Assembly: GCA_030606485.1 (NCBI GenBank) | Contig: JAUWGH010000001.1 | Coordinates: 60,001 to 92,000 of the forward strand | Reading direction: 5' to 3' | Length of the DNA stretch: 32,000 nucleotides | Source of the DNA: Promethearchaeota archaeon | GTDB lineage: Archaea; Asgardarchaeota; Lokiarchaeia; Sigyniarchaeales; SOKP01 | Notes under the pieces: generated by a model | Told to the model about the DNA's origin: nothing | The model's input: the letters and a program-made list of their open reading frames with translations, nothing else | Database searches by the model: none | Program-made: the position numbers and the translations under genes | Part shown: in pieces, positions 1 through 32,000 of the stretch | Numbering within the stretch: position 1 is the first letter of the stretch | Layout of the letters: each line of letters begins with the position of its first letter

Positions 1-1
1 A

Positions 2-559
2 GGTCTTAATGGAAAAGCTTTATATATTGATACTGAGGGGACATTTAGACCTGAAAGGATAATTCAAATGGCAGATGCTTTGGATTTAGATTATAATAAG
101 GTTTTAAAAAATATAATTTTCGCACGGGCATACAATTCAGACCATCAAATTATGCTTGCTAAGGACGCATCTAATATAATTAAAAAGGAAAATATAAAAT
201 TGATTATTGTGGATTCGTTAATTGGTCATTTTCGAAGTGAATACATTGGAAGAGGAACTCTTGCAGGCCGTCAGCAAACGTTGAATTCTCATTTGCATGA
301 TCTTCTTCGATTAACCGAGATTCATGATGATCTAGCCATAGTCGTTTCGAACCAAGTTCAATCAAAACCCGATGTATTCTATGGAAATCCTCTTAGAGCA
401 ACTGGAGGCAATATTGTTGCTCATGGTTCAACAATAAGGATTTATCTAAGAAAGGGTAAAGGCAATCAACGAGTTGCTAAAATTGTTGATGCCCCTCATT
501 TACCAGAAGCCGAAGCAGTTTTCACCCTCTCCGAAGATGGAATTAGGGATGATATATAA
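2..559 (+). CDS. radA: DNA repair and recombination protein RadA, C-terminal part (5' end outside window)
   Basis: The frame is open from base 2 (GLNGKALYIDTEGTFRPERIIQMA). It has Walker B LIIVDS, FRSEYIGRGTLAGRQQ, NQV and GGNIVAH..T.RIYLRKG motifs of archaeal RadA/Rad51. The Met at 68 is internal. Confidence 0.96.
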   Translation, partial: GLNGKALYIDTEGTFRPERIIQMADALDLDYNKVLKNIIFARAYNSDHQIMLAKDASNIIKKENIKLIIVDSLIGHFRSEYIGRGTLAGRQQTLNSHLHDLLRLTEIHDDLAIVVSNQVQSKPDVFYGNPLRATGGNIVAHGSTIRIYLRKGKGNQRVAKIVDAPHLPEAEAVFTLSEDGIRDDI

Positions 560-735
560 ATAAAAACTAATCTTTCCTTCTTAATCAATTTAATATAATC
601 CTATTAAATACCAAAATAAATTAAAAAAAAGATAAGGTTCGATAACAATCGTAAAAAGAGATTTTTACTTATTATTATTTACTACTTAATTATTTATTAC
701 TACTACTTTTTACAGATTTATATTAATTCATTAAA

Positions 736-1014
736 TTAATAGCGATAATTTCGTCTGCCGCCTTTATTATATGAATTGAATTGTTTAGGAGCCTTCTCTG
801 TAACAACAACATTTGAAGCCTGCGGTCCTTTTTCACCTTGAACAACATCGAACTCAACTTTGTCATTTTCGTTTAGTGTTTTATATTCATCCCCTTCCCC
901 AGATAATGCAGAGAAATGAACAAATACATCGTTACCGTCTTCTGAGCTTATAAATCCATAGCCTTTTCGGCTATTAAACCATTTTACTGTTCCATTTACC
1001 AATTTTAAAACCAA
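736..1014 (-). CDS. Cold-shock domain protein with short basic/aromatic C-terminal tail
   Basis: GTVKWFN, RNP1 KGYGFI, RNP2 VFVHF and [10 protein letters not shown] motifs; TTG start. Confidence 0.95.
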
Positions 1015-1199
1015 ATTTTTAATTATAAAAATTCTTTAATTCTAAAAGAATTAATTAAAAAAATAGTTCAAAGATAATAAATTTTAACTTTTTTGAGATT
1101 TTTTATAAATTTTTTTTAATATTTTGATTTATACAAGAGGAATCTCCAATTTAAATTAGAAGAGAATATAAAGGGATAAGAATTAAAAATAATAAGGCT

Positions 1200-1925
1200 A
1201 TGTTTGCTAATATTACTATATTAATAGATGATTTTAATGGAGTAGAACATGGTTTCATAAAATCTTATGGCTTTTCTGCTTTAATTGAAATCAATAATAA
1301 AAAAATATTATTTGACACAGGCACAAAGATCCAACCACTTTTACTTAATTTCAAAACTTTTGGGGTCACTCCCTCCTCCTTGGATGCTGTAATCTTAAGT
1401 CATAATCATTATGATCACACAGATGGCTTGCCAGGAATCTTTAAAGAAAATGAAAATATTCCCGTTTATGTTCACAGAGATTGGGATGCTCAAGAAAGCT
1501 ATAAAGGTATTACCGTTCCGAAAAAGAATCAAGTAATCGTCGAAAAGGGAAGAGAAATAAGTGAAATATCTCCGGGTCTCTTTTTAACGAATTCTTTATG
1601 GTCTTCAGATTATGGAGGAATACACGAACAGGCATTATTTATAAAAACTAATGAGAGTTATATTCTACTGTGTGGGTGCTGTCATCCAGGGTTGAGTGCA
1701 ATTTTAAAAGAAAGAACCAATTTAGGCATACAACTCGACACACCTTTACATATAATTGGTGGTATGCACGGCTTCAAATTTAGTAGTGAGGAAGCAATAC
1801 AGTTAAATCCTATGTTAAAATCAGTTATTTTGTGCCATTGCACGATGAATGCTCTAAATTTTAGAAGACAATTTGGAGATAAATGCTTGGTTGGTATCGT
1901 TGGAAAAAAATATAAGTTTTCTTGA
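1200..1925 (+). CDS. MBL-fold metallo-hydrolase
   Basis: HGFSALIE-like start, LFDTG, SHNHYDHTDG (HxHxDH), GCCHPG, IGGMH and HCT motifs. Confidence 0.9.
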   Translation: MFANITILIDDFNGVEHGFIKSYGFSALIEINNKKILFDTGTKIQPLLLNFKTFGVTPSSLDAVILSHNHYDHTDGLPGIFKENENIPVYVHRDWDAQESYKGITVPKKNQVIVEKGREISEISPGLFLTNSLWSSDYGGIHEQALFIKTNESYILLCGCCHPGLSAILKERTNLGIQLDTPLHIIGGMHGFKFSSEEAIQLNPMLKSVILCHCTMNALNFRRQFGDKCLVGIVGKKYKFS

Positions 1926-1932
1926 AACGAGT

Positions 1933-2268
1933 TTATACTTTAACATACATTTGACAATGGCAATGACCAAGTTCTTCAGCTTCATCTAAACATTCTTCAC
2001 ACGGGCATATGTTTTCATCAATATGCTGGAGTTTACAAGGACAATAAGGAGCTCCTTCTTCTCCAATGAAATGATTCTGTCCCTTCAATAATGCATAAAC
2101 TTTTTTCTCTTCGTTCAATTTTATTTTAAAATTTCTCACTTTAAATATTCTCTCAATGATTCGACCATTCTCTAACTGAATGTTAAATTTAAATTCCATT
2201 TTTTCATCTTTAAAAGCAGTATTATAAACGTCAACAAACTTTTGACAGTCTTCAAATGTTTTAACCAT
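1933..2268 (-). CDS. Ferredoxin:thioredoxin reductase catalytic-subunit-like protein
   Basis: CPC...CPC...CHC cysteine motif triad (YCPCK, ICPCE, HCHCQMY). Confidence 0.85.
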   Translation of the reverse strand: MVKTFEDCQKFVDVYNTAFKDEKMEFKFNIQLENGRIIERIFKVRNFKIKLNEEKKVYALLKGQNHFIGEEGAPYCPCKLQHIDENICPCEECLDEAEELGHCHCQMYVKV

Positions 2269-2370
2269 ATTTTCTCACTTATTATTGTTCTTAATTAATT
2301 AACAATGCGATTTCTTCATTTTATATTTTTTCCTTATTAATTAAAAACGCTTCTTTTATTTTAAAACGCT

Positions 2371-2958
2371 TTATGAATTTTCAATTTGTTTCAATTTCTT
2401 ATATTCATACATATGTATGCTTAAAAAGAAGAAATAAATAATAAAGAAATACCAAAATTCACTTGCAAGAAAAAGATTTAATAAAATCATTAAAATAAAA
2501 ACAAGAATTTCTAAAATTTTACAGAATTTATTATTATAATATCTAAAAACAAAAAAAGAATGCGCTACTTTATATTTTGAAAGAATTTCCTCCATATTTT
2601 TCATATCTTCTGATGAAATTAATAATTTTAATCCAATTGTTTTTCCGGTATAGAATAAATTTGTACCCCAATCAAATGTATCAAAGAAAATATGTATCAA
2701 GTAAGCAATTCCACATAATATCAATAAAAGATTGAAAATAATAATTCCCAATATTAAAATTATGATACCTGGCCAGATGGAGTGTGTAATAAGATTTCTG
2801 TGATTATGATCTTTTGCATATTTTGAAAAAACAATATCAAAATCTATAATAAATGCACAAAAAATAATCATAAAAAATTCAAATAAATTAATCTGAAGAA
2901 AGAAGTGGCTAATCGAGGCAATTATTACTCCAATGGCGTAATGTACATTTATATGCAT
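2371..2958 (-). CDS. Membrane-bound metal-dependent hydrolase (YdjM/YbcI-like)
   Basis: N-terminal H, DFD, HNHRNLITHS and HIFFD metal-ligand motifs between hydrophobic helices. Confidence 0.75.
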   Translation of the reverse strand: MHINVHYAIGVIIASISHFFLQINLFEFFMIIFCAFIIDFDIVFSKYAKDHNHRNLITHSIWPGIIILILGIIIFNLLLILCGIAYLIHIFFDTFDWGTNLFYTGKTIGLKLLISSEDMKNMEEILSKYKVAHSFFVFRYYNNKFCKILEILVFILMILLNLFLASEFWYFFIIYFFFLSIHMYEYKKLKQIENS

Positions 2959-3017
2959 AACTGTTCATTAAAAAATAATCGTTTTATGATTTTTTTTGGA
3001 TTAATTTTAGTTTTCAA

Positions 3018-4001
3018 TTAGATATATTTTCTATTTTTCATTCGTTTTAAAACCATTTCCTTGGATTGGAACCCTTTCGGTCCTTTCATTTCAACTAAAT
3101 AAGAAGATGCAGCAGAAGCAAAATAACCTGCATTTTTTATTGATTCCCAATCTTTCGAAGATTTTAAAAATTCATACATAAAAACAGACATATAGGCATC
3201 TCCAGCACCTGTTTCATCTACAACAAGATTAGATCTAAATGCAGGGATTTTAATTATTTTCTCTCCTTTTCTTGCAATTAATGAGCCTTTTTCACCAAGA
3301 GTAGTAATTATTAACGAATCATTCATTGTTAATTTATTAATTGATTTAATAGGATCTTTTATTCCTGAAAGTGTCCTCATCTCTTCCTCGGAACCTTTTA
3401 AAATCAGATTGTCATTAATTAAATCACTTATATATGAAATCTTTTTGTTGAAACTTTTATCATATTTTAATGATATTTTCCCAGAATTATCAATTTTTCT
3501 GATAAATCCTTGGAGATCAATGGCAACATAAGAATTCTTCAAATTTTTTACTAAATTTTCTATGTATTCAATATCTATTTCATTACATAATGTGCATAAG
3601 AGAATGGCATCTGGATTTTTTGAAATATAATTTAATGGAAAATTCTTAAAATTGAGATTAGGGCTTTTAGAAATTAAGGTCAAATTTCTGGTATGATTAA
3701 AATAATTTAAAACAAAATTTGTATTTTTTGAATGGCTCCATGATATACCATCTAGATTAATATTTCTTTCTAGAAATTCTCTCAGAAATTCCTTTTTGAA
3801 ATTTATACTTCCTAAATTTGAAACTATTCCAATCCAAGCATCACTAGTATATGTATCTAAAGCGAGTGATCCATATGTAACTCCACCTCCAACGGTTTGC
3901 ATGCTATCCTGATTGAATCTAATAATTTTATCTAATGCAAAATGCCCGCAAAAAATAAATGTGAGTTTTTCCTTTGAGTCAAAGTTTTTTGAATTATTCA
4001 T
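3018..4001 (-). CDS. PfkB/ribokinase-family carbohydrate kinase
   Basis: GGGVTY, ITTLGEKGS and VVDETGAGDAY signatures. Confidence 0.9.
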   Translation of the reverse strand: MNNSKNFDSKEKLTFIFCGHFALDKIIRFNQDSMQTVGGGVTYGSLALDTYTSDAWIGIVSNLGSINFKKEFLREFLERNINLDGISWSHSKNTNFVLNYFNHTRNLTLISKSPNLNFKNFPLNYISKNPDAILLCTLCNEIDIEYIENLVKNLKNSYVAIDLQGFIRKIDNSGKISLKYDKSFNKKISYISDLINDNLILKGSEEEMRTLSGIKDPIKSINKLTMNDSLIITTLGEKGSLIARKGEKIIKIPAFRSNLVVDETGAGDAYMSVFMYEFLKSSKDWESIKNAGYFASAASSYLVEMKGPKGFQSKEMVLKRMKNRKYI

Positions 4002-4050
4002 TAACCCATCAAAATAATTAATTTTTTTTTAAAAAAATAATTAATATCTT

Positions 4051-4977
4051 TTATGATCTTAATTTGGAAATCATTTCATCTTTCTTTTTAACTTCAGATT
4101 TTAATTTATTAATCTTTTTTTGTAAATCCTCGATCAATCCAGCAGGAGCTTCAACTCCTGAACTAACAGTAGTGGAAGCCTCAGTTTGTTTTGAATCAAG
4201 TTGCAGAATAATTGTTTCCTTTTCTTTTAATTGTTCTTCAAGTTCTAAAATTTTATTTGGATCTTTTGAAGTTAATTGAACAGACTCTAATTCCTTTAAT
4301 TTCTGTAATAATCTGTCATTTTTATTTTCAAGTTCTGTAATTCGCTCCAAGGCTGCTTCTTGTCCTTGAATTGACTTTAAATTTCTAAAATCTGCTTCGA
4401 GTCTCTCTGTATATTTTTTGCTTATATTTAATTTGTCTTGTAAATCTTTGCATAATACATTTAAAGAAGCAGATGTTTCAACAACAGGGGTTGGTGCTTC
4501 CGTAATAACCTTGGCAGCTTCTAATTTTTTAATTTGATTTCTTAATTCATTATTAAGATTTGTAAGTTCTGCTATTTGGCTATTTTTTTGCAGAAATTCT
4601 TGTCTAAAATTATTTAATTGTGATTGATCACTTAAGACTGAAGTACTGACCTTTAGTTTCATAATAGAAATTTCATTTTCTCTTTCCTTTATAATATTGT
4701 GTGCATATTTTAATGCATTTTCTTTTTCTTCTAATTCTCTTCTTAATATATTTACTTGCGGTGGCAATTGAGGGATATCACTTTTCTTTTGAGTTTCTAA
4801 AAAAGATACATGGTCTTTTAAATTTTTAATTACATTCTCTGCCTCACTTAATAATTCTACATTCTTCATTATTTTCTGTTTTAATTCTTCGTTTTCTTTA
4901 GTAAGTTGGTTAAATTCAGTCGTTATTTCAGTTAATCTGTCAATAATCCCGGCAACACGATTATCTTTTTCTGCCAT
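4051..4977 (-). CDS. Long coiled-coil protein of unknown function
   Basis: 308-aa E/K/L/Q-rich heptad pattern broken by P/T/S-rich linkers; co-oriented within a gene run. Confidence 0.75.
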   Translation of the reverse strand: MAEKDNRVAGIIDRLTEITTEFNQLTKENEELKQKIMKNVELLSEAENVIKNLKDHVSFLETQKKSDIPQLPPQVNILRRELEEKENALKYAHNIIKERENEISIMKLKVSTSVLSDQSQLNNFRQEFLQKNSQIAELTNLNNELRNQIKKLEAAKVITEAPTPVVETSASLNVLCKDLQDKLNISKKYTERLEADFRNLKSIQGQEAALERITELENKNDRLLQKLKELESVQLTSKDPNKILELEEQLKEKETIILQLDSKQTEASTTVSSGVEAPAGLIEDLQKKINKLKSEVKKKDEMISKLRS

Positions 4978-5020
4978 AATAATTATAAAATAGTCTTTTA
5001 TTTTAAAAAAAGTTTAATTT

Positions 5021-5617
5021 TTAGTATATGTTTTCAATATTTTTGTTCTTATTGATTAAATATCCGAATAATAATCCAAAAAGTCCACCAAACAAATGTG
5101 CCCAAATATTAATCTCAGGTCCTATTGATTGAAATAAAAAAAACATTAAATAGATTGCTCCAAATAGTACTGCACTTTTATCATATCTTATATAACTCAT
5201 TATAGCAGCACCAATTAGGCCAAAAACACAACCAGATGCACCTAAACTAATGACATTTAAAGGTAAAAGAAATAGACTAAATAGGTTTCCAATAAAACCG
5301 GACATTAAGTAAATCACAATATATTCAATTCTACGATAATTTGATTCTATTCCAATGCCAAAAAGAAAGAGAAAAATCATATTATTAAAAAGATGCAATA
5401 AATCAGCATGCAAAAACATTGCTGTAAAAAGCCGATAAACTTCTCCCTCATAAACGTTTACATTGATTTGAGAGAGTAATATTACATAATCTTGTCCAAG
5501 TCCAACATTTATTATAAAATAAGCCATTACATTAATAGTTATTAAAACTAGAGTAATTCTAGCTTTTTTTATTGATTCTTCGTCTATAACTAGCATTTTA
5601 ATTGCGTTTAAATTCAA
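5021..5617 (-). CDS. Rhomboid-family intramembrane serine protease
   Basis: YRLFTAMFLHADLLHLFNNM, catalytic GASG and AHLFG motifs; abuts the upstream stop codon. Confidence 0.92.
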   Translation of the reverse strand: MNLNAIKMLVIDEESIKKARITLVLITINVMAYFIINVGLGQDYVILLSQINVNVYEGEVYRLFTAMFLHADLLHLFNNMIFLFLFGIGIESNYRRIEYIVIYLMSGFIGNLFSLFLLPLNVISLGASGCVFGLIGAAIMSYIRYDKSAVLFGAIYLMFFLFQSIGPEINIWAHLFGGLFGLLFGYLINKNKNIENIY

Positions 5618-6529
5618 TTATATCTTCATAATCCCTGAAAAATACCCTACACTATACTCACACGATCCAGTTCCCCCTCCCTTGGCATAACTTGTGTAAT
5701 ATTTTAATACTTCAGGAGTTTTTACATCTAAATTATTACAGATTAGCATTAAAGTAGTTATTGTTTGAGGTCCGCACACTGTTGTTGCTCTAGCGTGATT
5801 AAAAACCTTTTCAGGATTATTCTCCTTAAAACTATCCATAACTTTTTGATCTTTAACCCTCATATCTTCTAAATCTTTTCCTGGGTTCATAGTATCTCTT
5901 GGTTGCTTATGGGTCATGTCAGAAGAAGCAATTACAACGATATCTTTTTTTTCTGACTTAATAACGGTTGCAATATCAACTGCGATATTATTTAATACTT
6001 CAAAATTCATAGAACCTATTGTGATGGGAACTAATTTAGATTTATTATCCGAACAGTAAACAATAAATGGCAATTGGACTTCAATGTTATGCTCACGACT
6101 ATGAGGGAACCCAAAATATGCCGATTGGTCGATTTTTATCGTATTGCTATTCTCTACAATCTTTTTCCCTAATTCCGAATCGATCTCAATATCACCCAAG
6201 GGAGTTTCCCAAAAACCTTCTTCCAATAAAGCAATCTCACTATAGCCTGTATGGGTTGTGCCTAAAACAATAACAGTATCAGGAATTTTCTCTTTAAATA
6301 AATTAAAAAATGTAAAAGATGCACAAGCAGCTGAATATACATATCCAGCATGAGGAGATATTCCTCCATAAATTGTTCTACTTTCTAGATTCTCACATTT
6401 AAAAGGCTTTCCTACACCAAAGTTTTTATCTAAAAAAGACTCTTCAATAATTCCTAATAGATCTGGCTTATAACGAGGATAAAATGAGCCTGCAACACAA
6501 GTTTTTCGTTTTAATACCATATTTTTCAC
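5618..6529 (-). CDS. amrB: AmmeMemoRadiSam system protein B (MEMO1 family)
   Basis: AGSFYP, ISPHAGYVYS, GTTH, EHNIEVQLPF, IASSDMTH, VCG and SVGY motifs. Confidence 0.92.
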   Translation of the reverse strand: MKNMVLKRKTCVAGSFYPRYKPDLLGIIEESFLDKNFGVGKPFKCENLESRTIYGGISPHAGYVYSAACASFTFFNLFKEKIPDTVIVLGTTHTGYSEIALLEEGFWETPLGDIEIDSELGKKIVENSNTIKIDQSAYFGFPHSREHNIEVQLPFIVYCSDNKSKLVPITIGSMNFEVLNNIAVDIATVIKSEKKDIVVIASSDMTHKQPRDTMNPGKDLEDMRVKDQKVMDSFKENNPEKVFNHARATTVCGPQTITTLMLICNNLDVKTPEVLKYYTSYAKGGGTGSCEYSVGYFSGIMKI

Positions 6530-6736
6530 TATAAAATATAGAATTTTGTTTTTTATAATGATTATAAAAACGTTAATTTACATTTTAAACATTATTTATT
6601 TTATTTAAATAGGATATCATTTATATTCTATCTAATTTTACTTCTTCAGAAAAAAATTTGCTAACTTTACTCAATAAGATCGAAAAATATTAGTATAAAT
6701 AAACTCTTAAAATAAATCAAATAATCAGATTTATGA

Positions 6737-7336
6737 TTGTATATGGTAAAGGAAAACGCAATATCACTTGATGAAATCAAAGAAGAAGATATTCCAGAGG
6801 TTATCCCTGCGAAATTAATCAACTCAAGGGTAATTATCTTTAATTCACTATACGGTTCTTATTTATATGTGAATAATTTTTATGGAAGTCCATTGGGTAT
6901 AAATAAACCCAGATTGGAATATTATTCTAAACCTACGGAACTTTCATTAATTGAAGCACAATATTTGTTGGAATCAGGAAGAATCAGCATATTTGATGTA
7001 GAATTAAATAAAAACCTTACATCAGAAGAATTTTTTGAATTTGCTAAAAATAAACATAATATGTTCGAGGACAAATACAAAATCTATAAAGATTTAAGAG
7101 ATAAAGGATATGTTGTAAGACCAGCTCTGAAGTTTGGTGCAGATTTCGCGGTCTATAAGAAAGGACCTGGACTTGAGCATTCCCCATTTATTATTCAAGT
7201 ATTACGGAGTGACTCCAATATTTCAGCAATAGAATTAGTAAGGGCTGGGAGACTGGCGACATCGGTAAGGAAACGCTTCATTATTGCAAATCCGCAGACT
7301 AAAACATATTATGTTTTAAAATGGTTTAAACCTTAG
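6737..7336 (+). CDS. endA: tRNA-intron endonuclease catalytic subunit
   Basis: LSLIEAQYL, KFGADFAVY (catalytic Tyr), EHS (His) and VRKR (Lys); ATG at 6743 is a likely alternative start. Confidence 0.93.
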   Translation: MYMVKENAISLDEIKEEDIPEVIPAKLINSRVIIFNSLYGSYLYVNNFYGSPLGINKPRLEYYSKPTELSLIEAQYLLESGRISIFDVELNKNLTSEEFFEFAKNKHNMFEDKYKIYKDLRDKGYVVRPALKFGADFAVYKKGPGLEHSPFIIQVLRSDSNISAIELVRAGRLATSVRKRFIIANPQTKTYYVLKWFKP

Positions 7337-7379
7337 AAATTTTGCATTCCGTTAATTTAATGTTTTGTTAAAAATGTTG

Positions 7380-8015
7380 TTAGCTATATGCTATAATTCG
7401 AATTAAATCTGCAATATTTTCAATTAAATCAGCCATTTCTTCAATTTTCTGGACAGCTCCTTTTACTTTCAAAATAGTAATTACATCTAAATCAGTTGAA
7501 TCATATAAATAATTCTCAAAATCTCTATATTCTGAATCTATTTCATGTTCCAGCAAATGCAATTTTTTTGATGTATCAAATGCTTTCTCCCTTGGCCCCA
7601 ATAAGCTTTTAACTGCCAATGTTAATGCTTCTCCCATCTCTATAGATTTTTTTATGATGGAATTGATTCTTTTATTAATATTCTTAGAAAGTTTTTTATC
7701 AATATACAATATTCTATCTGTAAATTCATTTATATAATTTAAAATCCCATCAGTTTTTAGAACTAAATCCAATAATGTACTTAATCCTTGTGATTCTGCT
7801 TCAGCAAATTTTTTTATAATTCTTACTTTTAATTCATCCGCCTGTTCTTCTAAATTGTTTATTTCTTCTTTTTTTTCATTAATTTCTTTTTTATCTCTTG
7901 CTTCAGTCCATAATTTGTAAAATAAATGCATCTCTTTCATACTATTCATAGTAATTCTTACATGTTCTATTAGAATTTCAATTACTTGGTGTTTTAATTG
8001 ATTCAAGTATTCCAT
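7380..8015 (-). CDS. DUF47 / PhoU-like phosphate transport regulator
   Basis: Two helical repeats with LEEQADELK and LEHEID; C-terminal EEMADLIENIAD. Confidence 0.8.
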   Translation of the reverse strand: MEYLNQLKHQVIEILIEHVRITMNSMKEMHLFYKLWTEARDKKEINEKKEEINNLEEQADELKVRIIKKFAEAESQGLSTLLDLVLKTDGILNYINEFTDRILYIDKKLSKNINKRINSIIKKSIEMGEALTLAVKSLLGPREKAFDTSKKLHLLEHEIDSEYRDFENYLYDSTDLDVITILKVKGAVQKIEEMADLIENIADLIRIIAYS

Positions 8016-8116
8016 CCCATCAAAAATTTAGTGATTTGTCTAATAAATTAAAATCTATATAAATCATGAAATTTACTCTTAAAAAAGTTTTTAAATTTTG
8101 AAAGAATCATAATTTT

Positions 8117-8920
8117 ATGTCTTTAGAAGAGAATGAAACGGCAGAAACTAGATGGAATGTTAAAACTTTCGCTTTTGCTGGATTGTTTATCACATTAGTA
8201 ATCATTTCTCTCTACTTATTATATCATATGTTTTTTGTAGATGAGACTTTTCTTTATACAATTGTAATCGAATGGTTTGTTAATCCAATTGCTGTGTTAG
8301 GATTTCTTGGAATCTTAATTTTTATCTTAATTATGGGAATTCAAGGTTTATTAGTACCTATACCTTCTGAAATAGTATTAGTAGCTACTGGAATGATCTG
8401 GGGGCTAATAGGAGGAGGTATTATGGGTATTATTGGATCAATGGTAGCAGCACTCTTATGTTTTTATATAAGCCGTAAAGGTGGAAGACCTTTAGCTGAA
8501 AAATTTGTTGGGGGAAAAGCTTTATTCCTAGCTGATAGATTTATTGAAAAATATGGGATGGGAACAATCATAGTGGCAAGATTTCTACCTTTTATAGCAT
8601 TTGATCCAATCAGTTATGCATCCGGGTTGGTCGATTTGGATGTGAAAAAATATTCAATAGGAACATTTATTGGTTCTATTCCAAGAGCTTTCTTCTACTC
8701 ATGGCTTGGAAGTATTTTATTTCCTCCTGGAATGAGTTTTCCAATTAATTTAGAAGATATACCTCTTGCAGAGTTAGAAGCTTATTCAGCTAATTTCAAT
8801 TTTCTTTTAGTAATAATATTGGGTGTCTTAGTAATACTTTTTGGCATTTATTACGTATTCTCAATATATCTAGAAAGAAAAGCTAAGATAAACCGTGAGA
8901 ATTCAAACGCAAAAGAGTGA
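8117..8920 (+). CDS. TVP38/TMEM64 (DedA/VTT domain) membrane protein
   Basis: PIPSEIV, FYISRKGGR, RFLPFIAFDPISYASG and GTFIGSIP motifs. Confidence 0.9.
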   Translation: MSLEENETAETRWNVKTFAFAGLFITLVIISLYLLYHMFFVDETFLYTIVIEWFVNPIAVLGFLGILIFILIMGIQGLLVPIPSEIVLVATGMIWGLIGGGIMGIIGSMVAALLCFYISRKGGRPLAEKFVGGKALFLADRFIEKYGMGTIIVARFLPFIAFDPISYASGLVDLDVKKYSIGTFIGSIPRAFFYSWLGSILFPPGMSFPINLEDIPLAELEAYSANFNFLLVIILGVLVILFGIYYVFSIYLERKAKINRENSNAKE

Positions 8921-9047
8921 AGATAAATGTTAAATTAATGAAATTATATATTATAATAAATCTCAAGAATATTATTAAATAAAATTAAAATTCCCCCTAA
9001 AAATAGATTTCAAATTTCCTCAAGGAAAATACAGTTAGAAATATAGG

Positions 9048-9830
9048 ATGGATGTAAGAAAAAAAAGTAATAAAAGTATTATTGGGCGCTGGAAACTATA
9101 CTGGGAAATTTCAGAAGTCGGTGCGATTGCTCGTCGATATTTTATTATGAACTTTACAGATGGTCTTTTAACAACGCTGGGAATTATAATTGGAATCTAT
9201 GTTTTATATATAAGAGATCAATCTCTATATTCAACAACTAATATCCTTATTTTACCTGGTATTGCTACAGCAATTGCTATGGGGGTTTCTGGCGTCTCTG
9301 GATCTCTCCTTTCTGAAGAAGCTGAAAGAGCAAAAATCAATTACGACTTGAGAAAAGCGATGGCAATATATCAAGAAAAAGATGATGATTCAGAGGATGA
9401 AGCAAGTGATCTGAATAAAAATGATCAAGTAAAAGAAGAAATATTGAAACATATGATTGGTTTAAGCCGAAAAGCGAAAGAAACCTATATTAAAAAACAA
9501 ATTAAGGTTGATTCAGACGAGAAATCTCATAAGAAAGAAAAGGATATTAATGAGAAAGCAGAAGATTTTGCTTCACGTATTTTGGCTATTATTAATGGAC
9601 TTTCTTCATTCTTAGGAGCATTACTAATGTTGACACCATTTTTTGTTAATCCCAATCTAATATATATACAATTCATAATTTCTTTTATCATAATAATTAT
9701 CACTGTATTCTTTTTAGCTCAATATTTAGCCAGACTGTCTAAGGGATCAGTAATTAAATATTTTATTCATTTCTTAGTAGCCATAATATTAACTATTTCT
9801 CTTACATTAACGATCGGTCAATTTACTTAA
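9048..9830 (+). CDS. VIT1/CCC1-family transporter
   Basis: RRYFIMNFTDGLLT and AMGVSG..GSLLSEEAE motifs; charged cytosolic insert followed by three TM helices. Confidence 0.8.
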   Translation: MDVRKKSNKSIIGRWKLYWEISEVGAIARRYFIMNFTDGLLTTLGIIIGIYVLYIRDQSLYSTTNILILPGIATAIAMGVSGVSGSLLSEEAERAKINYDLRKAMAIYQEKDDDSEDEASDLNKNDQVKEEILKHMIGLSRKAKETYIKKQIKVDSDEKSHKKEKDINEKAEDFASRILAIINGLSSFLGALLMLTPFFVNPNLIYIQFIISFIIIIITVFFLAQYLARLSKGSVIKYFIHFLVAIILTISLTLTIGQFT

Positions 9831-9912
9831 ATAAGAAAGTTTTTATTCTCTTTTCAATTAATTCTAATTAATTTTTACGATTAATGAATAAATAACTCAT
9901 AATATTGATTGT

Positions 9913-10707
9913 ATGAAAACTGTAGGAATAGATATTGGGAGTTTATCTACAAAAATTCTATTATTGGAAAATAATGAGATTAAAAATTATAAAATCGCAA
10001 GATCCACTCATAATTTTCAAAAAATTGGTCATCAATTATTTGATCAAATAATGTCTGAAGAAAATTTACATAGGAAAGATGTTTTTATAATGAGCACTGG
10101 TTATGGACGGCATACTATTGATATTGCTGATCAAAAAGTTACTGAAATCACTGCTCATGCGAAGGGTGTATTATACTTTTTTCCAGATGCAACCTCTGTT
10201 ATTGATATTGGGGGCCAAGATTCCAAAGCAATCTTAATATCTTCAAAAACTAGGAGCCCTATTGACTTTCAAATGAATGATAAGTGTGCAGCTGGCACAG
10301 GACGCTTCTTAGAAGTTATGGCAAATGCTTTAGAGGTACCTATAGAAAAATTAGGTGATTTAGCATTAAGATCAAAAAAACCGGAATCTATCTCATCAAC
10401 TTGTACAGTATTCGCGGAGTCAGAAGTAATATCATTATTTGCACAAGGTGCTAAAAAAGAAGATATTGCAGCTGGTATCCACAAATCAATAGGTAGACGA
10501 GTGGCTTCAATGGCGAAAAGAATTGGAGTAAAGCCACAATTAATTTTTTGCGGAGGAGTTGCTAAAAACCCGGCAGTGAAGGTCTTCTTAGAAAAAGAAC
10601 TTGAGTTTAAGATTGAAATACCACAGTTTAATAATAATAACAATATGGATGCACCTCAGTTGACTGGAGCTTTGGGAGCCGCTTTAATTGCTCGAGAAAA
10701 AGTGTAA
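9913..10707 (+). CDS. Acyl-CoA dehydratase activase (HgdC/BadG/BcrD ASKHA ATPase with [4Fe-4S])
   Basis: GIDIGS, TGYGR, EITAHA, IDIGGQDSK, NDKCAAGTGRFLE, CTVFAESEV and GALGAA motifs. No dehydratase/reductase partner genes in the window. Confidence 0.92.
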   Translation: MKTVGIDIGSLSTKILLLENNEIKNYKIARSTHNFQKIGHQLFDQIMSEENLHRKDVFIMSTGYGRHTIDIADQKVTEITAHAKGVLYFFPDATSVIDIGGQDSKAILISSKTRSPIDFQMNDKCAAGTGRFLEVMANALEVPIEKLGDLALRSKKPESISSTCTVFAESEVISLFAQGAKKEDIAAGIHKSIGRRVASMAKRIGVKPQLIFCGGVAKNPAVKVFLEKELEFKIEIPQFNNNNNMDAPQLTGALGAALIAREKV

Positions 10708-10722
10708 AGCAGTAAAAATTTT

Positions 10723-11307
10723 TTATTTCTTGCCAAATAAATCGCTTGGCTTCATTAAATGTGGTTCTTCTTCTTCCTCCTTTTTCTTTTTCTTCTTCTT
10801 TTTCATACTATCTGGGACATACCCATAAATCTCACCCTCTTCTGCCTGTCCTGTCCCAGGAGGAGGTTGTAATTTTGGTCCACTTTGTGGGTAACTCATT
10901 CCAGCTGAGATTTGTTCTGCAACTGGTTGGGAAAAATCAATTGATACTTTTGGACCTTCTGCTGTAATAGTTTTTAATTCTCTCATAACATTCTCTAGAT
11001 TCATTGATTGAACGCTTTTATTCATAGTGTCCATTATTTCTTTTAATCTATGTGAGGTTTCACGTAATCCTTTTGGATTAATACCTGTCAATAAAGCATC
11101 TAGGCTTGTTTCAATAGTTTTATTCAAATCCATTAAAGAGTTTTGAACTTGTTTCCAATGTTCATTCATTTGATTTGCAATTGCCTTAATCATTTTAACT
11201 GTTTCATTCATAAAAGCTACATGACTTTCGTATCTTTCTGAATCCTTAGCACGCAAATCAGATATTATCATGATGAGTTTTCGAAGTTGTTCTTTATTTT
11301 CACTCAT
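10723..11307 (-). CDS. Hypothetical protein: helical N-terminal half, Pro-rich and K/E low-complexity tail
   Basis: 194-aa ORF converging tightly on the activase gene. Confidence 0.75.
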   Translation of the reverse strand: MSENKEQLRKLIMIISDLRAKDSERYESHVAFMNETVKMIKAIANQMNEHWKQVQNSLMDLNKTIETSLDALLTGINPKGLRETSHRLKEIMDTMNKSVQSMNLENVMRELKTITAEGPKVSIDFSQPVAEQISAGMSYPQSGPKLQPPPGTGQAEEGEIYGYVPDSMKKKKKKKKEEEEEPHLMKPSDLFGKK

Positions 11308-11342
11308 GATATAATAATTAAGTTACTAATTTTTATATTTAT

Positions 11343-11374
11343 AGCTAATTATTCATGTTTTCTCATAATTAGCT
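11343..11374. promoter_or_regulatory. 10-bp perfect inverted repeat (AGCTAATTAT-N12-ATAATTAGCT) in a divergent promoter region; possible operator
   Basis: Seen directly. It lies between the divergent starts at 11307 and 11564; chance occurrence in AT-rich DNA is not excluded. Confidence 0.25.
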
Positions 11375-11563
11375 TTGATATTTATGTTTTTCCTATGTAT
11401 TAGCATTTAAATTCTTGTAAATTTAAAACTCCTATTTGATTCTTCTTATTAATGCGTTTTCAGATTTTTATAATAAGATAAGATTTTATTTAGCAAAAAC
11501 TTAATAAAATTCATAAAAAGTCATTTACTTTACCAAATAAGTTTAGAAATAAATGAGAAAATT

Positions 11564-13042
11564 ATGACTCTTGAAAAATTTGATTTAATTTATAAAGATA
11601 ATAGGTGTAAGATAAAAGATAAAGAAAAGATTCTTTCTAAATTAAAGGCTATTTTGGGAGAAGAAAATGTTTCAACCAAAGAAATAGATTTAATTGCTTA
11701 TTCTAAAGATTCTACGCTAATAACCTTAATTTGGAGAATCCAGGGAAAATTAGCAGCATTACCCGATTTTATAACATGGCCTGAAAATAATGATCAAATA
11801 GTTCAGACTCTAAAATTAGCAAATGAGGAAAAAATTCCTGTAATCCCTTATGGTGAAGGTTCAGGTGTTGTTGGTGGTGCGATACCAGTATATGGTGGTA
11901 TTATTATTGACATGAAAAAATTCAATAAAGTATTGGAGATTAATGATAAAGATTTAACTGTTACGGTTCAAACAGGTATAAATGGGATGAATTTAGAGAG
12001 ATATCTCAATGCTAAGGGCTATACTTGTGGACATATTCCCCAATCTATCTATATGTCTTCTGTTGGTGGGTGGATTGCCCACAGAGCAGCAGGTCAATTT
12101 TCTACAAAATATGGAAAAATAGAAGATATCGTCTTGGGGTTAGAAGTTATTTTACCACAAGGTGAAATCATTGAACTAAAAACAATAATCAGAGCAGCAA
12201 CCGGACCCCAATTTGATAAATTATTTATTGGAGGAGAAGGCACATTAGGGATAGTTACTAAAGCAACTTTAAAAATATGGCCATCTCCAGAAAAAAGAGA
12301 ATTAATCTCTTTCGCATTTCCAACTATAGAAGATTCATTAGAAGCTATCAGAAATATTTTAAGGAATCAGATTTATCCTGCAGTGATTCGTATATATGAT
12401 GCCTCTGAAACAGTAAGGCATTTCCCCCAAGTTAAAGAAGCGAAAGATAAAGTTATGGCTGTTTTTGTTTGTGAAGGAAATGAAAGACTTGTAAATTTAG
12501 AAGGAATTATTACAAGAGAAAAATGTGAAGATAATAATGGTGTTAATTGTGGAGAAGAACCAGTAGAACACTGGTTTGAAACAAGATTTAGGGTAACAGA
12601 AACATCATTAATTCCTCCATATAAAATTGTAATTGACACTATTGAAGTATCTGTTATGTGGGAACATGCTGCAGAATTATATCATTTAGTTCTTGATTCA
12701 GTTAAGAAAGTTAAAGGTATTCTTTATATAACCGCTCATGCTTCACATTTTTATCCCAATGGGGTTGGTTTTTATTTTTCATTTGCTGGTGTTGCAACTG
12801 GAGGAAAATCTAATTTTGAGTTTTATCAAGAATGTTGGGATGTTATAATGGATGGATGTGTTAAAGCTGGAGGATCTATTGCTCACCATCATGGGATTGG
12901 CATCAATAGAGCACGTTGGATGGAAAAAGAATGGGGGAAAGCTTTAAGATCACTAATAGATATAAAAAATTTACTTGATCCAAATAATATTTTAAATCCG
13001 GGAAAAACTTACTTTCCCCCTGAAAAGGGAGGTGCTAAATAA
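11564..13042 (+). CDS. FAD-binding oxidoreductase, alkyl-dihydroxyacetone-phosphate synthase (AGPS)-like
   Basis: PYGEGSGVVGG, GHIPQS..SSVGGWIA, YGKIEDIV.GLEV, GGEGTLGIVT, SHFYPNG, HHHGIG and DPNNILNPGK. The HHHGxG and HxYxxG motifs fit the AGPS branch rather than GlcD/D-LDH. Confidence 0.85.
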   Translation: MTLEKFDLIYKDNRCKIKDKEKILSKLKAILGEENVSTKEIDLIAYSKDSTLITLIWRIQGKLAALPDFITWPENNDQIVQTLKLANEEKIPVIPYGEGSGVVGGAIPVYGGIIIDMKKFNKVLEINDKDLTVTVQTGINGMNLERYLNAKGYTCGHIPQSIYMSSVGGWIAHRAAGQFSTKYGKIEDIVLGLEVILPQGEIIELKTIIRAATGPQFDKLFIGGEGTLGIVTKATLKIWPSPEKRELISFAFPTIEDSLEAIRNILRNQIYPAVIRIYDASETVRHFPQVKEAKDKVMAVFVCEGNERLVNLEGIITREKCEDNNGVNCGEEPVEHWFETRFRVTETSLIPPYKIVIDTIEVSVMWEHAAELYHLVLDSVKKVKGILYITAHASHFYPNGVGFYFSFAGVATGGKSNFEFYQECWDVIMDGCVKAGGSIAHHHGIGINRARWMEKEWGKALRSLIDIKNLLDPNNILNPGKTYFPPEKGGAK

Positions 13043-13043
13043 A

Positions 13044-14318
13044 ATGAGTATCTTCGAACAATTAAAAAAGTATAAATATATAATTCCTATCATTACCAAT
13101 GCTGATCGTGATGTTAAAAGAATAATTTTAAAGAGTTTTAGGTTAAAAAAAAAATTTTTTTATCCTCAAGGAGAATATAAAGCTGATGTAAAAAATTTGA
13201 TTAATTGTATGTTATGTCTTAAAATGTGCAGATTTGATTGCAATTCTCTCCAAGGTGCAAAAACTGAAAGAGTAGCACCTGCTTATAAATCCCTAATTGG
13301 CTATTATCTTTCAGTCGGCAAAATCGATCCTTCTAAAGAAGAAAATAAAGACTTTATTAATTTAATGTATGAATGCTGTAATTGCGAAAACTGTAAAATT
13401 TGGTGCCCATTCGATTTTTCAGTAGTTTCATTGCTTGAAACTGTTCGAGATGATATTAATGATAAAGGTTTGACTCCAAATTATATAAAAGAACAAATAG
13501 AAAAATTAAATAAAACTCATACTATAGAAGACACAAATATATTCAAGACTTATGAGGAGAAGGTCATTGCAAATGTCGAATCTGATGGAAATGATGATGT
13601 TTTTTATTATATTGGATGCGAAACGATGAAATACCCAGAAGTTGTTAAAGGCAATATTGAAATATTGAAGAAGGCTGGTATTAAATTCTCAACTAACTTA
13701 GATAAAAGATGGTGTTGTGGTGCCCCATTATTTAATACTCGACATTTGGATTTAGCGAAAGAATATGCAAAGCAAAATATTGATTTGATCACGGGTTCAG
13801 GGGCAAAACTAGTTGTGACTGATTGTCCGGGTTGTGCTGATACTTTACTTAATCGATATGAAAAGATTGGTTTTAAATCAAAGGTAAAAGTGATTCATAT
13901 CTTACAATTATTTAAACAATTAATTGAGGAAAATAAACTCATTCTTAAAAATCAAATTCCTGAAGAATTCAAAAATGTAGTCTATCACGATCCATGCTTG
14001 ATGTCAAGAAATTTAAATGTTATTTCCGAACCAAGAGAAGTTTTGAAGAAAATTCCGGGATTAAATCTATTAGAGCCAATTTGTAATGAAAAATATACAC
14101 ATTGCTGTGGGTATAGCGGTACGCTCCATTGGGCAAATAATGATTTAGCGGTAAAAATCTCGCAAAATAGAGTCAATGAATTGATTGAAACAGGTGCAAA
14201 TATAATCGTTACGGCTTGCCCACTTTGTGAATTAGGATTAGAAAAAGGAATTGAAGAAAATAATAAAAAGAAAATTAAAATAATAGACTTAACTGAATTA
14301 ATTGCAAAAGTTATATAA
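13044..14318 (+). CDS. Fe-S oxidoreductase with two ferredoxin-type clusters and two CCG domains (GlpC/HdrD-like)
   Basis: CMLCLKMCRFDC, CCNCENCKIWCP, WCCGAP/DCPGC, YHDPC, HCCG and TACPLC motifs. ATG at 13044 is 1 nt after the upstream stop; the track's GTG at 13032 overlaps the upstream gene. Confidence 0.9.
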   Translation: MSIFEQLKKYKYIIPIITNADRDVKRIILKSFRLKKKFFYPQGEYKADVKNLINCMLCLKMCRFDCNSLQGAKTERVAPAYKSLIGYYLSVGKIDPSKEENKDFINLMYECCNCENCKIWCPFDFSVVSLLETVRDDINDKGLTPNYIKEQIEKLNKTHTIEDTNIFKTYEEKVIANVESDGNDDVFYYIGCETMKYPEVVKGNIEILKKAGIKFSTNLDKRWCCGAPLFNTRHLDLAKEYAKQNIDLITGSGAKLVVTDCPGCADTLLNRYEKIGFKSKVKVIHILQLFKQLIEENKLILKNQIPEEFKNVVYHDPCLMSRNLNVISEPREVLKKIPGLNLLEPICNEKYTHCCGYSGTLHWANNDLAVKISQNRVNELIETGANIIVTACPLCELGLEKGIEENNKKKIKIIDLTELIAKVI

Positions 14319-14350
14319 ATTTCAAAAGAAAATATAAAAATGTGATAAAA

Positions 14351-15892
14351 ATGGATACATATGTTTTATGCCTTGATATTGGGACTACTAACATTAAAGC
14401 TTTCCTTTTTGAGAAAAATGGTGAAATTTTCGCCCAAGCCAAAAGAAAACCTAAATATATTATGGAAGAAAAGGGTCAAATAGAGCAGGATCCAAAAGAA
14501 ATCTGGGAATTAAGCAGACAAGTTATGGAAGAAGTTATAAAATCAAATAATTTAAGTCCCGAGAATATAGCAGCAATTGGTATTACTACTCAAAGAGCTT
14601 CCTTTCTTTTCTGGGATAAAAATACAGGAAAAATTTATTCTAATATTATCACTTGGCAAGATAAACGATGTGCTTCATATACTGAGAAAAAAAATAAAAG
14701 TTTCTATTTTAGATTTTTACGAGGTATAACAAAATTTATCTACTTATTTACACGCGATATAAAATTATTAACATTTTCAACCATAAAATTCACTACTGAT
14801 CATACATCCATGAGAACAGGATATTTTCTTGAAACACATCCGGAGGTTAAAGAATTAATTAGCAATCCCAATACTAACGTAGTATGGGGGACAATTGATA
14901 CTTGGATATTATGGAATTTAACTGAAGGGAGGGTTTTTGCTACTGACTATTCAAATGCTCATACCGGTTTGGTTGATCCATTTAAATTAGAATACAATTC
15001 TATTTATTTAAAAGCAATGGGAATTCCAGAATATATATTACCAGAAATTAGAGATACTAGAGGAGATTTCGGAAAAACAAAAATTTTTGGCGGCGAAATA
15101 CCCATTACATGTTTAATTGGAGATCAAATGGCCAGTTTATTCGGACAGTGCTGTTTTAACAAAGGATCAATGAAAGTTACAAATGGTACGGGCTCATTTG
15201 TAGATCTTAATACAGGACAAAAATGTTATGCTTCAAAAAGAAAATTATACCCACTAATTGCTTGGCATATCAATGAACAAACCACTTATATGACGGAAGG
15301 AATGTCTCATAACGCCGGTAATATCATAGATTGGTTACAGAATGAACTGGGACTATATAATGATCCCTCCGAAACAGAAAAAATGGCATTAAGTGTGGAT
15401 TCAACAGAGGGCGTTTATTTTTTACCAACATTTACAACCGGCATCTCATTTCCATATTGGGATTCAACTGCACGAGGAAATATTTTTGGTGTAGACTTAG
15501 ATACTAAAAAAGAACATATTGTAAGAGCAGTTCTAGAAGGATTTTGTTTTAGAATAAAAGATATCGTTGAAGGGATTATTAAAGACACAAAAATTCAAAT
15601 AGAAAAAATAAAAGCTGATGGGGGAGTATCTCAAAATAAATTTCTTCTTCAGTTTTTAAGCGATATATTAGAAATGGATGTTGAACTTACAGGTAACCCT
15701 GAAACTACTGCATTAGGTGCTGCTTTTATGGCTGGACTAGCAGTTGGATATTGGAAGTCTGAAGAAGAACTCTTGCAGATAAGAAGAGTAGAAAAAACCT
15801 ATAAACCTCAGATGACAGAAGAAGAACGTAATAGGAAATATATGATATGGAAAGATATAGTGGCAAGATCTCTAGACTGTGTTTATTATTAA
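14351..15892 (+). CDS. FGGY carbohydrate kinase, glycerol kinase 5 (GK5)-like
   Basis: LDIGTT, TQR, TWQD, GTIDTW, TDYSNA, GDQ, GTGSF, ADGG and TALGAA motifs, plus an amphipathic insert after WQD. ATG at 14351 follows a GTGA-type RBS. Confidence 0.9.
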   Translation: MDTYVLCLDIGTTNIKAFLFEKNGEIFAQAKRKPKYIMEEKGQIEQDPKEIWELSRQVMEEVIKSNNLSPENIAAIGITTQRASFLFWDKNTGKIYSNIITWQDKRCASYTEKKNKSFYFRFLRGITKFIYLFTRDIKLLTFSTIKFTTDHTSMRTGYFLETHPEVKELISNPNTNVVWGTIDTWILWNLTEGRVFATDYSNAHTGLVDPFKLEYNSIYLKAMGIPEYILPEIRDTRGDFGKTKIFGGEIPITCLIGDQMASLFGQCCFNKGSMKVTNGTGSFVDLNTGQKCYASKRKLYPLIAWHINEQTTYMTEGMSHNAGNIIDWLQNELGLYNDPSETEKMALSVDSTEGVYFLPTFTTGISFPYWDSTARGNIFGVDLDTKKEHIVRAVLEGFCFRIKDIVEGIIKDTKIQIEKIKADGGVSQNKFLLQFLSDILEMDVELTGNPETTALGAAFMAGLAVGYWKSEEELLQIRRVEKTYKPQMTEEERNRKYMIWKDIVARSLDCVYY

Positions 15893-16052
15893 AATTTAAA
15901 ATTTCTAACCTTTTTTTTACAATTACCTGAAAAAATAAATTTTGATTTAAATTATAATTAAATTGAATTCTTATTCTCATATTAAAAATATATAAAACTT
16001 TTTATTCTAAATAATTAAAATTCTATCCTTAAATTTTTTCCTTCTTTTCCAA

Positions 16053-16310
16053 TTAAATTATTCTAAAGTAATGCAGACCGTAATCTGGACCACATACAAT
16101 CAAAAGAATACCTGCAAAGATAAGAAATTTTGCACCATTCTTATTAATAGTTTTTTTACCTAATAAACAAATTATTCCGAAAACGCCCAGTAATAAACCT
16201 AACATGGAGCCAAATGCACGCACAAAATTCAACAGATCTCCAAATGTATTAGGCAATTCATTAAAAAAAACTTCTAATAAATCAGGAAATTGAAAAATTT
16301 GATAATCCAT
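16053..16310 (-). CDS. Small two-TM hairpin membrane protein (pilin-like architecture)
   Basis: Amphipathic FGDLLNFVRAFG, TM1, basic loop KKTINKNGAK, TM2; AGGGTG RBS. Confidence 0.75.
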   Translation of the reverse strand: MDYQIFQFPDLLEVFFNELPNTFGDLLNFVRAFGSMLGLLLGVFGIICLLGKKTINKNGAKFLIFAGILLIVCGPDYGLHYFRII

Positions 16311-16442
16311 TTTGTTTTTTACACCCTTATCTAAATTTTTTCCTATACAAATTCAAATAATTGATTCTATTACGATTGTAAAAGGAATATATTTAAAGGA
16401 AAAAAGAAATCATTGTTTTTTTTCTGAGTTGATTAGGTAAAT

Positions 16443-16724
16443 TCAACGCCACCTATTTCCTAGGAATGGTAATTCTGGAAATGAACCGAATAATTCTGCG
16501 AGATTTATAGACAGACCTCCCGTAATAGTAAGTATCGTTATCCCAATTATTAAGTAAAGTGCATCTTTAAAGATCCAGCCAACTTTTTTACTAAGAATAG
16601 AAATAACTATATACATAACTCCGATTATTGAAAAAATACTGCCAATTATGGTAATCAACACAGAAAAAAATGAGAAATCCGTAATAACAAATAAATTTAT
16701 TCCTTGGAAAATAATCAAATTCAT
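16443..16724 (-). CDS. Small two-TM hairpin membrane protein (pilin-like architecture)
   Basis: TM1, loop SKKVGWIFKD, TM2; GAGGTGA RBS 7 nt before ATG. Confidence 0.75.
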   Translation of the reverse strand: MNLIIFQGINLFVITDFSFFSVLITIIGSIFSIIGVMYIVISILSKKVGWIFKDALYLIIGITILTITGGLSINLAELFGSFPELPFLGNRWR

Positions 16725-16745
16725 ATGATTTTCACCTCTTATTAC

Positions 16746-17087
16746 TTAATGCCAACCCTTCGGTGTGTCTCTTCCAAAAATTACCCAACTAAATAAATTT
16801 TCGATACCAAATGGAGAACCTAAGTATAAGCCAAAAAGCAAACAAATTAGTCCTAAAATAATTTTACCTGCTCTGCCTTTTTTATTTATTAAACCAGCAA
16901 CCAAATAAACACAACCCATTATGAATAAGACTGCTGGAAAAAAAGAAAAAATTGTCTCAAAAATATCTTTTAAAGGATTAACTAGACTGAGCATAATATT
17001 CTCTTGAAAATAAGTTAAAGCCGCAATACAGCCAATTATAATTAATGTTATGGTTGTAAATGATCCTGATTTTTTCAAGTTAGACAA
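16746..17087 (-). CDS. Small membrane protein with signal-like N-terminus and two-TM hairpin (TrbC/VirB2-like architecture)
   Basis: Hydrophobic leader, amphipathic LVNPLKDIFETIFSFF, TM1, loop NKKGRAGK, TM2; GGAGG RBS inside the upstream gene end; TTG start. Confidence 0.75.
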   Translation of the reverse strand: MSNLKKSGSFTTITLIIIGCIAALTYFQENIMLSLVNPLKDIFETIFSFFPAVLFIMGCVYLVAGLINKKGRAGKIILGLICLLFGLYLGSPFGIENLFSWVIFGRDTPKGWH

Positions 17088-17089
17088 TT

Positions 17090-18592
17090 TTACCTCCCCT
17101 TTTTAACCATTATTGCAATTATTACTAAACCTCCAAAAAATATAAACGTCAATATTATATTCAATTCCTCGATTCCGATATTGATTTCATTGTTCCAGAA
17201 TTCCCTATGAATTGTATATATGATATCATCACTTTTTGGTTGAGTTTCTCCAAAAATATTTCGAAACTTCGCATAGATTGAATATTTTTTTCCATCCTCA
17301 GATCCTTCTAAATATAAATTTTTTGTGGTATTATAGGGTTCCCAAGATGTCCAAACCCCATCTGTTCCGTTCCTAAAGCACATCTCTTGTGCTAACTCTG
17401 CTGTTATATCAAGTGTAATAAACATAGAGTATGTATTATCTGAGCCATTATTTATTTTTATTATCGCGTTGAAAGGTTGAGAATATATAATTTGAATACT
17501 ATCATTTACTGAATATAATATCTCACCGGCTTCATTCCGAAATTTTGCATAAATTGAATAAGTTAATCTGTTTCTTGTACCTGCCAAAAATAATTTTTTA
17601 GTTGTATTATAAGGCTCCCAATTACTCCAATTTTTTGCTGTGAAATTACTAAAACACATTTCTTCCGCGTCTTTAGCAAAAATAGATACATTTACTAAAG
17701 ATGTTAAAGTGTATTGAGCACCATCATTTATCTGAATCTGTGGATTTGTGGGTAAATACCCAATATATAAAATACCATCATTAGCTATATTAGATTCTCC
17801 TATCGAATTACTAAATTTCACACAAATTGTATATTCAGAATTGTTTACTGGGTCTATTAGATATATGTTTTTACTTGTTTTATACGGTTCCCAGGAAGTC
17901 CAAGCACCAGTTCCATATTTAAAACACATTTCATCAGCATCATTTGCGGAAAGTGTTAAATTTACTGATTTAGAATTAGTAATCTCTGCATTATTATTTA
18001 TTTTAATCTTGGGATTTGTAGGTGGAGTCTCATATGTCCAAATCAATCGTGGCACTTTATTCGCAGGACCTTCTCTACTACTTCCTATTAGCCAATTTGC
18101 ATTATTTATAGTAGGATCATGAATTAAAATAGAAAACCCATCTTCACCCTGTATAAAATCCGTAACATCAAAAGTGTAGAAGCCATTTTCTGAAATTTCA
18201 TCCTTTAGTATAAAGGTCTCCCCTATAGGTGCATTAAACCAATTAATCGTATCCTCTTCCCAATCTACGTTTACCGTAAAGATTTGAATATCTATAGGAT
18301 CATATTGAATTTTAAAGTAAATCCTTATCTCAACCTTTATAACATTATCTGGTTTATCTGTGAAAGGAAAATGTAGGAATGCGGTGCGCTTTCCCATTAA
18401 AATCGTAAGATCCCACATTACCCAAAAATCTTCCTCAGAACCATAATTGCCTAAAGGTAGAAGGTCTATTACATAAGAATCCTTATCCGCTATTGTCGAA
18501 ACAGTCGCAATTCCAGCACTACCCTGAACAGGATTAATATTATGATCTATTCCGTATAAAAATGAAAACATTCCAATTAAGAGAATAATCAT
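17090..18592 (-). CDS. Cell-surface protein: signal peptide, DNRLRE-like domain, three Ig-like repeats, C-terminal TM anchor
   Basis: ADKDSYV..NYG..TAFLHF..WEEDTINWFNAP..FDVTD..SSRE..PRL pattern, three ~90-aa repeats and a hydrophobic C-terminus ending in KKGR. The true start may be ATT at 18613. Confidence 0.85.
   Translation of the reverse strand: MIILLIGMFSFLYGIDHNINPVQGSAGIATVSTIADKDSYVIDLLPLGNYGSEEDFWVMWDLTILMGKRTAFLHFPFTDKPDNVIKVEIRIYFKIQYDPIDIQIFTVNVDWEEDTINWFNAPIGETFILKDEISENGFYTFDVTDFIQGEDGFSILIHDPTINNANWLIGSSREGPANKVPRLIWTYETPPTNPKIKINNNAEITNSKSVNLTLSANDADEMCFKYGTGAWTSWEPYKTSKNIYLIDPVNNSEYTICVKFSNSIGESNIANDGILYIGYLPTNPQIQINDGAQYTLTSLVNVSIFAKDAEEMCFSNFTAKNWSNWEPYNTTKKLFLAGTRNRLTYSIYAKFRNEAGEILYSVNDSIQIIYSQPFNAIIKINNGSDNTYSMFITLDITAELAQEMCFRNGTDGVWTSWEPYNTTKNLYLEGSEDGKKYSIYAKFRNIFGETQPKSDDIIYTIHREFWNNEINIGIEELNIILTFIFFGGLVIIAIMVKKGR
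17210..18022 (-). repeat. Three tandem ~90-aa intragenic repeats
   Basis: Consensus NPxIxINxG..T....V.L...A.DA.EMCF......W..WEPY.T.K...L......Y.I..KF.N..GE at residues ~191-280, 281-371 and 372-461. Confidence 0.9.
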
Positions 18593-18608
18593 AAAAATTG
18601 ACTTACTC

Positions 18609-18881
18609 CTAATAATTCACCACCTTTATTTCATTAAAAGTATTAAACGGGATTCTAAAACCAGAAAAATTACTAAAAAATTCAAACATTTTATTCAAAT
18701 TAAATAGACAAACTGCAATTAAAAAGGATAAAAGCGAAATTTTAAGATATCTATTAAAACACTCCTCTTTTCTGTGTAATATTAAACGTATTAAAAAAAC
18801 AAATCCAAAAAATTCCAAGATAAATGAAGTAATTATTAAAATTATCAAGAACCAAACGCTTGTAAAACTTAAAATGTCCAT
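18609..18881 (-). CDS. Small membrane protein with two-TM hairpin
   Basis: Hydrophobic N-terminus, TM, loop HRKEECFNRYLK, TM; first gene of the minus-strand run. Confidence 0.65.
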   Translation of the reverse strand: MDILSFTSVWFLIILIITSFILEFFGFVFLIRLILHRKEECFNRYLKISLLSFLIAVCLFNLNKMFEFFSNFSGFRIPFNTFNEIKVVNY

Positions 18882-18935
18882 TTTTATCTTGTTTATTTAT
18901 TATACTAAATTGACTTAGAACTAAAATAAAATGAG

Positions 18936-18956
18936 GATATATAAAGAAAAAAATGA
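18936..18956. promoter_or_regulatory. TATA-containing motif GATATATAAAG-A7-TGA, copy 1
   Basis: Near-identical copy at 19772-19791; lies about 55 bp upstream of the 18881 start. Confidence 0.35.
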
Positions 18957-18980
18957 GAAAATGGGTGATTATAATACGAT

Positions 18981-19148
18981 ATATTGATAAATAGGAGGAT
19001 AAAGCAAAAGTTTCTAGTGTTTCTCCGCCCATCAACAAATAGGGGGAGGAGGAGGGTAATAATAAGTGTAGAATCAATCTACACCAACCAAAAGACAAAA
19101 ATCCAGTATGGGGGGAGATGCAACTTTTGACTTTATCCTTACCAATAT
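18981..19148. ncRNA. Putative structured non-coding RNA or cis-regulatory element (strand unresolved)
   Basis: Nested inverted repeats: 18981-18990/19139-19148, 18997-19004/19131-19138, 19005-19012/19122-19129 and 19022-19032/19108-19118. Inner hairpin 19066-19072/19078-19084. Locally GC-enriched, with no convincing ORF. Confidence 0.55.
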
Positions 19149-19221
19149 TATTTTAAAACTAACTATAAAAAGATTACCATTCCATTTTTTTGTTTAAAAA
19201 AGTACAATGAGATAATGAAAT

Positions 19222-19497
19222 TTAATAATTATCATTTAATACAGAACCCACTTGTATCGCTAGATAATTTAAGATAACATCGTAATCTTCAGGTGTTATC
19301 TCTTTGGTCTTAAGAACAAATTTTTTTATGCTATTAATACAGGAGAGTTGTGTTCTAATCTTTTCAGATTGGAATTTATTATGAAGAAAGGATTCTTGAT
19401 TCCTAATCTCACATATTAACTTATCTCTTAATTCCTCAAATTGTGGATTAACTGCAATATTTTCAATTCCCATGTTATTAATTCTAAAATTCATCAT
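19222..19497 (-). CDS. Hypothetical soluble helical protein
   Basis: 91-aa ORF; TTTAAATA box about 25 nt upstream of the ATG (leaderless-type promoter position). Confidence 0.6.
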   Translation of the reverse strand: MMNFRINNMGIENIAVNPQFEELRDKLICEIRNQESFLHNKFQSEKIRTQLSCINSIKKFVLKTKEITPEDYDVILNYLAIQVGSVLNDNY

Positions 19498-19624
19498 TAT
19501 AATTTCAGATTAAATTCTAATTATTTAAATAAAAAAGGACTGGAAAGATACTATAAAGAAAGAGATATAACAAAATAACTAAGACTATATTTTCATAGAA
19601 TAAAAAAAAATAAAAAGAATAGAC

Positions 19625-19702
19625 TTATCTTGCAAAGAAATATTCTATAAGGGCTTTTGTGAAACCATCCAGCCACTCATTATTAATCTCGGCCCATTTT
19701 AT
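19625..19702 (-). CDS. Putative 25-aa peptide (xKWAEINNEWLDGFTKALIEYFFAR) with non-canonical ATA start
   Basis: Perfect AGGAGGTGA RBS at 19709-19717, 6 nt before ATA. The only nearby ATG gives a 4-codon ORF. Confidence 0.35.
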   Translation of the reverse strand: MKWAEINNEWLDGFTKALIEYFFAR

Positions 19703-19771
19703 GATTTTTCACCTCCTACAATTTTATATTCAAAATTTGAAAAAATTGTATTGAATCATATTTTTAATAAA

Positions 19772-19791
19772 GATATATAAAGAAAAAATGA
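19772..19791. promoter_or_regulatory. TATA-containing motif GATATATAAAG-A6-TGA, copy 2
   Basis: Near-identical to 18936-18956; lies about 55 bp upstream of the RBS at 19709-19717. Confidence 0.35.
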
Positions 19792-20028
19792 AGACCAAGA
19801 GAGATTAAATTGAATAAAACTCACTTTCTCTCTAAAAAAGCAATTGTTTTATATCAATTGGGACAATATTATTATGAATTATGCAATTTTAGTTTATTTC
19901 CGATATGATTCCACTCTAGTTCTATATTTAAAGAAAGAAAATAATTGTTGAAAGATTTTTTTCTCTTTAAATAGATTTATTTTAAGAAGAGTATAGCAAT
20001 TAATTTTCTATAAAAATCGGAATTTATT

Positions 20029-21057
20029 ATGAGTAAAATCAATCGAGAGAAAAAAAATAATAAATGGAATACATCACAAAATGAAGAAGTAAAAAGATAT
20101 TATTTATTGGGTAATAAATTTCTTGAACAAAGAAATTTCCAAGAAGCAATAATCTATTATAAAAAAGCATTAGAAATTGATCCCCAAGATATCTCAACTC
20201 TTGCTAATTTAGGTCGAGCATATCATCATCAGTCTGTTCTTCAATCATCAACTAAAGATCTGAGTTTATTGGACAATTCTGAAGCTTGTTATCTAGAAGC
20301 AACGAAAATAGATCCCAATTTCTGGTTATCATACTTCACTTTGGGAGTAATTAAAATTGAACGGAAAGAATTTTTAAAAGCACTAATATATCATCTGAAA
20401 TTTCTTACTGTCTATGAAAAAGCGAAAGTAAAAAACTTCAAAATGTATAATCATGCAACCAATTATATTGTAGAATCCATTAAAAAAGGAAAGATTTCTG
20501 TAGAATATTACAAAAAATTATTAAATATCTCAATTTCTAAAGAAATATGGACACTATTGGGATACGGTTTGCTACATAATCAATTATATGAATACTCCGA
20601 AGAATGCTTTCTTAAAGTAATCGAAAAACACCCGGATTATTCTAGTGGATATATTGATTTGGGAAATGTGTATATGGAAATGATTAAAAATATTCCCGAT
20701 TATTGTCCTGATTTGAATAAAATAAAAAAATATCTTAAAAAAGCAGTTGAACTTGACACTAATAATGAAATTGCTTGGAATAATTTGGGAACATATTATA
20801 CATTTGTTGATTACTATGAAAAAGCAAAATTGTGCTATAAAACAGCAATTAAACTCAAAAATGATTACAAAATATCATGGTATAGTCTTGCAAGTATTCT
20901 GGTCAAGAAGGGTTTATATAAAGAAGCAATAAAATATCTAAAAAAGGTCATTCAAATCGACCCAAATTATACTCCTGCTAAAAAAGCGTTAGATCTACTT
21001 AAAAATAATACCAACGAACAATTATCCAAAAAAAGAATAGAACTGAAAATAATATAA
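20029..21057 (+). CDS. Tetratricopeptide-repeat protein
   Basis: Repeated TPR motifs (YYKKALEIDPQD, LANLG, AWNNLG, KVIQIDPNY). Confidence 0.9.
   Translation: MSKINREKKNNKWNTSQNEEVKRYYLLGNKFLEQRNFQEAIIYYKKALEIDPQDISTLANLGRAYHHQSVLQSSTKDLSLLDNSEACYLEATKIDPNFWLSYFTLGVIKIERKEFLKALIYHLKFLTVYEKAKVKNFKMYNHATNYIVESIKKGKISVEYYKKLLNISISKEIWTLLGYGLLHNQLYEYSEECFLKVIEKHPDYSSGYIDLGNVYMEMIKNIPDYCPDLNKIKKYLKKAVELDTNNEIAWNNLGTYYTFVDYYEKAKLCYKTAIKLKNDYKISWYSLASILVKKGLYKEAIKYLKKVIQIDPNYTPAKKALDLLKNNTNEQLSKKRIELKII
20447..21057 (+). repeat. 611-bp direct repeat, copy 1 (3' part of TPR gene)
   Basis: Colinear without indels with 23217-23827; 165 of 202 aa identical by manual count. Confidence 0.92.
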
Positions 21058-21389
21058 TGCATTCTCTTTATTAATACATTTATCCATTTTTAAATTAATT
21101 AGAATAGGGAAATTGTTGGTTAAAATTATAATCATTGATTTCTATATTTCTTAAAATAATAAAATATTTCAAGTCGACATAAGAAAAATTAATTCTTTTA
21201 GAATGTGCAAGCGAAAAGTCTTAAAAGAAATAATTTTGGTCGTCTATAAACAACATTCTTATCTAATTATTTAATTTTCATTGTAATTTAAAATTAAGTA
21301 TAAAATATTAAGTATACATATACACTCCACTCAACCACACATACTATAAAAAAAAGAATATAAACTCTTTTCAGGTAATAGATTGATGA

Positions 21390-22172
21390 TTATTTAATTC
21401 TGGTAGGTTTCTTTTCTGATCTAACTTTTATGGGGTTTGAACGAACTTCTGAAAGGATCATTATAATATTGTTCAGCAACCCCTCAATCGTGTTGGATAT
21501 TTCAGCTTTTGGACGAATTTCTCTTGCGGGTTTGGTGAATTTTTTGAGTCGATCCCAACTATATGCTGCATAAAACGCCACAGGAAGTGTTTTAATAATG
21601 AGATCTTTGTGATTACGGAGCTTAACTATGAAATTTACTCCCTCGTGTATTTGTATTCCATTATTTAGCTTATAACTCGTACCTTTTCTCTGTACATCTG
21701 AGATAATCATGTCAAAGTCGTTGTCTATATTAAGTATTTCTTCCGCCATTTCACTAGATATTACCATAACCACCTCAAGACCTAATTCCCTAAGTAATCG
21801 TCTTTCACCGATGAGGTTGTGTGGATTGTCATCTATCCAAAGAATGCGACTTCCTTTTATTAGTTCGATCTCTGATGCTTTACTTAAAAGCATTTCCTTT
21901 AATTGTTTGTTTTCCATTCGATCTAGATCTAAACCTTTTAAAGCTCTTTCAGCCTGTTTTTTATTCAATGATAGTTCTATTCCTCCCGCTTTAATAGATT
22001 CTAACCTCTCCCATGGTAAGATAAGAATAGCAACGGCTGAAGCTAATAAAAATAGGAAAATAGGATCTATTTTTTCACCAAGTGTGTCAAAAAAAATAAA
22101 TCGGATAATTGCAAGTAGTATAACACTTATAGAGAGTAAGATTTTTACGATTGGAGGTTTAATATTTTTCAT
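21390..22172 (-). CDS. Membrane-anchored (2 TM) response-regulator receiver-domain protein, atypical
   Basis: Two N-terminal TMs; RILWIDDNP acidic pocket; FDMIISD phosphoacceptor; no output domain. Confidence 0.8.
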   Translation of the reverse strand: MKNIKPPIVKILLSISVILLAIIRFIFFDTLGEKIDPIFLFLLASAVAILILPWERLESIKAGGIELSLNKKQAERALKGLDLDRMENKQLKEMLLSKASEIELIKGSRILWIDDNPHNLIGERRLLRELGLEVVMVISSEMAEEILNIDNDFDMIISDVQRKGTSYKLNNGIQIHEGVNFIVKLRNHKDLIIKTLPVAFYAAYSWDRLKKFTKPAREIRPKAEISNTIEGLLNNIIMILSEVRSNPIKVRSEKKPTRIK

Positions 22173-22303
22173 AAAATCACTTTTTATAATTTATTTTAAA
22201 ATTTTTTGGATTATAATTGAGATTTATCGCTACTCGTTATTAGAGAGACCAATTAGTAAATCATTTAGGAAAAAAAAAATATAAATTAAATTTTCATTAA
22301 TAA

Positions 22304-22801
22304 TTATCTGGGTTTTGGCTTGACTATTGGTTCAATAGATATAGTACTGTTATTAACTATTTGGTTATATTTATTGATAAATGCAATCATTGCTGCAGCA
22401 GAAATTTTATTATCATAACTAGCTCCAAATGCACCGATTCCATTGATTAACTCATTAAAATCTTTATATGTATTATACTCTTTATAAATATAGAAATTAT
22501 ATATTGAAATCAATATCATCAAAACTATGCTTATTATTGATAAAAACAGATCATAAGAGGCTTCAGGTAATAGAATCTTAAATAAAAGACTTGCAATAAC
22601 AATTGGAATTAAATAATTTAAAATTAAAATAATAAGAGAAAGCCCTTTAAATAAGTCACGTTTTTTTGCTATTTTTTCTTGATATTCAATTAATTCTTGG
22701 TTACTTGGTTTTCTACCATTTTTATATCTAAAGTGAAGAAAATATATTTTGTCTATAAAGCTATCACAATCATATACATTATCAGTACTCATATTATTCA
22801 T
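22304..22801 (-). CDS. Hypothetical two-TM membrane protein
   Basis: 165-aa ORF with two hydrophobic segments; GAGG RBS-like sequence upstream. Confidence 0.7.
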   Translation of the reverse strand: MNNMSTDNVYDCDSFIDKIYFLHFRYKNGRKPSNQELIEYQEKIAKKRDLFKGLSLIILILNYLIPIVIASLLFKILLPEASYDLFLSIISIVLMILISIYNFYIYKEYNTYKDFNELINGIGAFGASYDNKISAAAMIAFINKYNQIVNNSTISIEPIVKPKPR

Positions 22802-22812
22802 TTTCCTCTTTC

Positions 22813-22953
22813 TTATTTTTTAGATTGATAGAATATATTCGAAAATTCGAATATATCTTCCTCTTCCTTTTCCTCTTCAAGCTTTTTCTTGATCGTAAAT
22901 TCAATTTTTTCTTTTTTCTCCTTATCATTACTTTCTTTATTATTTGAATTCAT
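22813..22953 (-). CDS. Putative 46-aa charged small protein (MNSNNKESNDKEKKEKIEF...FYQSKK)
   Basis: ATG-initiated ORF ending 11 nt before the 22801 start; below the track length cutoff. Confidence 0.35.
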   Translation of the reverse strand: MNSNNKESNDKEKKEKIEFTIKKKLEEEKEEEDIFEFSNIFYQSKK

Positions 22954-23170
22954 TTTTTCTAGCTCTTTTCCTTTTTTTTTTTTTTGATTTTTTTTTTTAA
23001 AATCGAGAATTTATATCTTTTATTTACTTTTACTAGAGAATTTCTATTATTTAACATAGAAGTTAAATATCTTAATAAATCTAATTATTATTTTCTACTC
23101 CATTCTTATCCAAATTATATATAGAAAATGGAGATTGGCGTAGAAATAGGAAAAATCTAACTCAATCAAC

Positions 23171-23827
23171 GTGATGAATACTTTAGAAATTATGAAGGAG
23201 GACAAACATCTTTCCGATAATCATGCAATTGACTATATTGTAGAGTCTATAAAAAAAGGAAAGATTTCTGTAGAATCATTCAAGAAATTATTAAATATCT
23301 CAATTTCTAGAGAAATATGGTCACTATTGGGTTATGGCTTCTTACATAATCAATTATATGAATCTGCCGAATTATGCTTTCTTAAAGTAATCGAAAAACA
23401 TCCAGATTATTCTAATGGATATATTGATTTGGGAAATGTGTATATGGAGATGATTAAAAATATTCCAGATTATTGTCCTGATTTGAATATAATTGAAAAA
23501 TTTCTTGAAAAAGCCGTCGAGCTTGACACCAACAATGAAATTGCATGGAATAATCTGGGAACATATTATACATTTATTGATGATTTTGAAAAAGCGAAAT
23601 TTTGCTATGAAACATCAATTAAACTTAAAAATTATCACATAACACTATGGTATAGTCTATCAAGTATCTATGTCAAAAAGGGTCTATATAAAGAGTCAAT
23701 AAAATGCCTAAAAAAAGTTGTTCCAATTGATCCAAATTATACCCCTGCTAAAGAAGCGTTGGACATACTTAAGAATAATACTAAGGAACAATTATCCAAG
23801 AAAAGAATTGAATTAAGAATAAATTAA
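23171..23827 (+). CDS. TPR protein, N-terminally truncated paralog of 20029-21057
   Basis: After 15 unrelated residues it matches the last 202 aa of the first TPR gene. Confidence 0.85.
   Translation: MMNTLEIMKEDKHLSDNHAIDYIVESIKKGKISVESFKKLLNISISREIWSLLGYGFLHNQLYESAELCFLKVIEKHPDYSNGYIDLGNVYMEMIKNIPDYCPDLNIIEKFLEKAVELDTNNEIAWNNLGTYYTFIDDFEKAKFCYETSIKLKNYHITLWYSLSSIYVKKGLYKESIKCLKKVVPIDPNYTPAKEALDILKNNTKEQLSKKRIELRIN
23217..23827 (+). repeat. 611-bp direct repeat, copy 2
   Basis: Matches 20447-21057, starting ATAATCATGCAA in both copies. Confidence 0.92.
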
Positions 23828-23828
23828 A

Positions 23829-24095
23829 TCAATCAGTTAAACTTACCAAGAATTTACAATTCTTGCAATATATAAAAGGACTATGAACCTTCAATTGCAG
23901 CGGACTTTCACACATGGGACTAAGATTCCTTCTTTTTGGAATAAGACTCACAATAAACTTACACTCGCTGCAATAAATGAAGGGTTTCTGAATCTTTATT
24001 TTGAATGGTCTCCCACAATCAGGACATTTGGCTTTATAATCTTCAAAAAGAGTATTGATCTTTTCAATATTGCTAATATTCTTTTGTATAATGAT
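23829..24095 (-). CDS. Tandem zinc-ribbon protein (not in ORF track; no ATG/GTG/TTG start)
   Basis: Manual translation: IIIQKNISNIEKINTLFEDYKAKCPDCGRPFKIKIQKPFIYCSECKFIVSLIPKRRNLSPMCESPLQLKVHSPFIYCKNCKFLVSLTD*. Its stop lies 1 nt from the convergent TPR stop. Confidence 0.7.
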   Translation of the reverse strand: MIIQKNISNIEKINTLFEDYKAKCPDCGRPFKIKIQKPFIYCSECKFIVSLIPKRRNLSPMCESPLQLKVHSPFIYCKNCKFLVSLTD

Positions 24096-24169
24096 TTATT
24101 AAAAATTTTTAATGTTATTAAATTATTGATTTTAATTTATAAGATAAACAAGAAAGTTTGTTATTAATC

Positions 24170-25255
24170 TTATGAGCGAAAGATTAAAGATTTAAACTTA
24201 TTATCTATATAATCATTTATTTCTGCATCTAAACCTAGTCTAGAAAGCTCTACAAGCTCAATAATATCATCATCGCTAAGAAATATAATATATTTATCAT
24301 CGTCTAAATAACTTTGACATCTTTCAAGTATAATCTTTTTATTTTTTACTTTTCTAAATACTAAAATGCCAAAATTGCCCACCTTTTTATTTAATCTACT
24401 AGCAAGTTGATCAAATTCTGGATTTTCTGGATCATAGCTATAATTCTTAGCTTCCATTATGACGTAATTACATATTATAATGTTATTCTTTTCGGGAAGA
24501 TTTTTAAAAAATCCTGTTTGAGCAGAATTAGTATAGATTGTATCAATATATTTCCTACCTTTGTGAATTCCTCTTTCAAATTCCATATTTCTAAAAGATT
24601 TTCTAAAAATGTATGCGATAATCTTTGAAATTAATTTATGATACTTATGTGCTTCCTTTTCTCCTGGTTTAATTTCTAATAAAAGATTTAAATTTCTTAA
24701 AATTTCAGGAATTATTTTTTTCGAAAAAAGAAGATTCCAAATTTTTTCTATATCTTTCTCACTAAATATACATGGTTTCCATTTTCTTAATTCTTTAATA
24801 ATTTCTTTTTTTAAATTATATTTTCCCTCATTGATTAATTGAAGCATAGATGCAGTTAGTTCTATTGATTTTAACTCCTTCAATTCATTATTAAATAAAT
24901 CTTCTGTTTTACATATTGCCATACCTTCTTCTGAATTTAATCTTAGGCTATATCCCTTTCTATTGAAATAATTTTCAATCTTTTCCTTATTTGCAATAAT
25001 CCTATTTTTATTATAATAATTTTCAATATTGATAAAATTTTTTTTTTCAAAGAAAACTATTTCATTCTCTAACTCGAAACTATAGGGACCAAATTCATGT
25101 CTTTGAAAGTTATAATTTAAATTTTTTATACCAAAATATTTAAGAATGAAAATAGTCTTCTGAAAAATGAATTTTCCCTTTATTTCTTCTATATTATACA
25201 AAATTTTAAGAAGTTCAAGCCTTTTTTGCCATAGATTATGCGAGAAATCATGCAT
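24170..25255 (-). CDS. Fusion of SocA/Panacea(YwgA)-like N-terminal domain and Mrr-like PD-(D/E)xK endonuclease
   Basis: N-terminal FQKTIF..YNF...FGPYSFEL and IELTAS; C-terminal GRKYIDT...IMEAKNY..FDQL..GILV. Confidence 0.7.
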   Translation of the reverse strand: MHDFSHNLWQKRLELLKILYNIEEIKGKFIFQKTIFILKYFGIKNLNYNFQRHEFGPYSFELENEIVFFEKKNFINIENYYNKNRIIANKEKIENYFNRKGYSLRLNSEEGMAICKTEDLFNNELKELKSIELTASMLQLINEGKYNLKKEIIKELRKWKPCIFSEKDIEKIWNLLFSKKIIPEILRNLNLLLEIKPGEKEAHKYHKLISKIIAYIFRKSFRNMEFERGIHKGRKYIDTIYTNSAQTGFFKNLPEKNNIIICNYVIMEAKNYSYDPENPEFDQLASRLNKKVGNFGILVFRKVKNKKIILERCQSYLDDDKYIIFLSDDDIIELVELSRLGLDAEINDYIDNKFKSLIFRS

Positions 25256-25787
25256 GAAATGAATTTTTTTTTTTATTAAATACTATAAAATTTTATTTTT
25301 TAAGATCGATAATTTCTCAAATATTTAAATATCAAGAGAGTGGAATGATTTTCTAAATATTAATTCACTATCTTATAATTGAGTCATCTATTTTAAAATA
25401 ATAAATCCAGCTATTGATAAATATATATCCCGAATTCAACGAAATTCTCTCAAATCCATATTTTTAAGCTAAAAAGAATAATATAGGGTTCCTAAATATT
25501 TATTAGAATAAAAAAAAATAGAATCATTATATTATTGAGAGTGAAAGGAGACTATGATTGTTTTTTATAATATTTCTCAAAGATGTAATGTTATCATATA
25601 TATTTGAATGTATTCTACTTTTATGATTATTAAATATAATATTTGATAAAAATTTGTTATTGAGATTAATACTAAATATTTAAATCTCTAAATAATTAAT
25701 ATTTTAATAGTAAAAACTGTTGTGATATTAATCCAATTGTAATTGAAATATTTAAGATTTAAGAATATTAAAGGAAGAATAATTCAT

Positions 25788-25985
25788 ATGGGACCTATAA
25801 AAAGACTTGCAAAAATTAAATTCAGAGGTCATAGAATGCATCAAATAGGTAGTAAATTCCGTGTAAAATATCTTTTAATACCTTTTGTATTAATTAATAT
25901 TGTAGTTTTAGGGATTATTTTTTGGTATATAGAAAAATTATTCATTAAAGGTGTGGTTTTATTTGGGAGGACCAGAAGCAATTAG
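25788..25985 (+). CDS. Possible small single-TM protein
   Basis: Basic N-terminus and one hydrophobic segment; overlaps the NACHT gene start by 23 nt; may be spurious. Confidence 0.25.
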   Translation: MGPIKRLAKIKFRGHRMHQIGSKFRVKYLLIPFVLINIVVLGIIFWYIEKLFIKGVVLFGRTRSN

Positions 25986-28900
25986 GGGTTATTTAATTCA
26001 GACTATTATATCTCTTATAGAATCTTTAGAAAAAGATGAAGAATGGACAAGACTTGAACTAGAACCGAAAAATGAATCTGAAAAAGTAGATATTTGCTTT
26101 CATTATCCCAATAAAAAAAGAGTAATTCAAGTAAAATCCTCAGAAAATCAAATAAATTTAAATAAAATAAAAAAATGGTGTGAAGATCTAAAGAATTCCA
26201 CTGAGGCTGATGAATATGAATTAAAGTTGGTTGGAACTTCTTTTACTAAAGGTGCTTTAAATCAAATTAAATCTGGTCATTATATTGATGTCAAATTACC
26301 TGAACCTGAAACAATTAGCCTTGATAGATTGATTGAAATAAGCTCACATAGACTCTCCAAATATGTATTAAATACAGGAAATCTAATAACACCAATACTT
26401 AGTGAAAAAATTATAATCAATTTGATAACAGAATTACTTTTAAAATCCACCACTGGAGAGTGTATTCCAAGAGAGGATTTTAGACATAAAATTTTAAAAT
26501 TTTTTGCTTCAAATAAAGATGTATTTCGGGTAAAAATTTCAGATGACCTCTTAAAGGAAATAGAATATCACTATTTTACTTTCTTAATTGAGGAAATTAA
26601 TGAAAATCCTTTCATTGGAATCCCTACAGATATTAAAAGTGCATCAAAAAAATTAAATCTAGTGGATTATTTTGTTCCAATTCAGCTTCAAAAATATAAT
26701 TTTTCTCCAAAAGATAATGAGGAAAAACCCAAGATAGCAAATAAGCGATTTAAAATAAATTCAGTTTTAAGAGATAATGATAAATTAATAATTTTATCAC
26801 CTCCAGGGAGTGGTAAGACCACTCTCTTAAAAAGAATATTGTTACAATGTGTTGGTCCCGAAATTAGTAAAAAGATTCCTGATAATCTTGAAATAGATTA
26901 TATTCCATTGTATTTAAGATGTAGAAATATAAAAGTCAATCATTTCAATAATTTCTTAGAAAATCTTTACAATTTAGCAAATACAGCTGAAATGTTTGAA
27001 TTTAGTGATGAATTCAAATATTATATCAATTATTTAATTTTCAATAAGAATATTATTTTAATTATTGATGGATTGGATGAAATTTCAGATGAGCAATTTC
27101 GAGTTAGGTTTATAAAATATCTTTTGAGGTTTATTAGAAGGATAAGTACTATTAAGGTAATAGTAACATCTAGAGAACCGGGTTTTCGAATTTTAAAGGA
27201 TTATGTTACTGATGATTTTAATTTTTATACGATTACAGATTTAGATAAAGATGGTATCTTTAATTTAACAATTAAATGGTATGAAATTTTTGTAGGTATA
27301 AAAGAAAAACATCAAAAAGAAGCAAGAAATCTGGTTGAAGAAATCATAAAAACAGAGAATATATTTGAATTAGCAAAAAATCCACTTTTACTTACTACTT
27401 TACTATTTTTAAAGCGTTCTTTAGGTATAATACCTGCGAATAAGACAACTCTATACGATCAAGCGATACAATTATTAATTAAAACATGGAACGTGGAAGG
27501 GTTTAAACCCCTAAATTTAATTGATATTAGAGCACAACTTTCATTTCTATCTTATATAATGACAATCCAAGGAAAAAGCCAACTATTTCATCAAGAATTA
27601 ATGAAAATTATTCAACAAGCTCGTGAACAAATGCCAGAAGTGCTTGATTATTCAGAATTAAGCCCTTCAGATTTTCTTGAACGAGTAGAGTCTCGAACTT
27701 CATTGATCATACTTTCTGGTCGTGATCTAAAAAATGGTCTTTTAAAGGAAAAATATGAATTTAGACATAAGACTTTTCAAGAATATTTAACAGCTTTTGC
27801 AATTGTTAATGGTTATTATCCAAATCGTAAATCTACAGATAGCATTATATCTATTCTTGAACCTTATTTTGCAAACGATAATTGGGTAGAAATCATACCT
27901 ATGGTAGCAGTGTTAATGGGAAGGGATGCATATCAATTAATTAAGACCTTAATTAAATTTATAAGAAATTGGGAAGAAAAAAATAGAAGAACTCCTCTTA
28001 TATTTATGAATCCTTCAACAAAGGCTTTAATACAGTCTATTTTGGATGAGGCACAAATTCCTAAAAAATTAGTAAAAAAGGCTTTTACTATTTTACTAGA
28101 ATACTCAGCAAGGGTTTATATGCAACCAGAAAAATTATTTCTGTTTTTAAAATGTAAATATAAAGATATTTTTATAGAATTGGTTGAATCTTTTTTTATG
28201 ACAAAAGAAAATCTCCTTGATTTCGGGGATTTACTAGCCAGAATTTATAGAAGCTTTTTGAGTGAGGAAAAAGATTTCTTCCCATCAGAATTTGTGAAAG
28301 AGAGATTAAATTCTGAATATTCACTAAATCAAATTAAGAGTCTATTATTATTGATGATTTTTGCAGCAGATCTAAAAAATATTCATCAATTATCTTCAAG
28401 CCAAAAGAAAGAATTGTTTAATTTAGGCAATAAAATAGTTAATTTATTGTTAGATTCTAAAGAAAAGATAATATATTTTTCTGCAAGTTGGGCAATTACA
28501 CATTTTTTAATTAAAGGATTATGGACTCCAATTGATAATTATGAAATTTATCAGAGATTATTGAATTTATGGATAAATGAAGAAAGTGAGGATATTAAGT
28601 ATATTTTAAGTTGGGCAATTACCTCACTACCAATTATTGATAAATCATTATCCCCATTTATTTATAATAAAAGGATAGAACAACTTATATTAGAAAATTT
28701 AGAAAAAAAACCTTATGACGTCTATAAATATTATAAATTAAAAAAGCCCTTTCATGCTGCTTTAATTTTCTCGCATTATCTAAACATTCTAGAAGCAAAA
28801 GACATTGTAAAAAGTATTATTTCTTATTTTAAAATTTTAATCAGTACTACTGAGATATGTTATGAATCAAAAGATGTGATTATTAGAGACTTTAAACCAT

Positions 28901-29046
28901 TTATACCGCTTCTAAAGGCAGTAGGAGAGTCTGGAAAACCTTTATTAGATGAAATAGAAAAAATTAAAAATCTTAAAAAAGGAATGAGTTTTTATTCCAA
29001 TCTTTTGACTAAGGAAATAGACTATTTTCAATTTTTAAGTATCTAG
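25963..29046 (+). CDS. NLR-like NACHT NTPase with N-terminal PD-(D/E)xK (Cap4/DUF4297-like) nuclease and C-terminal helical repeats
   Basis: GGPEAIRGYLIQ, EPKNESEKVD and IQVKSS nuclease motifs; Walker A SPPGSGKTT; Walker B LIIDGLDE; VTSR, NPLLL and FRHKTFQEYLTA. TTG at 25963 follows an AGGTG RBS (track start 25951). Confidence 0.88.
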   Translation: MGGPEAIRGYLIQTIISLIESLEKDEEWTRLELEPKNESEKVDICFHYPNKKRVIQVKSSENQINLNKIKKWCEDLKNSTEADEYELKLVGTSFTKGALNQIKSGHYIDVKLPEPETISLDRLIEISSHRLSKYVLNTGNLITPILSEKIIINLITELLLKSTTGECIPREDFRHKILKFFASNKDVFRVKISDDLLKEIEYHYFTFLIEEINENPFIGIPTDIKSASKKLNLVDYFVPIQLQKYNFSPKDNEEKPKIANKRFKINSVLRDNDKLIILSPPGSGKTTLLKRILLQCVGPEISKKIPDNLEIDYIPLYLRCRNIKVNHFNNFLENLYNLANTAEMFEFSDEFKYYINYLIFNKNIILIIDGLDEISDEQFRVRFIKYLLRFIRRISTIKVIVTSREPGFRILKDYVTDDFNFYTITDLDKDGIFNLTIKWYEIFVGIKEKHQKEARNLVEEIIKTENIFELAKNPLLLTTLLFLKRSLGIIPANKTTLYDQAIQLLIKTWNVEGFKPLNLIDIRAQLSFLSYIMTIQGKSQLFHQELMKIIQQAREQMPEVLDYSELSPSDFLERVESRTSLIILSGRDLKNGLLKEKYEFRHKTFQEYLTAFAIVNGYYPNRKSTDSIISILEPYFANDNWVEIIPMVAVLMGRDAYQLIKTLIKFIRNWEEKNRRTPLIFMNPSTKALIQSILDEAQIPKKLVKKAFTILLEYSARVYMQPEKLFLFLKCKYKDIFIELVESFFMTKENLLDFGDLLARIYRSFLSEEKDFFPSEFVKERLNSEYSLNQIKSLLLLMIFAADLKNIHQLSSSQKKELFNLGNKIVNLLLDSKEKIIYFSASWAITHFLIKGLWTPIDNYEIYQRLLNLWINEESEDIKYILSWAITSLPIIDKSLSPFIYNKRIEQLILENLEKKPYDVYKYYKLKKPFHAALIFSHYLNILEAKDIVKSIISYFKILISTTEICYESKDVIIRDFKPFIPLLKAVGESGKPLLDEIEKIKNLKKGMSFYSNLLTKEIDYFQFLSI

Positions 29047-29407
29047 TTTTAATCTAATAAATCTTTTTAAAAAAAATTAGTGCTTTAAAAATTTTTCATA
29101 CTTTTTTTAATCTCTCAACTATTTTTAATGCCTTATTAACTTACAATTGAAAATCATTTAATTTTTCCTTTTTCTTCTTCTTAACCTCAATTAATCTAGG
29201 CATGAGCGGATTATTATATTCTGTATTCTCTATACGATTTGAAACCATTTTAATCATTTGATTTTTTAATTACTTGTGGGCATGAAGTTAGATTAAGGAT
29301 AATTATATTTTTTATTTTTCAAGAAAATTTTAACTATCTAATTAATTTCAGAAAGTTTCTTGATTCCTAAACAAATCATTTAAAAAGTTTAATTATTTTA
29401 TTACCAT

Positions 29408-29935
29408 ATGATGTCAAAATATAAATCAAAATTTAGACCTGAAGAAACTGAAATTTACAAAGTAGCAAATTTTACAGACTATCTTAATATAGAAATTCCG
29501 ATTAGTAAATTAGGAACAGGAAAACATTTTAATTATGTATATATCAATAGACTTGCCCGTTCTCTTGGTGAAACAATCATTTCCAAAATATACGGACCAT
29601 GGAATTACTATAAAATGGCCGCAGAACATCTTAAATCTTTTAATGTTGAGTTAGTTAATACTTATTTTTATTCAGATCTTAAACACAGAAAGGACATAAC
29701 AGATACACAGATGACAACAGATATATTAGATACATTATACAATAATCCAGATATAAATCTTTATATAATTGTCTCAGGAGATTTAGATTTTAAACCAGCA
29801 CTAATGAAAATTAAAAATGAACAGGAAAAGAAAGTAATTATAATATCTGATAAATTTTCTCTTAATCATCGGTTAAAGAAAATAGCAGATAAAGTATTAA
29901 GTTATCAAGATTTAGTAAAAATGTTTGAATTATAA
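29408..29935 (+). CDS. NYN-domain (LabA/DUF88, PIN-like) nuclease
   Basis: FTDYLN, KDITD and IVSGDLDFKPAL acidic motifs; ending LKKIADK. Confidence 0.85.
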   Translation: MMSKYKSKFRPEETEIYKVANFTDYLNIEIPISKLGTGKHFNYVYINRLARSLGETIISKIYGPWNYYKMAAEHLKSFNVELVNTYFYSDLKHRKDITDTQMTTDILDTLYNNPDINLYIIVSGDLDFKPALMKIKNEQEKKVIIISDKFSLNHRLKKIADKVLSYQDLVKMFEL

Positions 29936-29961
29936 TTAGGCATGTAAGGTAGAGTTTAGAA

Positions 29962-32000
29962 ATGATTTTAAGTAGTAAGGATACGGAAAGATTTCTTTTT
30001 TTTAAAAATTTGTTTTCTGAATTATTTTCAATTAATAAAATTTATGAAGAGAAACAAACTCTAAATAAAAGTTATATAATACCAATTTTAGAAGAAGGAC
30101 TTTCAAAAAGTATATATTTATCTGCGTTACTTGTACGGAGCCAACCCATAGAGGTTTTAGAACGAGAATTTCAAAAATATTTAGACACAATGGATTTTAA
30201 TATTCAATATGGATATAGACTAAATGAAGTTTTAAAATCTTATTATAATGGTTATGTCAATTTATTACTTTTTGAATCTGAACGATTTCATTTCACCGTA
30301 CATATAAAATTTAATAAAAATCTAACTGATACATATAATCTTAGAGTGATTTTTACTTTTTGGTATGAAAATCTAAAAAAAAGAAATGATTTCGATTTAA
30401 ATTATTTACATGGAATCTATGATGATTTCATATTAGGTCATAAAATATCAAATTCTCTTGAATCCATTGGTTATTCAAAGATTCAGTTAATCGACATTGA
30501 TAATTATAACCCTCAGACATATGTAAGTCAAAAGCCAAAAAATTTCTGGGTTGAGGAGAGACCTTTTATGTGTATAACAATGATGATTGAATTGCTTAAT
30601 GCGAATCCAATTAAATTAATTAATGATTTAGTTGAACATGTCTCAAGTGTAGAAAAGATTATTATTAATAATCGTGAAAAAACTTATGGAACATCCATAC
30701 AATTCTTTAAGGAATTTTCAATTGAATTACAAAATTTTATTGCAAAGGGAAATGAATTATTTAGAATTGCGGTTGATTCGAGTGAAACAGTATCAGAAAG
30801 AGGGATTCAAGCACAAAAAAAAGAAGACCTTTTAGAAGAGGAAAGTAAAACAAGAACATTAACACCACAAATAATAATTGAGTTATTTCAAAAAGCGTAT
30901 GAACAGGATCTGAAAAAAAATGAATCCAGAGAGGATAGAGGGTTCCGCTCATTAAGTACACTTTATGAAGAATATGGGAAAAGTTACCATTTTTCACGAG
31001 CAACATTGTATAATTGCTTTAATAATTCAAAATTAGAATTATTATTAGAAAAAAAAGAAAGAAAAAAACAAGGTGGTGGTTTTAAATTCAGAATAAAAGA
31101 TAGAGAATTATATGAAGAGATTAATGAAGAAAATCTTGAAGATCAGTTTATGAAAGAGAAAATGGAAATTGAAAAAGCATTATATCATTATAATAAAGAA
31201 GAGCCTGATCTTACAATAAAAATTCTTAAAAAAGTCTTAAGATCTTCAAGTAAACAATTACAAAAGGATCATAATTTATTTTTGGGCGCAAAATTTTATT
31301 TGTCAAAATGTTATTACCAAAAAGAGACTTATCAGCAATCATATGAGCTATGTGAACAGATACTGAGGGAGGATGATTCTCTTATAGATGTAAAACATTT
31401 AAAAGTCAAATCTCTCTTTAAATTACGAAAATTTGATGAGATAAATAATCTTTTAAAATCTTATATAAATGAGATAGAAAAAATATTCAAAATTTATGAT
31501 TTTTATTATGAGAAACATAAAAAATTGATAATTGGAAAATTTACTCCTAGCTATGAATATGCGAAAGAATTTTTTAAAAAATTAAATGAAGCAGATGACT
31601 TAACCAAATTTGTCTTATTGATCAATAAAGCTGAGTTCGACAATCGAATACATTTTACCGGGCGGAGAAAAAAACTGACCTTCTATAATAATAATACGAT
31701 AATTTTTGAAAAATTATTTAGATTTCTGGCAGAATATCTAATAATAAATATTGAACTTCACCGAAGGAAATTTTTCAGTCTAATTTTGGAAAATGATTTG
31801 GAAAAAATTAGAAAATCATTATCCGAGTTTATTTATATGTTAAAAAGTGAAAGATATGATAATTTATTTGAAGATGACTATTTTTTATATTACCTATATT
31901 ACTTTAGAAATATCTTAAATATATATATCGGGGAATCCGAATTATTGCTATTTGACAAGGAGTTAAAAGATAAATTTCCTAATTTTAACTTTAGAAGATT
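29962..32000 (+). CDS. Large hypothetical protein (3' end outside window) with a central wHTH-like segment and TPR-like helices
   Basis: Frame is open from ATG 29962 to the window end (at least 679 codons) and is absent from the track because there is no stop. Contains LSTLYEEYG..FSRATLYNCF..KQGGGFKFRI followed by AKFYLSKCYYQKETYQQSYELCE. Confidence 0.85.
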   Translation, partial: MILSSKDTERFLFFKNLFSELFSINKIYEEKQTLNKSYIIPILEEGLSKSIYLSALLVRSQPIEVLEREFQKYLDTMDFNIQYGYRLNEVLKSYYNGYVNLLLFESERFHFTVHIKFNKNLTDTYNLRVIFTFWYENLKKRNDFDLNYLHGIYDDFILGHKISNSLESIGYSKIQLIDIDNYNPQTYVSQKPKNFWVEERPFMCITMMIELLNANPIKLINDLVEHVSSVEKIIINNREKTYGTSIQFFKEFSIELQNFIAKGNELFRIAVDSSETVSERGIQAQKKEDLLEEESKTRTLTPQIIIELFQKAYEQDLKKNESREDRGFRSLSTLYEEYGKSYHFSRATLYNCFNNSKLELLLEKKERKKQGGGFKFRIKDRELYEEINEENLEDQFMKEKMEIEKALYHYNKEEPDLTIKILKKVLRSSSKQLQKDHNLFLGAKFYLSKCYYQKETYQQSYELCEQILREDDSLIDVKHLKVKSLFKLRKFDEINNLLKSYINEIEKIFKIYDFYYEKHKKLIIGKFTPSYEYAKEFFKKLNEADDLTKFVLLINKAEFDNRIHFTGRRKKLTFYNNNTIIFEKLFRFLAEYLIINIELHRRKFFSLILENDLEKIRKSLSEFIYMLKSERYDNLFEDDYFLYYLYYFRNILNIYIGESELLLFDKELKDKFPNFNFRR

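Follow-up and report, generated by a model that had tools for sequence, protein, structure and literature searches.

What might an archaeon do with a flavoprotein that resembles alkyl-DHAP synthase (AGPS) and is encoded together with an Fe-S protein and a kinase? The question is raised by positions 11564-15892 of the window, i.e. the whole 32,000-nucleotide stretch of DNA analysed here, from a Promethearchaeota archaeon whose habitat is cold-seep and marine sediments and whose class is fermentative or syntrophic. A first-pass annotation had described three co-oriented genes separated by 1 and 32 nt. Re-reading of the open reading frames confirmed this, with all three genes on the + strand and the spacing counted to the ATG starts.

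The upstream neighbour (10723-11307) and the open reading frames 3′ of the kinase gene lie on the opposite strand. Reading of the sequence marks an AT-rich intergenic region (11308-11563, + strand) as the presumed promoter region of the unit and a run of eight T (15911-15918, +), 19 nt 3′ of the kinase stop codon, as the likely archaeal terminator at its end. For the second gene, a mechanical list of open reading frames gave the start as GTG 13032, yet this codon lies inside a Shine-Dalgarno-like GGAGGTG (13028-13034, +) and the ATG at 13044, 9 nt further 3′, is preferred. Given that the GGAGGTG overlaps the final codons of the flavoprotein coding sequence, the first two genes are translationally coupled.

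The first gene (11564-13042, +) encodes a VAO-family flavoprotein of 492 aa (P0001) that carries the Pfam domains FAD_binding_4 (3.8e-41) and FAD-oxidase_C (2.6e-33) and stays under every NCBIfam cut-off. Among proteins of solved structure, the best sequence matches are AGPS from Dictyostelium (2uuu, E 1.9e-65) and guinea pig (4bby, E 2e-56), compared with 3e-41 for D-lactate dehydrogenase. The two motifs that had been claimed are indeed present, SHFYPNG at residues 394-400 (12743-12763, +) and HHHGIG at residues 441-446 (12884-12901, +), the latter aligned to SHHHGVG in both AGPS structures. The suspected likeness to AGPS extends to the active site: Arg276, Tyr404 (12773-12775, +, just after SHFYPNG) and His441-443 align with Arg419, the catalytic Tyr578 and the His615-617 loop of AGPS, respectively. 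R276, H392, H395, Y397, Y404 and H441-443 are invariant across 69 clade members. In the columns of SHFYPNG, GlcD has the metal-site motif H-A-G-D-G-N-M-H instead, and the corresponding His/His/Glu metal site is found in E. coli GlcD as well as in another FAD_binding_4 paralogue of the same genome, whereas the triple His occurs in just one of the 12 paralogues, the flavoprotein itself. The AF2 model has a pLDDT of 94.6. Fold comparison does not separate the two families (Z 41.3 for AGPS versus 42.5 for mouse D-lactate dehydrogenase). Rather than grouping with GlcD and the D-lactate dehydrogenases, a possibility raised earlier, the flavoprotein is assigned by its sequence to a large AGPS/YgcU-like clade with invariant Arg, Tyr and His-His-His, outside the metal-dependent GlcD/D-lactate dehydrogenase clade.

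Membership of this clade does not make the protein an AGPS. The two share the VAO/PCMH fold (28% identity, 465-470 aligned residues, rmsd 2.2 Å), but AGPS (or ADPS, EC 2.5.1.26) is longer, at 584-658 aa, its residues 1-148 have no counterpart in the flavoprotein, and the archaeal protein has a shorter segment linking its FAD and cap domains. AGPS is redox-neutral and has neither a coupled Fe-S/CCG partner nor a kinase neighbour; the flavoprotein always has both and is almost certainly not redox-neutral. A second clade member, the putative FAD-containing dehydrogenase YgcU of E. coli (b4463; 30% identity over 496 residues, E 3e-67), shares the signature R / SH.Y..G / Y / HHHG and is likewise encoded near an FGGY kinase gene, ygcE, along with ETF genes and an anti-terminator gene. 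The ygcU neighbourhood provides ETF-type (ygcQR) and FixCX-type (ygcNO) proteins where the archaeal unit has a CCG protein. YgcU is itself uncharacterised, so it has no function to transfer, and a literature search found no biochemical data on any member of the clade.

The second gene (13044-14318, +) encodes a soluble Fe-S protein of 424 aa with a two-cluster ferredoxin-like domain at the N-terminus followed by two CCG domains (Pfam CCG 2.1e-33 in two copies, Fer4_17/Fer4_8 and a Fer4 dicluster). It has 20 Cys, including the motifs CxxCxxxCxxxC and CCxCxxCxxxC, and inspection of its sequence revealed no transmembrane-like segment. The best NCBIfam models, TfrB, LdhH and GlpC, all remain under their cut-offs (TfrB 178 versus 385 bits). 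The domain order is that of GlpC of GlpABC (23% identity to the E. coli protein, E 4e-19), GlcF of glycolate dehydrogenase (21%, E 1e-12) and HdrD/TfrB-type proteins, although the partner pairs with a VAO-fold flavoprotein and GlpC with the DAO-fold GlpA. Complex prediction for the flavoprotein and the CCG protein gave an ipSAE of 0.92 in three runs, compared with 0.00 for the best of three controls; in the calibration of the ipSAE mark, 58 of 80 solved complexes reached it versus 2 of 110 mismatched pairs. Contact agreement was at least 95% and the pLDDT of the partner at least 87, and the predicted interface on the CCG protein comprises residues 53-65, which carry the first cluster motif. 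Both subunits also occur in one chain, in a natural FAD-Fer4-CCG fusion (P0129). Most likely, the two proteins form a two-subunit FAD/Fe-S dehydrogenase, modelled as a heterodimer.

The third gene (14351-15892, +) encodes a kinase of 513 aa from its ATG, or 516 aa if the possible alternative start GTG 14342 is used. It combines FGGY_N and FGGY_C domains and scores 465 and 462 bits against GlpK models whose cut-offs are 498 and 590. The description of this protein as GK5-like held up: it falls into a clade with 100/100 support together with an Acanthamoeba 'glycerol kinase 5' (41% identity), apart from canonical GlpK, and more Asgard proteins of this clade carry that name at NCBI. To our knowledge, the substrate range of eukaryotic GK5, which shares the FGGY fold, is itself poorly defined. 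Motif alignment shows that Arg83, Trp103, Asp245 and Phe270 of GlpK are kept, but Ala stands in place of Glu84, and where GlpK has the Tyr135 loop (DPYFS) the kinase carries an insert of some 20 residues. In GlpK, both of the lost residues help to hold the distal hydroxyls of glycerol.

Is this arrangement more than a coincidence? Among 80 related Asgard loci, 78 extend beyond the flavoprotein gene and 66 beyond the CCG gene; the CCG gene adjoins the flavoprotein gene in all 78, and each of the 66 continues with an FGGY kinase (67/67 with the window). A trio confined to this genome would have counted against a functional unit, but the order is kept in every informative relative and is not due to chance. 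In most of these loci an XylB/LsrK-like FGGY kinase takes the place of the GK5-like one, beside flavoproteins that are 66-73% identical to that of the window, and an alpha/beta hydrolase gene lies 3′ of the kinase gene. Relatives of the flavoprotein also exist as fusions with a PfkB kinase (P0198) or a HAD phosphatase (P0252). Together with the constant FGGY neighbour, these fusions argue for a phosphorylated small molecule as the substrate.

In the window's own family the operon holds the dehydrogenase pair, kinase and hydrolase only. Elsewhere, in distant Asgard families, Thermoplasmatota and other metagenomic contigs, the pair shares operons with glpABC, FngABC or GlpD genes; there are at least eight such loci, spread over several lineages. 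Examples are XylB-like kinase-GlpA-GlpB-GlpC-FAD-CCG or GlpABC-FAD-CCG in other Asgard families (L129-L134), FAD-CCG-FngA-FngB-DUF1667-GK5-like kinase in a Thermoplasmatota MAG (L125), FAD-CCG-glpABC (L109) and a HAD-FAD fusion with FGGY and GlpD (L111-113). In several genomes an operon of this kind itself includes a gene for a separate GlpC-like protein, in addition to the CCG partner. The catalytic subunit of the FngABC/GlpABC oxidoreductases (PMC13689815), built on a DAO fold with a BFD-like [2Fe-2S] domain, is unrelated to the VAO-fold flavoprotein.

The analysis demonstrated family membership, gene order, fusions, a predicted heterodimer and recurrent linkage to glycerol-3-phosphate (G3P) genes. 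In our main reading, to which we give a probability of roughly 0.55, the pair is a soluble dehydrogenase of a glycerol-phosphate-type substrate made by the kinase, and the unit serves the catabolism of glycerol or glycerolipid headgroups. The GK5-like kinase would phosphorylate a terminal hydroxyl of a glycerol-like polyol, and the flavoprotein, a compact VAO-fold catalytic subunit with its Arg/Tyr/His-His-His site, would oxidise the adjacent C2 hydroxyl to a DHAP-type ketone phosphate that could enter glycolysis. In AGPS, this site binds and enolises the dihydroxyacetone-phosphate moiety. The flavin would hand electrons to the ferredoxin-like domain at its first [4Fe-4S] cluster, from which they would travel through the further clusters to an acceptor; the genes of the unit encode no membrane anchor. 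We infer which way the reaction runs, that the kinase acts before the dehydrogenase, and what the substrate is.

A simpler possibility, which we hold to be clearly less probable, is a plain sn-glycerol-3-phosphate dehydrogenase isoenzyme, with the kinase making G3P and the pair converting it to DHAP using an acceptor other than that of GlpD or FngABC. The strong and recurrent association of the module with genes for G3P dehydrogenases and glycerol kinase-type proteins favours it, as do the operon of the window's family, a self-contained route from glycerol to DHAP, and an AGPS-type site compatible with DHAP as a product. Anaerobes find G3P difficult to oxidise (E0' -190 mV; PMC13689815), which makes it plausible that several enzymes differing in acceptor exist. 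Yet operon sharing with GlpABC, FngABC or GlpD would be unusual for isoenzymes, a DAO_C-type GlpA/GlpD accompanies the module in at least 19 of 27 module-bearing Asgard genomes, and the kinase next to the pair lacks Glu84 and Tyr135. Other parts of this genome encode a GlpD-like protein, an FngABC-like trio and a kinase whose GlpK motifs are canonical. The same findings weaken the earlier suggestion of 'G3P/DHAP interconversion without GlpAB', although the link to glycerol phosphate stands.

Less probable still is a lipid-linked role, in which 1-O-alkyl- or 1-acyl-glycerol is phosphorylated by the kinase and the alkyl- or acyl-G3P so formed is oxidised by the flavoprotein to alkyl- or acyl-DHAP, perhaps with AGPS-type chain release in ether-lipid catabolism or, in the extreme form, as a true alkyl-DHAP synthase. 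No characterised relative is closer than AGPS, whose catalytic residues are intact in the flavoprotein, the kinase pocket is remodelled at the distal hydroxyl sites, a hydrolase accompanies most related loci, and the sediment habitat would fit. However, FGGY and PfkB kinases and Cof-type HAD phosphatases use small soluble substrates. Mammalian AGPS also has ~148 N-terminal residues that are missing from the flavoprotein; they supply the helix that gates the lipid tunnel. The first-pass annotation had proposed acyl-to-alkyl exchange; this fits poorly with a seemingly obligatory Fe-S partner, superfluous for a redox-neutral synthase, and with adjoining genes that include neither a fatty-acyl reductase nor a DHAP acyltransferase. 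A separate cluster with PlsC and a dehydratase/activase is the likelier route to ether/vinyl-ether lipids in this genome, and a published survey did not find the plasmalogen pathway in Archaea (10.1101/2025.10.10.681575).

Finally, a GlcD/GlcF- or Dld-type 2-hydroxy-acid dehydrogenase for D-lactate or glycolate, which might clear D-lactate arising from DHAP via methylglyoxal during glycerol use, shares the two-subunit architecture of GlcDF and many D-lactate dehydrogenases, the best NCBIfam model (GlcD) and the tied fold, but is very improbable given a GlcD score of 232 against a cut-off of 568 bits, the change of the substrate-binding His/His/Glu metal site to His/Tyr/His in AGPS fashion, and 11 other FAD_binding_4 paralogues, one with GlcD-type motifs.

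Returning to the dehydrogenase of a kinase-made glycerol phosphate, the substrate is more likely one that the canonical enzymes refuse than plain sn-glycerol-3-phosphate, because GlpD-like and FngABC-like dehydrogenases are already encoded and because the kinase has lost two distal-hydroxyl residues of GlpK. A substituted glycerol phosphate, the opposite stereoisomer or the phosphate of a slightly longer polyol are the more likely candidates, even if the altered pocket may be a poor guide to the dehydrogenase substrate, since most close relatives have an XylB/LsrK-like kinase. In one locus (L106) a DAG-kinase-family lipid kinase stands where the FGGY kinase normally is, a hint that at least some members use a lipid. 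With GlpD-like and FngABC-like enzymes in the same genome, the pair is an addition to GlpA/GlpD in glycerol-phosphate metabolism rather than a substitute for them.

Three open reading frames lie on the plus strand at 11564-15892 of the window, separated by gaps of only 1 and 32 nt with ATG starts at 13044 and 14351, as the first-pass annotation had described: a gene for a flavoprotein (FAD, 11564-13042), a gene for an Fe-S protein with CCG domains (CCG, 13044-14318) and an FGGY kinase gene (14351-15892). The GTG at 13032, picked as a start by the ORF lister, sits within a Shine-Dalgarno-like element (GGAGGTG) 9 nt 5′ of the ATG at 13044, which argues that the CCG gene is translationally coupled to the flavoprotein gene; a run of eight Ts is found 3′ of the kinase stop codon. 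The window comes from contig C10 of an Asgard genome of 3.75 Mb in 13 contigs; leaving aside its likely source, near-identical DNA has turned up in 11 studies, in metagenomes of cold seeps, marine sediments and the subsurface. The neighbours of the unit include a tRNA-intron endonuclease gene. The VTT, VIT1 and BcrAD ATPase genes upstream were excluded from the unit; they are common only to the closest relative, locus L025. The last of these encodes a BcrAD/BadFG-family ATPase of 264 aa (9913-10707, plus strand, two genes 5′ of the unit; Pfam 5e-60) with no dehydratase or reductase partner close by. Two large plus-strand ORFs occupy the 3′ end of the window, at 25951-29046 (1031 aa) and 29962-31998 (more than 679 aa, continuing past the end).

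The flavoprotein is composed of the Pfam domains FAD_binding_4 and FAD-oxidase_C, and its closest solved sequences are two alkyl-DHAP synthases (AGPS; E = 1.9e-65 and 2e-56), followed by D-lactate dehydrogenase (3e-41). As modelled by AlphaFold (pLDDT 94.6), the fold gives no discrimination between these enzymes, since mouse D-lactate dehydrogenase (Z 42.5, 442 aligned residues) and mammalian AGPS (Z 41.3, 465 aligned residues) lie within about one Z unit of each other; the AGPS structures 4bby and 5ae3 together give Z 40.7-41.3 with an rmsd of 2.2 Å over 465-470 residues. At the active site, the SHFYPNG (residues 394-400) and HHHGIG (441-446) motifs were both found where first described. Tyr404 and His441-443 align onto guinea-pig AGPS Tyr578 and His615-617 (counted from the printed alignment), and Arg276 falls within a PA.IR..D segment that we take to hold AGPS Arg419. 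The signature R / SH.Y..G / Y / HHHG is present in every member of the AGPS/YgcU-like clade in a 134-sequence alignment, E. coli YgcU included, and R276, H392, H395, Y397, Y404 and H441-443 are invariant among 69 clade members; just one of the 12 FAD_binding_4 paralogues of the genome has HHH.

E. coli GlcD and a paralogue from the same genome (C4:149920) carry His/His/Glu metal-site motifs (H-x-G-D-G-N-x-H and G-E-H-G) at the matching columns. This metal site of GlcD and of D-lactate and D-2-hydroxyglutarate dehydrogenases is absent from the flavoprotein, whose columns read SHFYPNG..Y..HHHG. The protein passes no NCBIfam model and scores far under the GlcD cut-offs (232.5 versus 567.9 and 142 versus 897 bits), so its separation from GlcD-type enzymes holds. 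With AGPS, it shares the VAO/PCMH fold and both Pfam domains, a likeness drawn from pairwise sequence and structure alignments. However, residues 1-148 of AGPS have no counterpart, as model residues 1-483 align to AGPS 149-658, and the sequence alignment to Dictyostelium AGPS begins at residue 94. The AGPS N-terminal domain, which lies ahead of the FAD domain, contributes to the lipid tunnel and the gating helix. In addition, AGPS is a stand-alone, redox-neutral enzyme, whereas the flavoprotein has a coupled CCG/Fe-S partner. P0262, a 643-aa AGPS candidate, is less AGPS-like than the window flavoprotein (190 versus 224 bits to Dictyostelium AGPS, PDB 2uuu).

The partner consists of a two-cluster ferredoxin-like domain and two CCG domains (Pfam), contains 20 cysteines and is free of transmembrane-like segments. 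It is distantly similar to GlpC, GlcF, TfrB and HdrB/D, every score being under the family cut-off; it has the Fer4 + 2xCCG architecture of GlpC but reaches only 102 of 278 and 71 of 280 bits with the GlpC models. FAD and CCG are adjacent in all 78 informative loci out of 80 compared, and one protein, P0129, is a natural FAD-Fer4-CCG fusion. Complex prediction for the two proteins scored 0.92 in three runs, a mark that 58 of 80 solved complexes attained, as did 2 of 110 mismatched pairs; the best of three controls scored 0.00. Contacts agreed to at least 95%, the partner had a pLDDT of at least 87, and the predicted interface places CCG residues 53-65, which hold the first cluster motif, against the FAD domain. 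Adjacency, translational coupling, fusion and complex prediction together support a physical pair in which FAD and CCG are predicted to bind each other. At locus L131 (G006:C2:164086-165507, in another genome), the FAD and CCG genes lie in one frame with a single TAG between them, so that the open frame spans 856 aa and includes one stop; although it resembles the P0129 fusion, this arrangement is probably a chance of frame.

The window kinase falls just under the GlpK cut-offs (464.6 versus 498 and 461.7 versus 590 bits). It is closely related to Asgard proteins, several of which carry the NCBI name 'glycerol kinase 5', and is 41% identical to an Acanthamoeba protein named Glycerol kinase 5. 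In a maximum-likelihood tree, the GK5-like kinases form an 18-row clade with 100/100 support that includes Acanthamoeba, Thermoplasmatota and Spirochaetales-MAG sequences, lies apart from the canonical GlpK of E. coli and Asgard archaea, and owes its eukaryotic link to one sequence. That sequence, P0393, is 803 aa long, has an FHA domain and branches within the Asgard, Thermoplasmatota and Spirochaetales-MAG kinases; an archaeal origin of eukaryotic GK5 would be a possibility on this topology, one eukaryote being far too few to conclude. The window kinase has the TQRA/S motif and the insert after WQD that are features of the subfamily. Six residues of E. coli GlpK, Arg83, Glu84, Trp103, Tyr135, Asp245 and Phe270, are those that we take from its structures to bind glycerol. 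The GK5-like clade retains Arg83, Trp103, Asp245 and Phe270, while Glu84 is replaced by Ala, Ser or Gly (Ala in the window kinase) and the DPYFS loop containing Tyr135 by an insert of about 20 residues. A second kinase of the genome has the canonical NQRET/DPYFS motifs and adjoins a glycerophosphodiester phosphodiesterase gene.

Among the 80 related loci, which come from Promethearchaeota MAGs, flavoproteins are 66-92% identical to that of the window. Within a sample of 101 Asgard genomes, such close matches were confined to 12 of the 14 genomes of the GTDB family to which the window belongs. The usual order is amylase-like, GlmS and GlmM (divergent), an unknown 492-aa protein, FAD, CCG, FGGY kinase, alpha/beta hydrolase, MazG-like and PurC. 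The kinase is XylB/LsrK-like in 56 loci and GK5-like in 10 besides the window, with both types in L074; GK5-type loci fall in one 13-row clade of the flavoprotein tree (SH-aLRT 94), on which about three changes of kinase type suffice. The unknown protein of about 492 aa, encoded directly 5′ of the flavoprotein gene at L026:5403-6878 and at 57 other related loci, has neither a Pfam or NCBIfam match nor a transmembrane segment, and may be a further component of the module. Its gene is gone from this position in the window's lineage, with a 40%-identical homologue on contig C8 (G000:C8:282205-283677), and the hydrolase and MazG-like genes of this lineage lie 37 kb downstream of the unit. A full Asgard-type locus (GlmS, GlmM, unknown 492-aa protein, FAD, CCG, kinase, hydrolase, PurC), with a flavoprotein 69% identical to the window's, was also seen in L091 (DATKTW010000067.1), which is labelled 'Candidatus Nanopelagicaceae bacterium' (Actinomycetota) and is probably a mis-binned Asgard contig. 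JBHL-assembly MAGs labelled Hod-, Hermod-, Thor- and Odinarchaeota likewise fall within the same tight flavoprotein clades.

In other Asgard families, orthologues share 41-54% identity and occur in several gene orders: XylB-like kinase-GlpA-GlpB-GlpC-FAD-CCG (L131, L133), GlpABC-FAD-CCG (L129, L130, L134), kinase-FAD-CCG (L132, L135), FAD-CCG-GK5-like kinase (L127) and FAD-CCG-GlpA-like...GlpK (L128). A Thermoplasmatota MAG has the order FAD-CCG-FngA-FngB-DUF1667-GK5-like kinase, which joins the pair to the electron-bifurcating type of G3P oxidoreductase (FngABC) described in PMC13689815. Metagenomic contigs outside Asgard archaea show FAD-CCG-glpABC, an FAD-CCG fusion beside a GlpA-like gene, and a HAD-FAD fusion with an FGGY kinase and GlpD, while single contigs carry a PfkB-FAD fusion with aldolase and sugar genes, or FAD-CCG beside a lipid kinase of the DAG-kinase family. 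In E. coli, ygcU is accompanied by the FGGY kinase gene ygcE, ETF genes, FixCX-like genes and an anti-terminator gene. At E <= 1e-30, the clade comprises some 1,900 cluster representatives and spans organisms as far apart as E. coli and Asgard archaea; the literature found assigns no function to it or to prokaryotic AGPS-like or YgcU proteins.

The invariant, metal-free site of AGPS type points to a DHAP-like end on either the substrate or the product, and the obligatory Fe-S partner (ETF in E. coli) to net redox chemistry. The kinases and phosphatase, whether fused to clade members or encoded next to them, speak for a substrate that is small and phosphorylated, and the operon partners speak for glycerol-phosphate metabolism. 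Most economically, the kinase would act first, FAD-dependent oxidation at C2 would come next, and a DHAP-type product would be formed last, with electrons exiting via the CCG protein to an acceptor. Because G3P dehydrogenases share operons with the pair and the kinase pocket is remodelled, we lean towards a relative of sn-G3P as the substrate (its sn-1 isomer, a glycerol phosphate with a substituent, or the phosphate of a longer polyol) more than towards sn-G3P itself.

A far bolder alternative, and in our estimation a long shot, holds that both enzymes act on alkyl- or acyl-glycerols: the GK5-like kinase would be the long-sought alkylglycerol kinase type, and oxidation of alkyl-G3P to alkyl-DHAP by the flavoprotein would be followed by freeing of the chain through AGPS-type flavin chemistry. 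If true, this would constitute an anaerobic route of ether-lipid breakdown, in which relatives of two eukaryotic lipid enzymes (AGPS and GK5) work as a pair in Asgard archaea.

A true ether-lipid synthase of AGPS type is unlikely in view of the redox partner, the missing N-terminal region, the lack of fatty-acyl reductase (FAR) or DHAP acyltransferase (GNPAT) genes adjacent to the unit, and a better candidate elsewhere in the genome. In the AGPS pathway of Myxococcus, these two partner genes are adjacent. The genome encodes many NAD_binding_4 proteins and, on contig C5, PlsC-type acyltransferases, a domain type absent from four archaeal control genomes. The cluster at G000:C5:97809-104951 (L140:2809-9951, minus strand) comprises a HAD hydrolase, a 559-aa protein with two PlsC domains, two DUF2229/HGD-D dehydratase-like proteins, a BcrAD/BadFG activase ATPase and a second PlsC-like protein. 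It resembles the anaerobic plasmalogen synthase PlsA/PlsR, and this combination of PlsC and dehydratase/activase is the better candidate for ether or vinyl-ether lipid formation.

A substitute for GlpA/GlpD was ruled out on phyletic grounds: of the 101 Asgard genomes sampled, 66 have DAO_C-type GlpA/GlpD genes, and among the 27 with the module the figure is at least 19. The window itself contains no glpA or glpB. The suggested G3P/DHAP route without GlpAB is weakened, as the genome also has a GlpD-like gene and an FngABC-like trio; the pair supplements the G3P dehydrogenases already known. The trio (G000:C4:185654-188820; L139:2654-5820, minus strand) encodes GlpA-like (DAO + BFD [2Fe-2S]), Pyr_redox_2 and DUF1667 proteins, matches the architecture of the FngABC-type enzyme of PMC13689815 and has no adjoining kinase gene. 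The idea that the pair is the 'missing' G1P dehydrogenase of Lokiarchaeia, prompted by weak Fe-ADH_2 matches in the genome, was dropped given reports of AraM-like G1PDH in lokiarchaeal genomes (PMC6737245).

That members of this clade are regularly coupled to kinases, to partners of Fe-S or ETF type and to operons for G3P dehydrogenases suggests a non-textbook step in anaerobic glycerol or glycerolipid metabolism. Knowing the substrate would reveal the kind of dehydrogenase from which eukaryotic AGPS evolved. It would also correct automatic annotation: NCBI names the orthologues 'FAD-binding oxidoreductase', and many at JGI are labelled 'alkyldihydroxyacetonephosphate synthase', a name that suggests ether-lipid synthesis in Asgard archaea and could mislead the debate on the lipid divide.

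Follow-up and report, generated by a model that had tools for sequence, protein, structure and literature searches.

The locus described here raises the question of what a GK5-type kinase phosphorylates in an archaeal cell, and what the answer may say about its eukaryotic counterparts. GK5 is conserved from protists to mammals. Loss of Gk5 in mice leads to a skin-lipid and hair phenotype, and a mouse serum-lipid QTL that includes ether PE maps over Gk5 as one candidate gene. The stretch of DNA analysed (32,000 nucleotides in all, hereafter referred to as the window) comes from an Asgard archaeon of the Lokiarchaeia and encodes a relative of GK5 within a gene cluster. Where prokaryotic members of the family lie in operons, they narrow the candidate substrates and partners of GK5 to a few that can be tested; Asgard archaea in culture (P. 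syntrophicum MK-D1, Ca. Lokiarchaeum ossiferum) have copies, and so does Leptospira throughout.

The GK5 family itself is already known and its name is attached to Asgard and Leptospira proteins in the databases. In the literature searched, no paper linking GK5 to Asgard archaea was found, the Asgard-contribution paper makes no mention of glycerol kinase, and the Leptospira locus tags searched for are not mentioned. The new elements of the present analysis are a tree built independently of the insert and examined by AU tests, counts of the residues concerned, the finding that another kinase (hereafter K2) is distributed in a complementary way, and a second kinase with a full glycerol signature in the same genome.

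Placement of the kinase within the glycerol kinase family

The kinase gene occupies positions 14351..15892 of the forward strand, on which all the window features given below also lie, and encodes 513 amino acids from the ATG at 14351, with an in-frame GTG at 14342 as an alternative start. A frameshift or assembly artefact was ruled out, the ORF being intact and the insert described below being present in over 100 prokaryotic relatives. The product belongs to the FGGY carbohydrate kinase family, its modelled structure has the GlpK fold (TM about 0.9), and its identity to GlpK is 37%. It scores below the cut-offs of both GlpK equivalog models of NCBIfam (461.7 against 590.35 for TIGR01311; 464.6 against 498 for NF000756).

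The phosphate-1 loop (14375..14389; D9, equivalent to GlpK D10, with G11, T12 and T13), which forms the ATP/Mg motif, is intact, as are the catalytic D258 (D245 of GlpK), Q259, the phosphate-2 loop and F283 (F270) at 15122..15199, where N278 replaces GlpK Y265. The glycerol-stacking Trp of the W102-Q-D104 motif (14654..14662) is retained, and the Asp of this motif is found in 137/137 GK5-like proteins. Across canonical GlpK, prokaryotic GK5-like proteins and putative eukaryotic GK5, the GlpK residues D10, G12, R83, D245, G266 and E303 are kept, and W103, Q246 and F270 nearly throughout. From these intact motifs we infer an active, ATP-dependent kinase; a pseudokinase is unlikely, the catalytic motifs being invariant.

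Phylogenetic trees were inferred under LG+C20 PMSF after removal of the motif and insert columns to avoid circularity. In two trees a single clade (96/95 and 97/93) unites the window kinase with eukaryotic GK5, with further Asgard copies and with some of the bacterial ones; other archaeal insert forms, among them those of Methanolliviera and Thermoplasmata, diverge immediately outside it. The window kinase is set apart from GlpK by 99/93 in one tree and falls within a 97/93 clade without GlpK in the other; branching with ordinary GlpK, the outcome on which a GK5 reading could have failed, did not occur. A clade uniting GK5 and GlpK was rejected (AU p=0.0055). Two signatures outside the insert, DPF (209-211) and YP (300-301), recur in the prokaryotic and in the eukaryotic GK5-like group but hardly occur in GlpK, and the top three ESM Atlas clusters are all named GK5. 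The GK5 affinity, which the initial annotation had read from motifs and the insert, is thus borne out by motif-free trees, by the AU test, by signatures elsewhere in the protein and by cluster names. As judged from these sequence comparisons, which show that within the glycerol kinase family it belongs to the GK5 branch, the window gene is not an ordinary GlpK, a candidate ruled out by the NCBIfam scores, the tree position and the residue counts given below. An origin of GK5 within the canonical GlpK/GK clade was also rejected by the AU test, the GK rows P0211 and P0224 being taken as eukaryotic from their motif only.

Eukaryotic GK5 is monophyletic inside a mostly Asgard clade (99/95; 98/96). 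An Asgard origin of GK5 is what the best trees depict, but the alternative in which all prokaryotic insert forms are forced together was not rejected (AU p=0.0625); spirochaete and other bacterial members are interleaved. The closest homologues of the window kinase are named Lokiarchaeia/Promethearchaeota proteins, several of them already called 'glycerol kinase 5' in NCBI, a name also borne in NCBI/UniRef by P. syntrophicum QEE15805 and Leptospira Q8F0D1. Family members were identified in P. syntrophicum MK-D1, Harpocratesius, Sigynarchaeota, Hodarchaeales, Ca. L. ossiferum and Leptospira. The window kinase is 35-38% identical to those eukaryotic members that are source-named, and proteins from Styela ('glycerol kinase 5-like' by source name), C. 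brenneri and Chromosphaera carry the same insert. Like eukaryotic GK5 (e.g. Styela clava XP_039262763), the window kinase falls into the shared clade even without the diagnostic columns, has a 57-residue segment, lacks E84 and Y135 and carries DPF and YP; unlike it, the window kinase is archaeal, shares its gene cluster with a flavoprotein resembling alkyl-DHAP synthase (ADPS) and with a CCG-domain protein, and has no SREBP context.

The Leptospira interrogans GK5 (L074:7998-9542) is most closely related, outside Leptospira, to Asgard proteins (60-65% identity), among which it nests, a placement that suggests a transfer between archaea and bacteria. Short, GlpK-like, insert-free proteins of the NQRAT type (P0127, P0129, P0169 and similar), which are without E84 and variable at Y135, shift their placement relative to GK5 between trees.

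The glycerol pocket and the amphipathic insert

Residues were counted in 74 canonical GlpK, in 112 prokaryotic insert-bearing proteins and in 25 putative eukaryotic GK5 (the last two groups giving 137 GK5-like proteins). A motif scan of genome contigs gave mostly canonical GlpK and was used as the control set, and the putative eukaryotic rows were mostly assigned by clade, the Styela, Caenorhabditis brenneri and Chromosphaera proteins being source-named. E84 and Y135 hydrogen-bond glycerol hydroxyls in GlpK (PMC3245297, PMC2680290) and are two of its five published specificity positions (PMC3245297), while the C3 hydroxyl of glycerol is activated by D245 (PMC2680290); two structure papers list the glycerol contacts and give no per-oxygen assignments. 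Three of the five specificity residues (R83, D245 and F270) are kept in the window kinase, and E84 and Y135 are lost. Alignment to E. coli GlpK confirmed the reading of the initial annotation that TQRAS (T80-S84; 14588..14602) stands in place of the GlpK NQRET motif, with R82 (GlpK R83) kept and A83 replacing E84. D150-H151 (14798..14803) fall in the columns of GlpK Y135-F136, and the DPYFS motif that follows WQD in GlpK is replaced, the segment being as originally quoted. The absence of Glu84 and Tyr135, also claimed at the outset, holds for the whole group: E84 is found in 74/74 canonical GlpK and 0/137 GK5-like proteins, as is Y135 when its column is anchored on W143 (74/74 against 0/137). 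We take these two residues to hold specifically the distal O1 hydroxyl of glycerol. Of the 112 prokaryotic members, 79 have His or Tyr one residue beyond the column of Y135 (H151 in the window kinase); this residue, which is not conserved in eukaryotic GK5, might partly stand in for Y135.

The window kinase thus resembles GlpK (EC 2.7.1.30; E. coli, PDB 3G25, 1GLF) in fold, ATP loops and the residues R83, W103, D245 and F270, and differs from it in the replacement of E84, Y135, F136, R188 and Y265, in a longer segment after the Trp and in its separate clade. The span W102-Y158, corresponding to the GlpK columns W103-W143, measures 57 residues against 41 in GlpK; the amphipathic segment noted earlier is therefore real, and its excess, first put at about 15 residues, is 16. 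The same 57-residue span is found in 24/25 putative eukaryotic GK5 and in 70/112 prokaryotic relatives. Within it lies a basic, amphipathic two-helix insert (residues 118-144; 14702..14782), modelled as helices 118-134 and 137-144 (AF2, mean pLDDT 96.7), where the 18-mer with the highest hydrophobic moment of the whole protein is found (0.83) and the net charge is +8. The group averages for moment and charge are 0.55 and +6.6 in eukaryotic GK5 against 0.34 and +1.4 in GlpK, so that the cationic amphipathic character is retained from Asgard archaea to animals. Binding of the insert to membranes, as first proposed, is plausible and has comparative support. One kinase of the GK5 clade (L070:6783-8279, genome G227) has a shortened insert, apparently a secondary partial loss.

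The substrate reading that best fits these features, to which we assign a probability of about 0.4, is that the window kinase phosphorylates a 1-O-substituted glycerol, probably monoacyl or monoalkyl. The residues at the phosphorylated end of the pocket (R83, W103, D245, F270) are kept, the far end would be opened by the change of E84 to Ala and the loss of Y135, and a basic amphipathic helix pair has been gained in the same stretch as the pocket changes. The substrate would then bear its substituent on the far (sn-1) oxygen of glycerol; a monoacyl- or monoalkylglycerol is the likeliest, with the insert giving access to it at a membrane surface, and free glycerol would still be accepted as a poorer substrate. 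The absence of E84 and Y135 throughout the GK5-like set, at positions invariant in the 74 GlpK, favours this reading, and the original proposal of a substituted glycerol is plausible with comparative support. The same pocket can also be read as that of a membrane-tethered but otherwise ordinary glycerol kinase, converting free glycerol to sn-glycerol-3-phosphate with an insert that only anchors the enzyme or binds partners. R83, W103, D245, Q246 and F270 are kept as such an enzyme would need, and H151 or D150 might restore the hydrogen bond, whereas the absence of E84 and Y135 from all GK5-like and K2 proteins is left unexplained; we consider it a serious alternative, though somewhat less likely. 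Were plain glycerol the substrate, the finding would be an older origin of GK5 than the 'metazoan' label implies, one already mirrored in database naming.

The conserved gene cluster and the kinases that occupy it

The first gene of the conserved cluster (11564..13042) encodes an ADPS/AGPS-like FAD enzyme (best PDB match ADPS, E 1.9e-65) that retains the Arg, Tyr and triple-His residues of the ADPS alignment. It is followed by a gene for a CCG-domain/4Fe-4S protein (GlpC/GlcF-like; 13032..14318, with the ATG at 13044 as the likelier start), the probable electron-accepting partner of the flavoprotein, and then by the kinase gene. This trio was observed in 12/12 family loci examined and in 3/9 same-order loci, and also in five genomes of another Asgard family, in Ca. 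Methanolliviera and, by Pfam architecture, in one metagenomic locus.

Lipid-type neighbours of GK5-like genes occur in separate lineages, a further point in favour of a substituted-glycerol substrate. A PlsC-type acyltransferase gene lies directly downstream of the GK5-like gene in two spirochaete loci; in one bacterial context the GK5-like gene is found between an FAD oxidase and a GlpD-like gene, together with SDR genes, and in another near an acyltransferase and an alpha/beta hydrolase, while an alpha/beta hydrolase gene is downstream of the GK5-like kinase in the archaeal family f1. Hodarchaeales copies face thiolase and acyl-CoA synthetase genes. Nothing informative was found among the neighbours in several further GK5-like loci examined. 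The GlpD/GlpABC and acyltransferase neighbours suit glycerol-3-phosphate equally; a tethered glycerol kinase could deliver its product to GlpD/GlpABC, to the ADPS-like/CCG enzyme or to acyltransferases.

Two neighbours would be in keeping with the salvage of archaeal monoethers, in which 3-O-geranylgeranyl- or phytanyl-sn-glycerol would be phosphorylated to a G1P-configured intermediate for re-use by DGGGP synthase: in Hodarchaeales a UbiA prenyltransferase gene lies two genes downstream, and in Ca. Methanolliviera the kinase gene is followed by one for a geranylgeranyl-reductase-like protein. Both score under their family cut-offs. Such a substrate would also call for inverted stereochemistry at C2, and R83 and D245 are unchanged (the stereochemical argument being our own inference), and Leptospira and animals, which are without such lipids, keep the same kinase family, all of which makes monoether salvage very unlikely. 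Many archaeal GK5-like copies, such as those of MK-D1 and Harpocratesius, stand alone, as might be expected of a mainly regulatory or scaffolding protein whose insert would serve to bind other proteins; the analogy would be to mouse GK5, which has an SREBP-related role and regulates cholesterol synthesis in sebaceous glands. The conservation of all catalytic and ATP-binding residues, and the position of the gene in an enzyme cluster conserved across lineages, render a scaffold extremely improbable.

Some variation in gene order was also observed. In P. syntrophicum MK-D1 the ADPS-like, CCG and GlpD-like genes form one run (L181, G143:C1:2685000-2699500) and the GK5 gene is elsewhere; in Leptospira the ADPS-like and GlpD-like genes adjoin each other (L204), away from GK5. 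In the close relative G147 the kinase gene is directly followed by alpha/beta hydrolase, MazG-like and purine genes. Other genes follow the kinase in the window (15893-24170), the hydrolase gene being at C10:112458, and this region looks inserted or rearranged relative to G147. Most f1 genomes also encode, immediately before the ADPS-like gene, a conserved protein of ~490 amino acids with no Pfam or NCBIfam match (L038:11396-12877 and about 20 f1 loci), whose homologue in the window genome is located elsewhere (C8:283677-282205).

The same operon slot, after the ADPS-like and CCG genes, is occupied in most f1 genomes by K2, an unrelated FGGY kinase (e.g. C60:14783-16237 of G240, L038:5284-6738) that forms a separate clade (100/99), is 24% identical to GlpK and has xylulokinase-like proteins as its nearest named clusters. 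K2 keeps R83, W103, D245 and F270, is without E84, has the Y135 loop deleted and carries no insert. Among 134 f1 genomes, ADPS-like genes are present in 108, K2 in 87 and GK5-like genes in 24; the two kinases occur together in only 5, in tandem in G240, and the genus g5 is without all three genes alike. K2 also comes first in an operon of other Asgard families that includes GlpABC, an ADPS-like gene and a CCG gene. Four tandem K2 copies with two ADPS-like genes were observed in one genome (G170:C202).

K2 tells against the substituted-glycerol reading in two ways: it fills the slot insert-free, so that a membrane anchor is not required there, and its absence of E84 may be ancestral rather than convergent, since loss of E84 and Y135 is normal in FGGY kinases for sugars. 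It favours instead a small soluble substrate (a short glycerol ether, diglycerol, a glycosylglycerol fragment or a C4-C5 polyol) handled by a soluble catabolic module unrelated to lipids, as the insert-free, xylulokinase-like K2 can take the place of the GK5-like kinase, a CCG partner suggests that the flavoprotein carries out a redox step whereas AGPS is redox-neutral, and the YgcE/YgcU pair of E. coli is a further, presumably non-lipid, variant. A soluble module leaves unaccounted for the conserved cationic amphipathic insert and the genes for acyltransferase, hydrolase and thiolase found near GK5-like genes, and the five genomes with both kinases, including the tandem pair in G240, suggest different substrates; it is judged unlikely.

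Where a triple-His ADPS-like gene and a kinase could be seen in one locus, the kinase was GK5-like in 21 cases, K2 in 19 (one locus having both) and YgcE-like in one, never with E84, and no canonical GlpK locus has an ADPS-like neighbour (0/76 bacterial and 0/13 Asgard, or 0/89); the loci were hand-picked and the genomes are related rather than independent, which makes this a pattern and not a statistic. The pairing of the ADPS-like gene with E84-less kinases, and never with canonical GlpK in the loci tallied, supports a substituted-glycerol substrate and is left unexplained by a tethered glycerol kinase. A second kinase of the window genome (C6:186574-188121), divergently arranged with a GDPD gene, has all five GlpK signature residues, is far from GlpK in the tree (35% identity) and is possibly a convergent or ancient glycerol kinase. 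In several Hodarchaeales, too, a kinase bearing the complete glycerol signature is encoded separately, and the presence of such enzymes favours a substituted glycerol, rather than glycerol itself, as the substrate of the GK5-like copy. The window genome also encodes a GlpD-like protein (C5:157953) and acyltransferases.

A candidate pathway and its known counterparts

Under the substituted-glycerol reading, a GK5-type kinase would convert R-O-glycerol to R-O-glycerol-3-phosphate, a GlpD/GlpABC-type enzyme would oxidise this to R-O-DHAP, and the ADPS-like flavoprotein would cleave or oxidise at C1 and remove the substituent, passing electrons to the CCG protein. The known relatives of the ADPS-like enzyme act on C1-substituted DHAP. 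The role of the pathway would be the breakdown or salvage of lipid backbones, with the insert-bearing GK5-type kinase serving long-chain substrates at the membrane and K2 shorter ones; the PlsC-type enzyme encoded next to the kinase in spirochaetes could acylate the product there instead.

A similar module, likened here by description, is the P. aeruginosa operon PA3026-PA3024 (FAD oxidoreductase, GlpD-like protein, FGGY kinase; PMC8151288), in which an FGGY kinase is also linked to an ADPS-like flavoprotein; in the window genome, in contrast, the flavoprotein is paired with a CCG protein, and the gene for the dehydrogenase is found elsewhere. The operon is co-regulated with phospholipase C and a lipid kinase, and its deletion leaves growth on glycerol unaffected (PMC8151288), which speaks against a tethered glycerol kinase, although redundancy could explain it. 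The E. coli ygcU/ygcE pair shows the same linkage of an FGGY kinase to an ADPS-like flavoprotein, but YgcE belongs to a distant clade.

The demonstrated alkylglycerol kinase of worms and mice is ACAD10, which phosphorylates both 1-O-alkyl- and 1-O-acylglycerol, and the salvage of chimyl alcohol is largely lost in worms with acds-10 knocked out (bioRxiv 10.1101/2025.09.10.675409). ACAD10/ACAD11 (1-O-alkylglycerol kinase, EC 2.7.1.93; bioRxiv 10.1101/2025.09.10.675409) thus catalyse the reaction proposed for the window kinase, with an atypical, CoA-activated protein-kinase-like domain instead of an FGGY kinase. No match to the APH family (PF01636) was found in the window genome, and the genus Caenorhabditis has a GK5-like protein too (C. 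brenneri). Mouse GK5 is cited in PMC6473107 as active on glycerol in vitro (citing Zhang 2017), a report that favours a tethered glycerol kinase. The long-chain alkylglycerol version of the substituted-glycerol reading is weakened by this activity, by the role of ACAD10 and by the insert-free K2 in the operon slot, and for the same reasons the tethered glycerol kinase and the small soluble substrate stay live.

The wider proposal, that GK5 is primarily a membrane-associated monoacyl/monoalkylglycerol kinase rather than a glycerol kinase, was inherited by eukaryotes from the Asgard host and, in Asgard archaea, starts an anaerobic route for the breakdown or recycling of bacterial/eukaryotic-type (sn-1-substituted) glycerolipid backbones by way of GlpD-type and Fe-S-coupled ADPS-like enzymes, is improbable as a whole. 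If the substrate is sn-1-substituted, Asgard archaea would handle bacterial-type lipid backbones with an enzyme passed on to eukaryotes, a prospect that bears on the lipid divide. Two more FGGY kinases of the window genome (C6:109107 and C8:425046), which by the tree are unrelated to GK5, have longer, basic, hydrophobic-looking segments of their own after the W..R motif.

Follow-up and report, generated by a model that had tools for sequence, protein, structure and literature searches.

A mobile operon of small hairpin membrane proteins and a surface adhesin in a Lokiarchaeial genome: candidate subunits of an ATPase-coupled envelope apparatus

What is built by four small membrane proteins that are encoded together with a large surface protein in a Lokiarchaeial genome? 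The question is raised by one locus in the 32,000-nucleotide stretch of DNA analysed here (the window), which belongs to a 100% complete genome (G000). A reading made from the sequence alone had described five co-oriented genes and proposed either a major/minor pilin cassette with an adhesin or a viral structural module. All five open reading frames were recovered on the minus strand (Table 1), with intergenic gaps of 16, 2, 21 and 132 nt from p90 through p500, p113 and p93 to p85, and with ribosome-binding sites of GGAGG/GGTG type upstream of p500, p113, p93 and p85. Translation of p500 probably starts further upstream, at ATT 18613, since the upstream in-frame residues are conserved and the copy in contig L081 lacks an ATG. 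The five ORFs are confirmed as real genes, with weaker support for the coding status of p90.

Table 1. Features of the cassette and its upstream region, in window coordinates
Feature	Position	Strand	Description
p90 ORF	18609-18881	minus	90 aa, first gene of the operon
p500 ORF	17090-18592	minus	surface protein
p113 ORF	16746-17087	minus	small membrane protein
p93 ORF	16443-16724	minus	two-helix membrane protein
p85 ORF	16053-16310	minus	hairpin protein; its stop codon is the exact end of the cassette
Repeated element	19007-19109	minus	~100 nt; upstream edge of the cassette
Conserved promoter/leader (predicted)	18882-18966	minus	upstream stretch common to the window, L080 and L081

The cassette recurs in at least five other contigs, with copies in L080, L081, L082, L077-L079 and G002:C246. 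Conservation of the cluster had been set beforehand as a test, and its genes are kept together in these copies. Because it recurs at 78-90% protein identity, always with different flanks, the cassette moves as a unit, and this recurrence is more than chance would give. Purifying selection acts on four of the five genes, with dN/dS values of 0.24-0.40 for p500, 0.26-0.56 for p113, 0.34-0.38 for p93 and 0.17-0.33 for p85. The fifth gene, p90, is weakly constrained (0.59-1.41, on few changes). It is a two-helix membrane ORF by hydropathy, 87% identical to its L080 counterpart, in which the C-terminus is frameshifted, and 81% identical to that of L081, in which the 90-aa frame is kept; no homologue was found in 40 relatives searched. 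Cold-seep and marine-sediment metagenomes of about ten studies contain sequence words of the cassette, and none of the sequencing runs listed was an RNA-seq run holding the locus.

The edges of the mobile unit are sharp in L080, where homology to the window begins at position 19106, within the repeated element, and stops precisely at the p85 stop codon. The element consists of a GTGTAGA...TCTACAC hairpin, a CCCTCCTCCTCCCCC tract and a closing stem, and matched no family in an Rfam search. It is present in five copies in G000 and in many copies in G001-G004, and is missing from the L081 cassette; it is thus not obligatory to the cassette. An IS66-like transposase flanks the L081 copy. The predicted leader is the only upstream stretch that the window, L080 and L081 have in common, and carries a TTTATATAT box at 18937-18945, about 60 nt upstream of the p90 ATG, which is consistent with a promoter.

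Each of the small proteins comprises a helix, a short Lys/Arg loop and a second helix, as judged by hydropathy and, for p85 and p113, by AlphaFold2 models (pLDDT of 76.7 and 79.7), so that structure prediction, proposed as a check, bore out the expected alpha-hairpins. The two-helix architecture ascribed to all four proteins stands as regards the hairpin and its Lys/Arg loop and fails for p113, which carries a third hydrophobic helix at its N-terminus (residues 9-26). Little identity had been claimed among the small proteins; pairwise BLASTP comparisons were not significant, and a check for unrelated known families found none that they match. Hairpin membrane proteins are generic, and structure searches returned nothing specific. 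A complex prediction for p113 with p85 scored 0.00 in a run without controls, and has no weight either way.

The families of these proteins are more informative. The p113 family has at least 124 members in the protein database, with p113 the sole member in G000, and its C-terminus ends in G-(W/Y)-H. Exhaustive searching found relatives of p93 exclusively within cassettes; p93 matches the p113-family HMM (E 1e-6 to 2e-5), and hhalign against that family gave 78% probability, with the alignment reaching the very C-terminus. These matches indicate that p93 is probably a diverged, lineage-restricted p113-like paralogue without the first helix. p85, a cassette-type member of its own family, has an acidic N-terminal lead-in and a conserved C-terminal motif, CGxxxGxxYFxI. 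None of its homologues, at least 400 in number, has a Pfam domain. Of 45 genomes in one GTDB family, 32 have p85-family genes, against none of about 150 Asgard genomes outside two GTDB families; a pan-Asgard distribution, prompted by the NCBI names Thor-, Hod- and Hermodarchaeota, was rejected on that count. Profile comparisons among the p85, p113 and p93 families (hhalign, 58-86% probability) suggest a common origin, a result with which shared transmembrane composition is also compatible.

The surface protein p500 is laid out as a signal sequence, a carbohydrate-binding CBM96/DNRLRE domain (residues ~30-184), three repeats of ~90 aa, a C-terminal transmembrane anchor and a KKGR tail. In common with CBM96/DNRLRE surface proteins, its N-terminal domain lies well above both curated cut-offs, with 65.4 bits against Pfam CBM96 (PF24517, cut-off 26) and 53.1 against NCBIfam DNRLRE (NF033679, cut-off 34). 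In p500, unlike in those proteins, this domain is fused to the anchor and to genus-specific repeats, which recur in many large surface proteins of the genus, and its gene shares an operon with those for the hairpin membrane proteins.

The cassette copies of p113 and p85 have a chromosomal gene pair as their paralogues. Genes of the two families adjoin in nearly every relative examined, and the pair is conserved across one Lokiarchaeial family, where its surroundings are syntenic and housekeeping-like in about 70% of the genomes. This canonical pair usually lies among recombination genes, namely those for a RadA paralogue, a Rad57-like ATPase and FEN1, and also adjoins a 333-352-aa protein with a signal sequence and a C-terminal anchor, for which Pfam and PADLOC returned nothing. 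A HerA-like ATPase is usually absent beside it. The 236-255-aa ATPase of the neighbourhood was considered as a mini-HerA and rejected on its profile matches to RAD57, RadA and RadB (E 2e-13 to 3e-5), only the P-loop being common with the 692-aa ATPase described below. A provirus at this neighbourhood is unlikely given its synteny across genera and the presence of FEN1 and RadA paralogues. Since p113 and p85 are paralogous to a family-wide chromosomal pair, a cellular membrane complex fits better than a virus coat.

A candidate motor is found in relatives. In L080, L081 and L082, a 692-aa ATPase (A692) starts 19-20 bp after p85. The best PDB profile matches of A692 are the HerA structures 8wiv (1.9e-5) and 4d2i (5e-4); it matches PADLOC HerA at E 4.5e-8, mad8 models as well, and Pfam AAA_22 at 2e-5. 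DUF87 is carried by all ten of its top ten Atlas clusters. Because its own Pfam DUF87 match is below cut-off (E 0.008, 16.7 against 23.2), A692 is assigned by these profiles to the HerA/FtsK ATPase superfamily at superfamily level only. A homologue 34% identical to it (E 1e-106), with a fused N-terminal transmembrane domain, follows a p85 paralogue in G001:C27. Some of the homologues have fused 5-7-TM N-domains or neighbour polytopic proteins of ~1280 aa.

Same-strand operons of p85, p113, a peptidase and the ATPase occur in different genera, with the order p85, p113, a two-TM 88-aa protein, peptidase and ATPase in G016:C70, and p113, p85, peptidase and ATPase in G003:C163. The peptidase family (230-400 aa) has invariant HExxH and APSxxD motifs in nine sequences, and its Pfam M50 and M50B matches are below cut-off (19.5 and 17.5 bits; 16.2 in a further comparison). 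Its members, together with pep249 of G000, are putative M50-like intramembrane metalloproteases. A692 is patchy and multi-copy: 18 of 41 relatives have it, one genome in five copies. Its link to the hairpin and peptidase genes is not obligatory, since no gene of the p85, p113 or peptidase type lies within 8 kb of 13 of the A692-family loci inspected. In L080, the gene after A692 encodes a protein that combines GIY-YIG with multiple HTH domains.

G000 has no A692-family ATPase, and VirB4 (PF03135), AAA_10 (PF12846) and TrbC (PF04956) are absent throughout it, which makes the window cassette a motor-less copy. The expectation that the motor must be elsewhere or the cassette orphaned was apt, with the ATPase directly after the cassette in three other contigs and none in this genome. 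The earlier observation of no VirB4 ATPase and no polytopic VirB6/CedA-like gene with the cassette likewise holds. As the cassette is nevertheless under selection in G000, its small proteins must function somehow without A692. A ~36-kb island, absent from the sister genomes G001 and G002 and rich in defence-type genes (NACHT, DUF4065-nuclease, NOV_C, ParB_N, DUF3800 and DUF488), has the cassette at one of its edges. At the other edge, ~30 kb from the cassette, lie pep249 and a 1293-aa TM protein for which Pfam and PADLOC returned nothing.

The explanation favoured here, with slightly less than even confidence, is that the hairpin proteins serve as membrane subunits, with p500 as adhesin, in an envelope apparatus that is coupled to an ATPase and functions in a Ced-like manner, membership of the Ced group not being demonstrable. 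The locus itself represents, in motor-less form, a ~3 kb mobile operon that is specific to one genus and encodes three or four small helical hairpins besides p500. The hairpins are read in this way because in relatives their genes run in the same direction as, and lie close to, those for an M50-like protease and a HerA/FtsK ATPase, and because that ATPase is often fused to or adjoins polytopic membrane domains. Hairpins of Nout-Cout topology would co-assemble into a membrane platform or channel, with their basic cytoplasmic loops facing the motor; the ATPase would dock on them, and the substrate could be DNA or the subunits themselves. p500 would serve in adhesion as the outward glycan-binding adhesin or specificity component. 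In G000, the cassette may act as a passive adhesion or contact module, or may borrow the island genes for pep249 and the 1293-aa membrane protein.

The logic of such an apparatus resembles that of Ced and type IV secretion systems, common descent being not demonstrated. The Ced and Ted DNA-import systems of Sulfolobales and Thermoproteales comprise CedA, CedA1, CedA2 and CedB, and TedA, TedB and TedC, with Ted loci near rad50 and herA (PMC9905601). As in these systems, small two-TM proteins are encoded with a HerA/VirB4-superfamily ATPase, here in relatives' copies only; a genomic link to homologous-recombination genes is seen in both, and in both the homology of the small proteins is undetectable by BLAST. 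The differences are that neither by sequence nor by fold do the small proteins here match CedA1, TedC or VirB2, that the cassette has no VirB6/CedA-like channel gene, that the A692 profile matches HerA and not VirB4, that the gene sets include an M50-like intramembrane protease and a CBM96 adhesin, and that the window's genome lacks any motor.

The pilin cassette first proposed is now an unlikely explanation. It would make p113, p93 and p85 major and minor VirB2/CedA1-like pilins, extracted by the ATPase into a lipid-bound filament with p500 at its tip or along it, for DNA transfer or cell contact of the Ced/Ted type. Their architecture and supposed Nout-Cout topology with a basic loop do match conjugative pilins (PMC9905601), with p113 also having an N-terminal hydrophobic lead-in, and the adjoining ATPase in relatives and the recombination genes around the canonical pair, reminiscent of Ted loci, point the same way. 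A hydrophobic hairpin with a short basic loop is, however, generic and non-discriminating. No PF04956 match was found among the four small proteins at E<=0.1 or in the genome, PDB sequences searched with the family profiles yielded no pilin even at E<=10, and Foldseek searches of the PDB (p85, p113) and BFVD (p85) gave no match at E<=0.001 and no pilin or capsid in the top 50, the matches being solely generic hairpins with E of about 1-8. The proposal thus found no Pfam, PHROG, PDB-profile or Foldseek match to VirB2, TrbC, TraA, CedA1 or TedC; for CedA1 and TedC, the Foldseek and profile negatives are weak negative evidence, as short hairpins give weak signals. VirB4, VirB6 and a coupling protein are also lacking, A692 is nearer HerA than VirB4, and the region after the first helix of p113 (FPxFGxNLRY) has no obvious signal-peptidase site in an alignment read by eye.

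A role in anti-virus defence or surface sensing is also improbable. In that case p500 would be a receptor or decoy and the hairpins membrane-disrupting or signalling proteins, with a HerA-like ATPase and a nuclease added in full versions. The position of the cassette at the edge of a defence-rich island, its varied contexts, and the patchy, multi-copy, island-associated ATPase with its mad8 and PADLOC HerA matches (~1e-7) would accord with this, as in the HerA defence systems Sir2-HerA and DUF4297-HerA, and a nuclease-domain protein is next to the ATPase in L080. In place of Sir2 or DUF4297, however, the partners here comprise small hairpin proteins of the membrane, a membrane protease and an adhesin; no cassette protein matched a PADLOC defence model, the GIY-YIG neighbour occurs in one contig only, and the housekeeping-like synteny of the parent pair is unusual for defence genes.

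Equally doubtful is a plain surface-protein operon, in which p500 would be an ordinary glycan-binding envelope protein, the small proteins accessory anchors or chaperones, and the ATPase adjacency incidental. Selection on the motor-less cassette in G000, the many A692 loci without hairpin genes, and the anchored 333-352-aa protein beside the canonical pair all agree with it. Against it, two ATPase versions only 34% identical each lie directly after a p85-family gene, and the four-gene same-strand operons recur in different genera.

A virus-derived module, a provirus remnant or domesticated, with hairpins as spindle-virus-type capsid proteins and p500 as a terminal receptor-binding adhesin, is very improbable: although the cassette is mobile, with the IS66-like flank in L081, and in Asgard wyrdviruses capsid proteins of ~80 aa with a pair of hydrophobic segments, one or two per virus, are encoded alongside an adhesin and an ATPase (bioRxiv 10.1101/2021.07.29.453957), the unit is just 3 kb, has no integrase, replication module or pI-like AAA+ ATPase, and derives from parent genes that are chromosomal and syntenic across the host family. 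The likeness to spindle-virus modules (His1, fuselloviruses, wyrdviruses) lies in generic ~80-aa two-segment proteins, a large adhesin and, in fuller versions, an ATPase, which here is HerA-like and 692 aa long. The proposed viral origin gained no relative from any viral record or structure model searched: Pfam and PDB profiles gave none, PHROG matches of the small proteins were absent or of unknown function, IMG/VR held no relatives of p85 (as a single protein) or of the ATPase (as an alignment), and tblastn of p85, p113 and A692 against 50,697 GenBank virus records found none.

A bolder reading can also be formulated, to which only a low probability is given. One Loki-type Asgard family may have an undescribed membrane apparatus of its own, composed of p85/p113 hairpins, an intramembrane protease and a membrane-tethered HerA-type translocase, tied genomically to RadA paralogues and FEN1; as an independently evolved counterpart of Ced or conjugation, this apparatus would serve to transport DNA from cell to cell or through the envelope; the window cassette would be its mobile, adhesin-bearing specificity module.

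The biology of Asgard archaea is thought to depend on intimate cell-cell association. The present analysis defines two lineage-specific families of small membrane proteins that had been without annotation in the database. They form a conserved pair, operon-tied to a HerA-type ATPase and an intramembrane protease, and one version of this pair, accompanied by a glycan-binding adhesin, is mobile among genomic sites. Should the apparatus indeed move DNA or build a structure on the cell surface, the lineage of greatest relevance to eukaryogenesis would possess a new envelope machine; otherwise, several hundred hypothetical proteins still gain names and a context.

The cassette comprises five co-oriented ORFs encoding, in operon order, proteins of 90, 500, 113, 93 and 85 aa (p90, p500, p113, p93 and p85), with intergenic gaps of 16, 2, 21 and 132 nt and GGAGG/GGTG-type ribosome-binding sites, confirming the arrangement proposed in the sequence-only reading of the window. 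The genome's 3.75 Mb assembly is rated 100% complete, and the window is positions 60001-92000 of its contig C10. The claim that the four small proteins share little identity also stood, with no pairwise BLASTP comparison among them giving a significant match. The two helices joined by a basic loop that had been described for all four were recovered by hydropathy, and by AlphaFold2 for p85 and p113, but the description was incomplete for p113, which has an additional N-terminal hydrophobic helix. The models, built from alignments of 62-69 sequences, place helices at 11-17, 23-50, 53-73 and 77-81 in p85 (pLDDT 76.7) and at 9-26, 28-67, 72-90 and 94-104 in p113 (pLDDT 79.7). By the positive-inside rule, each hairpin would have its two termini outside and its Lys/Arg loop facing the cytoplasm.

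The large protein, p500, carries a CBM96/DNRLRE carbohydrate-binding domain (Pfam 65.4 bits, cut-off 26; NCBIfam 53.1, cut-off 34), followed by three ~90-aa repeats that recur in many of the genus's large surface proteins and by a C-terminal TM anchor seen in hydropathy, and has no full-length orthologue among 40 sampled relatives. In-frame codons upstream of its ATG are kept in one related cassette (L080), and an Ile codon replaces the ATG in another (L081), pointing to an ATT/ATA start just past the p90 stop; the comparison supports translation from such a start, which would give the signal peptide its basic n-region.

In searches of 40 relatives, p113 homologues were found in the same genus, each with a p85 homologue immediately after it, while p90 had no homologue; family HMMs located the two gene types side by side in other genera as well, mostly tail-to-tail, and the adjacency recurs in independently fetched NCBI assemblies. 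Profile searching across 5.8 billion proteins recovered at least 400 members of the p85 family, typically 72 aa with a C-terminal CGxxTGxxYFxI motif, and at least 124 of the p113 family, which usually measure 120-123 aa and end in GYH; every one is annotated 'hypothetical', no Pfam domain was found in them, and a literature search found no paper describing such families. The p85 family is essentially confined to one GTDB family: across a phylum-wide sample it was present in 32 of 45 genomes of that family (completeness at least 80%), in one of four from a sister family and in none of ~150 from 23 other Asgard families. Most carriers have a single copy, but the window's genus has 2-6. For p93, an exhaustive HMMER search returned no relatives outside cassettes, and matches to the p113-family HMM (1e-6 to 2e-5) together with an hhalign alignment to p113 reaching the C-terminus (78% probability) indicate a probable truncated paralogue of p113. 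A solo p85 copy and a p113 fragment elsewhere in the window's genome appear to be left over from earlier insertions of the cassette.

In most genomes the p85/p113 pair occupies a conserved, locally rearranged neighbourhood. It contains an M50-like membrane peptidase in which HExxH and APSxxD are invariant, a RAD57/RadA/RadB-type ATPase paralogue of 236-255 aa, and a RadA paralogue of 395-430 aa (Pfam Rad51, 2.5e-73) that has HhH domains at both ends. Its other members are a TM protein of 115 aa, a Zn-finger protein, a topoisomerase-type Zn-ribbon protein and a protein of 333-352 aa that starts with a signal sequence and is anchored at its C-terminus; the pair itself is followed by FEN1. In this archaeal family the combination is an unusual, membrane-linked cluster of recombination genes. 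Both sister genomes have the pair at this locus, whereas the window's genome has the neighbourhood without it, leaving the window with that genome's only p113-family gene. That genome has at least four RadA-type genes, and the end of one RadA paralogue forms the first ORF of the window.

The cassette itself behaves as a mobile unit. Its gene order recurs in several contigs, with protein identities of 78-90% to the window copy. The window and L080 are homologous at the nucleotide level from 19106 to exactly 16053, where p85 has its stop codon; on the upstream side of p90, L081 has just the final ~85 nt in common with the window, a stretch that includes a TTTATATAT box. The flanks differ in every cassette contig and map to unrelated parts of the window's genome. 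From these limits the unit is a putative promoter plus five genes, and it occupies at least four contexts. Values of dN/dS were 0.24-0.40 for p500, 0.26-0.56 for p113, 0.34-0.38 for p93 and 0.17-0.33 for p85, and 0.59-1.41 for p90, where substitutions are few and the L080 copy has a terminal frameshift.

Coordinates and gene orders of the cassette, its copies and associated features (G000, the window's genome; G002, a sister genome; C, contig; L, contig stretch fetched for comparison)
Feature	Location	Strand	Description
Cassette	window 16053-18881	minus	five genes
Codons 5' of p500 ATG	window 18593-18613		IIRSKSIF, kept in L080
~100-nt element	window 19007-19109	minus	7-8-bp hairpin, CCCTCCTCCTCCCCC (anti-Shine-Dalgarno-like) tract, closing stem
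Further element copies	G000:C3:55713-55830, C10:236740-236813, C3:26063-26122, C1:6113-6169		with the window copy, among five in G000
Segmental duplicate	window 19007-21057 vs G000:C3:55713-57761		90% identical; TPR342 gene, 91-aa ORF, repeat element; no cassette after the C3 copy
RadA paralogue end	window 2-559		first ORF; 42% identity to C5 RadA-like protein
Island	G000:C10 ~75920-112215, window 15920 onward		between FGGY kinase and 277-aa hydrolase genes; not at this site in the sister genomes
Hydrolase	G000:C10:112458		same as in sister genomes
Canonical neighbourhood	G000:C5:195300-202010 (L105); also L053, L063-L076		
Solo p85	G000:C2:385553-385810		intact, 85% aa identity
p113 fragment	G000:C1:447048-447209		decayed, with stop codons
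Cassette copy	L080 (NCBI assembly contig)		86-500(CBM96)-110-91-85
Cassette copy	L081 (Logan contig)		90-493-110-93-85
Cassette copy	L082		..110-93-85
Cassette copies	L077-L079 (JGI contigs)		..436-110-93-85
Cassette copy	G002:C246		p93-p85 at contig start
869-aa protein	L080:8517-11126		after ATPase; GIY-YIG nuclease domain, at least four separate HTH domains

In both sister genomes an FGGY kinase gene is directly followed by a 276-aa hydrolase gene, and the displacement of this hydrolase in the window's genome delimits an island of ~36.3 kb, with the cassette at its left edge and an M50-like peptidase gene (pep249) and a 1293-aa 4-TM protein at its right. In another relative, G003, the p85 end adjoins the FGGY gene, placing the island or cassette at the same site. 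No integrase, conjugation gene or att repeats were found in the island. The rest of it is defence-like (NACHT, DUF4065-nuclease, PIN/REase/Rad50-like, NOV_C, two ParB_N, DUF3800 and DUF488). A reading of the cassette itself as a defence module is unlikely. The ~100-nt element next to the cassette, which has many further copies in the sister genomes and in two other relatives (G003, G004) and no Rfam match, could be a MITE-like repeat or a small RNA of unknown type; homology with L080 stops at it on the upstream side, and L081 lacks it.

In L080, L081 and L082 a 692-aa P-loop protein starts 19-20 bp after p85. Several measures identify this protein as HerA-like: PADLOC (HerA, E 4.5e-8; mad8, 5e-8), Pfam (AAA_22, 2e-5; DUF87, 0.008; HerA_C, 0.017), a family profile against PDB (best HerA 8wiv, 1.9e-5, and 4d2i, 5e-4, with FtsK only at 0.86) and DUF87 in 10 of the 10 nearest Atlas clusters. 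In the sister genome G001 (C27), a p85 paralogue is directly followed by an ATPase homologue (34% identity, E 1e-106) with a fused N-terminal multi-TM region. Homologues adjoin an M50-like peptidase in L064, L068, L084 and L089, and two relatives combine the pair with peptidase and ATPase: G016:C70 encodes p85, p113, an 88-aa 2-TM protein, peptidase and ATPase on one strand, and G003:C163 has p113, p85, peptidase and ATPase in that order. Such loci speak against a reading of the cassette as a plain adhesin operon, which is unlikely. The ATPase family is patchy (18 of 41 relatives, up to five copies per genome), and 13 examined loci have no p85, p113 or peptidase gene within 8 kb, many of them with fused 5-7-TM domains or with ~1280-aa polytopic or very large acidic neighbours. 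At L086, L087, L093, L094, L096 and L099 the ATPases often have fused 5-7-TM N-domains, with 700-1900-aa acidic proteins downstream or ~1280-aa polytopic proteins upstream; these loci may represent an uncharacterised HerA system tethered to the membrane, with as many as five copies in a genome. The window's genome has no member of the ATPase family, its seven DUF87 matches all lie elsewhere, and genome-wide searches for VirB4, AAA_10 and TrbC were empty, extending the absence of VirB4 reported for the window and bearing out the expectation that the motor is elsewhere or the cassette orphaned.

The proposal of a pilin or spindle-virus-type structural module gained no positive support. Pfam, NCBIfam and PHROGs were uninformative for the small proteins. 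In the suggested Foldseek check, the models of p85 and p113 had no match at E<=0.001 in PDB (copy to April 2026, which should contain the CedA1 and TedC pili of 2023); their 50 best matches included neither pilins nor capsid proteins and were headed by generic hairpins, NuoK, Vtc1, MrpG and subunit c among them. BFVD structure searches gave nothing specific, family profiles run against every PDB sequence had no relevant match at E<=10, and IMG/VR and GenBank virus searches were empty. These negatives are weak because short hairpins carry little signal, and they leave no positive evidence for membership of a pilin or capsid family. A true pilus is unlikely. The defining features of Ced/Ted systems are a pilin, a VirB6-like channel and a VirB4-like ATPase (PMC9905601). 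A viral module, compared here with wyrdvirus features (bioRxiv 10.1101/2021.07.29.453957), is very unlikely.

The reading we tentatively favour is that p113, p93 and p85 would be membrane-embedded subunits, and p500 the adhesin, of an envelope apparatus. In its full form this apparatus would work with an intramembrane protease and be coupled to an ATPase of the HerA/FtsK type, and the window would carry a mobile copy of its genes that lacks the motor. ATPases of this type overwhelmingly translocate nucleic acids. Since the parent pair also lies among recombination genes, DNA movement would be the most natural guess for the substrate of this apparatus.
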